In this document: piece by piece, positions 1-64,000 of the stretch
Position numbering within the stretch: the stretch's first letter is position 1
How the letters are laid out: every line of letters begins with the position of its first letter
Source: Hamiltosporidium tvaerminnensis FI-OER-3-3
Lineage: Eukaryota; Fungi; Microsporidia
Length of the DNA stretch: 64,000 bases
Direction: 5' to 3'
NCBI GenBank assembly: GCA_022605425.2
Contig: CM061246.1
Location: 620,001-684,000, forward strand
Program-made: the position numbers and the translations under genes
Notes under the pieces: model-generated
Database searches by the model: none
The model's input: only the letters and a program-made list of their open reading frames with translations
Told to the model about the DNA's origin: nothing

Positions 1-29
1 ATATCCACATTTAGACTTCGGTTCTAGAA
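1..29 (-). mobile_element. Fragment of a related LINE 3' UTR (continues outside the window)
   Basis: 1-29 atatccacatttagacttcggttctagaa matches 317-345 atatccgcaatcggacttcggttctagaa. Confidence 0.6.
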
Positions 30-191
30 TATATACAGGTAAGAAAACTATAACAGTACAAGTCTTAGATTTAAAAATTTTGAAAACTTTGAAGCAAAGG
101 AAAAGAAATGATAAATAAAAATACTGATTTTTTCTCAATTAAAAATCTCGATGCTGTCTTTTGAAAATAGTTTACTTATATATAAAGGGAT

Positions 192-3100
192 TTTTTAAAA
201 TAAAATAAAATAAAATAAAATAAAATAAAATAAAATTCGGTTTATTTTCCTTAAGATCAGCCAAATCTACAACACACAAAATTCCTTATAAACCGACCCG
301 GCTATGTATAGCCACCATATCCGCAATCGGACTTCGGTTCTAGAAGGTCACACGTCTCCCTTTATCCCACACATACACATTTTAAGTTAACACAACCTGG
401 TTTTATTGCAAACCATTAAGGATCTGTCTTCTTTGAGGCATTACTGCTCCAATAAACTTCACCAAAGCCATGCCAACTCGATTTTGCTGCAGCCCAGCAG
501 CTTGCCACTCCCCTTCCAAGAGCACTCCTAACACCTTTAATCCTAAATTCCCTACAGCATCAGAAGATTTCAAACATTTTACAACTTTTCTCGTAACCTG
601 AGCTGTAAACATCAACCGCTCCACTTGCCACCTCTTACACATGAACACTAGGTGGCACAAAGTTTCTCGGACTGGTTCCTCGCAACATGGACAGCGTTCC
701 CTATACCTATTCGGTAATCTTCCTAAAGCTGCCAGTTGCGGACTAAATTTAACCAGTCCTATTCTGAATCTACGCAGCATCCTAATACTGCTAGCTAACA
801 CCCTGTTGTTTAGCTCTGCGTAGATCCACTTATAACCACTATTAAGACCCCACAGCCTACGTAAGCCACCTATAACTGACTTATCGGCTCGGTCTTGTCT
901 TTTAACAATAGCCTCTTTAATAAAGAGACTATTCTTTTTGTTACTCAAACCCGATAAAGGACTTCCAGTATAAGCTTTCATCCAGATTCGGGTTTGAGTA
1001 ACCCACGTCCTCTTCCTCGCTGTAAACTTACCATTGAGCAAGTCCCGGATGATCGTTCTGCTTTCTTGCCATTTCAAAAAGCCTCTTACACGTGACATAG
1101 CTGCCTTTTCATATAAAGGCTGGATGTCACACTCTCTGAAAGCTGCCAGCTGGGCAAAATTCTCTCGACATCCAAAAGCTGCTGCCAAAGAGCGTGTAAC
1201 GCCGCAACCTACAGATACTATTCTGACCTTGCTCATTCCCCACAATTCGCTCCCATACATTACAATGGGTATAATGCATGCTTTTATAATCAGAAGTTTA
1301 AAATAAAGCGGAACTTCTGATCTGCAGAGGAATGGCATAGCATTTTTTCGGACCGCAAACACAGCTTTTTTTCTCCCAATGAGCATTTCTTTTAGAGAAA
1401 ACGTGCGGTCCAAAACAATGCCTAGGTATCTGTAGGTTTCAACCACCGGGACTGCTTTTTCACCTATCATTACTTTACCTGTAAGACCTGGGGGAAGTAA
1501 CAACCCACACTTATCTATATTAATACGCATTCCCCAGGTCTCACACCACCTCATCACTTTATCCATACTGAGTTGTACGGCAGCCACATCATCACCGAGC
1601 AGGACAGTGTCATCGGCAAACAACAGACCCGGAACCCTATAATTAAGACCCTCGCATGCTATACCATTAACACCTCTAAAAATGTCATCGATATAAAGAT
1701 CGAATAATAGAGGTGATAGCGGACAGCCTTGGCGGAGGCCGATATTATATGGGAATAGGCTTGTTGTTTTATCGCCTACTTTGACACCAACCTGTAGATC
1801 AGTGTACAGATCTCTAAGGAATCTTAGGAGTTTTCCAGAAAAGCCTTGCTCTTTTAGTTTCAAAAGGATTAGATCATGAGGAACTCTATCGTAAGCCTTT
1901 TCGAAATCGATAAATAGGCAAACAGTCTCTCTACCTCGAATAAATCTTCTCCTTTGAATTTCTAAAAGAGTTGCCACCTGAGCAACACATTCCTCTCGAG
2001 TACGAAAACCAGCTTGTTCCCGGCACAAGAGGTTATTATTCTCAGCATACAAACGCATTCGGCGTTCCACAACCTTACACAGCAGTTTAAGAAGAGTGTT
2101 TATCAGACAAATTCCACGGTAGTTTCCAGGCTTTCGTAAATCACCTTTCTTCGGTACCGGTACTATGACTGACACTCTCCAGCTGTCAGGTATTCTATTT
2201 GTCCAGGCCTCGTTCAGCACATGTGAAATGTGCTGTGCCATCAGACTTACGCCATGAGTATCCATTAGTAGAGCTTTGTACGCTTCTACTGGTACCTCAT
2301 CTAAACCACATGCTTTGTTGTTTGCTGACTCGTGCAGCGCTGAAATAACCTCTTGCCAAGCAATCAAATCATTATAATGAGCGTTGTTATCCTCGATAAG
2401 ACACTCAGATTGAGTGTCTTTGCTATGTAGCTCATCATTCATTGTTGCTAAGGAACGAAAGTGGTTGTACCAGACCTGCAACACTGTCTGCTCATCCGAA
2501 GCAATTTGGCCTTTTTCATCCAAAACCGTGCGATTGGCAGCCGAGAATTTGGGCATTCCAGCAGACCTTCTGGTCCACTGCCACACGTCTCTCATGCAGC
2601 GGTTTGTTGCCGCCGCAATACCTTTTTGTGCCCACTTTATTCTCAGCTGCCGCCTATATAGACGCTTCATTTCCTCGCACTTTCGTTTGAGGACAGCATA
2701 GGCGTTCGGATGAGCTCGGCCGGCTCTCATTTCGAAAGCAACTCTCCGTCTATCGTCAATAGTTTTTTTAAGCTTCCGAGGCAAAAATAAACTATTTCCA
2801 TCTGAAAAAGTACCTTCAAGACCCAACTTTTTTGCTACTTCTTTAACAGTTTCTGCCACATAAATCCCATGATCCGTATTGTGACCAAAACTGTTCCAGG
2901 TCGGACAGCTTATAAGCTTTTCGGCAAGTGACCGCTCAACAAACTTGCGTAAGAAGAGCTTTTTCTTGCGTACAGCTCGTGTGAGCGTGTCCACCCTAAC
3001 GTCAACAGTTACAGGAAGGTGATCCGATATATCCCATTTCCTGTGCACTTTAACTACCTCCGCCCACTCTCTTTTCAGAAACAGGCAGTAGTCAATGCAT

Positions 3101-5328
3101 CTATTGGCACCGTGTGCTGCTGCACGTGTAGCTCGCGGTGCTTCGAATAACCATTTATTCGTGCAATAGAGGTTGTTGACAGCCAGGAACCTAGCAGCCT
3201 CTTCTGGAGTCATATTCCAATCGCCCATGACTAGAATATCATCCAAACCGTTTTTCTTGTTTTCGCTAACAAGAAAAGATCCCAGAGCTTCGAGCGTTTC
3301 CGCTCTGTTGCCGTATAGTGAACATTTCGGAGGAATGTACACGTTAACAACAAGCAATTTAAACCAGCCACCAGACGCTTTTTTGCCACAAACAATGCCA
3401 GCCAAGAAGTTAGGATGTACTTCAACTGAAGATAGCGTAAGATCTAACTTACGACGCACAGCTAAAATCAGTCCTCTACCATCTTTTTCCTCCTTGTTGG
3501 CAAAGCTCTCAATCACCTCGTATCCCGGAATAACGTTCCGAGAATTCCCTGTGTAGCGTAATGTCTCTTGGAGACATAGAATGTCTGGGTGGAGTTTACC
3601 GGTCAGCATTAGAACCTCCTCTCGTTTTGATCCAAAGGAATTTACATTTAGCGTAAGTAATCTAAGATTACTATACGATTCCGTGCAAATTCTGACAGAC
3701 TTTTTTCTCCCTAGTGTATGGGTTTTGCAGTACCCAAGATGTTTCCTACTCACAGCTTGCACTGTTTCCGGGTCTATCCCACTCTCAACAGTCACATCAA
3801 GTCGTCTACGTCCATCTCGCTGTATAACTCGCTTGACAGACGTACCTTTGGAACCTCTCGCCTCTAGTGTTTCAGCAAAAACACTACGATGCCTATGCGG
3901 TACACCCCAGACAGAGTATACCGCGGGACCTGCTTTGCACGGCTTTATCTGTTGGCAGGTGTCAACAGTTCCGACAGTCCTGACTATAGGCTAGAGGAGC
4001 TCTTTGGCTCCTCAAGTACCATATCTTCTAGTCCGTAGAAGATTTTCGAGGCTTCTTGAGAGGCATTCTGAGCTGAAGTATGCTTCAGAATGCTAAGGAA
4101 CCTCCTAACCGGCGGGTTATCTTTAAATCGCTCGACCCATGAGAGTCTGCGCTTAAGGTCAGATAACCGCTCTCCAATCTCTTCGAGACTGCCTCTGTTA
4201 AGATAGTTATCAAACGTCTTAACATCTTTAAAGCCTGTAAAAATGGCTTTAACTTTATCCACACTGTTAGCATTCACAAGCAACTCTAACAGGCCTTCCT
4301 TAGTGAAGCCTACGTGCTTGACGTAGTAAGATTTAACGCCCCCGTTCTCTAAGACTGCTCTTAAATAAGCGGGTTTGTTTACTTTAACTCCAACTAAGTA
4401 AAGAAGCACAAACCTATTCAAGACAAATGGTGATTTGCCTTGCACAACATCCTCACACTGTGCTCTGTTTAAGTTAAGTTTCCCTCTACTCTGCTTCGAA
4501 GGTGCCTTAGTACGATCGAAGGAAGGCTTTTTGGCAGTCCGCAATTTGACGGCTCTCGGTTTACTGGCTGGGTTACCAGTTGCTTTACTCTTGGATAATT
4601 CCTTTTTTTTATCCATAAGACCTTTTCCTGAAGCACTTACGGAAGTCTTTTCAGGTAACTTTTTTTCGATAGAACGAGGAGTTGCTATCGGAGGCAGTGT
4701 GGTATTGCCCGTACCACATTCAACAGGCCTCGCCCCTTGATGGCTTACATTCATTGCACGTTGAATTTGTAAGCCTTGAGATTCTGCTGCGTTGCAGATC
4801 TGCACTTCCGCTGGGCAGACTCCAGCGGCAAGAGGGTCACCAGCATTTGCAGTCAGATCAGTAGAACTGCCAGTCCTTAACACGACCTGTTTATCCAAAG
4901 ACCGAGCTTTTGCCTTTGCAGATCGTGCGGCCAAGGTTGGCCCGAAAGACTGAGATTTCGCCTCATTTACCACCAAATTCTGCTCGGGTGGTTTCTCAGT
5001 TAGTTCTGCAGCGTTGCAGACTAACTCGCTGGCTGCTGGATCAGCCTGAGGGTCTCTGGCTCCTGCCTCTAGCCTAACCGAGGAAGCAGGTGCTACTGCC
5101 GTTATCATGCACTTGTGAGTACGGCACCTACGCGACCTTTTAGCTACTTTACGTAGCTTCTCAACTTCTTTAAAGAGTACCTCTAAAGCAATCGAGTTGG
5201 TCTTTGCCAACATAAGAGATTCTTTATATCTCTTTTCCTCTTCTTCTAATTTTTCCACTCTTTTTTCAAGGAGTGTTATTTTCTCAGAAGCAAGTGCATA
5301 AAGAACAGACAAAGTCTGTGCCTCTTTC
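192..5328 (-). mobile_element. Intact non-LTR retrotransposon (LINE; APE-RT, two ORFs) with (TTTTA)n tail and 14-bp TSD
   Basis: ORF1 plus APE-RT ORF2; (TAAAA)n at ~196-235 on + is the (TTTTA)n tail; ATATATAAAGGGAT at both 178-191 and 5329-5342; visibly more GC-rich than host DNA. Confidence 0.95.
403..3990 (-). CDS. LINE ORF2: APE endonuclease, reverse transcriptase, C-terminal zinc finger
   Basis: APE motifs LLTLNVN, LCLQET, MGDWN, IDY, SDH; RT motifs QAGFR, IDFEKAYD, LRQGCPLSP, LFADD, YLG; C-terminal CPCC...H...C. Frame is open from 3990 (ORF track uses GTG at 3795); true start unknown. Confidence 0.95.
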   Translation of the reverse strand, partial: PIVRTVGTVDTCQQIKPCKAGPAVYSVWGVPHRHRSVFAETLEARGSKGTSVKRVIQRDGRRRLDVTVESGIDPETVQAVSRKHLGYCKTHTLGRKKSVRICTESYSNLRLLTLNVNSFGSKREEVLMLTGKLHPDILCLQETLRYTGNSRNVIPGYEVIESFANKEEKDGRGLILAVRRKLDLTLSSVEVHPNFLAGIVCGKKASGGWFKLLVVNVYIPPKCSLYGNRAETLEALGSFLVSENKKNGLDDILVMGDWNMTPEEAARFLAVNNLYCTNKWLFEAPRATRAAAHGANRCIDYCLFLKREWAEVVKVHRKWDISDHLPVTVDVRVDTLTRAVRKKKLFLRKFVERSLAEKLISCPTWNSFGHNTDHGIYVAETVKEVAKKLGLEGTFSDGNSLFLPRKLKKTIDDRRRVAFEMRAGRAHPNAYAVLKRKCEEMKRLYRRQLRIKWAQKGIAAATNRCMRDVWQWTRRSAGMPKFSAANRTVLDEKGQIASDEQTVLQVWYNHFRSLATMNDELHSKDTQSECLIEDNNAHYNDLIAWQEVISALHESANNKACGLDEVPVEAYKALLMDTHGVSLMAQHISHVLNEAWTNRIPDSWRVSVIVPVPKKGDLRKPGNYRGICLINTLLKLLCKVVERRMRLYAENNNLLCREQAGFRTREECVAQVATLLEIQRRRFIRGRETVCLFIDFEKAYDRVPHDLILLKLKEQGFSGKLLRFLRDLYTDLQVGVKVGDKTTSLFPYNIGLRQGCPLSPLLFDLYIDDIFRGVNGIACEGLNYRVPGLLFADDTVLLGDDVAAVQLSMDKVMRWCETWGMRINIDKCGLLLPPGLTGKVMIGEKAVPVVETYRYLGIVLDRTFSLKEMLIGRKKAVFAVRKNAMPFLCRSEVPLYFKLLIIKACIIPIVMYGSELWGMSKVRIVSVGCGVTRSLAAAFGCRENFAQLAAFRECDIQPLYEKAAMSRVRGFLKWQESRTIIRDLLNGKFTARKRTWVTQTRIWMKAYTGSPLSGLSNKKNSLFIKEAIVKRQDRADKSVIGGLRRLWGLNSGYKWIYAELNNRVLASSIRMLRRFRIGLVKFSPQLAALGRLPNRYRERCPCCEEPVRETLCHLVFMCKRWQVERLMFTAQVTRKVVKCLKSSDAVGNLGLKVLGVLLEGEWQAAGLQQNRVGMALVKFIGAVMPQRRQILNGLQ

Positions 5329-5330
5329 AT
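3984..5330 (-). CDS. LINE ORF1 (N-terminal coiled coil, basic low-complexity linker, RRM-like C-terminus)
   Basis: 448-aa ORF directly upstream of ORF2 on the same strand; heptad-like LLEKRVEKLEEEEK; beta-alpha-beta-like LLYLVGV...GLLELLV. Confidence 0.85.
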   Translation of the reverse strand: MKEAQTLSVLYALASEKITLLEKRVEKLEEEEKRYKESLMLAKTNSIALEVLFKEVEKLRKVAKRSRRCRTHKCMITAVAPASSVRLEAGARDPQADPAASELVCNAAELTEKPPEQNLVVNEAKSQSFGPTLAARSAKAKARSLDKQVVLRTGSSTDLTANAGDPLAAGVCPAEVQICNAAESQGLQIQRAMNVSHQGARPVECGTGNTTLPPIATPRSIEKKLPEKTSVSASGKGLMDKKKELSKSKATGNPASKPRAVKLRTAKKPSFDRTKAPSKQSRGKLNLNRAQCEDVVQGKSPFVLNRFVLLYLVGVKVNKPAYLRAVLENGGVKSYYVKHVGFTKEGLLELLVNANSVDKVKAIFTGFKDVKTFDNYLNRGSLEEIGERLSDLKRRLSWVERFKDNPPVRRFLSILKHTSAQNASQEASKIFYGLEDMVLEEPKSSSSL

Positions 5331-5651
5331 ATATAAAGGGATAAATATATTTAAAAATCAAATTGGTAATGAGATATCCAGAATAGATAAAGACTCAAAT
5401 CTTTAAAAAGTGATATTTTAAAACATATCTGGTATGTGTCTTTTTATAAGTGATAATTAGTGGAATTTATTTAAATGCCACATGCCTAATGTTAAAAAAG
5501 CATTTGCGTTTTTGCTTAGATCCTAATTTTGTAAGGTGATTAAATGTTTCTTTCGTTATATTTATCCTATTTGAATTTTTTTTGAAATCATTTTTTTGTT
5601 TACTTTTTTTTTAGTTTTATTAGTTTTTAATCCTTTATATTTTTTTTGATG

Positions 5652-5957
5652 TTTGATCACTCTTGGCGTTACCCAACGAGAACCACGTGGAGGTGGTGAT
5701 CATCTCTCGTCATGAGTGCTTGCTAGCCTCATCCACTCGCGATCTTGTGGATTACAGCTGCAGCACCCAAGCACGTCGTCTTCATGCTAGATAGTACAGT
5801 AGGGCCACGTTGAAGCTTAGAGGCCTTCAGCTCTTCCGTGCCAGGACGTTGCTTAGCCCGTACCTTACCAGATATAGGCACGACAAGAGGTCCTGCAGAT
5901 TCGTTCCTTTCGTACTAGCATCTGCTCCCTTAGTACCGTAGCAGTAGTGTAAAACTA

Positions 5958-5995
<38 letters not shown>

Positions 5996-6099
5996 TGTTA
6001 GTGGGTGAACAATCCAACACTAGGTGCCTTCTGCTGCACCATGATAGGAAGAGCCGACATCGAAGAATCAAAAAGCAGCGTCGCTATGGTCGCTCGGCT

Positions 6100-6131
<32 letters not shown>

Positions 6132-6407
6132 ACGTCACCCATTGCTAGATGCTCTGTAAGCAATGGGATCGCTAGGCCTGGGTTTCCCCTCGTATTACCG
6201 TGTAGTAATACGTCAGGGTGGCTTTTGCCCTTGGACTACACCCTCGGTTTCTCTCCGAAGTTAGCCACCCTTAGGCCATCTGCGTTGTAGTCTAGCAGAT
6301 GTACCGCCCCAGTCAAACTCCCCATCTGACAAATACGGGTCGCTTGCACAGCTAGTGGTCTTTCAGTTGCCCCACCTTGCTACAGCTGCACAAGACCCCG
6401 GCGTCAC

Positions 6408-6444
<37 letters not shown>

Positions 6445-6541
6445 GCATAGCCAAGACCGTTCCCTTGGCTCGTGGGTTCGCAGGTTGTTAGTCGGGACAG
6501 TGGGAATCTCGTTGCTCCTTTCGTGCGCGTCACTAATTAGG

Positions 6542-6595
<54 letters not shown>

Positions 6596-8272
6596 CTGCG
6601 TATACAGCCCGACCTGTCTTAACAGCTGGGCACTGGGCAGAATTCACTTTGTGTCCACGTACTACACCACCACAAAGCTATGTTTTTATTAAACAGTCGG
6701 ATTCCCCGTAACTAAAAGTTCTAATTCCTTAGAGCTAATCCTTTTCCCGAGGTTACGGATCTAATTTGCCGAATTCCCTAACTAACGTTTGTCCTATCGC
6801 TTCCGGTATACACCGTACGGAGCCCTGCTGCGGTCGGTACGGTCATCTAGGTCATAAAGGTATTTTTTCACGGATCCCAGCTAAGACAATTGCATATGCC
6901 TGTATTGCTCTGTACAACACGCTACATACAGTACTGCTACAAGGAATGGGTACCTCCTTGTTGTCGTGCCTAAGACGTAAACACCATATTTACTGTTGCC
7001 AAATACCTAGATGGCTCGGGAATATCAACCCGATTCCCTGTCGAGATCTCAGGACCGGCTAACCTTCTCCTTATGAAATCTTAGAAGAACCCTTCTCCTG
7101 AAGCCTTCGCGATTCACACACGAATTGTAACTACTACCACCAAGATCAGCACTAGTGTATGCTCCACTTTACCTCACGGTAAACCTTCTGCACATACACC
7201 ACGCCCATCTACCTATAAGTACTGCATCGGGTCTGGCCTTGTACCGTCCATTTTCGGCGCACATGAATTCGGTAGGTACGTTGCAACACGTTTCTTACCG
7301 GATGCCAACCTCCATGGCCACCGCCCTACTGTCACAATTCATCTACGGCCTTAAGAAAAACCAGATTAGGCCCCTTATCAGTACGTCAGGTTGATCCCTC
7401 TTCGCACGTCCTGCTTACCAGAACGCGCCCACTAGACACATATATAATCGCTATTCTTTAGTACAAGAATAACACGTACACGTTCGCAGTTCGTCGGTAT
7501 GTGGAGATTGCTCCCCTTTCATCCCGCCGTTCCTCTACCGCATAATACTAAGTAACTTGTGTCTGCTGTCCTGAGAGACATTTCGATGGGAACCAGCTAC
7601 CCGGCTGTTCGATTGGTCTTTCGCCCCTACACCCAGCTCAAACCATCGATTTGCGCGTCAGAACAAGTTTAGGTCCTCCACCATCCTTTCGAATGGCTTC
7701 AACCTGGCCAGGTGTAGTTCACAGCCCTTCGGGTCGCATCCGAACAGCTATATCTGCTTTCGCTACGCTTAAAGGAAACCCCCCTTTAACTTGCTATGCA
7801 GATGCACTCCTTGGTCCGTGTTTCAAGACGGGTCCTGTTATCAGGATACTCAATACAATTTCACGTCTTTGCACTTTTTAGCTTTTCACCTTTCCATCGC
7901 TGTACTATTACGCTATCGGTCTCCGCTCATATTTAGCCTTAGATGGAACCCACCACCTCTTCAGGCTGCATTACCAAGCAACCCTACTCTGCCCATTACT
8001 CGTCACTACGGGGCTATCACCCTCTATGGCTTACCTGTCCCGGTAATTCGTTACGACGATCTTAACAATGCCCGGAGGCTTACATTCGGGGCTATTTCTT
8101 GTTCGCTCGCCGCTACTACAGAAATCCTAGTTAGTTTTTGTTCCTCCCCTTAATAATATGCTTAAGTCCAGGGGGTAGTCAGGCATTTACAAATGCCGTT
8201 CGGCCTTAGTTCTCGGAAACTATTCCGGCCTTCCTCGGATACGGAGCCAAGTGATCCCTTGTATGAGTTTAA
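5652..8272 (-). rRNA. Large-subunit rRNA with 5.8S region fused at the 5' end (microsporidian type)
   Basis: Reverse complements of universal LSU motifs (GACCGTCGCGAGACAGG, AGTACGAAAGGAAC sarcin-ricin loop, CCCGTCTTGAAACACGGACCAAGG, GACTTAAGCATAT); 5.8S-like GGATCACTTGGCTC near 8245-8258; no ITS2; ends approximate. Confidence 0.95.
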
Positions 8273-8302
8273 TATGAAAAAACTACACAATAAAAGTACT
8301 AG
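8273..8302 (-). other. Very short internal transcribed spacer
   Basis: ~30 AT-rich nt between SSU 3' end and the 5.8S-like start. Confidence 0.7.
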
Positions 8303-9605
8303 CACTGATCCTGCTGCAGGTTCTCCTACAGCAACCTTGTTACGACTTGTATCCAATCTAATCCTACGTCCTCAGAAGGAAAACCCTCTTCGAACATAGC
8401 ACCATCTTAGATAACGACGGGCGGTGTGTACAAAGAACAGGGACGCAGTCGTCGCCCGTTAGTGACACGCGACTACTAGGAATTCCTGGTTCATGCGTCC
8501 ATTACAGAACGCAATCCCAACCGAGTTATCCTTTATCTTTACAATATACCTAGAAATAACATTGTAGTGCGCGTGCAGCCCAGAACATCTAAGGGCATCA
8601 CAGACCTGTTATAGCCCCCTCCTTCCTGAAACTTATAGTCCCCAGTCGCCGTAGCTGAGGGTCTCACACATTACAGCAATAAACCTAAAAGTCACCTCAC
8701 ATGTTGTGAACGGCCATGCACCACTTAGTCGTACTCATCAAAGATTCGTCATACAACTGGCCCTGGTAAGTTGTCCCGCGTTGAGTCAAATTAAGCCGCA
8801 CACTCCACTCCTGGTGGTGTCCTTCCGTCAATTTCTTCAAGTTTCAATCTTGCGATCGTACTATCCCCATAGCCCATATACTTGATTTCTCGTGGGTACC
8901 ACTACGTAACACCCAGTTGGCATAGTTTACGGCCGGAACTACAGGGGTCTCTAATCACCTTTGCTCCTCCGGCTTACGTCCTTGATCACCGGAAACGTAC
9001 TGGACGACAGCTTTCGCTTCGGTTTGTCCTACGTAGGTCGTCAACTTTCACCTCTCGCTACGCAATACAGTCGCCCTCTTCCGCTCCTACATGCTAACCT
9101 AGAATGCCAATACACTCCATGAAGAAAGTGTCTTCTAGCATCCCTGTCAACACTGACTACGGACCTTTTAAATGCAGCAATGCACTATGACACTCCTGGA
9201 GCTGGAATTACCGCGGCTGCTGGCACCAGACTTGCCCTCCAGTCAATCACCGGTATTCTACCCCGGTTACAAAATATACGTCTCATAACTGCCTCTCTCC
9301 AATTGGGCAAGTTTCGCGCCTGCTGCTGTCCTTAGACCTGGTAGCCGTTTCTCAGGCTCCCTCTCCGGAATCAAACCCTGATCCCCCGTACCCGTTAAAG
9401 CCATCGTACGCCCTTACCGTACGATAAAACTGATGGGTCGGCGTCTTACTCGTGTTATTAGCCACAGTTTCCCGCGGTTATCCTTCCTACACGATTAAAT
9501 AATCACCGTTCTACTGAGCCGTTCGCAGTTCCACTTTCGCTTCACCAGACTTGCATGGCTTAATCCCAGAGACAAGCATCCTCGTCAGGCAGAATCAACC
9601 TGTTG
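8303..9605 (-). rRNA. Small-subunit rRNA (~1.3 kb, reduced microsporidian type)
   Basis: Begins CAACAGGTTGATTCTGCCTGAC; contains GTGCCAGCAGCCGCGGTAA and GTACACACCGCCCGTC; ends GAACCTGCAGCAGGATCA. Confidence 0.97.
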
Positions 9606-11992
9606 CACAAATATACCATTACACGTCACATCCAAATCACACACAATTGACTCGTTGAGTCCATAACTTAATCCCGATGAATAAAGCAGCACAAGAAACC
9701 AAAGTAACAACGGAAAACCTCCAAATCTGCATCAGAGCAGTAACCATATGTAACACCAATTTGTTACTTGAACATGTCAAAGTAACTAGAACACCATATC
9801 GATTTGATCATTGATCTAAATCACGTGAATTAACAACTAAGTTAATGATTCGAAAGTACGTTTGTAGATCAATTTGATTAGATCAACTTGATTTCTACGG
9901 TTACATGCAATTGTAATTTCTGGTTGATTTGTCTCATTCTTAGTGTTTTTTATTGACATTTTAATTCTCATATGATTTGGGGTAAACAGTTCTATAAATA
10001 ACATCCTTTATATACGAAAAAAATAATTTTCACAGTAATTTTAACACCAAATCAATTTTTTTAAAAATATTTAGAGAATATAACACCCATAAAAAATAAA
10101 ATCAATCAATCAACTTACTTCTAATATAAAGAATTCTAAATATGTTAAATTATTTCAAATTTCTTTTCTTACCCATTCTCTACTAACGAATCATATATCT
10201 AAAAAAGAAAAAATACTAAACATCAAATTTTTCTTTTGTGTATATAAATATCACATTCGTTAATATTTAACTCCAAGAAGATGTTCTATTTAAAAAAATT
10301 GTTTTCTATTTCCAGGTTTTTCCTTCGAACATACAACGGTTAAGAATTTTTTTATAAATTAAAAAAGTATTTTATCATGTTAAATATATCAAAAGATCTT
10401 TTTTTAATCAAATTTATTTAGAATGATATTGATATATCATAAATATTAGAAAAATGAAATTTCTTATTTAGAACGAAGAATCAAATTTTAAAAAATGCTT
10501 TACAAGTGGTATTTTTGGTTTATAAATTCAAAAATTTTAAAGGTACCTGTTCAGTAATAAATATGGTTTTTAGTACATAAAAATTCTCTGAAAAATACAA
10601 ATTGAAGATCTGCATATTATTCATAGTTTTAATAACTCTATACTTCCAAAATACATTACTGTCTAAAAAAAACTAATATTTACTCCTTGGAAACTTACTA
10701 TATTTCTAAGGATTTAAAATATGATTTAAAATTTATATAATTTTAGTTCTATCGTTGATTTTTCTAAAACCAATATTATTTCATTATTTATAGTTTCATA
10801 ATTCTACTTCATAAAATTATTTTCAAAATATTATATCATATTTATATATCGAGTAAAAAATGAACCTTCTAAAAATTATATTTGGTTTCATTTCTATATT
10901 TCTTGTATATGAACATAAGTTATAGCTATTTCTTTTATTCTGCACTAAATTTTGAAAATATAACTTTAAAATTACTCTTTTTTATACCAGTTTTTTAGTA
11001 TTCGAGTTTAGTAATATTTTGTTAATCCTTTTACTGATATATTTAAACCTGTATTTTAAACAGACATTTCTTGTGGTTTTTAATACTTCTAGGACAAACT
11101 AATATTACTCTACATTTTATACTTAAAATTAAGCAAGATTTTTTTCCTTTTGATTCTAAATTATTATTACAGAATCTATATTTTAATAACATTAAGTTAT
11201 ACATTATTTTTCTACTTTAACACAATAATAATTTCGGAATTTATAGTTGTAGATTCTTATATAACTGCATTAGCAAAGATATTTTTCCATTTGTTTTATT
11301 ATTCCGGTTTTTTAAACCAAATTAATTTCTACTTTTAGAATTTGCAAATAATAAAAATTTAATTAAATAATAAGATGGTTTATAAGTATAAATGTTATTG
11401 TAATTTCTAAAGTATATTTCATTATATTGTTTTTTATCAATTAACAGAAACTTAGTTTTTTTAAAAGCTGAATTTTTTATTTATTCCCTTCAAATTTTTT
11501 AAAATACTATTTTTTTAGAATTTCTATTTAATAAAATTCTGGATTAAAATGGTTTGCAATTTTTATGCATTTGCTTCTACCTCTACCACAGATGTTTCTT
11601 CTTCCAAATCAGACTTTTCATTTATATTTATCTCAGTTCCTCTAAAGTGATTCTGTTTTTTTAGAATAAAGATAAGTTTTTTAATATATCTACGATACAT
11701 TTGAAAATATAATTAATTCATAAATATTTTTCTTTATTAGTCAAAATTTTATATCACTTTAAAATGTTTAGATTCTAATCTGTTACCCTTTGCCTCTCTG
11801 ATAATAAAATTCTTTTATATAAATGTTCTCTATATTTTTAGAAGTATTTAACTTTTCCATTAAAATTTTTAGAACATATAAAATTTTGGATTTAAATAAG
11901 AATCTCATAATATTTACGGCATGTTTTGCGAAATTTCATTTAGTAACATTTTGTTTGAAAACTCATTTTTTTAATTTTATTCTATTTTCGAA

Positions 11993-12729
11993 GTGGAGGG
12001 AGGATAACCACATAAAAAACTTTCTGCTTGGCAATGAGTGTGTGAAACTGATTGGGGATCATTGTTTGGATTTTTGGTGGGAATACAACCACACTACATC
12101 TTCGGCTGTTATATGGGAGTTTTTATGAGGAGGAGAAGTCTAATAAATGGAGAAACTTTTTCTACAAATTTATTTGTAGTTTTTTATGTAACCAGATTGC
12201 AGACCGCAGCTGAACATGTAGGTAATCGCCATGTAAAAGCATGGAAACCTAGCCTTGCTCACTCGGGTTAGAAGACTTAGCGCCCGGGAGATATAAAAAT
12301 AAAACCCATTAAAAGCCGGGAGAGCTAAGTAGCAGGTTATACCTGTTGGTATGACATTGCACTGTCTAGGTGGACCCCATGTAAGTCTCTGAAATATATC
12401 TTAGCTAGAAGTTTATTGGGTTCAGAAAGTGTAGAGTAAGTGGGAATGCTGCATAGTCTTGGGGGAGCCCAGGGGGGGCTTCGGCCTTCGATCACACTCC
12501 ATGCAACGGACATTAACGAACTCCGGGCAACTGCCTCGCCTATTAATTAGGTTCTACACACCTGGTAGATGAAAGGCTTTGGGACGTAGGTATCGCAGGG
12601 GTTACTGATGGAGTTTTGGGGTAGCAGTTATTTATGTTAAACCTAGAACTGCGTTAATGTCATAAAAACAAATATAACACTTGCCACTATTTTAAAAAAG
12701 ATGTGATACTTTTAAATAAAGTATCTTAA
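11993..12729 (+). mobile_element. Long (~730 bp) non-coding SINE-like retroposon, copy A
   Basis: Near-identical to copies B, C, D; TSD ATTCTATTTTCGAA at 11979-11992 and 12730-12743; tail TTTTAAATAAAGT. Confidence 0.9.
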
Positions 12730-15700
12730 ATTCTATTTTCGAATGTTTAGAAATTACAGTATTAATAAACTTAAAGTGTGGATAAATAACGGAATTCAAA
12801 ACAGGTACAGGGACTAAAAATTAAATTTTAACAACAAGTGAATCAAAACTGTAATGTGGTAGAATAAAGTAATAACAAACATAATACATAAATATCCAGA
12901 ATCAAATAATTTATTTCTCTATTAACTGCATTTCGTTTAGATTTTTTTGGGTTTTATGATCACTAATAGCCATAGGTCTGTAGACTCTATTTATTGTACA
13001 TTCAACAAAAAAATAAACCTAATATTTAAATAATTCTCTTAACCTAGGTTCTTTGATATAATTTTTGAATCTGTAATTAAGGCTTTTATAATCTCATCTA
13101 ATTTTTTAAAGTATATTTTTTAATATTTCATACCTGCATTTATAGCTATAGCTTAGCAATTTCCTAATAAAATTTCTGAATATTTTATACATAAAATATT
13201 TTTCCTTTCTTGTTTTATAAGTCTTTAAATTTATATCAGCTATAGATTCTTTATTTTCTTTTTTTTTAAATAATTTTATCATTTATTTGCACCTCTTCTC
13301 TTTACTTTTCGGTATTATTAAACTGTATCAAGTATTCATTTGTCTATATTTTTTTTCTAATATAATTATTTTTTTATTATTCAATGGAATAATCTATAAC
13401 TTAAAAGTAACATTTATGGAAAATCGTTTAATTTAATTACGTATAAAATTCCTTTATAAATTTAAGCACAATTCTTTCATTTAATTATTATTGAAGATAT
13501 AAATATATTGTAAAAATAATGGTCTTTAAAAAAATTATTCTATTATACAATTGTTTGGATACTTGTAAAAGAATTTAAGAAAGAACTACTAATGAAGATC
13601 TAAAAAAAACGATTTTTTCGAAATAAGATTAAAATTAAATAAAAGTAGAAAAATTGATCTATAATGGTATTCAAAAGATGTAAGAAATTCAGAAATGTTG
13701 TTTAACAATAGTTGATGAGTATTTTTTTGAACAGATTAAATATTTCTAGACTTTTCGAGTTCTACCTCTGCACACTAGTATTGGTTCTGTAAAATTTATG
13801 AACATATCACAAGATTCATATTCTTAATCAAACAATATCATTGGTTTTTTTAATTTTTACAACCAATTAAACACTTTTAGGTAATTCTCCGTCGTTATAT
13901 TACTCGATTTTAAAATAGAAATCTCGATCAACCAATAAACTTTTGAGGAATCGTTTATTTTTATTTTGATTTTTTAATACTTCACTTTCTAAAAAGTCGG
14001 AACAATTTTTTTGATCGACGAAGAGGAGTTTTGTCAAGACTAAATACAGCTTAAAATATAGAAATAGCACTTTCAAATGTAATATAAAACCAGAGAGGCA
14101 AGTGCAGTCTATACTCGCTTTTAAAATATGTAAAAGTCATAAAGAAAGTGTTAAATCAATTATAGATCAAAATTTGAAACATGTATTTTATAAAAATAAA
14201 ATTACAGCGAATAATCAGCTAAAAAATAAATATGAAGCATATATGAAAGAGGAAGATAAATCAGATAATTTATTCATGGTAAAGAAAACTAACCAGGCTA
14301 AGTTACCTTAGATATGCCGAGTATTTAAAAGGATGTATGTGTCTAATCGCGACGGTCGAAGACTCTCTGTTCACCCCAAAGCTAGATAGCTAGATGATGT
14401 ATAAAAATATCTTGAGCCTTGTTGTAGACGAATTTAAACGCGAGGCGCTTTATCTTGACAGGGGGAGGTTTATAATAAATCACGCTAGGGCTCTTAATGA
14501 GCGGTAACCTATTGAGTGAGTAAGTAAAGACAAATAACACTTAAAAAAATCTTTAAAAAATTTCAAAATTGTTCAATAAATTTTTAAATAAATTGATTAA
14601 TAGTTTCTTATAAAGTTTATATTCTATTTAACAGAACAAAGTCGAAGGACTTTGAATTTTTATTTGTTTTTTCTTTAAGTTCATTACCTTTTTGATTAAA
14701 TAAAATTCTTTTTGGTTATTTTGAATTATATTTGCACATCGTATTTTTGTTTCAAAAATTTCTTAGCTAAACGTCTGATATTTAGTAAAACATTTTTTAA
14801 ATGAATGAATTTAAACTTTACATCAAGAAATTCATGACTATCGATATGTTTTTGCACCTTATGATTTTTAAAAACAATTTAAATTTTTACTTCTATATCT
14901 TAGAACAGATAAAATTCATATAAAATAAAACTCATCACTTTCATTTTCAATCTTAATATTAAATTTTTCTCCAGTTTTAAGTCATATCAAATTAAACCTA
15001 TCTGGTTTCGTGCTGACTCCTAATATTAATTTTTCCAGTTTTAAGTCATAGAAAACGTTAAATCCAGGAACAGAATAAATATAAAATTAACAACTTAATT
15101 TTATCTGCAAGACATTCCTATTTTAAAATAAGTTGTTTAATATTCAACATAGTTCTAAGCCTTGTTAAAAATTTAAAATTGTGCATGATATTACGAAAAA
15201 AATCTCATATTTATAAAAATTTCATCTCCTTCGAATAATCATCAAATACGAAAAAAAGCTCTTCTCTGTATGAATATTTGTTTCTTATTCCAATTTTGTT
15301 CGTTAAAGCATTAAAGTCAATTTCTGACTTATCTATTCTGTCTCTAATATTAAGATAAATTGTTCTATAAACAGTGTAAGGAAATATGTAATATGTAAGC
15401 TTCACACTAAAAATTTTAAATGTTAATAAATATGCAAAAGATCAATATATTATATTTATTTTTCGGCTATGTTGTACATCTATCACTTTATTACAAATAA
15501 AAACCTTTGTTCATAAGGTTTTTTCTTAATATTTATTCTTTCATTGAACTCTTTTTACTCTTAGAGTAGAAAATGATCTAAGAGTGAATCATAACTTCAC
15601 AATTTTTATTATTGAAAAGTTCCTTGTAAATTTTTTCGTAAATTGATTTGGTGGCTAATTTAATGCAAATCTTGTTCTTATGAAGAATTTAGATTGTAAA

Positions 15701-17689
15701 AACTGCTTATTTAATGACAGTGCTTCAGATATATGTTCTTAAAACTCTGAGAATAGGTGTTTATAACTATATTTTGCTGTTTAATCTAATATTTATGATT
15801 TTATCATGCATCCTCATGTTTCTAAAGCAATTCTACACATTATCTTACAATGTAATGTCGTCCTTCTGTTTTTTAATATATCGATAGTTAAATCAAAATA
15901 TTAAAAAATAAAAAACTAAGGAAAAAAAGCTTTATATTTGAAAATATATCTAGAATATTTTATAGCATCAATTTCATGTAAAGTGTTTATTAGTCTAAAT
16001 TTTGCATTAATTGTTGTCACATTTAGCAGATGCTTTTATTATATTTATTAGATATAGTCATATATTTGTTTCTTTTTTTGAAAATATTCAACATTATAAA
16101 AAATTTAAATGTTAAAAAATTTCCCTGTATAATAATATAATCAAAACATGATTAATTCCTACATTTTATCTTGCTTTTGAACACAATAGATCGATATATA
16201 TTTTTTTGTTGCTTGAATCATATGCATTCTTTTAATTTCAATAAATTTATGAGTATCGAAAACGTTTGTATTTAAATCTTTGAATATGAACGAGTGGTTA
16301 TCATTATTATACTTTGATCTCTTAAGTTACGTTGCAAAGTCATTCTAATGTTTTTGAAGTAGTTAATTCTCTATATATATATTTACTCTATCTAATATAA
16401 CGGTCTAACCTCATATTTATATTCTTTCCACAAAAAATTTGCCGAGTCTATTTGGAAATATCGCATTCTATTATAGAGCAAGGTTTTAAACTTCATGAAT
16501 CTTTCCCTCTATCTTCATATTTAATTACTTTATATTCTATCTAAGATGGTCGACCGAGGCGTTCAATTCGTTTCGTATTTGGCTAGAGCCATCTATTCTA
16601 GCATTTTTATCGTTTTTTATTGTTTAGCGGGTTTTTTATAATTGTTATATTATATTATGTTCATTTTTAGTTCATTATAGATAAATTTATTCAGGATCAA
16701 TATTTTAAAATAGATTGGACTTTATTAACACAGTACTATTAAAAATAAATCGAGGTTTTAAATTTTTTTATCCTTTGATCGACAAAGAGGACTTAAGTTT
16801 GAATCAAATGCCTAGGAGAGCTGGGAAAGAGCTTGAAACATGTGTTATTAAGAGAGTTGGGATTCACGGGGAACTAACACTTAAATTAAAACAAGCTGGT
16901 AATGAGGAAGATAGTGTAAAACACTTTAAGCCAAAAAATCATCAACTACTTATTTCAGGTTTAGTATTACATTAGAGGAACTGACAATAAACATAAATGA
17001 AGATTCTGATTTAAGAGAAGAAAAGATGGTGGTAAAAAAGGTAGAAGAAAATGCATACAGGTTTGAACGAAGTTTTAACCCATAAATTTATAGCTTAATG
17101 ATAAATTTTTGTACAGTTATGAATTTCTTGTAAGTCTTAAAATTTACGCTTGGTATAAATTTAAATTTTGCAATCTTCACATTTGTAATAAATTGGCTAA
17201 TTAAATGATCTTCGATTTATTGTAATTTATACTTCGACTGATATATAGTGTAGAATTTTTAATGTAATCGTTATGACTTTAAATACTTCAAAAAATAAAG
17301 CTTGAAGTATAAATGTGACTTCTAAGGACGTCAGGACACAATCGACTTTATTTAAACGTTCAATAAACCATGTACGTACATTTATTTGGGTCGATTTTTC
17401 CTTAAGAAGTTACATTTTTATAATTCTTCAAACCTTTTAAATATTTTATCTTAAATGATTGTAAAAAAATAATTTACATTCGTAGAATACTTGATAATCT
17501 TTAAGAAATTAAAAGATAAAAATATTTCTATTATACAGGAAAAATGGATTTCATAAATCATTAAATAATCTGAATATTTAAAAGTTTGTCCCTTTTTTCA
17601 TTGATAGGAGAAAAAAATTTGGAGATACGACAGTTATAAATAATACTGTTCTGTAACGAACTTCAAAATAAATAATATTTATTTTTAAA

Positions 17690-17903
17690 CTTACATACTT
17701 AATCGTTTACCTCTTTATCTTGAAATGAACAAATAAAAGTTTTCCATTTGTTACTTTAAATCTGTTCTAACTCGGGATTATTAAAGATTTTTCTATAAAT
17801 TCAAGGTGATTATAATTAACACAATGGCGGCAATGGTTTTCACATGAGTTGTACACACTCATCGCCAAGAGGACAATTTTTGTACAGCCTTACTCTCTCC
17901 GCT
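17690..17903 (-). mobile_element. Short SINE-like element (shared head, TAAG-type tail), degenerate
   Basis: Aligns by eye to 32040-32263 and 37087-37311. Confidence 0.6.
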
Positions 17904-18594
17904 TCTATTTTGATAACACAGAACAGTATCGTAACAAATATCATATTATCAACTAAAAATACTCTATTTTCTTGTGGGAATAAGACCATAAATTCTCACA
18001 AATTTTTTTTCTTTAAAAAAATGATTTGTAAGTATATATTTTAGGCTATGAAGAGGATTAGATCCGAGGCCAAACTCACATGTGAGATGCTAAATGCATC
18101 ATTGAATACCCTTAAAAAGTTGTGTTTTATAAACAACCCCACACCGACCAGATCTTGGAGTCATTGAGAATAAATTTTTAAACGAAAATTACCTTATTTG
18201 ATGAATCTTGATTTCCAGATATAATAGGACTGAAAAAAGTTCCTCAAAACATAAAAAGTGGACCGAATATAAATCAGTTAGAATTTGGAAAAAAACTAAA
18301 ACAAAGCCTTTAAACAGAAAATAGCCCTATTAAAAAAGTAAATATAAATATTTCTCTCAAATTCATAAATTTCAAAGTTTTAAAAACTTTTATTATTAAA
18401 TCAGTAGAAGTGTTTGCTAAAAATAATTTTGCAATTTTCTTATATTATTAAAAAAAAATAGAAGTACAGACTTTGATAATAATTGTCAGTTTTAGTTTAA
18501 TATTTTTTAAAAAATGTTTACAATCCAATGATTATTAAAAACTTTAATTGTTGGTTACAAATTTATGTTTATTTTTTAAAAATTTAAATTTATT

Positions 18595-19419
18595 TTATTC
18601 TTCTGGTAAAATGTATTTTTCATTCTTTTTGTTTTTTCGTTTTTTAATGTCTTTTTTATCATCTAAAAAATACTCACCGGTTTCTATAAGCTTATCTAAA
18701 TTACTTTTTGGTGGTGGAAGAGGCATTTTATCGTTCTTTTCTTTTTTATCAATCTTAGATTTTCTATTTTTTTGTTTCTTAGCTTTGATTTGTGGGAAAT
18801 AGATATTCCAATCTAAATCTTTCTTACTTTTATCATTTTGCAATTCCTTAAATGTAATAAGCTTCTTTATGAGATATACGGGATGTATATTTTCGTAAAA
18901 ACAACTATCCACAACAGATACAACCTGTGTAACTCCTTTAAAAGGACCCACAATTGAGATTGTGTCTGTTTGTAATACAATATGGCAATCTGTCAGCATT
19001 CTCAAAGCTTTCAGAGTAACATCATTTGGTCCTACTAATCTTGCTTTCCTTTTCAAAAATACTTCTTTTTTTAATTCTTTTGGGACAATAATTTCAGAAG
19101 TAAACCCGTCTTTAAGTATTAAAGAAGCTTCATTTAAATTCATTCCACGTGCAATAAGTTTTAGCATATCTCTTCCTTTTATTATTATATATGGGTCTCT
19201 GGTTTTATTGGTTGTAGAAACTGTAAAATATCTTTCGGAATAATTTATATCCAATGAAAGTTTTATTTCTTGCAGTTTTTCTTGAAGTAATTTCTCATTT
19301 GTTTTTAAATATTCTTCTCTGTACCGTGGCCACATTACTGTAAACTCACTTTGTTCCAAAAAATTGTGTTTAAAATCTTTTTCATTAAATTCTACTTCGA
19401 TATTTTCTTTTAGTGCCAT
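18595..19419 (-). CDS. KRR1: KH-domain SSU processome protein Krr1
   Basis: F.V.WPRYRE.YL, STT.KTRDPYIIIKGRD, RLVGPN..TLKAL..LT.C, NIHPVY.IK, PLPPPKS.LD..IETGEYFL; CCC motif before ATG. Confidence 0.95.
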   Translation of the reverse strand: MALKENIEVEFNEKDFKHNFLEQSEFTVMWPRYREEYLKTNEKLLQEKLQEIKLSLDINYSERYFTVSTTNKTRDPYIIIKGRDMLKLIARGMNLNEASLILKDGFTSEIIVPKELKKEVFLKRKARLVGPNDVTLKALRMLTDCHIVLQTDTISIVGPFKGVTQVVSVVDSCFYENIHPVYLIKKLITFKELQNDKSKKDLDWNIYFPQIKAKKQKNRKSKIDKKEKNDKMPLPPPKSNLDKLIETGEYFLDDKKDIKKRKNKKNEKYILPEE

Positions 19420-19902
19420 TTTTTTGGGTTAAAATATTTGTTTCTTTTATATTTTCTGATTGAATTAAAATCGTTAAAATTAACCGTTTTTTTAAGAATA
19501 AGCAATTATTAAATCTTAATATTTATTCAAGTTATATGCTTCATTCTTATAATCAATTCATTGCTTCTTTTTACCTCACCATTTTTTCCTCTGTACAAAT
19601 CAAAATAAGAAAAAAAAGTAAATAACTTGTTTTAAAATGATTTCTCAATTAATTTCAGCAAAATTCATTTTTTTCTATTTAAATTCGTACAGATAAATGA
19701 TTTTTCTACATTAATTAAACATTAGTTTTAAATTCTAAATATTTAATCTTAGCACTTTAAAAAAATAATATGATTTCTCTTAGATGTACAGAGGTAAACC
19801 ATTTAATCCTTTTATATAACTATATGTCATATACCAAGAGAATACTAGCAATAATGCAAATTATAAGTTTTTACTTCCCCATATTACTTATAACATAAAA
19901 AA

Positions 19903-19914
19903 TTTATCCCTTTA
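19903..19914 (+). promoter_or_regulatory. Microsporidian CCC-type start-proximal motif (representative instance)
   Basis: CCC within ~10 nt of the ATG in KRR1, this gene, NMT1, RNA15, thioesterase, SulP, RPL12, SDA1 and the 31570 ORF. Confidence 0.8.
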
Positions 19915-20484
19915 ATGACTCAAAATCGCTCAACGATTTGCATTTCTAATTTTCCAGACAAAGTCACAGAACATCAAATATTAGAAATTTTTAAACATTT
20001 CGGAAAAATATTGAATGTATTTTCAGATATAAATACAATATATATAACTTATTCAGAATATAGTTCTGCTTCATGTGCTATTTCTCTAAACAAAACAATT
20101 ATTGGAAATAAAAAAATTTTAGTTCAATTTGCCGATGAAAGTAATATAAATTTCAAGAAAAATAAAAAAAAAATTATCGATAATCATAATTTATGTTCAG
20201 AAAGTTGTCAAAATATTGAAAATATACATTCTGATAACAAAAATATTTCTCGATATCTCGTATTAAATAATTTTTATGATAAAAATGAGCCAGATTCACT
20301 TATTGATCTTCAAAACGAGTGTTTAAAATATGTAAATGAAATTTGTATTCAGTTTGAAAATGATTATGTTGTTGTAGAATGTCAGAATATTAAAGATGCA
20401 AAGAAATTGTTTAATGTATTACATACCAGATGGTATAACAATAGAAGAGTTTATTGTAAGTTTAAAAAATCAATTGAAAATTAA
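19915..20484 (+). CDS. RRM plus UHM splicing-factor-like protein (RBM39/PUF60/U2AF65 type)
   Basis: N-terminal RRM (ICISNFP, FKHFGKI, YITY); C-terminal UHM-like LVLNN...DLQNECLKY...LHTRWYNNRRV. Confidence 0.7.
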   Translation: MTQNRSTICISNFPDKVTEHQILEIFKHFGKILNVFSDINTIYITYSEYSSASCAISLNKTIIGNKKILVQFADESNINFKKNKKKIIDNHNLCSESCQNIENIHSDNKNISRYLVLNNFYDKNEPDSLIDLQNECLKYVNEICIQFENDYVVVECQNIKDAKKLFNVLHTRWYNNRRVYCKFKKSIEN

Positions 20485-20822
20485 TTTGGTGAATTCCAAT
20501 ATGGGTTGTCTGGTTTATTTGCAAATATAAGATAGTCTGTTCGTGTATAGAAAATGTTTTTTTCATTTATTAATTAAAAAAAATTGATGAATTCAAACAC
20601 ATAAAAAAGTGCTGTAAAGTATATGATTTGAGAAACAAAAAAATCATTGAAGTATTTTTAGTTGGGTAGTATATTAAAAAATATTGGTCAATTTTTAGTT
20701 AAGTAAGAATAAAAAATTTTGGTTAAAGAGTTCAAGTTTTAGAAAAAAATCTAGTAAAAAATAGTTATTTACGTAGGAATAAAGAAATTCAACATTGAAA
20801 AAATCAATCAAAATATTTTAAT

Positions 20823-21929
20823 TTACGGAAGAATAAAAAATATTTTCTCATTTTCAATCGATTTTGTTTTCCAATTGAAAAAATAGTAGTTCAAAACACC
20901 ATTTCCCGGCAAAAAATTCAAATCTTCTAAAAAAAGTTCATTTTTCATAATTAAGAGCGAATTTACTAAATCACATCCCTGGTTTTTAGCTTCTGATATC
21001 ATTTCTTGCATAATCGTAGTTGTATTGTCAGTAGAATAATAAAAAATATACGCTGTCTTGACTTTTATACGTAAATCTTTTACTAGTAACGAATTAATTA
21101 CAAAAAAACTAAAAAATTCTTTGATTTCTCCCTCTTCTTCGTTTACGTATGTATAAAAAATATTTTCTCTGTTTTTAAAATTGTATTCAAAATCTTTAAA
21201 ATCATAAACTTGATATAAATCGTATTTTTTACATTCTTGTTTGTACAGCTCAAAAACCTTTGGTAAATCACCATTTTGCATTTGTCTGATTCCTGGGCGT
21301 ATTTTGTAATTTATTTGGAAATATTCAATCATTTCGTTTTCATCTTCTGGTTTCACACAAAATTCAACATCAATCAATTTTTTAGTATTTATTGGTCGAT
21401 GATAATATCTAGATGAGGCAAAATCAAATGGAAGTTTTTTACCGCTGGTAAAAATGGCATGAAATATCCCATTTAAATTTGCTCTTCGAGTCAACTCTTG
21501 TATTATTACCGGTGCAAGTCTCTGATTTCGTAGATTTCTATCGATACATAAAAAATTTACAGACAAAAAATTTTCAACTTTGTCAGATACACAAAGTATA
21601 AGTTCTTTTCCAAGCGCAAATCCAACTAGTTTGGTTTGGTGTAATAAACAAACAGCATATTCCGGCTTTGCCTTTGGATCGTTGAGTTGCCATGCTAAAA
21701 AATCTCTAGAATATTCTAACCTGAAATCAGATGCAAGATCCTCAACATAATTCTCTTTAAGTAATAAATAGAGAGCATTAATATCTTTTTCAAAATTAAA
21801 AGTTTTAAAAACGAAAGGATCTGGCAATTTAATTGGTTCTTTTCTGATTTCTTCTGGCACCTGAATTGTTCCGTTTCCTTCACCTACTTTAATTGGCTGT
21901 GTACTCCAAAAATTATGACTGTTAGACAT
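20823..21929 (-). CDS. NMT1: Glycylpeptide N-myristoyltransferase
   Basis: HNFWSTQP, ENYVED...FRLEYS, VNFLCI...R..RLAPVIIQELTRR, YYHRPIN, GNGVLNYYFFNW; start moved to ATG 21929, preceded by CCCC. Confidence 0.97.
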   Translation of the reverse strand: MSNSHNFWSTQPIKVGEGNGTIQVPEEIRKEPIKLPDPFVFKTFNFEKDINALYLLLKENYVEDLASDFRLEYSRDFLAWQLNDPKAKPEYAVCLLHQTKLVGFALGKELILCVSDKVENFLSVNFLCIDRNLRNQRLAPVIIQELTRRANLNGIFHAIFTSGKKLPFDFASSRYYHRPINTKKLIDVEFCVKPEDENEMIEYFQINYKIRPGIRQMQNGDLPKVFELYKQECKKYDLYQVYDFKDFEYNFKNRENIFYTYVNEEEGEIKEFFSFFVINSLLVKDLRIKVKTAYIFYYSTDNTTTIMQEMISEAKNQGCDLVNSLLIMKNELFLEDLNFLPGNGVLNYYFFNWKTKSIENEKIFFILP

Positions 21930-21969
21930 AAAAGGGGTTTTATATTTTTTATTTATAATTTCATAAATC

Positions 21970-22088
21970 AAAAACAAAAGAAAAGAACAAATTCATCCTT
22001 AAGAATCAGAAATTACAAATATATTGTTTGACTACAAAAACAAGAGAAAAGAATAATTTTATCTTTAAGAATCTGAAATTGCAATTTA
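21970..22088. repeat. Two diverged ~66-bp tandem copies upstream of NMT1
   Basis: aaaacaaaagaaaagaacaaattcatccttaagaatcagaaattacaa vs aaaacaagagaaaagaataattttatctttaagaatctgaaattgcaa. Confidence 0.6.
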
Positions 22089-23799
22089 TTAAATTAAACT
22101 TAGAAAAATCCTAATTTTAAAATTCTGAATTGGTATAAAAAACACACCGGAATGTTTTAGAAAATGATATTTAAATTCTTGGACTATTGAAATATTATTT
22201 TAAATGATGATGTAAATGATAAGAAAATTATATTTAAATTGTTCGCATATTAACATTTTATTTTAAATGATGATTTAAATATATAAGAAAATTTTCACAT
22301 AAATGTTACAAATATTTTATTAGAGTAATTCTAAGATTCAAACATATATTTTATTATTGAAGTATTGATCTATACGACATAAAATAGGAACAATTGACTA
22401 TAATTGAAAATATAAGACATATTTGATTATTTATAGTTAAGAATCTTTTATCTTTCTGTCTTTATAAAAAAAATAATATTTATTATTTTTGAGAAGGTAT
22501 ATTTATGATCGATGTTTTTTTCGAAACAATATTAATTCGGATTTTTTTACTTATAGTATTCAACCGTGTGTTGGTATAAACTGTTCTAAATATTTCTGCT
22601 TTCTTTTAGTTTGTGAGCAAATAAATTAAAAATGTCTATTTTTATACAACTTGAATCTAAATTGATATAAATTTTATAGTATTACTAATCAAAATCAAGA
22701 CCTGCATTTTTTTTAAATGAATTTTTAATGAAAATTATCAAATATCTACTAAATATTTTGGTTTAAGTCCCGGTTTAGAGCAATAATAAAAATTTCTTTA
22801 TAACGAGTGTTTTTTCAAATTTAATTATCTGATTTTTTGACTGGTTTTAATCCTGCATTATTTTGGATTATTACAGTGTGTTTCTGTGCGTAATAGTTTC
22901 GATTATACTTTTGTTTAAGTTTTTCTACTCTAGTTTACTTTGATTAAACTTTCGTTTTTATTTAGTAATCGAATCTGAGTTCATTTTTTAAATAGATTCA
23001 CTCTGGTTTATATTCAATAAAATATTCTGCAGAATCTATAATATATCCTGGACTGCCGAGAAGTGAAAAAGTATTATTTTGGGTTTAAAAATCAATTGTG
23101 TATACATATATTTTCAAAAAAATTATAAGAAATCTCTTCAGCCATTTATTAATACTATTAATTTTTTTTATATGTATTTAAGCAAAACAAACGCATTTTT
23201 AGGTTAATTTATTCTCAATTTGATTCTAACTATGTAATAATCATAATATAAATAATATCGTGTTAGATTATGTTTAAGATGCTTATAATTAAGATGTAAT
23301 TTTTGGTTTCAATTTTAGGCGTTTGTGGATAATGTTTTGTAGGAAACTAAATATTAAAGTTACTGAAGCAATCAATTTTTTTTTAATTTTAAAAAAAAGT
23401 CAAAGTAATTATTAGAAAAAATTAAAGCAAGCCTATTGATCAATGTTTTTTCATCAAGAAGCGATCTATCAATAAGGAATTGAAAACATTTTGTTAGGAT
23501 AGCCTTGCTCCTTGCTAGTCTCTTAAAGATATATTTAACAATATGTGTGCATTCACACAGCGCACGCCTAACAAATTTACACCTTTCTTTGATCGCACTC
23601 TTTTTAATTTTTGTTCGATGTTCCTAAATGGTCTTGATATTCATATATAACGATTTTATATTTTCAGGCATGTGTATAATTGATTTAAATTTATCTTTAT
23701 ACATAATAACATTAATTTTTGAAACTTCTGACAAACCTAGGCACACAACTCGTTATAAACCCACCTGGTTATATCTAGTTCAATGTTAATAATTAAAGC

Positions 23800-24010
23800 T
23801 ATAAGAATATCCGCTCTGCATAGCAAAATTAATAACTATATGAACTTGTATTTCAATAAATTTTGAATTTTGAATTGGATCTATTATCCAATCCCCTATG
23901 ATTCCGAATACAGCAGATTAAATGAATTAAATGTAAAAATAAAAAAAATATGTCAAAAACAAATGAGCTCGCGTGGAAATCAGACTGTGACTTGGTAAAC
24001 ATAAAATAAG
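23800..24010 (+). mobile_element. Short SINE-like element, very degenerate
   Basis: Core ttggatctattatccaatcccctatgattccgaatacagcagatt (~23876-23919) matches the short-family body; ends uncertain. Confidence 0.45.
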
Positions 24011-24857
24011 AAGGTTTACAAAGAAAATAGAAAACCTATTGAATGTTGAATGGTTTAAATCTTAAAAATCAGCTTTCTGTGAAAAAGGAATAAACCCAGA
24101 AAATGTTGGGGTATTGATTAGCGGAAAAATACGTTGGCGTTTCATCGGTTCATCTTCAACGACGAGATACATAAGAAGACCATAATACGCTACTAAGTAT
24201 TTATTTGAATTTTATATTTTCAATTACCTTTTTCCAAGTAATTTATTTTACATTGTAAATCAGTATATTTAAAAAACAAGATGCTTATGACTAATATTCA
24301 ATTTAGCTTCAATTAACACCACTCCAAAGGAAACTGAGCTACTATTTTTAGAATATATTTAACAATGTTCGAATTCTCCTGTTCTGGATAAATTAATTTT
24401 TTCGAAAAATTTATTCAGAACAAATAACTTACATGATTTTTTGTTTTTATTTTTTCTGCATTAATTTTTATAGTTCAGAGCTTTACAGATTATGTGAGCA
24501 TGTTTACTTTGATTTGTTTATTTGCTGATTTCTTTTGAAATTTATACCAAAACCATTGAATTATCTTTGTGTGAAGCTTTTGTTCGCTTTTGATTTTTCT
24601 CTAAGACAATTTTAATTGAGTGTTTTTAGTTCCAAAACTTTTCCAGACAATTTATACACTTATTATTATTATTTAATAGCTCGCTCCTTTCCTAAGTACA
24701 GAATACAATCCAAAGATGAATCATAGATTCACCAAGTTATAAGTGTTCTAAAGATAGTTTTCTTTTGATTGGTTAGAGTGTCAGCCTCATGCAAAAATTA
24801 TACGCTCATAGCACAAACAATCTGAATAAATTTAAGTTTTTCTGTTTCATGATAATT

Positions 24858-26725
24858 GGTAGAGGCAGGATAAACACTTTCAAAACTATCTGCTTAGCAA
24901 TGAGCGTGTGAAAATTACGTGAAGATGCTTTTTTGTAAAATTGATACTATCCTAACCACATCATATTTTCAGTTCTTCTATTGGAATTATTTATATAATT
25001 CAGTAATGTCCCGAAGACGACAACGACTCACCTCGAAATGTTTAATCGGTTAAAAGAATTTAAGGCATCAATAAGAGTGAGCCAATTAAGATATGTCTCT
25101 TTGTATTTTCATAAATTTTTCAACCAATAATAGTGAGTAGAACTAAACATAAAACAATTAAAAAGATTCTATTGGTTCAAAAATATATTTAATATAAAAT
25201 TGGTAAATTTTCTTCTAAATTAAATTATTTACCCAGAATAACATAATAAATTTGTTTTTTTACTTTCTCTAACGTCATCTTTAAAAAAAATTTAAATTAA
25301 TTTTTTCTGATTTCTTTTCTAAAAATTTAGGGTTGCATAAAAAATTTTATTATACGAATGATATTTTTTTCTGTTTTTCCGTGCAATTTATTTATGTTCT
25401 CAATAATAATTGCATAACACAAATATTGCTTGAATAGCTTCACAGAACTTTATATTTGATTAAATCAAAAGATTTTTAAAAAAAATGACTAAGAATTTAT
25501 ACAATAAATAGACTAATTAATGCAGAATCGTTAAAAAACACGGTGTTTTCAGGCAAAGAAAATTCCTAATCGGAATAAATTTAAGCGAAAAAAACGACAG
25601 AATTGAATAAAAATAGGTGGGAAGTGAACAGGCTAAACATAAAATGCCGAGCAGAGGCTCTGAAAAATTGAAAGTAAAAAAAATAGAAGAAGGAGAATAT
25701 GCTAATTAAAAAATATCCTAAATTTTATTGAGAAATTGTTTGAGAACGGTAAATAATCCAAACATTGAAGACTAAAAGATATACAAGAACAGACTAGTTG
25801 AGAGTATATAATGATTATTGAAAACTTTAAGAAAATATGGCTCAGATAGTGAAGTTAAGGATTATTTACGGGATTTTTTTTCTTAGGAATGATAAAGAAA
25901 GTTCGTTTCTATGAGCTTAACCTCTAGTTTGTATATAAAAAATATGATTTACAAATAGTGAAAGTTTTTCTAAAAATAATTCCTCAGTTTTTTATGCAAC
26001 CAAATTTGAAAATACAACCGAATGTCTAGGTAATTCATTACAAAATCACTAAATCTTAGCTTTAATTGCTCATTGAAATTACAACTTATTAGGAGCTCTG
26101 GCTTAATTTACTATAAATTTTACCTGTCACGATAAAGCAGCTCTCTTTTCCATTCGTTTATACCAAGGTTACTGGGATCTTTTATAGATCATCTGGCCAT
26201 CTAGTTTTAAGTCGACCAGATATTTTCGACTTTTGGGATTGAACATATATACCTTTTTTAATGTTATGTGGAAGCCTAGCCTTGCTTAATCGAATCAGAA
26301 GACTTTATACTTGGCAGATAGTGAAATATATACATCTTTGAAGCTTAGGGAAGCTAGGCAGCTAAGTATAATTTTTTTATAATATTTTTACGTTTCGATG
26401 TGCCCTGTAATCGTCGAATGTGTATCCTAATCAGATGATTATTTTATTTAAAAGCGTGGCCTGGCGAAAATACTTCTACGTAGGAAATGCCTAAAATAGG
26501 TTTCGAACTGTCATCACTGTTCTAGCAACAGATATTAAGAACACAGAAATTTCCAGACATTAAATGAATCTTACATATCTTTTAGATGAAACGCAACGGT
26601 TTGTAGTTATCTTACGAGATACAGATACCAAGAGGGTGTAGCTATCGATGTTAAACCTAAAACTTTTGAGTTTATAAAACAATATAGTACGTGCCACTTT
26701 TCAAAAATACGTAGTATTTGAATAA
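24858..26725 (+). mobile_element. Old long-family copy G split by a ~1.2-kb insertion
   Basis: 24858-24993 matches the first ~130 nt of the family; similarity resumes at ~26160-26200 and runs to the tail at ~26725. Confidence 0.65.
24994..25790 (+). repeat. Unclassified ~0.8-kb dispersed repeat (possible DNA-transposon derivative)
   Basis: Reverse-complement match to 33440-34285 (aatgtcccga...gacgactcacctcgaaatg; gaagtgaacaggctaaacataaaatgccgagc). Confidence 0.75.
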
Positions 26726-27308
26726 TTTTTTTTGTCACATATTATAAATTGGGTAAATAATAAGTTCCTCGAGAAAGTTCACTCAATTATCGTTTCTTTA
26801 TATTATGAATCTAATGATTGTATTTTATTGACCTACTTAGTACCATAAAAATAATACCAAGATAAATATCACAAAATTTCTTCATAAGATCAATTTTTAC
26901 CGTTTAATGTTCTGATTTTTTATATTATTTGCTTATAGAACCATTTTCTAAATCACATTTAAGAATCTAAGCAATTTACGATGTTAGAAAAATAATTTAA
27001 TTCCTAATTTTCAATATATAAGAAATTTTAAATAATATATAAGAAGGCAATAACAAGGAAAATTCTCACTATTTAATTGTTTCAAAGTTACTTTGAGTAC
27101 GAAATATATATCAAGTTTATATTAGATTAATACAGGGATAAGCAAATGAAATTATATATATTTAAACTCAGAAATTATTAGAACCAATTGTAAAAAACAT
27201 TTTGAAATAAAGGTAACATTGCTCAATTAGAATCCTTTTACATACAATAAGAAAATAGTTTTTAACTTAAACATTAAATTTATTTAAGAATACAAATTTC
27301 ATTCCTGA

Positions 27309-27857
27309 TTATTCAAGTATTTCTTCTAGGTTTTTTCGGTTAAAATCTTTCTCATGTTCAAAAGTATTTATTACAAATTTTTCTAAATCTTCATCTATTG
27401 ACACAACTGTTTCGTTTGTATTAAATAAAAACTCTTCATTATAATCTCGTTTACTCAATATATCAATATGTTTATATGTTTTTGTCTCTAATTTGACTGT
27501 ATTGATTCCATTACGTGAATCTTCGTGATTAATTAACGATATAACATTATATATTTCTCTATTTCCTATTTCCTGTAAACATGCCATTCTCTTGGTTTCG
27601 AGTAATATTACTTGATTCTGAAGCCTTTCCACCGTATTCTCTATAATTCTAATCATTTTCAGATTTCTTTTGGCACTTTCAAATTGTTTTTCTTTATACA
27701 ATCTACAAACAGTGGTTTTCAATTCTAATAAGTTTTTGTCTTGAAAAGAAATTTCTCTTTTTAACACAATCAATGTATTATTAATATATCTCATTATTTC
27801 TTCGATATTTATTTTTTTTGGCTTCATAGAATTTTTCGAATTTAAAAATGAAAACAT
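27309..27857 (-). CDS. Snf7/ESCRT-III-like coiled-coil protein
   Basis: Basic N-terminal helical hairpin (AKRNLKMIR..E...ERLQNQ...LE), acidic C-terminus (IDEDLE), 182 aa. Confidence 0.6.
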   Translation of the reverse strand: MFSFLNSKNSMKPKKINIEEIMRYINNTLIVLKREISFQDKNLLELKTTVCRLYKEKQFESAKRNLKMIRIIENTVERLQNQVILLETKRMACLQEIGNREIYNVISLINHEDSRNGINTVKLETKTYKHIDILSKRDYNEEFLFNTNETVVSIDEDLEKFVINTFEHEKDFNRKNLEEILE

Positions 27858-28104
27858 GACATTTGAGTTCGTTTTTGTTTATATATTTTTGAAGCAAATA
27901 ATGTTTTATCTGTATTATAATTATTATCATTTTAACTATTAAAAAATTTTAAATATTGTTTCGATTAGAATTCATAATTACCATTTCTTTATTTGTAAAA
28001 AATTTGTTTAATCAAAATTTTATGTTTTTTAATCTATAATTTTTGTAATATATATAAATATTTTATTATAAGATTCTTTACATTAGTTTGTACTACTATG
28101 ACTA

Positions 28105-28834
28105 CTTTATTTAAAAGTATCACATCTTTTTAAAATAGTGGCAAGTGTTATATTTGTTTTTATGACATTAACGCAGTTCTAGGTTTAACATAAATAACTG
28201 CTACCCCAACACTCCATCGGTAACCCCTGCGATACCTACTTCCCAAAGCCTTTCATCTATCAGGTGTGTAGAACCTAATTAATAGGCGAGGCAGTTGCCC
28301 GGAGTTCGTTAATGTCCGTTGCATGGAGTGTGATCGAAGGCCGAAGCCCCCCCTGGGCTCCCCCAAGACTATGCAGCATTCCCACTTACTCTACACTTTC
28401 TGAACCCAATAAACTTCTAGCTAAGATATATTTCAGAGATTTATATGGGGTCCACCTAGACAGTGCAATGTCATACCAACAGGTATAACCTGCTACTTAG
28501 CTCTCCCGGCTTTTAATGGGTTTTATTTTTATATCTCCCAGGCGCTAAGTCTTCTAACCCGAGTGAGCAAGGCTAGGTTTCCATGCTTTTACATGGCAAT
28601 TACCTACATGTTCAGCTGCGGTCTGCAATCTGGTTACATAAAAAACTACAAATAAATTTGTAGAAAAAGTTTCTCCGTTTCTTAGACCTCTCCTCCTCAT
28701 AACAACTCTCATTGAACAACCGAAGATGTAGTATGGTTTTATTCCCACCAAAAATCCAAACAATGATCTCACACTAGTTTCACACACTCATTGCCAAGCA
28801 GAAAGTTTTTTATGTGGTTATCCTCCCTCCACTT
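28105..28834 (-). mobile_element. Long non-coding SINE-like retroposon, copy B
   Basis: Near-identical to copy A; TSD CTACTATGACTA at 28093-28104 and 28835-28846. Confidence 0.9.
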
Positions 28835-29215
28835 CTACTATGACTATACATTTATGTATTTTTATTAAAAAAAATGATAAAATATTCGATTTCCTTCGTG
28901 ATTCATTTTAATATAAAAATAAAGTAACGATCAACAAATAACATATTTATCATAAATATTTTATGATTATAACTTTGCGATTAGAAGATAATTTTTGGTT
29001 TGTATTTGGACTAAATTTTATAAACTTAATTTGTATTTTAGTAAAATTTCAATGGATCTCTATATATTGTTTCTAAAATATTATTTTAATTATTATTCTG
29101 CTATATGAAGTAAAAAAATTATGATTATGAACATATTTTTGTTTCAGTTAGGGCATAGTATGATTATTGTTTAGTTCGCCTTTTTTGCTTTAATATTTAT
29201 CATTTTGTTTACAAT

Positions 29216-29900
29216 GGTAGAGGGAAGATATCCACAATAAAAATTTTCTTCTTGGCAATGAATAAGTGAAGTTGAAGTATGAAATAGTTGTTTAGATTTT
29301 TAATGGGAATAAAACGAAATTGTTTTCGGTTGTTACGAGTTGGTATGAGGAGAATAAAGTCCATAAAATAGCGAAATTTTTTTTAGTTTTTTATGTAACT
29401 CGATCTGAGATCGGAGCCGAACGTGTTGATAATTGGCATGCAAAACATTTTAATCTGGCCTAGCACCTTCCTGTTAGAAGACTCAGGACCTGGGAGATAT
29501 AAAAATAATCCTTTAAAGCCTGGAAAGAAAGATACTGGTTATACCTGTGGTATAACATTGCACTGTCTAGGCGGACCTCATGTAAGTCATTGAAATATAT
29601 CTTAGCTAGAAATTTATTAGGTCCGAAATTTTAGGGCAAGTAGGAATGCTGCTTGGTCTTGGGGAGCTCAGAGAAGGCTTCTGGCTCCGATCAAACACCA
29701 TGCAATGAATCTTATCAAACACCGGGCGATTGCCTTGCCCATTAAATAGATTCTACACACCTGTTAGATGAAAGGGTTGGGTAAGTAGATATCGTAGGGG
29801 ATGGTGATACAGTGTTCTGGGAGCAGTTAGATATAAAACCTAGACAGCGTTAAGACAAGAAAACAACTTAACACTTGACACTGTTTTAAAATTATTGTAT
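29216..29900 (+). mobile_element. Long-family copy E (older, diverged)
   Basis: Colinear end to end with copy A (e.g. cattgcactgtctagg, gaaatatatcttagctagaa). Confidence 0.85.
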
Positions 29901-30496
29901 ATTTTGAAGGATTTTGTTTAAAATTACTTTTTAATTTCCTTATATTAAAATTCTTTAAAACTACGATTGAAATTTTTTTAGATTTAATGAAGTAAATATA
30001 TTTTCCCGAAATAAAAATACATTAATATGAGAATGAATATCTTACACTTTAAGTTGTCTAATACTTTATTGATCAATAAAGGAACTAATATTTTATCAAC
30101 ATTCCTCATATTTTTCATGCGACATTTCTCATGTCAAAATAAATATGGGTATAAATGCTATTTTTTATCCGCCGCGAATCAAAATAGCGAAGAACACAGG
30201 CATTATTAAAGAACATTCCATTTTTTTAATTTATTATTTTCTAAGAAAGTATTGAATTATTTTTATTTATTCGATATAAACTTAGCATTTATCCAATCCT
30301 ACCATGCAAAAACATACATTGAATGAATATAAACGTGATTTTTTACATTAAATTATATCAATTTATAATTTTTGAATCGAAACTTTTAATGAAATAATAA
30401 ATACTTAAATACTACAATATAAATCTAAGGAAAAATGATAAATTATTTTTAATATATCATTTAAAAATATTATAAACACATTCTAAGTCACCAAAA

Positions 30497-30976
30497 ATGT
30501 TATTTTTGATATGTTTTAGAAAAAATAAAAAGATATTTTATATTAGTATCTTTATTCTTGTATGTATAATACTAACGATATTTGGATTTATATATTATTT
30601 GGCTAATTGTGTACAAGTTTGTTTGGAACATACAAATTTTATTCAAAATTTAAAGAATGGAAATAATATGCTTGATACAAAATTTAATTTTCAAAATAAT
30701 TCGGTTTTCGATTTGTCAATTTCAGATATTTCAATTGAATATAAAAATAATGTTGAAAGTGAAGATGTTTATATCTTTAATGAACAAAACAATAAAGAAT
30801 TATTTATAGAAATTAAAATACCAAGTAAGGCTACTTTGGAGAAAAGGATACAATTTATTATTGAAAGAACAATCGATAAAAATGAGTTAAAGCGATCCAA
30901 AATAATTGTAGCAATAAAAAAATGGAAAAAAACTGTATTAAAAATTTCTATACCACTCGAAGAAATACCTATTTAA
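30497..30976 (+). CDS. Uncharacterised single-pass membrane protein
   Basis: 159-aa ATG ORF, one N-terminal hydrophobic helix then a beta-rich domain; AATAAA at stop. Confidence 0.65.
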   Translation: MLFLICFRKNKKIFYISIFILVCIILTIFGFIYYLANCVQVCLEHTNFIQNLKNGNNMLDTKFNFQNNSVFDLSISDISIEYKNNVESEDVYIFNEQNNKELFIEIKIPSKATLEKRIQFIIERTIDKNELKRSKIIVAIKKWKKTVLKISIPLEEIPI

Positions 30977-31345
30977 TAAAAAGAATATGTTTTTTTTGAT
31001 TATTTTAAAAAGCAAGGAATTTACTATGGAAGGGAAAGGTAGTATTTTAATAAAAAATTATATTTTGTTTGGATAAAATATACAAAATAAGAAACCTTCC
31101 GAATTAAATAAATTTTTATAAAAAATTGTTTCTTCATCGCACGTAATAAGAAAAGAAAGAAATTTAGTAGGAAAAATATAAAAATTTAATATATAGAGCC
31201 CACTATCAAAAAGTAATAAAAAAACTCAATAAAGTGACGGTTTTTGTTTCAAAAACAACTTGAAAATATATAATTTGGTTTTGAAGAAATAAATATTTTA
31301 ATAAAATTTGCTTTTTGTTTAAAAACTATTGAAAATTTATAAATT

Positions 31346-31570
31346 TTACTTCGGATGAACAGAATCAAGAAGCATTCCTTTTCGTTTAATACTTCTCTTC
31401 TTTTTGGCTCTTCTTAGTTCTTTTTTTAATTCTTCTTTCTTTGCTTTGGTAATTGCTTTATTTTTTTTACGTTTAAAAGATTCAATAAATGTCTTTCTCG
31501 ATATATCTAAAAATTCTAATTGAACTTTTTCTTTTTTCTTTTTTACTAAATCATCGAATTTTATAGCCAT
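31346..31570 (-). CDS. Small Lys/Arg-rich protein, function unknown
   Basis: ATG 31570 preceded by CCC motif (GTCCCTCTGT-ATG); 74 aa, very basic. Confidence 0.55.
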   Translation of the reverse strand: MAIKFDDLVKKKKEKVQLEFLDISRKTFIESFKRKKNKAITKAKKEELKKELRRAKKKRSIKRKGMLLDSVHPK

Positions 31571-32039
31571 ACAGAGGGACAAAGAAAAATTTAATTTAAT
31601 CGGAAAAACTAACCCGTTGTTTTATCCTCTTTATTTAAAATTAAATCCAACAGTAACAATAAAATGTGCAAAGAATAATTTTAATACTTCGTATTTTAAT
31701 TATCTTTTCTTTGATACGGAATTCAAAATCAAGTATATTTCATTGGTCTTTGTTTCAATATAATGCTTTTTCTTCAAACATTTTATCTAAATAAAAAATT
31801 TAAAACAAAACAATAAATTGATACTTGTAGCTATTATAATCTGATATATAAGCATATATTTAATGATTCATTACTTCCATATTGGAGTATATAAACAAAA
31901 TAATCACACCAGAGTTCACACCAACTAAAAATAAGATTTAAGAAAGTAAGAATCCAAAATATCAAACCTTAATATTGCAAATAGTGGCAGGTTGGTTAAG
32001 TAACGATATAAATTACAAACATAAACAATGAGATTTATA

Positions 32040-32263
32040 CTTACTTACTTATTTCATTCCCTTTTTACCTCTCGGTGTCGAGGATGAACAACTGGAAGTG
32101 TTCCAATTTCTTCTTTTAATCTGTTATAACTCGAGATTACAGGGGATTTCCCTATAGATTCAATGTGGTTTGTATCCCATCAAAATCTCAACAATGATTT
32201 TTATTTCAACTTCACAGACTCATTGACAATTAGATAGTTTTTAATTTGGATATCCTCTCTTCA
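32040..32263 (-). mobile_element. Short (~230 bp) SINE-like element with (TAAG)n tail
   Basis: 5' ~110 nt homologous to the long-family head; ends AATAAGTAAGTAAG; similar to 37087-37311. Confidence 0.75.
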
Positions 32264-32563
32264 CCCCAAATAAGGGTTAAAATGTAGAAATAGCAAGGAA
32301 ATGGAATAACCAATGCTATTATGTTAAATAGTTATGAAAAAAATAAATCATCAATAGGATGTTAAATAAGTAAATTATAAAATAGAAACATGGGATATAT
32401 TATACGAACAATTAAAATGTTAAGTTAAAGGTTTTGGTCTTCGTGCTATGTAATCAGAACAAAGAAATGACTAATTTAAGTTCATAATTCTATTATAAAA
32501 ACCTCTAATTTTCTATATAAAAGGCCCAAAACAAATGAAAAGTTAACAATTATTGATTTAAAA

Positions 32564-33292
32564 CTTTATTTAAAAGTATCACATCTTTTTTACAATAGTG
32601 GCAAGTGTTATATTTGTTTTCATCACATTAACGCAGTTCTATTGTTAAAATAAAAAAGTTGCTCCCAACACTCGATGGGTAACCCCTGCGATACCTACGT
32701 TTCATGGCCTTTCATCTAACAGGTGTGTAGAATCTAATTAATAGGCGAGGCATTTGCTCGGAGTTCGTTAATGTCCCTTGCATAGAGTGTGATTGAAGGC
32801 CGAAGCCCCCCCTGGGCTCCCCCCAAGACTATGCAGCATTCCTGCTTACTCTACCTTTTCTGAACCCAATAAACTTTTGCTAAGATATATTTCAAAGACT
32901 TACATGGGGTCCACCTAGACAGTCCAATGTCATACCAACAGGTATAACCTGCTACTTAGCTCTTCCGGCTTTTAATGGGTTTGATTTTTATATCTCTCAG
33001 GCGCTAAGTCTTCTAACCCGAGTGAGCAAGGCTAGGTTTCCATGCTTTTACATGGCGATTACCTACATGTTAAACTGCGGTCTGTAATCTGGTTACATAA
33101 AAAACTACAAATAAATTTAGAGAAAAAGTTTCTCCATCTCTTAGACCTCCCCTCCTCATAACAACTCCCATAGAACAACCGAAGATGTAGTGTGGTTTTA
33201 TTCCCACCAAAAATCCAAACAATGACCTCACACCAGTTTCATACACTCATTGCCAAGCAGAAAGTTTTTTTGTGGTTATTCTCCTTCCACTT
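32564..33292 (-). mobile_element. Long non-coding SINE-like retroposon, copy C
   Basis: Highly similar to copy A; TSD TTGATTTAAAA at 32553-32563 and 33293-33303. Confidence 0.9.
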
Positions 33293-33439
33293 TTGATTTA
33301 AAATTAAAATTTAAATTTTTAAAAAACTGTAAACTGTAAATGATTTATAATAATGACTAGATGTTTAGCTTGTAGAAACAAACTTTCTTTTCATAAGAAA
33401 AAAATGCCGAAAATAATCCTAAACTTCTATATCAGAGTC

Positions 33440-34285
33440 ATAATTCTTCAGGCATTTCAATAAAAATTTTATACTCTCACTTAGTCTGTTTCTATAATAT
33501 TTTTAGCTTTTCATATCACATTTTTAGTAGTCTTCAGACGTTTCTCAATAAAATTCGGGATTTTTTTAATTAGCATATTCTGCTTCTGCCATTTCATTTA
33601 CTTTCAATTCTCAGAGCTTCAGCTCGGCATTTTATGTTTAGCCTGTTCACTTCCACCTATTTTTGGCAAAGTCTGCCTTTTTTCTCGAAAAAATTTATTG
33701 AGACTAAGAATTTTTTTTGTCTAAAAATAGTGTTCTTTTAACTATATGCTGTATTATTTAATCTATTTATCGTATAAATTCTTAGTTATTTTTATTAAAA
33801 ATCTTTTAATTTAATCAACTATAAAGTTCTGTGAAGCTATTCAAGTAATATTTTTTTATGCAATTATTCTTTAAAATTTAAATAAATTTCTCAGAAGAAC
33901 AACAAAGACGCATCAATTGTATCATAAAATTTTTTATGCAGCTGTAAATTCAAAAAAAATAAATCTTAATTAAGTGATTTAATTTTTTTTTAAACAGAAT
34001 ATTTCAGAAAAATGAAAACAAAAAACATATTAATTTATTTTTCCTTCTATATTAATGCAGTCTAGAAAAGATTTTTACAATTTTTATTTCCAATTTTTTT
34101 TGAGCAAAGAAGTTTCTTAATTGTTTTATGTTCATTTCTACTCAGAATTATTGGTTGTGTAAGATTCACGAACAAATAGAAAGAGATATATCTTAATTGG
34201 GGCACTCTTATTGGTGTCTTATAGTGTTTTAACCAATTAAACATTTCGAGGTGAGTCGTCGTCGGGACATTAATGAATTATAATA
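33440..34285 (-). repeat. Second copy of the unclassified ~0.8-kb repeat
   Basis: Inverted match to 24994-25790. Confidence 0.75.
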
Positions 34286-34421
34286 AACATTAACAAAAAA
34301 TTTTGCCATGCATGTAACGTAAACACTGTTATAAATATTGCAGAAAAGAAAATATAATAATATCAGCACATATGTCATTACCTTCATTTGAATATTTTAG
34401 TATCGAAGAATAAACATTTAT

Positions 34422-35098
34422 GGCCAAAGAAGAATAACACACTGAAACCCATCTCTTGAGAATGATTAGATAAAAATAAATTTCCTTTTAAAGTTATAGT
34501 GGAATTAAACGCACATATATATTTAGATTTGGTTAAGAATAGGTATAAGAAGGAGAGCCCTACAAAAAATTTTGTTGTTTTATGAACTAGGCTGGCAACT
34601 ACGCTTACTTTATAAGTATTTGCCGTGCAAAAACATAGAAACCTAACCTTTTTCACTTTGGTCAGAAGAATGGTTTATGTGAGATACAAAAAGAGACATT
34701 TAAAAACCCAGGTAGCTAAGTAGCAGGTTATACATGTTGGCTTGGAATTTAAACGCCTCAATAGACCATATAATTCGTCGGATGATATTTTATATAAATT
34801 TTTATTTATTTTAGAAAGTTTAGTCTGGTAAAAATACTGCATAGTCTTGGGGGGGGGGGCTCGTGATGGGTTTCTGCCTACGATCACACTCCTAGCAACG
34901 AACACCCGGGAACTACTCTGTTCATTTAATGGGTTCCACATACCTTTTAAGTCCAAAAATTTTGGAATTGGGTATTGTTGGTGATATCGATGGAGGTCAT
35001 AAAATATTTATCTGTGTAAATCAAAAACTGCGTTCATGTCATGAATAAATATTAAACAAGCCATTTTTTTTAAAAAAAGGATATATTAAATAGAAGTT
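34422..35098 (+). mobile_element. Long-family copy F (degenerate)
   Basis: agctaagtagcaggttatac, ctgcatagtcttggggg, cgatcacactcc, aactgcgttcatgtcat in family order. Confidence 0.75.
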
Positions 35099-36284
35099 CT
35101 AAATATGCTTAGTTTATTTCTAAATATTTCTACTGCGGAAAAATTCTATTAGATTAATGAAAATAACTTTGATGAAATATCTCCTATATGAATATTGTGA
35201 AATAAAAATATTTGGTTTGCTTAGTGACACATTAAATGTTCAATTGTAACAATCAAACCATATAGTTTTGCTTAGATGTAATATTATCAGATTTTATGTT
35301 CATCGATTTTATTATTCTTCTTGCTTTTTTTGATTGTTTATGAATTCCTCGGGGTTAAACCTTAAGAGGAAATTATACTGTATTTTTTTGATACCAGAAA
35401 CCAATTATTTAATGTATCAATTCTTACAAAAATGAATCGTTATGTTTATTTATAGAAAACCAAATTAATTATAGTTGAACATTTATAATTCGGTGTGCAA
35501 TATTAAAAAAATATGAATCGATATTTTATGTTTAATGGATTCGAATCGTGGTCAAATATAAGTAAGAGTGCTTTTTTATTATATAATTTCTCAACATGGC
35601 AAAATTTGACTTTTAAAAATCTCCAACGTACAACTATATGAATTCAAATATATTTCATTGTGGGAGCACTATAAATATATTATAATTTGAAGACATATAT
35701 TTTTAGGAATAACGAATAAACAATTCTACACTCGTTTATTTAATATATTAAGTATATAACTAATCTGAAAGAAGAAATTGTTATGTATGTATTATTTCTT
35801 CCATATTACATTCGAAAGAACATTCATAAGTTCTTATCGTATACACTTCCACTCCACAATATATATTGTTTTAAAATAAATTTGAAGGTTTTAAAGTAAA
35901 AATATATTCTAGTTAAAATCATTTAAGCGAAAATGGATCTAGAAATTACAAGAAATACTTTGATCCTGCATTAAAATGCTACATTAGCTACTTTTTTGTT
36001 CTTATAAGTGTGATGAAATTATATTTGAAACATTCTTAGTTATAAAAATTAAATTGTAAAATATATATTTAAAAAAAGAAATTAGCAAAGGAAAATATTA
36101 AAGTGATGCAAGTAGACAAGATGAAATTTAAACGAAAAGGAAAACCAAAGCTTAGAATTTGTATAAACACAAAAATAAAGTAATTTATAAGTTATGAAAG
36201 ACATTTTTTAAAAGGGATAAAAATGGTTTTTGGCTCAGATTTAATAAAATTTAGAAAATAAATATATTATAAATTACCCATCTT

Positions 36285-36929
36285 ATGGCAAAAGGATGTA
36301 GTGTCTTTGTGGGAAATATTGAATTTGATATACCAGAACAAAAAATAGTAGAAGAGTTAAGTGTGATAGGAAAGGTAGTAAATTTTAGATTAGTTTATGA
36401 TAGAAATACTGGTAAGTCTAAAGGATATGGATTTGCAGAATATGAATCGTCACTGATTGCAGAAACAGCTGTACAGAAATTAAAAATATCTTTTAACGGT
36501 AGACCTGTGAAGATAAACTATGCCGATACAGATTTTCCAATCAAATCCAAGGAAACAACAGCTACAGAAACATTAGATATAGAAAATATAGTGAATGTTC
36601 TTGATGATCTAGATAAAACAAATTTAAAAGACGTAGTTATTTATTTGAAAAGGATGGCAATCGACCAACCTTCAAATTTTAAGAATCTTATGGCAACCAA
36701 TCCAAATTTACTTATTGTTTTGTTTGAAGCACTTGTAAAACTAAATATTGTCGATCAAAGTGTTATTTCTACGCTATTAAAAAAATCTTTTGATCTTGAC
36801 GAACAGAAATCACAAATATTTGAAAGAATTTGTCAAATGAGTGATGAAGATCTTTCATTGTATTCAGAAGATGTTAAAAATAAAATAAGTAAATTAAGAA
36901 GCTTAATTATTAAAAAGAAGAGTAATTAA
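36285..36929 (+). CDS. RNA15: Cleavage stimulation factor 64 / Rna15
   Basis: SVFVGNI, FRLVYDRNTGKSKGYGFAEY RRM; hinge (NPNL...LF.AL); C-terminal QMSDEDL; CCC motif. Confidence 0.9.
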   Translation: MAKGCSVFVGNIEFDIPEQKIVEELSVIGKVVNFRLVYDRNTGKSKGYGFAEYESSLIAETAVQKLKISFNGRPVKINYADTDFPIKSKETTATETLDIENIVNVLDDLDKTNLKDVVIYLKRMAIDQPSNFKNLMATNPNLLIVLFEALVKLNIVDQSVISTLLKKSFDLDEQKSQIFERICQMSDEDLSLYSEDVKNKISKLRSLIIKKKSN

Positions 36930-37086
36930 AAACCTTTTTGCCTATTTTTCCACTGACGCAATCTTTTACGTTTAAAATTTTTTATATTCATTAACTCTTT
37001 ATATATTTCGTGTGATCTTTTAAACCTTCGTTAGGTTTAATAAATTTAATATTGTTAATTAGAATGCTCATTGCTTAAAATTTAAA

Positions 37087-37311
37087 CTTACTTACTTATT
37101 CCATTCCTCCTTTACTTTTCGAGTCGAGGATGACCAAAAATATTTTTCCTATTTGTTTCTTTTAATCTGTTATGACTCGGAATAATAGGGGATTGGCTTA
37201 TAGATCCAATATATTTTATATCTCACCAAAATGGCAACATTGATTTTCACACCATTTATATATATTGATTGCCAGGCAAATAGTTTTTAATGTGGTAACA
37301 CTCTTCTACGC
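37087..37311 (-). mobile_element. Short SINE-like element with (TAAG)n tail
   Basis: Shared head; tail AATAAGTAAGTAAG; TSD CTTAAAAT(T/A)TAAA at 37074-37086 and 37312-37324 (1 mismatch). Confidence 0.8.
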
Positions 37312-40300
37312 CTTAAAATATAAAAATCAATGAAAATATTTCCAACGGATCTTCAAAAAAACAATTTCTTTTTTAATCCGGGTTTCTGAATATGATGTTT
37401 AGATTTACTCGCAGGTGTATTTTTACCTTTCTATTATATTTATATATTTTATATTAAGAAATTACATGTTCTGTTTACAGCTATACTCTTACTATTTTTT
37501 TGTTTAATTTGTTTACGAATTAATAATTCATAGAAATTTTATTACATCTAAACTGTTTTATCAGCGTCAATTGTTTTAGAATTAAGAAATTAAATATTTA
37601 GCTTAGTTTTTAAACGTTTAAACCGTTTATCAGTTTCAATTGTTTTAGAATTAAGAAATTAAATATTCTTCTAAATCGGAAAACATATATACTATTATAT
37701 CCTCTTTTTATTTCATAATTTAAATTATAATATAATTGTTAGATACTTAATAATACGATTTACAAGAGATTTTCATTTTTGTTTGTAATTACGAAACCCA
37801 CAATTTTAAATTTTTTATACATTAAATTATAAAAAATACTAATTTTTACCAAAAAAAATGTTATCAATAATAACATTACTGTGTAATTCAAGCTGTTAAA
37901 ACTAGAACTATAAACTTTAGATGTATTATCTTGTATCTGGTGAATTATAAAAGTTTCCAAATATGTTAATGAACCACACAACATGTACCAATTTATTACT
38001 ACTGATGTATTTTTTTCTGTTTTTTCATTCGAATTTTTATCTTGACATTCTTTAATTAATCTACTATATACATGTATGTTTCTTTTTTAAGGAAAATAGC
38101 AAAGGTATTTGGGTTCATTTTTGATTCCGCATGAGTCAACCAACAAAGGTTGATACGCACTTATCATATATGAAAAACATATAGAATAATTAAAGGTAAG
38201 ATGGTTTTTTGTTAGTATTCTAGTGAATATCTTATGATTCTATTCAATTTTTATGATTAAAAATTTTAAAAAATGAAATTTACAGTATTTCTGTAACCGA
38301 AGAGTGTAGAGAATAGCTTAAATTCGTAAGATTTCTCAATCCGCCTTGTTTTTTCTACAATATTACACCTAGCAGATGTGCTAAATCAATCTGTTAATAT
38401 GTGTATAAAGTGAAAGTATTTACAAGAAAATCTAAAAATGATGAGCCGAACTCGAAGCTTATAAATTTAAAAAATCTGATGTGAAAGATTGGGATTTTTT
38501 GAATTCCGGTCTTATTTACATGTAAATCATTATTTAGCGTAATGCTTATTGATCCTAACAAGTATTAAAACGCTTTTTTTATTTTTTTTTCAAAAAGAGG
38601 CAAAAAGGCTTTAATTTTGGTTGATTGCACATTTAAAACAAGAAATTATACTAAAGTTCCTTATAATTCCATTTGAAGAGTAAAAATCAATAAGATATAA
38701 ATTGGTGTTAGCGAAAGCTCATGATAACTTACACACCGGACGTGTATGTTTTTGAATGCCTTATTTTTCCCAAAAGAAACAATAGTCCACTATTAATAAT
38801 CTCACAGCTAAGAATTGATAAATAATACAAAATGACAACATTTTGGCTTCAAAAAAGGGAAAATAATTCAATATAAATTTGCCCAAATAAAAAATCAAAG
38901 TAATTATGACTAAGTTAAGGCGTTTTTATTTGCAATTGAAAACGATTACTAAATTTTAATCTTTTGAACTTGTCGTCAACATTTTATTGTATTCACTTTT
39001 TAGATATGATATCTCTTTTATTAAGTTTAAATAAATGATTGATTATCGTCTTATTTCAAGAATTTAAAAATTAATGATCATTACTTTTTTAACAAATAAA
39101 TTTACAAATTTAGTATATTTTGATATCGGTTTAAGCAATTTTTTGTTGGAATAACCTGCCTCTCGGAATAGTATATTGTATGAATACTAATAATATCCTT
39201 TACAACCTACCGGTAAATTGATTGTTTACCAGCAAATTGGTTGAAAATTTGTATTTTTGTTAACGAATATTTATTAGAAATTGTTTTTTTATAATTGTAC
39301 GGACAAAAACTATCAAGAAAAACCTGATTATTTATTTGAAAGGTCTGAAACATAACAAATAAATTTACATCGATAAGTTAAGATCTAATATTCTGAAATG
39401 GTCGTTTTAGACTTAAATTCAAATAAATATGTTTTTAAGTCTAATTAAGATATTTTTGGAAACTGTAAATATTTATTTTTTTTCCAAAATTTAAGAACAT
39501 TTTAGTTGAAATATACAATAAAGAATGAAATTTAAAATTATTTATGTAAATAAAATATGCCAAAGCAATAATCGATGTAAAATATATTTGATCTGAACAT
39601 AAAATCCAGCCATAAAAACCTTAATAATGTATATATATTTGTATAACCACATGAAACAGGTTCTCATATTACAATTTAGATATTATTTGGATATACTATG
39701 AAATATGTGGGTTAATTACATCAAGAATAAATTACAGAATCGGTAAGGCTCGGTGTAAAACTATAAGATTTAAAATTGAAAAGTAATTAGGGAAATGCTT
39801 TTGATTTGATTAATAAATAATTTACATGCTTAGATCGTATAAAAGACTCATGATAAGGGAAAAAGTGGAATGTTTAAACCCTATTTGATCTAATCCTGTT
39901 CAATAATTTTTCTTAAAAATAAATATGAATACAATAATATATCGGTTATATTAAGCATGCATGCACAAGTTGCCTCTTTCAACTTTCAATCATAAAATCT
40001 AATACTTCTGATGATATATAAATTCAGATAATATCTGTTATAAAACCGAGTAAAACTTGATTTATATTTGTATATCTAATGTTTTGAGTTCTTGGTACAA
40101 TTGAGTTGCTTATTATAAACCATACTGCTTTACTATTCACAACTATAAGCCAAATATAGTTACTAGGTTAGATTGCAGGAAATCTATAAATATTTATTTA
40201 ACAGTGAAAAAAATACTTCATAAAAGTTTGTTGGACTCCGACATAAAATATTAAACGAGGTGAAATTCTTGGCTAATTGTTTAAATTAAACTAAATCTTT

Positions 40301-41711
40301 GATACATTTAATAAAACTAAGTAAAGCTGATTTTACTAAAATAAATTCAAGAAATCTCATGAAAGTGTGCCGAGAACGAAAATTTATGTTCAATGTGCAA
40401 AGAAGAAGCATAGTTCATATATATAGAAGATTAATACCAAATTTAATAAATTATTAAAGGTTCTTGAAACAAAGTGGTACATTATAAATACTACAGGTAA
40501 CCGCATATTATGTAGCACATTGTAAATAATTTGTATGAAATGAAATTTTTATGTTTCAAAAGTATAAACTCTATTTAAGAAGCATATTTCATTGATTATT
40601 TTTGGGTATTTTCTATAATATTCTAACAATATTAAACTTTAAACAACTTTGAATTAGTATTTGGATTTGAAAAAATACCTTTGAACTATTCTAATCACGA
40701 AATTTACCCAATTATCTCTTAAAAAGAGTTTAATTACGCGAACTTTGCTTTGATTTCTTGACCTAAAAAATAATACATAACCTATTTTCTGAAAATATAT
40801 AAGCATTTATAAGAAAATTCTTGAATATATTTATTCAATAATTAAGTCGGTATTTCAATCAAAAACAAGGGGATATTATATGACTTAAACCTTAGCGAAT
40901 AAAAACGTGTATTTGTTCTAAAATTCAACTTAATAACAAGACTATTATTTTAATAACAGTTAATATCTAAGACAAGGGAATGACAAAAGTACTCTAAAAT
41001 AGCACAAAAATATAAATTAGAAAATCTAACCCCAGAACAATATATAATTTCGGTTTTAATTCAATACTTTTTTGCAAATAAATTCATAAAAAAATTAACA
41101 ATAATTAAATTTGCTGTCGAATCAATAGCAGAAGCAAGATTTATCTTAAGAATTTAACAAAGTATTTAAAATACATATCAAGAGTAGTTGTATACTTATT
41201 TCGGTCCTCATGTGCCTCTCAGTGTTTATAAAAAAACGAAAGTAAAAAATAAAGCACCAATTTATCTTTTACCAAATTTAGGATAAAAAATTTCTATAAT
41301 TGGGTTTCAATATTATTAATGAAATTCTAAAATGCATTTTAACATATTTATAAATTTCTGGTTTATTTTGTTTTCTATTCTCCCAATTTCAATAATCATT
41401 TTTTTGTTTTATTTAAGATGTCTTTTATATTTAACATTATTCTATATTTTGAATTAATAGATCATTTTCGGTTTATTCATTAGCAATTAGGGATCTGATT
41501 TTCATTAGATTTGTATATTAAACATTTTCCTCTTCATAGATTTGTATATGTAATATAAATTACATGTTTTAAGACTTTTTACAATCAGAGGTGAAATGTA
41601 ATTCATTATTTAATTATTTGGTCTATAAAATCATCTTAGAATATTTAATTAGTTCAGTATTTTCTAGAAATTATTTTTTTGAAAAATTTTTTAAAATAAT
41701 TTAGATTAAAA

Positions 41712-42452
41712 CTTTATTTAAATACTTTATTTAAAAATATCACATCTTTTTACAATAGTGGCAAGTGTTATATTTGTTTTTATGACATTAACGCAGTTCT
41801 ATTGTTAAAATAAAAAAGTTGCTCCCAACACTCGATCGGTAACCCCTGCGATACCTACGTCTCATGGCCTTTCATCTAACAGGTGTGTAGAACCTAATTA
41901 ATAGGCGAGGCAGTTGCTCGGAGTTCGTTAATGTCCCTTGCATGGAGTGTGATCGAAGGCCGAAGCCCCCCCTGGGCTCCCCCAAGACTATGCAGCATTC
42001 CCACTTACTCTACACTTTCTGAACCCAATAAACTTCTAGCTAAGATATATTTCAGAGACTTACATGGGGTCCACCTAGACAGTGCAATGTCATACCAACA
42101 GGTATAACCTGCTACTTAGCTCTCCCGGCTTTTAATTGGTTTTATTTTTATATCTCCCAGGCGCTAAGTCTTCTAACCCGAGTGAGCAAGGCTAGGTTTC
42201 CATGCTTTTACATGGCGATTACCTACATGTTCAGCTGCGGTCTGCAATCTGGTTACATAAAAAACTACAAATAAATTTGTAGAAAAAGTTTCTCCATTTC
42301 TTAGACCTCTCCTCTTCATAACAACTCCCATGGAACAACCGAAGATGTAGTGTGGTTAATTCCCACCAAAAATCCAAACAATGATCTCACAACAGTTTCA
42401 CACACTCATTGCCAAGCAGAAAGTTTTTTATGTGGTTATCCTCCCTCCACCA
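41712..42452 (-). mobile_element. Long non-coding SINE-like retroposon, copy D
   Basis: Near-identical to copy A; TSD TTAGATTAAAA at 41701-41711 and 42453-42463; tail unit TTTAAATAAAG present twice. Confidence 0.9.
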
Positions 42453-42536
42453 TTAGATTAAAATATATTAAAATGTTTGTTAAAAAGAGAAATTATTCAT
42501 AAATAAATATATTGAACGCTAAAAAAAATATCACCC

Positions 42537-43184
42537 ATGTATATTTCGATGAAAAATCCAATAATATTGAATCCGTTGGCAACAGAATACTTGCTTATAT
42601 TTTTACATGGATTAGGAGATAATGGAGAAAATATTTCAAGCATATTTGAATCATATGCAAAAAGATATAGAAATACACGGATGATATTTCCCACTGCAAT
42701 GAAAAGAAAAATTGGAATTTGTGCGAATATGGAAATGAATGCTTGGTTTAATATACAATCATTGGATTTAGAATATGAAGATTATGATGGTTATCGAGAA
42801 AGTATGGAAAATATTATGAAAATTTTTAACGAGCAAAATATTGCACCCACTAGAACAATAATTGCAGGATTTTCTCAAGGTGGTGCAATGTCTCTTTATA
42901 TAGCATTAAATGAAATCAGATATTTTAAAAGTATTATTTGTTGTTCTGGTTTTCTTATCGATAGAACAAATGCTAAAAATATTGTTAAACAAAATATAAC
43001 GATGATACATGGAAACAAAGATATTGTGGTTTTACCCATGTTCGGGGAAAAATCTTTCGAGATTTTAAAAAATAAATATAAGCAAAATGTGAAATTGATT
43101 AAATTTCATGGTGATCATACTATTCCTAATATAGCGTTTGATACTATATTCGACGGATTTAACGATAAAGATTTGGTCTTGTGA
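42537..43184 (+). CDS. Acyl-protein thioesterase / lysophospholipase (abhydrolase_2)
   Basis: IFLHGLGD, IFPTA, AWFNI, AGFSQGGA, HGNKD.VV, GDH; CCC motif before ATG. Confidence 0.93.
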   Translation: MYISMKNPIILNPLATEYLLIFLHGLGDNGENISSIFESYAKRYRNTRMIFPTAMKRKIGICANMEMNAWFNIQSLDLEYEDYDGYRESMENIMKIFNEQNIAPTRTIIAGFSQGGAMSLYIALNEIRYFKSIICCSGFLIDRTNAKNIVKQNITMIHGNKDIVVLPMFGEKSFEILKNKYKQNVKLIKFHGDHTIPNIAFDTIFDGFNDKDLVL

Positions 43185-43779
43185 GTTATATTGAAAAAAT
43201 ATTTATTTTTAATATAAAAATAAATTCTAAGTTGACTATTTCGAAAATTATTTATCTTATATTGCAGATTTTCTTATTCTAAACAGTATTATAGTCTAAA
43301 ATATACGTTTCTTTTTATTTGCTTAATTCGTTTAATTATTTATTTTTTAACTCATTTTTTTAAAGCTTTATTCTCTAATATTTGTTTAAAAAGTAAAATT
43401 ATTTTTTATTAAACAATTGTTCTTCAAATTCAAATTTTTTAAATTATAAAAAGGTAAGCAATTCACGAAAAAGATCTTTAAAAAACCTAAAAACAAAAAA
43501 TAGCATACACCTTGTTTCAAATAGTGGGAATCATTAGAGTAACAGAAAATAATATAAAGAGTGTCGGGTTTAGAAGAGATTGCTATGGCCACGAGAGAGG
43601 TAGAAGATAATATATAAAAGTTAAAATTATTATTAAACTCAAAATTCCATGAAATAAGAATTAACATATACATTTCATAAAAAGAATAGCCCCATAATTG
43701 ACTATTTGGTTTCATACAATTAAAGATAAGTTATATCTTTTAAAAATTTTATAGTTATTCTATAAACAAACAAAAGAGT

Positions 43780-44910
43780 GTAAATTAGAAGAATAGAAAT
43801 CCTAGGATAGATAATGATACCAAAACACATCTTGCACTAATAAAAAGCTTTTAAAAACTTCAATATAGGTTATATGGAGAATTAAATAAAAAAAGATTGG
43901 AAAAAGCTCAACTGGCTAATTTATATGTCAAAAAATAAAGCTGAAATTTACTTGGTAATTTAAATGGATCTAAGTAATAAGCTGGTAAGTTTTAATGAAT
44001 TCTTGGATTAACTAAAAAAATAAACATAAAACCAAGTGTCGAAGGATCTTCGATTATATTCATAGTATAACTATATTCCGACAGCAGAAGGAATGTGATA
44101 TTATTGTATTGGTTAGAAGTCTACTAAGGCATTTGCAAATAGGTATGAAAATGATCAGAAACTAAAAAACTAGACATTATAATGAGGTGAAGCGGTTCTA
44201 CAGCTACATCAATATAAATATATGTTTAAGTCTTTAAGACAAATTAGGAGTTACTCAGTTCAAAAATTATATAAATTTAGTGATAAGAATTAAAAAGAAA
44301 ACCAGAAATAAAACCGATGTTCATATTCGGAATAATAGATCAGTTATATTTATTTTTGACTTTGAGTTAAATAATATACGTCCTGATGAAATATAGATTA
44401 TATATTTTACAAAATTCCACTCAGAATTACAAAGCCAATAAGCCAAAGAAAATGGTTCATTTGTAAAAGATTTGTTTCTAACTTAGAAATTAAACTAAAA
44501 TATTTTTTTTCATAATTAGAAAATGTATCCATATTGGGTTTTAGATAACTAATAGCAGAAACATGATTTTTTGCCTATAATAGAAGCACGGATTAGACTG
44601 GGCTCATATAGGCTGCACAAATCCATTTATTTTCGAGAAATAATATTAAATAAAACCAAATCGAGATAAAGTTGAGAACAAGAACAAAACCTTAAAGAAG
44701 ATCAGATATAACTTACAATTCATATATCTATCACACATATAAACCACGAGAAAAACATCTATTTTGAAAACCAAATATCTATCGAATCTTAATTGTGAAT
44801 TTAATATCAGATTAAAAATAAATTTGTAACTCAAAAAGGTGATTAAATATAAAGAAGCAGATATATGGGGCAGAGAACGAGATAAATACATTAAAAACCC
44901 ACCCAATATT
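43780..44910 (+). pseudogene. Probable decayed Ty3/Gypsy pol relic
   Basis: Broken motifs in pol order: YLG, FLGL, NY...QKECDIIV (RNase H-like), H...HIGC (integrase Zn-like), VE.-N.T; many stops. Confidence 0.35.
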
Positions 44911-45197
44911 AGGTTTTATAATTCAATCTTTTTCTAAAATTTGGAATTATAAAAGCAGAACATTTTTCTTTTAAATTTACACACTCTTTTTTACATCTAT
45001 TTTCTCATCTATTAATTTTTTTTTAATTCCTTATTTTATTCCTTTACGTTTAAAAATTTATTCTAAAAATATCAATTTTACTGCCTCTCTTATTTAATTG
45101 AATTGTTTCATTACCCTTCTATCTTTGATTTATTTGCTTATCTTTCATTTCTTAAAAAATTATAATTTTCTTTATTAATTTTAGTATTTCCACCCAT

Positions 45198-46844
45198 ATG
45201 AAAGAAAACTCATTTGATGACCAAATAAAAAAAAAAAGAAATATAATTACAATATTTTCTTGTATATTTCTTGGTCTAATGTTTACACTTCTAGATTGTC
45301 TCAGTTATGGACGTAATATGCTTCCCAAAGTAAAAGATGATACATCAATAGAAAATATAAGTATGATTATTTATTTATATTCTACAATCACAGCGCAAAT
45401 ATTTTATGGAATATTTACAAAATTAGAAAGTGGTATTATGGCTGGTGCTATAGTAGAGTCATTTCCATATATGCATTCAATATTTAATGTATGTAAGGAA
45501 GGTAATGAAAGTATTAATTCAGTAGTAACTAATACATTATTGTGTCTTCTCATATCTACTATGCTGGTATCTTTTTGGTCTTTTCTTTTAAAAAAATATA
45601 AAATCGGGGGATTTTTAAAAATGATTCCAAAAGCAGCCATAACTGGATGTCTAGGAGCTATCGGATTGAGTCAATTCAGTGTTGCTTATGGAGAAATATG
45701 TAGCAATATATTTGACTCAAAGGCACTTTTACTTTTATCCATAATGGTTATATGCGCCTTTATAGCATTTTTACTACAGGAAAAATTTAGTGATGTAGTT
45801 TTTATTGTTCCGCTTTTTTCTTTGATAGTAATTTCGGGTTTTTACGTTTTTTTTATTCCCATTTTAGGAAATTCTTTGGATAATTTAATATTAAATGAAT
45901 GGTTACCAAAAAAAGAAAGTGCAAATTTATTTTTAAATCAAATTTGGGAAAAACTTTCATTTAAAGAACTCTCAGCCAAATATGTTGTAAAAAATATATT
46001 TAATATTTTTTTATTATCTTTATTTAGTTTGATACACATGCCGGTAAATTTACCGGCATTTGGAACAGCAACTGGGGTTTCTTTCAATTTTTTGGATGAA
46101 CTTAAGACACAGTCAATTGGAAATTTTATAAGTGCTTTTACTTTTTGTCCAACCTATTTTATTTCGTCATGTTCTATTTTCTTCAATAGAAGTGGTGGTA
46201 AAGGAAAAACAGAAAGTATTTTATTGGGCGTATTTTTATGTACTCTCATATTTTTTGGTGCGAGTTTAAAAACTTATATTCCTAGATTTGTTTTAGGAAT
46301 GATACCTTGTTTTATAGGAATAAGTATGTGTTATTCTGCGTTTATAAGAATATATTCGGAAGCCTCAAAATACGATCTATTGGTTGTATATTTTACTGCT
46401 TTTGTTTCCATGTATTTCAATTTGGTCGTTGGTTTGATTTTTGGAATATTTCTTTGTTTGCTTGAATTTGCTTTCAGATATAATAAAATTACCAAAACAG
46501 GAAATGTTTCTTCTGATTTGGAACTTTCCAATTTTAGAAATAATAAATTTTCAAAATCCATAGCTCGTATAAAAGTCGATTTTATGTTGGTATTTGCAAC
46601 AGTTGAAAAATTTGATAAATTGACACATAATGCCAGCACATATAGTGTTCTTGTTTTAGACTTAATGGAATGTAGTTGTATTGACTGGAGTGGTTCAGAC
46701 TTACTTGTTGGATTTGTTAATGGAATAGATTCTAACTGCAAGGTTTATATTATTGGAAAACCTCATAATTATGAACTTTACAATGTACAAAAAAGATTTA
46801 ATAAGGAAATAGAACATATAACTGAGAATATTGTTTCCGTTTAA
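45198..46844 (+). CDS. SulP/SLC26 sulfate/anion permease with STAS domain
   Basis: Many TM segments, LDCLSYG, IP...ITGCLGAIG, ELKTQSIGN, STAS LVLDL..C..IDWSG; CCC motif. Confidence 0.9.
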   Translation: MKENSFDDQIKKKRNIITIFSCIFLGLMFTLLDCLSYGRNMLPKVKDDTSIENISMIIYLYSTITAQIFYGIFTKLESGIMAGAIVESFPYMHSIFNVCKEGNESINSVVTNTLLCLLISTMLVSFWSFLLKKYKIGGFLKMIPKAAITGCLGAIGLSQFSVAYGEICSNIFDSKALLLLSIMVICAFIAFLLQEKFSDVVFIVPLFSLIVISGFYVFFIPILGNSLDNLILNEWLPKKESANLFLNQIWEKLSFKELSAKYVVKNIFNIFLLSLFSLIHMPVNLPAFGTATGVSFNFLDELKTQSIGNFISAFTFCPTYFISSCSIFFNRSGGKGKTESILLGVFLCTLIFFGASLKTYIPRFVLGMIPCFIGISMCYSAFIRIYSEASKYDLLVVYFTAFVSMYFNLVVGLIFGIFLCLLEFAFRYNKITKTGNVSSDLELSNFRNNKFSKSIARIKVDFMLVFATVEKFDKLTHNASTYSVLVLDLMECSCIDWSGSDLLVGFVNGIDSNCKVYIIGKPHNYELYNVQKRFNKEIEHITENIVSV

Positions 46845-47159
46845 TTTTAATTGATGGTCATTTATCGATTTAGATGAATTTAATATTTAAATAAATATTT
46901 ATTTTATCTAATACATATTTAGAGAAGTTTAAGATAATTGAATATACATTTTTAACTTCTTTTTTGATATAAATTTATTTCGTCGTTTATTAAAAAGTAA
47001 TTAATGGTTGAATAATTAGTTAAATATTTTATTTCTAAATGAAATGTATTTATAAAATAACCGTATCTCATACATGAGACATATGACTAAAAAATATTTT
47101 TATTATTTATTCGTAAAAAAATACAGAATTTCAATATTTAAGCGATAGATTTTAAATCA

Positions 47160-47449
47160 AAATTTCTTTGTTTTTAAAAGAAAAATTAAGAATCAAAGTA
47201 CAAATTTTAGCAGAGAATTTCTCTATTTAAAAGAATAATTAAGAATCAAATTACAAATTTTAAGCAGAGAATTTCTTTATTTAAAAGAATAATTATGACT
47301 CAAATTACAAATTTTAACAGAGAATTTCTCTATTTAAAAGAATAATTAAGAATCAAATTACAAATTTTAGCAGAGAATTTCTCTATTTAAAAGAATAATT
47401 AAGAATCAAATTACAAATTTTAACAGAGAATTTCTCTATTTAAAAGAAT
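47160..47449. repeat. Minisatellite, ~53-bp unit x ~5.5
   Basis: AAGAATCAAATTACAAATTTTAGCAGAGAATTTCTCTATTTAAAAGAATAATT repeated with minor variants. Confidence 0.9.
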
Positions 47450-47582
47450 GAATTTATAAAAAAAATGAAAAAGAAAATATTTTTATTATTCTTAGCTTAA
47501 AAAAAGAATGGAATGTAAATTTAGAAGAAATGATTGAAAATAAAGGAGTAAAGAATAAAAAACAATTCTAATTATAATTTTT

Positions 47583-47810
47583 AAAGAAGTAGAGAATATC
47601 TGAAATTAAAAATACCAATAAACTACATAAAAAATAAAGAAAATAAGAAAGATCTAATTCTTAAAAGAAATAGAGAATATCTAAAATTAAAAATACCAAT
47701 AAACTACATAAAAAATAAAGAAAATAAGAAAGATCTAATTCCTAAAAAAAGTAGAGAATATCTAAAATTAAAAATACCAATTAATTACTTAAAAATAAAG
47801 AAAATAGGAA
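47583..47810. repeat. Minisatellite, ~81-bp unit x ~3
   Basis: TAGAGAATATCT(G/A)AAATTAAAAATACCAAT...AAAAATAAAGAAAATA occurs three times. Confidence 0.85.
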
Positions 47811-47839
47811 AATATTAGAAATTTTAAATAAAATCATTT

Positions 47840-48334
47840 TTATTTAGAAGGAACTTTTAAAGATCCATCATTTATTTCTCGAATAACTTCTTTTGGACTT
47901 TTTCCATCCACCCTACACCCAATAGAAACACAAGTACCCAAAACTTGTTTGATTGTACCAGAAAATTCTTTAGAATTACTTTTATGCTGTATCTTTCTAG
48001 CCACATCAACAACATCTACCATTGTGATGTTTCCATGATGAGTAATATTTTTTTCTTTTTTTCTGTCACGTGGTGGCTCACGTAAGGCTTTAAGGATATA
48101 AGTAGAAGAATTTGGTGTTACTTCTAAAGTAGCCTTTCTATCCTTTATAGCTAGTTGTACGTTTACTTTGAGACTTTTGTATTCTGCAGTTGCTTTTTTT
48201 ATTTCTTCACCTAATACTTTTGCTTGTACACCGTGTGGACCTACCTTCTGTGCCAGTGTAGCTCCTGGTAATTCGCCACCCACACATCGAATGGCTACAT
48301 ATTTTGTACCATCATCTTGTTTCTGTTCTGCCAT
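47840..48334 (-). CDS. RPL12: 60S ribosomal protein L12 (uL11)
   Basis: RCVGGE, LAQKVGP, LKALREPPRDRKKEKNI.H.GN, VLGTCVSIGCRVDG..P. Confidence 0.98.
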   Translation of the reverse strand: MAEQKQDDGTKYVAIRCVGGELPGATLAQKVGPHGVQAKVLGEEIKKATAEYKSLKVNVQLAIKDRKATLEVTPNSSTYILKALREPPRDRKKEKNITHHGNITMVDVVDVARKIQHKSNSKEFSGTIKQVLGTCVSIGCRVDGKSPKEVIREINDGSLKVPSK

Positions 48335-48377
48335 TATGTAAGGGTTTGTTGAGAAAGATATAAAATTTTAAAAAAAT

Positions 48378-48710
48378 ATTTTAATTTTTATTTTGAGGGA
48401 ATGGAAGGAAGGATTAAAATATAAAATTTTGAATAAATGAAATACTGAAGTTTTAATTTTTATTTTGAGGGAATGGAAGGAAGGATTAAAATATAAAATT
48501 TTGAATAAATGAAATACTGGTGTTTTAGTTTTTTAACAATTAGAGAGGTAGGAGATAAATGTAAATATAGAATTATCACTACAAATACTAAAGTTATAAT
48601 TTTTTAACAATTAGAGAGGTAGGAGATAAATGTAAATATAGAATTGTTACTACAAATACTGGAGTAGTTACTTTATAAAAATAGAGAAATAAGAGAAAGA
48701 TGTAAATGTT
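48378..48710. repeat. ~72-bp tandem units upstream of RPL12 (two near-identical pairs plus one diverged unit)
   Basis: TTTTGAGGGAATGGAAGGAAGGATTAAAAT x2, ACAATTAGAGAGGTAGGAGATAAATGTAAAT x2, then AGAGAAATAAGAGAAAGATGTAAAT. Confidence 0.85.
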
Positions 48711-49149
48711 TTAGGATGCCAATATGGATTCTTATTTGTCAGTTGAATTAAAAAATATTAGTTAAGAAACAAAAAGAACAATTTTATCCTAAAATTTATA
48801 GGCGAAATATATTTTTAATATTTGAATTAAAAAATCATTGCTCAAAAAAACGAAACACGATATTTGAACTTACTGGCACAGAAAATAATTTATATTTTAC
48901 AAAAAAACCTATTTGGAGTAAATTATCAAGATTATATTAAAAAAGAGTTGGTAGATCTCTAAAAGATAATATTTCTAAATTCTTAGGATTGATAAGTTTT
49001 AAATTATACTTAAAATATGAGAGCTTCTAATACGCTTGATTATATGAAAGGTTTTTTTGGAATAATTGTAGTTAAAAAATCTGTTTGAATAAATTTTTAT
49101 TGATTAAGAGTGAATGATCACACAAAAAACAGACTACTTGGTAATTAAT

Positions 49150-49812
49150 AGAGAGAATATTTATAAAAAATATTGTTTAAATTTTTTGTGGGACGAAATA
49201 TACACTACTTCTCCGAGTGTTCGATTTGAATATGTTTCGGAGGAATATGATATGCGAAATAATTATATTTTCCATAAAACATAGTTCTTGGTTTTCTGTT
49301 TTAACTGGATTTGAAATCACGATTGAATTTGTGGGTATTTGTCATGTAAAAACATGAAAACCCAGGCTTGCTAACTCGAGTTTGAAGACTTAGTGCATGA
49401 AAATATACAAATTATCCACCTAAAATGCTAGGAAAGCCAAATAGCAGGTTAGAACATCGGCATTTCCAAGTAGACCGAATTAAGTCATCGATATATCTTG
49501 GTTTTGAATTCTATTAGGTTCCGATGTATAAAATAAGTGAGAATTATGCTGGTCTTGTAAGTGCTCAAGGAGAGTTTATACCTAGGATACCATTTCTAAG
49601 CAAGATAAATTAACGAATTTCGGACGATCGCCTTGCAATTATTTGGATTCATCATTCTTTTATATGAAAGACTTTGTAATGTAGGTATGATAGGGGATAT
49701 CAATGATCTATTAGGAGGCATTTATATTCATAACCCTGTAATTGGGTTAATATCATGAAAACAATAAAAAATGTTCCATGCTTGCACGAGAAAGTGATTT
49801 TAATTGAATAAT
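49150..49812 (+). mobile_element. Long-family copy H (very degenerate)
   Basis: catgtaaaaacatgaaaaccc, gaagacttagtgc, tagcaggtta, gtaggtat in family order. Confidence 0.65.
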
Positions 49813-50945
49813 TTTTTTATTACGAATATGATTTCTTTTAGAATTTCTATACTTCATTATAAACATTATTAGCAAAAATGGAACGTGTAAAAGGGGTTGA
49901 ATAAGTCTTAATATGAGTAGAGCATGGCATGGGTTTATCTTTTAAATAACATTAGAAAACTCATAATTAGAGATTATATAATATATCCTAATATATTATA
50001 AACATGTATAAATGATATTGAAGAGAATATTATTAAAAAAATTTTCATATTATTATACTTATTTAGATATTGCAAAATTTCAATGTTTAAATGAGTTTAA
50101 ATTGGATATAAAAACGTCCCAACAATGCTATTAAAGATTATATTTATTTTCAATCTATATCTATCAAACTTTTAGTAAAATATCTAACAGACGTAAAAGC
50201 AATTATTTTGTTTTTGATTGAAATAGTAAATAGCAAATTTATTTAAAATAATGAGACATATTTCTGTGAATTATATCGTGTGCAAATAAAAAACAATAAG
50301 AATTTATTTTTGTGCAATAAAAAGTTTACTGTTTTATGATTTTTAATTGAAAGTTGATTAATGATAGTAAGACCAAACAATTTAAAAATTCCCAAATTTA
50401 ATTCTTTAAATATATTTATTTTAATATATAATCATATTATAATTAGCATGAAGATATATAATTTTAATTTATGATAATCCATATATGTTAGTTCAGATTT
50501 CATATTTGAAAGCTATTGAATTATGAAACTGCATTGAATTTAAATATCGAATTATTTGATAAAAAAAATGCTTTATTTTTCTATTGAATTAATTAGGAAA
50601 TTTATTAATTAAATTAATATTGGTTGATATTAAAACTCAATATTTAAAATTTTTATCTCACGTCATAAATCTAAGAATCAAAACAAAATCAATACAACTT
50701 GTATTTAAAATGATTTGATAGTTTTTAATTAAAGAAAATATTAAGATGCCACTAAAACATTGGTGGATTAACTCATGTATCATAATTTCAAAATATATTT
50801 GATGCAAAAAAAATGAGAAAATGATTTTTCAGAAACCATCACGATTTAAAATCAAAACAATCAAATAAAAATATTCGGACTATTCGTTAGTTCCAAAACA
50901 TCTAAAATTAAAAAAAAGTATATAAGACGCAAAAAATGCAATATT

Positions 50946-52886
50946 ATGATATTTTTTCTCTTCTTGTATCGTGTGTTCTTAACATCTCCTTTGGTTAGCA
51001 ATGGACCTTTTAGACTTACTGTGGCAAACAATGAAAATCTAGTGTTGACATCTCACAACGCTTCGGTGAGAATGAAGGATATTGCAACCGCAACTGGGGT
51101 GAGTGAAGTTATAATGGAAAAGGCAGATCCACAAAGTAGTGATATGTATCGCATTAGAATAGGACAGAAATATCTCTGTAAAAAACCTTTTGATGCAGGC
51201 GTAGTTGCGTGTGATACAATGGATTCAAATAGTGTTTGGAAGGTCGAAACCGGGCCTGGTGGATTTGTTATGAGAAATGAAAGGGCTTGCTTGGTTAAAG
51301 CCGCACAGGATAATAATACTAAGCTCGGTGGGTTTTATCTCAATACAAAAGATTGTAATGATCAAAATTCTGAAAAATATTTTAGATTTGTTCCAACACA
51401 AACAACACAACCTACAGTTTTATACACACCTCCGCCAGATGCGACCCAGCAAGTTCAATATAGCAATGTGAGTATTGGACAAAGCCCTAACGGTTCTACC
51501 GTCATTACACAAAATAGTTCGGTTATACAAGGTGATAATACAATTGAAGATAAAACAGTGGTTGTTCAATGCGATGATCAACCAAGTGGATGTGAACAGC
51601 AACCATCATATACTTATAGTACTGTTCCACAAACTGTTCCTGTATATGAACCACAGCCTGTTTATGAAAGTTTTAACAGTGTAAATATTCAACCACAACC
51701 AACCGCTATTGTTGAAGCCCCCGTGGAACCCGTATATGTGCAAAATTTTGTTCCATCTGCACCCGTTCCTCCGCCTGTAGTTACACATCCTATCCCAAGA
51801 CCTATGCCTGTTCCGAGAAATGAACCCGCGCAACCTCAAGTTATAATTCCGAGAATAGAACCAAGTGTCCAACCAGTTGGGCCACCCGTTTTGCATCCCA
51901 TCCAAAGGCCTATTCCACAGCCAGTTATGCAACCCATTCCTCAGCCTATGCCTCAACCTGTAATGCAGCCTATTCCACAGCCCATTGTGCAACCGATTCC
52001 GCCGCCTCAACCACAACCCGTTATGATACCTATTCAGCAACCCCCGAATATTCAGCCTGTAAATCCGCCATTTGCTGTGTCGGCTCCTCCTCAACAGCCA
52101 ACACCAGTATTTAGGCCACAATTTGTTCCTCAAAATGTTGTCGAACAAAGACCCGAACCAAGTCAACTGCCATTAATTGTTCAAAAAACTCTTCCAACAC
52201 CTCCATCTCAATGTGTTGTTGCTCCGCCAAGTTCCCAACAACCCCCTATCCAATGGCCAATACAACTTCCAATTCAGCAGCCAACTTTGGAAAGACAAAT
52301 TGGATTTACACTTCCTTCACCAAAAGAGAACAAACCATCCGAAGCATGTATAGTAGAACCAAGCCCAGTCAATTTTGGTACCAATAATTTTAAAATGTCG
52401 TATCTTCCAGCCCCGCAAAAAAACATCAGTGATCTCTACACACCTTGCCATGCGGGTATGCAGGGATGTGAGTCTACCAACAAAGTAGCTTATGTGAATC
52501 CACAACAACCAAGAATTGTGCCAAGTGTAAGTAAAAGTGGTTGTGATGCGGCATTGAATTCTGCTTTAAGCAATGTTCCAACTTTTGTAAGAAATAGTAA
52601 CGAATGTGAAGTAACCTCTAACAATTTTACAGAATCACCATTAGTTGTAAACGATAATAAAAGCATAACGGGGGTAACTGGATGTAATGCTGGAGTAAGT
52701 GCATGTGAAGTAGTCAAGACAGATCCTCTAAATGTTGATCATATGCCTACACTGGAAGTGAGAAAAGGTTGTGAGGATCAGAGTGCATGTGCAGAAATTA
52801 ATCAACCTGGAAAAGTTAGTTTTACTGAGGACGCCAATCCAAACGGTTACATTTATATACATGGTGTACCACCTGTAAGAAATTAG
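50946..52886 (+). CDS. Secreted ricin-B-lectin-like domain protein with long Pro/Gln-rich region and Cys-containing tail
   Basis: Signal peptide; beta-trefoil-type YLC...GVVAC...W...CL...C...YF; QPVM/QPIP repeats; C-x4-5-C pairs in the C-terminus. Confidence 0.8.
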   Translation: MIFFLFLYRVFLTSPLVSNGPFRLTVANNENLVLTSHNASVRMKDIATATGVSEVIMEKADPQSSDMYRIRIGQKYLCKKPFDAGVVACDTMDSNSVWKVETGPGGFVMRNERACLVKAAQDNNTKLGGFYLNTKDCNDQNSEKYFRFVPTQTTQPTVLYTPPPDATQQVQYSNVSIGQSPNGSTVITQNSSVIQGDNTIEDKTVVVQCDDQPSGCEQQPSYTYSTVPQTVPVYEPQPVYESFNSVNIQPQPTAIVEAPVEPVYVQNFVPSAPVPPPVVTHPIPRPMPVPRNEPAQPQVIIPRIEPSVQPVGPPVLHPIQRPIPQPVMQPIPQPMPQPVMQPIPQPIVQPIPPPQPQPVMIPIQQPPNIQPVNPPFAVSAPPQQPTPVFRPQFVPQNVVEQRPEPSQLPLIVQKTLPTPPSQCVVAPPSSQQPPIQWPIQLPIQQPTLERQIGFTLPSPKENKPSEACIVEPSPVNFGTNNFKMSYLPAPQKNISDLYTPCHAGMQGCESTNKVAYVNPQQPRIVPSVSKSGCDAALNSALSNVPTFVRNSNECEVTSNNFTESPLVVNDNKSITGVTGCNAGVSACEVVKTDPLNVDHMPTLEVRKGCEDQSACAEINQPGKVSFTEDANPNGYIYIHGVPPVRN

Positions 52887-54664
52887 TAGGTCTAGTTTTG
52901 ATAATGAAAAAGATTAAAAATGTGTTTTTATTTATTACTTATCTCGTTTTTTAAAAATTTGTATTTATTTTGTTCCTTCCAAAACGCCTTTGATAATCCA
53001 GATTGGTATAAATTATAATAATATTCAAGCCTCATTTATTTTCATTATAAAGAATTTAAGAATAAAATACTTATGGCGTTTGCATCTTTTCTATTTAACA
53101 GGATATCACACTAACAATTTCGAAATGTTTGGTTTAGATTTACATAATTATAACTAACCAAAACAACGACAAGAAATATTTTAGAAATAATCTTCAAGAT
53201 TTTTCAGGAGTAATAATAAGAGATCTAAAGTAAATTAATCTATTATAAAATACATATTTATTATTTAGTCATTATCGGTCTTTCTTATTCTATGATTTCT
53301 ATTTATAATTAAAAAAGTATTTAATATTTATGTTCATGAATAATTTGGTATTTTAAACACTGTTGATTAAATGTGAATAATAATCGTTATAAATTGAAAT
53401 TTTATAATATTTGAAGAAAAATTTAAATTATATTATATCGATACTTTGAAAAAATCTAATCATTAAAATACTATCTTATTAACAAAATATAGACTATAAA
53501 AGAAATAATTGCAAAAATTAAGATCACTAAACATTCTTCAATAATTAAAAAAATGGTTTACAAATTTAAATTCTTGCTAATTTAATAAAATAATTCAATT
53601 ACTTAATATATTTATATGGGAATAGTATAAAAATGTGGAAATTTTTTTAATCTTCAAATAATGATTCAAATCGAACAAAAGGTATACAAAAATATTAAAA
53701 TGATAGACATTTATTGAATGAAATTAAAATCAGAATAGTTGGAACTAAATATTTCTCTCTAAGGTTATATTCTTATATATCGCAAATTTAATTAAAACAA
53801 TTTTAAAAGTATATAAAGTCCAATACTTTACGATCATTGCAATGTAAGTTTTTGCAATATTTTATAAATTAATTGATAAAATTTTTGTTATATTATACTT
53901 TATATTAAAATCAGAATATTTTAAATGGCAGGTTGTTCGTCTATATATTTCTTCCTTGTTTTTCATAATAGTTTTTTTCCTTTTATTTTAACTCACATTT
54001 CACTTGAACTACTCTTCTATATTTTGAGTATATGCATCACTTCTGGTCTTTTTGCTCTCGGGCAGAGTCGTAAATTTTGGTTTGGTTTGTTTAATAATTC
54101 TTAAATTTTGGTGTACATTTAAAATGCATATATATTTTCAAATAATCCCCGCTTTTTGGTGGCATCTAGGTTTATCCTTTCTATCTTCTCATATGTTTCT
54201 AATATTTTACAAAACATATTAACTATCAAAATTAAGTGTAATAACTTGTTCTTCAAGACTATTTATCGTATGTGTATCTAATTCTTATAGGTATCTTCTG
54301 ATTCATTAAGCCATACTATGTATTTTCTAGCAATTATACCTTAAATCAATTAATAATATTTAATTTACAAGCAATATAGATTTAAAATGATTTTTTTTAT
54401 ATAAATGCTTTTTTAAATCAGACCAAAAATTTAGGGGAAACAAAACACAAAGTTATATACTTACAACTTCTTAAAATCAATAATAATTTGTTAAGCAGAT
54501 GATTATGGTTTGATCATAATGTTTAATGATAAAAACGCTCTGCGATAACTACAGAAATATAAAAAATATAGAAGCCGTTACATTTTTTGAAATATATAAA
54601 GAAACATAAAAATAAATATAATGATCGAAATTTTATATCTAAAATACGTTATAATTGGCACCAA

Positions 54665-55085
54665 ACTATTACTACTAAGTGGCGCTACAGTTCTTGTAAA
54701 GCTCAGGTCTCATTAACAATCTTTCCCATTATTCCATACCCTGTGCCTTTGTTTTCCATTGCCTCATATTAAGCAACCTAAGGTCGTTTTCCGCGGCATC
54801 TATCCATCTTTCCCGTGGTCTACCTCTTCTTCTATTCCCTTTGAATTTATACGCGCGGGTTTGACTTACAACTCGATCAGGTGGTATTTCTATCACCTTT
54901 ATTAGCAATCTTAACCTTTCTTTTTTTTATTTCGGAAACCAAATTTAATTCACGATAGAGATCATAAATCTCTTAGTTCGTTCTTATTTTCCACTCGTTG
55001 TTAATGGTTTTAGACCCATATATTTTACGGAGTATCTTTCTTTCCCATGTGTGTGGAAGTGTTTCATCCCCTTTTGTAATAGCTT
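54665..55085 (-). mobile_element. 5'-truncated, decayed RTE-type LINE 3' end
   Basis: Minus strand reads WERKILRKIYG...WKIRTN*EIYDLY...RRRGRPRERW; ends CTGTAGCGCCA plus a TAG/TAA-repeat tail. Confidence 0.8.
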
Positions 55086-55943
55086 ACCCAACTACTTTTT
55101 AAATTGAATGTTTTTATTAACCTTTTAAATTAACACCAAACTTTGCGTTAATTTCACTTCTAAAAATATTGACAAAAATGAAGGAATAATGATTCGTTCC
55201 AAATATAAACCATTGCTATGTAAATGAAATATAAAATATCTTTTATTCTCCTCGCTAACATTTTCAGTCGGCTGAAACCCAGAAATTTAGTCATGATCTT
55301 ATTTGCTTACATTTAGAAAGTGTACGACTTAATATAGACACTTATTTTAATATTTTGTAGATCTTAAAAACCAACAAGTTAGATATAAATCAGATTTTTC
55401 ATTATATTAAGGAATATCTATAAGTTAGATCACGATAGATTTATAACAATAAACATTTGAAATCATCCTATAAGTACATAATTAATATGTTAATCTAAAA
55501 AATGAGTTAAATGTGATCAAAAAATATCACAATAAGTCAATAATATTTTTAAAGATCAAAAAGTATAAATTTAGGATGTAGTTTTTTTATTTTATGGAAT
55601 GTGCTATTCAAAGAAAAATAATTTGATTATTATCTTTTTTTACAAAAGTTAAATTTATTTTCTTTTATAAATTAGAAATTTGTATTGATTGATACAAAAT
55701 ATTTTATCAGGTAATATATATTTAGTAAATTATTATTCTGTTAAAAAACTCAAAGGGATGAGGTATCACATTTTTTGAAATGAGTTTTTCTATAAAATGC
55801 CAACTCAATATTTTCGTAATTTTTTTTATAATGGCCCAGGAAGTACATAACTAAAATTTTGAATTGAAAAAAATAGAAACACAAACGAGTTTTAACGAGA
55901 AAAAATTGTAAAAAATCACAAATTTAATCCTTAAAATTTTTTC

Positions 55944-56555
55944 TTAATCAACCGGTTGTTTGTGGGTTGTCCCAAGAACCGGACAATACTTATCTTGCAT
56001 GTGGTGTTCTTTATCCTCGATCGAATCTTTATTAAGTGATTTCTTGTAACCACTAGGTGAGAATTTACTCCTACTAGAAATCTCTTCAATTAAAAAATAT
56101 TTATCATCACCAACTCTTTCACATTTACCCAATTTGACAAAATAACCCATTGAGGTTAGTCTATTATCAAATCCACCTTTTATTAAACACATCTTGGTGT
56201 CATATGTGATGGAATAACCTCTATCGGTCTTGTTAATCATCCATTTGGAATTTTCTTTTTTATTTGCACATCCAACCACTCCTCTTTTGCTATTAGCTCT
56301 ACACATATAGCCAGTATTAAACTCAAATACCATCCATTTTTGATTATCCGAAAGACTTAATTTTATTGCATCTATGTTATCAGATGGGCCAATTCCACTT
56401 ATCCCCCTTGGCATATGTTCTTTCGATTTTAATCGCATTGTACTTTTAGACAGTGTAAGCCATAAACTTGGTTCATTCTTAAATTTAATTCTATATCGTT
56501 TTTTTTCATCAAATGACGTGTATACGAATATTATGTTGAGTAAAAATAACATCAT
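55944..56555 (-). CDS. Secreted ricin-B-lectin-like protein
   Basis: Signal peptide; YMC...GVVGC...W...CL...LGKC...YF; paralogous to the N-terminus of 50946-52886. Confidence 0.85.
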   Translation of the reverse strand: MMLFLLNIIFVYTSFDEKKRYRIKFKNEPSLWLTLSKSTMRLKSKEHMPRGISGIGPSDNIDAIKLSLSDNQKWMVFEFNTGYMCRANSKRGVVGCANKKENSKWMINKTDRGYSITYDTKMCLIKGGFDNRLTSMGYFVKLGKCERVGDDKYFLIEEISSRSKFSPSGYKKSLNKDSIEDKEHHMQDKYCPVLGTTHKQPVD

Positions 56556-58023
56556 ACACCGTTTAGACTTTTGTTTATAATTGTTTTTTTTTTAAAAAAT
56601 GTTACAGATAGGAATATAAATAATGATTCATTCTATCTTTGACATGTTTTATTTTGAAACAATATTGGAATGAGTTACCAAACGACAAATTATTTTTTGT
56701 AGATAATAATACAAATATATGTGACTTAAATTTAAGCGAAGTAAAAAAATAAAATAATTTCTGTTGAATACATTAGTTGATAATCAAAAACAAAAAGTTT
56801 TTAATTTTTTTTAGATCTTGATTTTAAAAAAGTACTTAATAAAAATTTATTAACATAGATAATAAAATTTATATTTTTATTAAAATTAATTTCAAAATAT
56901 ATAGATAAAGAGTCATATCTTAAAAAAAAGCAAATGTATATTTTTTTAATTTATCCAATATATTTAAATCCATAGACTTTTTTACAATCTTCTATAAATA
57001 TATTTATTTCCTTTTTGAGAAAATTACAATTTAGATCAAAATTTTCTTTGTTTAAATAGGTTTGACAGAAAGATAAACAGAACATCTAAGTAAATAATAC
57101 TCTAATTTTTTATTTTTATATGTTTAAATTTTATGGTTGTATACCATATTTTTTTGTAAAAATATTGATAATTGCATTAAAAAATAATTATTTAAAAATT
57201 AGAATTACATTAAATTTTATATAATGTCTTTTACTGATGAAACAGAATGTAAAATTTTTAAATTATATTATTTAGCACTTTAAAATTAGCAGATAACCAT
57301 ACAAATGACAAATTCCAATTTTATAATTAAACAAATTTGCACTTAGAATTTGTTGCAATAATATCACTAAATAAATTTTTAAATATCTATTTTAGCGAAT
57401 AATATATTAAGTCTTCTTTTATTGGAAAATTGTACATTTTGATTTATTAATAAAATATTATATGTTTCGTGATATTTTAAATAATTATAGCACTTTATAA
57501 ATAATCTTATATTATTAATTCGCTACAAGTATAGAGTTAATTTAAGGAACAAAACAGAAGCAGCAATTACTCTAAAATTTATTGATTATCTTAGGTTTAA
57601 TGATATTATTATTATATTTTATCAAGGGTACAAATCCATTAGAATATTAAAAATTATGTTTTTAGGAATTTTAATTTCGAAAAAAAAATATTTGCCCAAT
57701 TAAAAATTTATATAAATTTTGAAGATGATTTATTATTTAAAAGCTCAGCAATTTATTGTATGAATACTGATTATTTGATTTATTTTAAATTATTACCTAT
57801 TTAAATTTATGAATTTTAATATTCTTTAATTTATTATTTTTTTTTCTGAAACCTAAAAAGTTCTAATTAAATATTTTGTAAAAAATTTAACTTTTTACAT
57901 TTGCAATAAACGAAATGCTTTTTGGTTGTAAATGAACATAAAAAGAAAATAATCAATAAGAAAGGTAATTACGTGCTTGACTTGCTTCAATTAAGTTTTT
58001 TTGATGTGATTATCTTATAAAAT

Positions 58024-58252
58024 TCATCCGGGTGCAGGATTGGCTTGAAGTATTCTCTGCTTGTCGTAAGAGACGACTAAAAGAGACTGGTTCTCCACGT
58101 TGGGGTTGAGCGTAGGGCTAACAATCCATCTTTAAAACCACTTTGCTACGAAACCTGAAAAAGTAAACAAACCCACTGGAAAAAAACCGATGAACGATAT
58201 TACTGAGAGCGGACAAACCTCGTACAGTGCTTTAGTGCCAAAGATAATAATA
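58024..58252 (+). mobile_element. ~230-bp bipartite non-autonomous RTE-derived element
   Basis: CTGCTTGTCGTAAGAGACGACTAA and GGGTTGAGCGTAGGGCTAACAA 5' motifs; 3' TAGTGCCA plus (ATA)n; TSD ATC(T/C)TATAAAAT at 58012-58023 and 58253-58264. Confidence 0.7.
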
Positions 58253-58411
58253 ATCCTATAAAATAAACAATTTTTAACATTTTAAAACAATATATGATCA
58301 ATAGAAATTTGAAATCAGAACGAGAAATAGAAAAAACATTGAATAATAATTACGAACCAAGTATATTGAATTTATCTTAAACTTGTTAATTTTTATAAAT
58401 AAGGGTTAAAA

Positions 58412-59110
58412 GTTGAGAATGGATATCCACATTAAAAACCATATACTTGACAATATTGAAGAAAAATGTTATGGAAAACAGATTTTTGCTTTTTCGGGAA
58501 GATAAATACCTACCATGTTTTTATTGCTTTATGACGATTTCTAAAAAGAGGAAAAGGTCTGGGGAATGAAAAAAAATTCTGCTAATTCAAATTGTAGTCA
58601 TTTACTATATTAGATCGCTAATCACTACTATACTTTAGGGATTACCATATAAAAAACATGAAAACTTGACCATAGCAGCTTGCGTTGAAAAACAGACCCC
58701 TTGGATATAGCTAAAAAACATAACTTTAAGAACACGGAATGCTAAATAGCAGTATACCTGTTGATATGCCATTGCAGCGTCTAATGGATTTTTGTAAGTC
58801 GCCGATTATATCCTTATTGAAAATCATTTGGGTTTGAAAAGTGCGAAGTATTTGAAATGCTACATAGTCTTAGAAAAGCCCAGGATGAGTTTTTACCCGC
58901 AATACTATTCCAGGCAACATATATTAGCACATTGGGCGGCTTTCTCGCTCATTAAAGGATTCTAAACACTTTTTACACGAAAAGCCTTGAGATTTAAGTT
59001 TCTAAGAGATACCGATGGTGGTTTTTAGGGAAGGAAGTAAACATAATTAAAATATAACAGCGGTAATTCCATTAAAACAATATAGCATGTGTCACTGATT
59101 TAGAATAAAT
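58412..59110 (+). mobile_element. Long-family copy I (very degenerate)
   Basis: ggatatccacattaaaaac head, gctaaatagcagtatacctgttgatatgccattgca, catagtctt in family order. Confidence 0.7.
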
Positions 59111-59498
59111 TATATTTCAGAACTAAAACCAATAAAATCTCAACTATGTTTGAATCGTTAGAAAAACAAAGCAAGTTTTTTTTATCACTCATGGAATAAT
59201 TCATCGAAGATCTACAGAAAATTCAAATTTAAACAAAATTTCAATCGAAAAGTTTATCATTAATCTCAAAATAATTTTGGTAAAGAACAGATAAATATGT
59301 AATATTATTCCTTAAAAATAGATATCTATTTTCTTAGTATATTTGATTGGTTAATAAATAAATATAAAACATTTCTCAAAAGAACAGATCTATCTATTCA
59401 TAGAATATCTGTTAATATTAATTTTCAAACATTTTATTTAGCCATAATGATACATTTAGATAAGAATTATATTTATACATAAAATCTAGGATTGAATT

Positions 59499-60041
59499 AT
59501 GATATATTTTGTAATATTATGTTTAATTTCTTGTGAGATAGATAATGCAAAGGAATATATAATAGAAATAGCCGATGAACCACAAACAGTTTTATCATTA
59601 ATAAATGGAAAATTAAGATTTAGAGAAATTGATAACTTACCAGATATGTATAAAAATAAAGCAGAAATTGTACAATTTCTAGGAAGTGCAGATACTTATG
59701 AAATTAAACTAGGTGAATATGTTATTTGTAAAGATAAGCAGAGCTTTAGGATTGGTCTCTGCACACATTATAATCCTAATACATATTTTAGCATCAAAGG
59801 AAGTGGAATGGGATTTACTTTCGGATTAGAGTCTGACAAATTTTGTATTATAAGAGGGGAAAGAGATGATGAGGATAAGTATGAAGGTTATCATGTTGAT
59901 TTGGATTACTGTGAAAAACAACTAGAACATAAAACATTCAATATTACAGAATTTATTCAACAAAAAAGTTTTGAATTAAATCCAGGATATAAACGAGATA
60001 TAGATAAAGAGACAATGGCAGAATACTATTTCAAAGTTTAA
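59499..60041 (+). CDS. Secreted ricin-B-lectin-like protein
   Basis: Signal peptide; same four-Cys spacing (VIC..IGLC..FCI..LDYC..F) as neighbours. Confidence 0.8.
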   Translation: MIYFVILCLISCEIDNAKEYIIEIADEPQTVLSLINGKLRFREIDNLPDMYKNKAEIVQFLGSADTYEIKLGEYVICKDKQSFRIGLCTHYNPNTYFSIKGSGMGFTFGLESDKFCIIRGERDDEDKYEGYHVDLDYCEKQLEHKTFNITEFIQQKSFELNPGYKRDIDKETMAEYYFKV

Positions 60042-60646
60042 TAAAACAATATTATATAGTAATTATTAAAATAATTTTCAAATATTTTTCAAATATTTTT
60101 GTAAATCCAGTTTTCTAATATATTATTTTCAATTCCTATAAAGTATTATATATTCCATCTATTGGATATACTATCTTATTTGACAATATTGGATTAAATT
60201 AATATTCTTTTACAAAATATATAGCTTTTATAGTAATATGAGCTTTAATATTAAATATTCATAAATTTTTTTATACATATGGATCTATTAGACTATTTTT
60301 GATTTAAATAACTATAATATGAATTTTTAGCAGACAAATATATGATTCTAAAGTATGAATTAATAAAAAGTATAAGCTTGGTCAATTTAAAACATCCGAA
60401 TCCCTTTATATTGATATTTTTAAGTAAAACTATTGTAAAATTATTTCGAAAAGTATTGACTAAATTAAAATTTACATGTATCATAAAAATATAAAAAAAC
60501 GATTTCTTGATTGGTTTTTTAAGTAAAGAAAAAACCAAATCATTTTTCACTTACGTTTGATTTAATAGGTATAATATCAGACAAAAAGAAATAGTAAAAA
60601 CAAAGGTAACACCTTGGTTTTAAATAGAGGAAAAACGTTCGAAATA

Positions 60647-61138
60647 ATGTATTTGTTTTTTTTTGTATTGTATAGAGCAGCTATTTATAATTCCAAATAT
60701 TTTATTATTACACCTGCAGCTCATCCATTTCTTCATCTCACTTCAAGAAACACAATTGTGAGACTAAAGAATCTTGATTCCGCTCCAAATTCTGTTAAAG
60801 ATATAGATGTATTTGAGCTAATTCCGTCTGGACAAAAATTTAAAATCACTTCGCATAACGGATTTGATTTATGTAGAACACCGGAATTGAAAGGGCGTAT
60901 AAAAGGGTGCAAAAATGGGGACGAAAATGCCAGATGGTCGCCCACCATTACACCAGATGGAATCCTTTTTAGAGTAGGAAAACTTTGTTTGACAGCAACA
61001 AAAATGGATACAAATCCATCAAATAAAGGAATAATTCTGGAAGCACGAAGATGCGACAGCCGAAAAGAACAATATTTTGATCTTATTCCTCTAAAAGATT
61101 TCTTGCCAAATTTTAACAATATATTTTCATTCGAATAA
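60647..61138 (+). CDS. Secreted ricin-B-lectin-like protein
   Basis: ATG 60647 gives signal peptide MYLFFFVLYRA; DLC...GC...W...CLT...RRC...QYF. Confidence 0.85.
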   Translation: MYLFFFVLYRAAIYNSKYFIITPAAHPFLHLTSRNTIVRLKNLDSAPNSVKDIDVFELIPSGQKFKITSHNGFDLCRTPELKGRIKGCKNGDENARWSPTITPDGILFRVGKLCLTATKMDTNPSNKGIILEARRCDSRKEQYFDLIPLKDFLPNFNNIFSFE

Positions 61139-61472
61139 TCCTTTTATATTCTTTTAAAATAAATTTATTTATATAAAGGACATCTTGAATTTATTTTTTT
61201 AGGTCTCTTTTATATTCCTCTGATTCATTTTATTTTTAAAATAAAAATATTCTAGCATTTCTGATTTGTATAAAATTAAAAAATCGGCTTATTTTTGAGA
61301 ATACTAAACATATAACAAACAATCCAAAATTGAATTTCTTCTTTTAAATATAAAAATCGAAAGAAGAAATTAAAATAAAATGTGACCAACAAATTTAAAA
61401 AATTAAACATTTAAATTCAAAAATTTGATTTTAAATTTTTAAGAAATAACGAGAAAATAATAAAAACCCCAG

Positions 61473-62720
61473 ATGGATTTAGTATCACTTCAATCTAAGA
61501 TATTCAAAGATCCAAACAATTACTTAGAAGAATATACAGAGCAACTTGAAAAATATAAAGCATTTGTTGAATTACCAATTGTTCCTCTTAAAACACTTTC
61601 CACACTTCTTTCTTTTCTTACAACAGTTACACATTTTTATCCTTCGCAATATTCTTCTTTAATTATAAACCATTTGTCTGTTACAACTAATAAATTACTA
61701 AAAAAAGAAATTTTTACAAATATTTTAATATTAAAAAGAAAAAAATTGATAACTGAAGAAGATTTTTTCACTTCAATATTTTTACATACCAGCGATTTTA
61801 AAAGTGTATTACGAATGTGTGTAAAAGAAATTTCTGACCGAAAAACTGTTGAAATTTTTATTAAATATGTAAATCATGGAAATGAAAAACAGTATTTTTT
61901 TGCTTTATTTTGTATTTTATATTGTTATGAGATTAAAAAATATGAAGAACTTGAGAAAATCATTTGTGATAATTTATTTGACAAAAAAGGTGAAAACATG
62001 TGTCTTTTGTATTTTTTAAATTTGATAGATTTTAGTTTTAGCGATAATATTTACGAAAAAGAAAATCAAAATACCGAGAAAGAAAATGAAAATGTTGAAA
62101 ACACCGAAAATAATTCTAAAATTCTTATCAAAATTGGAGAAATCAAAGCTGAAGAAATATGTAAATTATTATATAAAGACTTAAGATTAAACAAAATGAT
62201 GCGGGATATTAGAGTAAAGAAATTAAGAGTTATTTCAGTTCTTAAAAAGTTTTATAATCTGAAACTAAAAATATTTGATTATGTCATGAAAATTGTAGAT
62301 CCTAGTAAAGAAGATCTGGGTCAACTTATGACAGTACTTGTAGAGTGTCTTACTCCTGATGAAGCTAAGAAGGGTGTGGACATGGTTCTAGATAAATTTT
62401 GTAATTTGGCCAAGGATGATGACATGGTAGTATATGGCCTTAATATTCTTAAAGAAATTTCAGTTAGATTTGATTTAGACGTTATTTCTTACCTTGAAGA
62501 TTATAAAAAGTCTAAAAGTAAAGCCGTTGGTTATGCTTATAAAATGTTAGTTAAAAGTTATAAAGAAAAAAAAGTTGTAGGAAACAGATCGTTGTTGTAT
62601 GTTCGTAAAAAAGCAAGCGAAGCAAATAAAGAAAATAAAAAAGATTCGACCGAAAAGAAAAATAAATATAAAAATTTTAAGAAAGGTAATAAAAGACGTA
62701 AAAATAATAAATTGAAATAA
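61473..62720 (+). CDS. SDA1: Sda1 60S biogenesis protein (reduced)
   Basis: LQSKIFKDP..Y.EEY..QL N-terminus; F....DDDMVVYGLNILKEI..R; K.KAV..A...L; CCCC motif. Confidence 0.85.
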   Translation: MDLVSLQSKIFKDPNNYLEEYTEQLEKYKAFVELPIVPLKTLSTLLSFLTTVTHFYPSQYSSLIINHLSVTTNKLLKKEIFTNILILKRKKLITEEDFFTSIFLHTSDFKSVLRMCVKEISDRKTVEIFIKYVNHGNEKQYFFALFCILYCYEIKKYEELEKIICDNLFDKKGENMCLLYFLNLIDFSFSDNIYEKENQNTEKENENVENTENNSKILIKIGEIKAEEICKLLYKDLRLNKMMRDIRVKKLRVISVLKKFYNLKLKIFDYVMKIVDPSKEDLGQLMTVLVECLTPDEAKKGVDMVLDKFCNLAKDDDMVVYGLNILKEISVRFDLDVISYLEDYKKSKSKAVGYAYKMLVKSYKEKKVVGNRSLLYVRKKASEANKENKKDSTEKKNKYKNFKKGNKRRKNNKLK

Positions 62721-64000
62721 AGTTTAAATTTTTATAATCTTGAATTTCCATCTGCTATAAAAATTTTTAAGTGTATTTAATAACTATATCATGGGAATTT
62801 TTCTGTTATATTGCTTATTTCATCTCAATATTTGTTTTTTGGTTTTTTTAAATATTAAATATTCTTTTATACTTTATATTACCACGTTTTATTATATTCT
62901 TGTTTGAATATTCTTAAAAATATACAACGTCAGATGATTTTCTTGATTATTTTGACATTTTATTGTTTTTTATGAACACATTCACTTGTAGTTTTATCAA
63001 TATTATTCATAATATTTTTTAGTCACAATTATTTCGCCAAAAAATAGAAATATACCTTTTTAAAGAATAATGATCGTTATTAAGTCTAATTTTCGATTCA
63101 TTTGTATTTAATGAATATAAAATTGAATTTACCCACTTTGAATAGTTCCATTTTGTGTACTTGGTTCTCAGATAATTTTTATAGATGGTATTCCTCAATT
63201 TTCCTTGTTTATTACTTTTAAGCAAAAATGACCCGCGATTCCTTTTCTGCAACATATTATTTATAAATATTTTGTATTTGCAATTTTTTTAGGTTTAGTT
63301 CAAAATATTACCATATCATCAATCCTAATGTCTGCTCCAAATAATCCCGATTCCCTTTAAGAATTTTCTAACATTTTTAATAAAAATTTGTTTTACTTCC
63401 TAAAATTATAGTTCTATATAGAAATAAGATCTTTATGTCAATTTTTTTGATTGTAATATTAAATATGGTTGCATATCAGTATCTTTAATAATTAATTTAG
63501 ATAAGTATAGTTACAAAAAATTTAAAGTTCTAAAAGCTCTTAAAGCTTTATAATACTAGGATTAAAATGAAATATTAAAGTTACATTTCAGATATTTTTA
63601 TTCTTAGACAATTTTAAGAAAAAATTCAAGTGAAAACCTCAAAATTTCTATTTTATTTAAATTTTAGTAAAATTTTCAGCGTTTACCATTTTTTTTGGAA
63701 AAGTTTTCGAGTTCTTCTACGATATGGTTTTTATACAAAGATATTTATAACCAATATGATAATTTAATAATCTTGTTGGTTGCAAAAAAAGGAATTAAAT
63801 AATCGGTTTTTCATTATCAATACCTTACAAACATGTTTATTTCTTTCTTCTAAGAAAATCCACGGCTTTATAGTTGTTTGCCCTAAATATATCAACTATA
63901 AGATTTTCCTAATAACATATATTTTACGATTAAGGTCTCTCATGATTTATTATACTTTATACTATTTTTCATTTAAATCTAAAATTTTAAGATTATATGG

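Follow-up and report, generated by a model that had tools for sequence, protein, structure and literature searches.

R1 retrotransposons are APE-type elements with two open reading frames and a specificity for the 28S rRNA gene. A precedent for ribozyme-released elements of the rDNA is provided by R2 and the R2/R1 hybrid SIDEs (PMC3414825, PMC6765202), and the elements described here share with them an association with rDNA, an orientation in sense to the rRNA, an HDV-like ribozyme defining a 5' end, a non-autonomous partner that appears to combine the ribozyme with the 3' end of the autonomous element, and 14-bp-type duplications as in R1. R2 has a restriction-like endonuclease and one site inside 28S, neither of which is found for the LINE at this locus, whereas here an APE enzyme is associated with many spacer sites outside the rRNA; moreover, the autonomous element here carries no ribozyme, which is fixed instead in every rDNA unit. 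By its features the LINE resembles R1 (PMC3414825) in an APE-RT-CCHC ORF2, the two ORFs, duplications of about 14 bp and the proposal of rDNA co-transcription, but in contrast to the sequence-specific 28S insertion of R1 there is no fixed target sequence, all insertions lie outside the rRNA genes, and their duplications differ. L1Tc and NARTc of Trypanosoma cruzi (PMC3383444, PMC3185411) likewise pair an APE-type LINE with a short non-autonomous partner and have a 5' HDV-like ribozyme, and their 5' part doubles as an internal promoter, which parallels one alternative considered below; as described there they are dispersed and not rDNA-bound, and the ribozyme is on the autonomous element. A review of rDNA-resident elements lists only MITEs for microsporidia (PMC10946416). 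The present system is placed as a variant of ribozyme-released, rDNA-associated retroelements, and the idea that its LINE targets host promoters, the core of the original prediction, mostly falls.

The window is the whole 64,000-nucleotide stretch that was analysed of the DNA of Hamiltosporidium tvaerminnensis, a parasite of water fleas, and the assembly searched comprises 21,638,905 bases in 17 contigs. The LINE is inserted 381 nt behind the end of the LSU rRNA gene, both being on the same strand, and has the following parts:

178-191, minus strand: target-site duplication, 3' copy, 14 bp
192-5328, minus strand: LINE body, starting at nt 309 of the full-length element and thus 5'-truncated by 308 nt
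192-402, minus strand: 3' UTR, ending in a (TTTTA)n tail
403-3984, minus strand: ORF2 open frame of 1193 codons, overlapping the ORF1 stop
637-693, minus strand: C-terminal CCHC zinc knuckle (C-x2-C-x10-H-x4-C), read off the translation
1414-2157, minus strand: reverse transcriptase domain (PF00078, E 2e-34) with a FADD motif
3019-3657, minus strand: APE-type endonuclease domain (PF03372, E 4e-11)
3984-5330, minus strand: truncated ORF1 of 448 aa, in which a new Met precedes residues 104-550 of the 550 aa that make up the intact protein
5329-5342, minus strand: target-site duplication, 5' copy, 14 bp, whose last two bases are the AT of a junction-made ATG

Read on the minus strand, the 14-mers at 5342-5329 and 191-178 are identical, and the 3' junction is as originally described, with (TTTTA)n and then A's at 235-192 preceding the second copy of the 14-mer. 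APE followed by RT in ORF2, the duplication, the simple-repeat tail, 5'-truncated copies and the lack of LTRs identify the element with high confidence as a young APE-RT LINE with two ORFs, whose insertion proceeded by target-primed reverse transcription. Its ORF2 is the only uninterrupted one of the family in the assembly. The first ATG of this frame occurs only at codon 125, after 124 codons without one (window 3984-3610), and translation likely begins through a frameshift, re-initiation or a non-AUG start; relatives' ORF2 were called with a GTG start, and a conserved block of about 100 nt is common to them in that region. ORF1 has no Pfam match but is homologous to ORF1 of relatives, and its C-terminal domain, common to related elements, is predicted to adopt an RRM-like beta-alpha-beta fold (core pLDDT 85-90; the best RNA-binding matches are weak, E about 0.1). 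The 3' UTR is partly shared with a SINE and with dispersed fragments of 70-250 bp.

The junction at 5328 had been taken for the natural 5' end of a LINE without a 5' UTR of its own, its start codon completed by the target site. The duplication does supply the AT of this codon, its last two bases and G5328 forming the ATG (5330) of the 448-aa ORF. All six of the other long copies, however, extend 308 nt further upstream and carry an ATG of their own, and the collected copies have unrelated target duplications. In the most similar copy (L002, 99.1% identical over the LINE body) the additional 308 nt complete an intact 550-aa ORF1 that starts MGKRK and is in frame with the window ORF; the window ATG is therefore a product of the junction, which costs ORF1 103 residues, and this start codon is a chance product of truncation. 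Reverse transcription broke off 308 nt before the end, and an in-frame ATG arose by chance when the copy was joined to a target whose last bases are AT; random truncation into the window target yields an in-frame junction ATG in 4% of cases, and one within 10 nt in 8%. Contigs from two other sequencing runs likewise have the longer 5' end joined at 5328, and in three the site at 5330 is empty.

The copy L002 lies on the other arm of the rDNA palindrome that holds the window copy, and since its duplication (16 bp by eye, 6 bp by the automatic finder) is shifted by 5-7 bp from that of the window copy and its 3' tail also differs, it is most simply a second insertion. Five further copies (L003-L007) represent one old, decayed insertion that was copied into five rDNA palindromes and is also present in H. 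magnivora. Two loci considered as additional independent sites (P0014 and P0001) were rejected, since they correspond to that old spacer insertion as it appears in a further assembly of the species and in H. magnivora. Dispersed copies of the LINE are all short 3' fragments, and long copies are found only beside rDNA. All 10 rDNA units form five tail-to-tail palindromes (two on G000:C1 and one each on C10, C14 and C17), each centred on a host DNA spacer of about 26-28 kb that holds the same old LINE insertion, with arms up to 99% identical.

Between the LSU rRNA and the LINE is a candidate ribozyme, and the surrounding rDNA is organised as follows:

1-29, minus strand: beginning of a SINE tail truncated at its 5' end, which was inserted some 150 bp past the LINE on its downstream side and continues beyond the window
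5343-5653, minus strand: AT-rich rDNA 3' spacer from the ribozyme to the insertion site, variable between units
5654-5711, minus strand: HDV-like ribozyme of 58 nt with a minimal P4, predicted to cut just before G5711
5710-8198, minus strand: LSU rRNA gene, on the same strand as the LINE
8303-9605, minus strand: SSU rRNA gene of microsporidian type

In the 58-mer, P1, P2, P3, L3, P1.1 and the catalytic C follow one another as required, and all three helices pair; P1 is 7 bp with a G-U first pair, P3 is 3 bp, L3 is 7 nt, and GG is available for P1.1. These helices were checked by script and not with a covariance model, and MAFFT mis-aligned the short and long ribozyme forms. No sequence among 3000 shuffled ones matched the ribozyme descriptor. 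At the Rfam gathering threshold the window yields rRNA only; the ribozyme surfaced at an E-value setting, where three HDV-type models converge on 5711-5653 below their gathering scores (26.4 of 50 and 24.9 of 44 bits; best E 0.012), the missing P4 costing score. Single-strand folding gave no signal, being a method that cannot show a pseudoknot. With the known HDV-like ribozymes (RF00094, RF02682, RF01787) the 58-mer has the nested double pseudoknot in common; it differs in a P4 reduced to a few bases and in being placed at the 3' end of the LSU in each rDNA unit. The predicted cut base lies two nt after the last LSU helix, as judged against a microsporidian-type LSU that has no ribozyme. The genome contains 15 copies, in ten of ten rDNA units and in five SINEs. 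Among the rDNA units conservation continues at the rRNA level to the last ribozyme base and then collapses (two of 60 columns variable within the ribozyme, 26 of 43 in the next bin). In a literature search that took in few subscription journals, no paper was found that describes an HDV-like ribozyme from microsporidia or at the 3' end of an rRNA.

Sequencing run X2 has several long loose ends just behind the ribozyme (window 5580-5631), which suggests further insertions or spacer variants, and in it the ribozyme is also found joined to the LINE 3' end, an arrangement that fits the SINE. Read depth is zero over most of 5717-5900, possibly a filter effect. The exact ribozyme pattern has no match in the metagenome contigs. 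At L053:9110-9215, on a repeat-rich eukaryotic contig and 5.5 kb from a related LINE, there is a well-formed HDV-like ribozyme whose L3 is the same as that of the rDNA ribozyme.

The SINE is a non-coding element of about 710 nt (e.g. L036:7350-8060) with 15-bp duplications, and its six copies are all in rDNA 3' spacers (G000:C10, C17, C1 and C14), inserted up to 1.6 kb behind the LSU. Its head is a copy of window 5711-5654, three independent insertions begin at the predicted cut base G5711, and pieces of its tail are 80-92% like the 3' end of the window LINE. The body does not match relatives' 5' UTRs significantly, and derivation from such a 5' UTR is unsupported (E 3.8). At G000:C1:1232172-1233533 a whole SINE is joined directly to several LINE 3'-end pieces, as expected from template jumps.

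Three homologues of the LINE (38-44% identity) also lie behind rRNA in sense, two of them following a microsporidian SSU at distances of 61 nt (L054/L139) and 118 nt (L137) and one 276 nt behind a microsporidian-type LSU end (L140); the last of these contigs is probably chimeric upstream, where it joins animal-like rDNA to the microsporidian-like LSU end. Each of the three starts with an HDV-like fold with a longer P4, in which the letters of P1, P2 and P3 differ yet still pair, with one P1 mismatch in L054, one P2 mismatch in L137 and a bulge in L140; a further contig, L141, starts at exactly the first P1 base. They form one supported group, to which a quick tree of homologues does not join the window LINE. 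No rRNA was found alongside five other relatives, nor by BLAST with microsporidian queries, which are insensitive to other groups, at 80 distant metagenome loci. APE-type LINEs with HDV-like heads apparently reside in rDNA spacers of microsporidia, and so lead an R2-like life with another enzyme class. Unannotated ORFs stand directly behind the relatives' poly(A) tails inside the rDNA spacers (L139:6695-7273; L140:14267-15385), and the SSU-LSU gap of L139 is at least 1.6 kb even without the element.

As a whole, these features are best explained by a truncated rDNA-spacer LINE expressed through ribozyme-released read-through of the rDNA, to which we give a little under an even chance; that the LINE is expressed as an rDNA co-transcript has about even odds. 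Pol I would read through the LSU end into the spacer and the LINE, and the HDV-like ribozyme would cut before G5711, freeing a downstream RNA of ribozyme, spacer and LINE; the same cut would give the LSU rRNA its 3' end. We propose that, because a fixed ribozyme would free the downstream RNA, the LINE needs no ribozyme or leader of its own, whereas relatives in microsporidia without the fixed ribozyme carry one at their own 5' ends. The SINE has no other evident promoter at its distances behind the LSU, so read-through probably covers a LINE at +381. Against read-through, no LINE copy is headed by ribozyme and spacer, though occasional copying of such an RNA in full would be expected; the two untruncated insertions have their start at the ATG or close to it; the leader of 381 nt would lack a cap and contains five upstream ATGs; and the one RNA run mapped gave a single read. 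By homologous joining, we infer, re-insertion at that site could hide a head of ribozyme and spacer. A further-reaching version is possible but rather doubtful: the ribozyme of an rDNA-spacer LINE would have become fixed at the LSU 3' end of every Hamiltosporidium rDNA unit and would now make the mature rRNA end by self-cleavage, the LINE having dropped its own ribozyme and leader to ride the host's cut while the SINE keeps the head. If true, a eukaryotic rRNA end would be made by self-cleavage instead of by a protein nuclease, and a mobile-element ribozyme would have been taken over by a reduced parasite genome.

The starts of the LINEs bear on how they are expressed. Full-length copies had been expected to begin at the ORF1 ATG behind CCC; L002 does so exactly, whereas the L003 type has CCC directly before the ATG but has lost its 3' end and duplication, so that its 5' limit cannot be fixed. 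From these copies the family appears nearly leaderless. A Vairimorpha-type relative (L142:4110-4180), which forms a tandem array with a similar T/A tail, shares with L003:1160-1195 a 10-mer located 15-25 nt before the ORF1 ATG, possibly the trace of a short ancestral 5' UTR. The assembly also holds a second, abundant LINE family, with open frames of about 1260 aa and an RT 29% identical to that of the window family; at 133 places, amid unrelated flanks, its copies begin precisely with the ATG (G000:C12:291056, which is L143:557, and 132 others). CCC lies within 15 nt at six of the 133 (4.5%, against a background of 4%; P=0.44), so that a leaderless start is the rule for LINEs in this genome, with no targeting of promoters. 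The two families are 74% alike over their first ~50 nt (pairwise E 2e-4), and the reverse complement of this common start resembles the host T-rich plus CCC motif; it may be a promoter module or merely encode a basic N-terminal peptide. In microsporidia promoters are CCC-like, with GGG able to take the place of CCC, and 5' UTRs measure less than 7 nt (PMC2803860), which explains how LINEs here can be leaderless; those that start at the ATG show adaptation of a mobile element to near-leaderless host transcription.

Ordinary LINE promoters start transcription at +1. An internal promoter within the first ~50 coding bases could accordingly start a leaderless mRNA at the ATG, the window copy having lost it with its truncation, and the rDNA ribozyme would then serve the SINE and perhaps the rRNA but not the LINE. 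The exact ATG start of L002, the ATG starts of the second family amid unrelated flanks with CCC at background, the common ~50 nt with their motif-like reverse complement, and the short host 5' UTRs with interchangeable GGG all favour this alternative. The common start may nonetheless reflect only a Met-Gly-Lys/Arg-rich peptide in AT-rich codons, and an internal promoter leaves the restriction of long copies of the window family to rDNA unexplained; we consider it unlikely.

Less probable still, and in our estimate quite improbable, is that promoters are borrowed by survival and not by targeting, leaderless copies being silent unless they happen to land behind CCC, so that those few become sources; the window copy, whose new ATG lies behind CCC and whose ORF2 is the family's only intact one, could be such a source. 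A CCC no more than 15 nt ahead of the first ATG is present in all three independent long insertions and in none of seven short ones (Fisher P=0.008), but the three long ones occupy two sites only, one of them picked for having CCC. The CCC-ATG spacing of L002 equals that of the host gene at 19915. The empty site recovered from unoccupied rDNA units is a variant without CCC in eight of eight, and the CCC variant is present only in the two occupied units; these, however, are arms of one palindrome and 99% alike. The L003-type CCC may itself be element-derived, given the 10-mer just upstream that is shared with the Vairimorpha relative, and the second family has no CCC enrichment.

Returning to read-through of a truncated copy, the truncated junction could in principle be an assembly error, since the region is repeat-rich and this junction is not among the joints listed for other sequencing runs, but a mis-join would not make a perfect 14-bp duplication in register at both ends and unlike that of L002, and an error here is very improbable.

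The host CCC motif itself is confirmed in the window, where eight of the 16 ATG-ORFs of at least 100 aa have CCC within 15 nt as compared with 4.0% of all ATGs (P=6e-8). A 646-aa ORF at 50946-52886 stands apart in its higher G+C (about 0.4), with no Pfam match and no CCC before its ATG. The insertion site had been likened to one host gene in particular:

19903-19914, plus strand: host CCC-type motif before an RRM gene, the same 12-mer as at the insertion site, for comparison only

This 12-mer is indeed present before the ATG at 19915, but the match is unremarkable beyond the general CCC motif because its 9-mer core occurs four times in the window (1.2 expected), two of these being the duplication itself. 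Promoters of this type (PMC2803860) are not the insertion target of the window LINE family. None of the seven readable short or SINE insertions has CCC; their duplications are AT-rich and mostly 14-16 bp, in a scoring confined to junctions other than three dispersed fragments and those on C11 and C14. For the fragment on C13 the duplication is about 13 bp with one mismatch by eye (7 bp by the automatic finder). The endonuclease is without a CCC consensus, cuts AT-rich DNA and as a rule leaves duplications of 14-16 bp. The strict version of the original prediction, in which CCC promoter sites are what the endonuclease recognises and a full-length element has its start codon completed by the target, is barely tenable: two insertions did fall within 7 bp at one CCC-containing site, but the element has its own ATG 308 nt upstream, the seven other insertions are without CCC, another site lacking CCC was also struck twice, and no copy stands in front of any host gene. 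The preference of the family and its SINE is clearly regional, for the rDNA 3' spacer in sense orientation: about eight of 17 independent insertions, an approximate count since fragments provide lower bounds, are located no more than 1.7 kb behind the LSU, all in sense, in a zone that makes up 0.08% of the genome.
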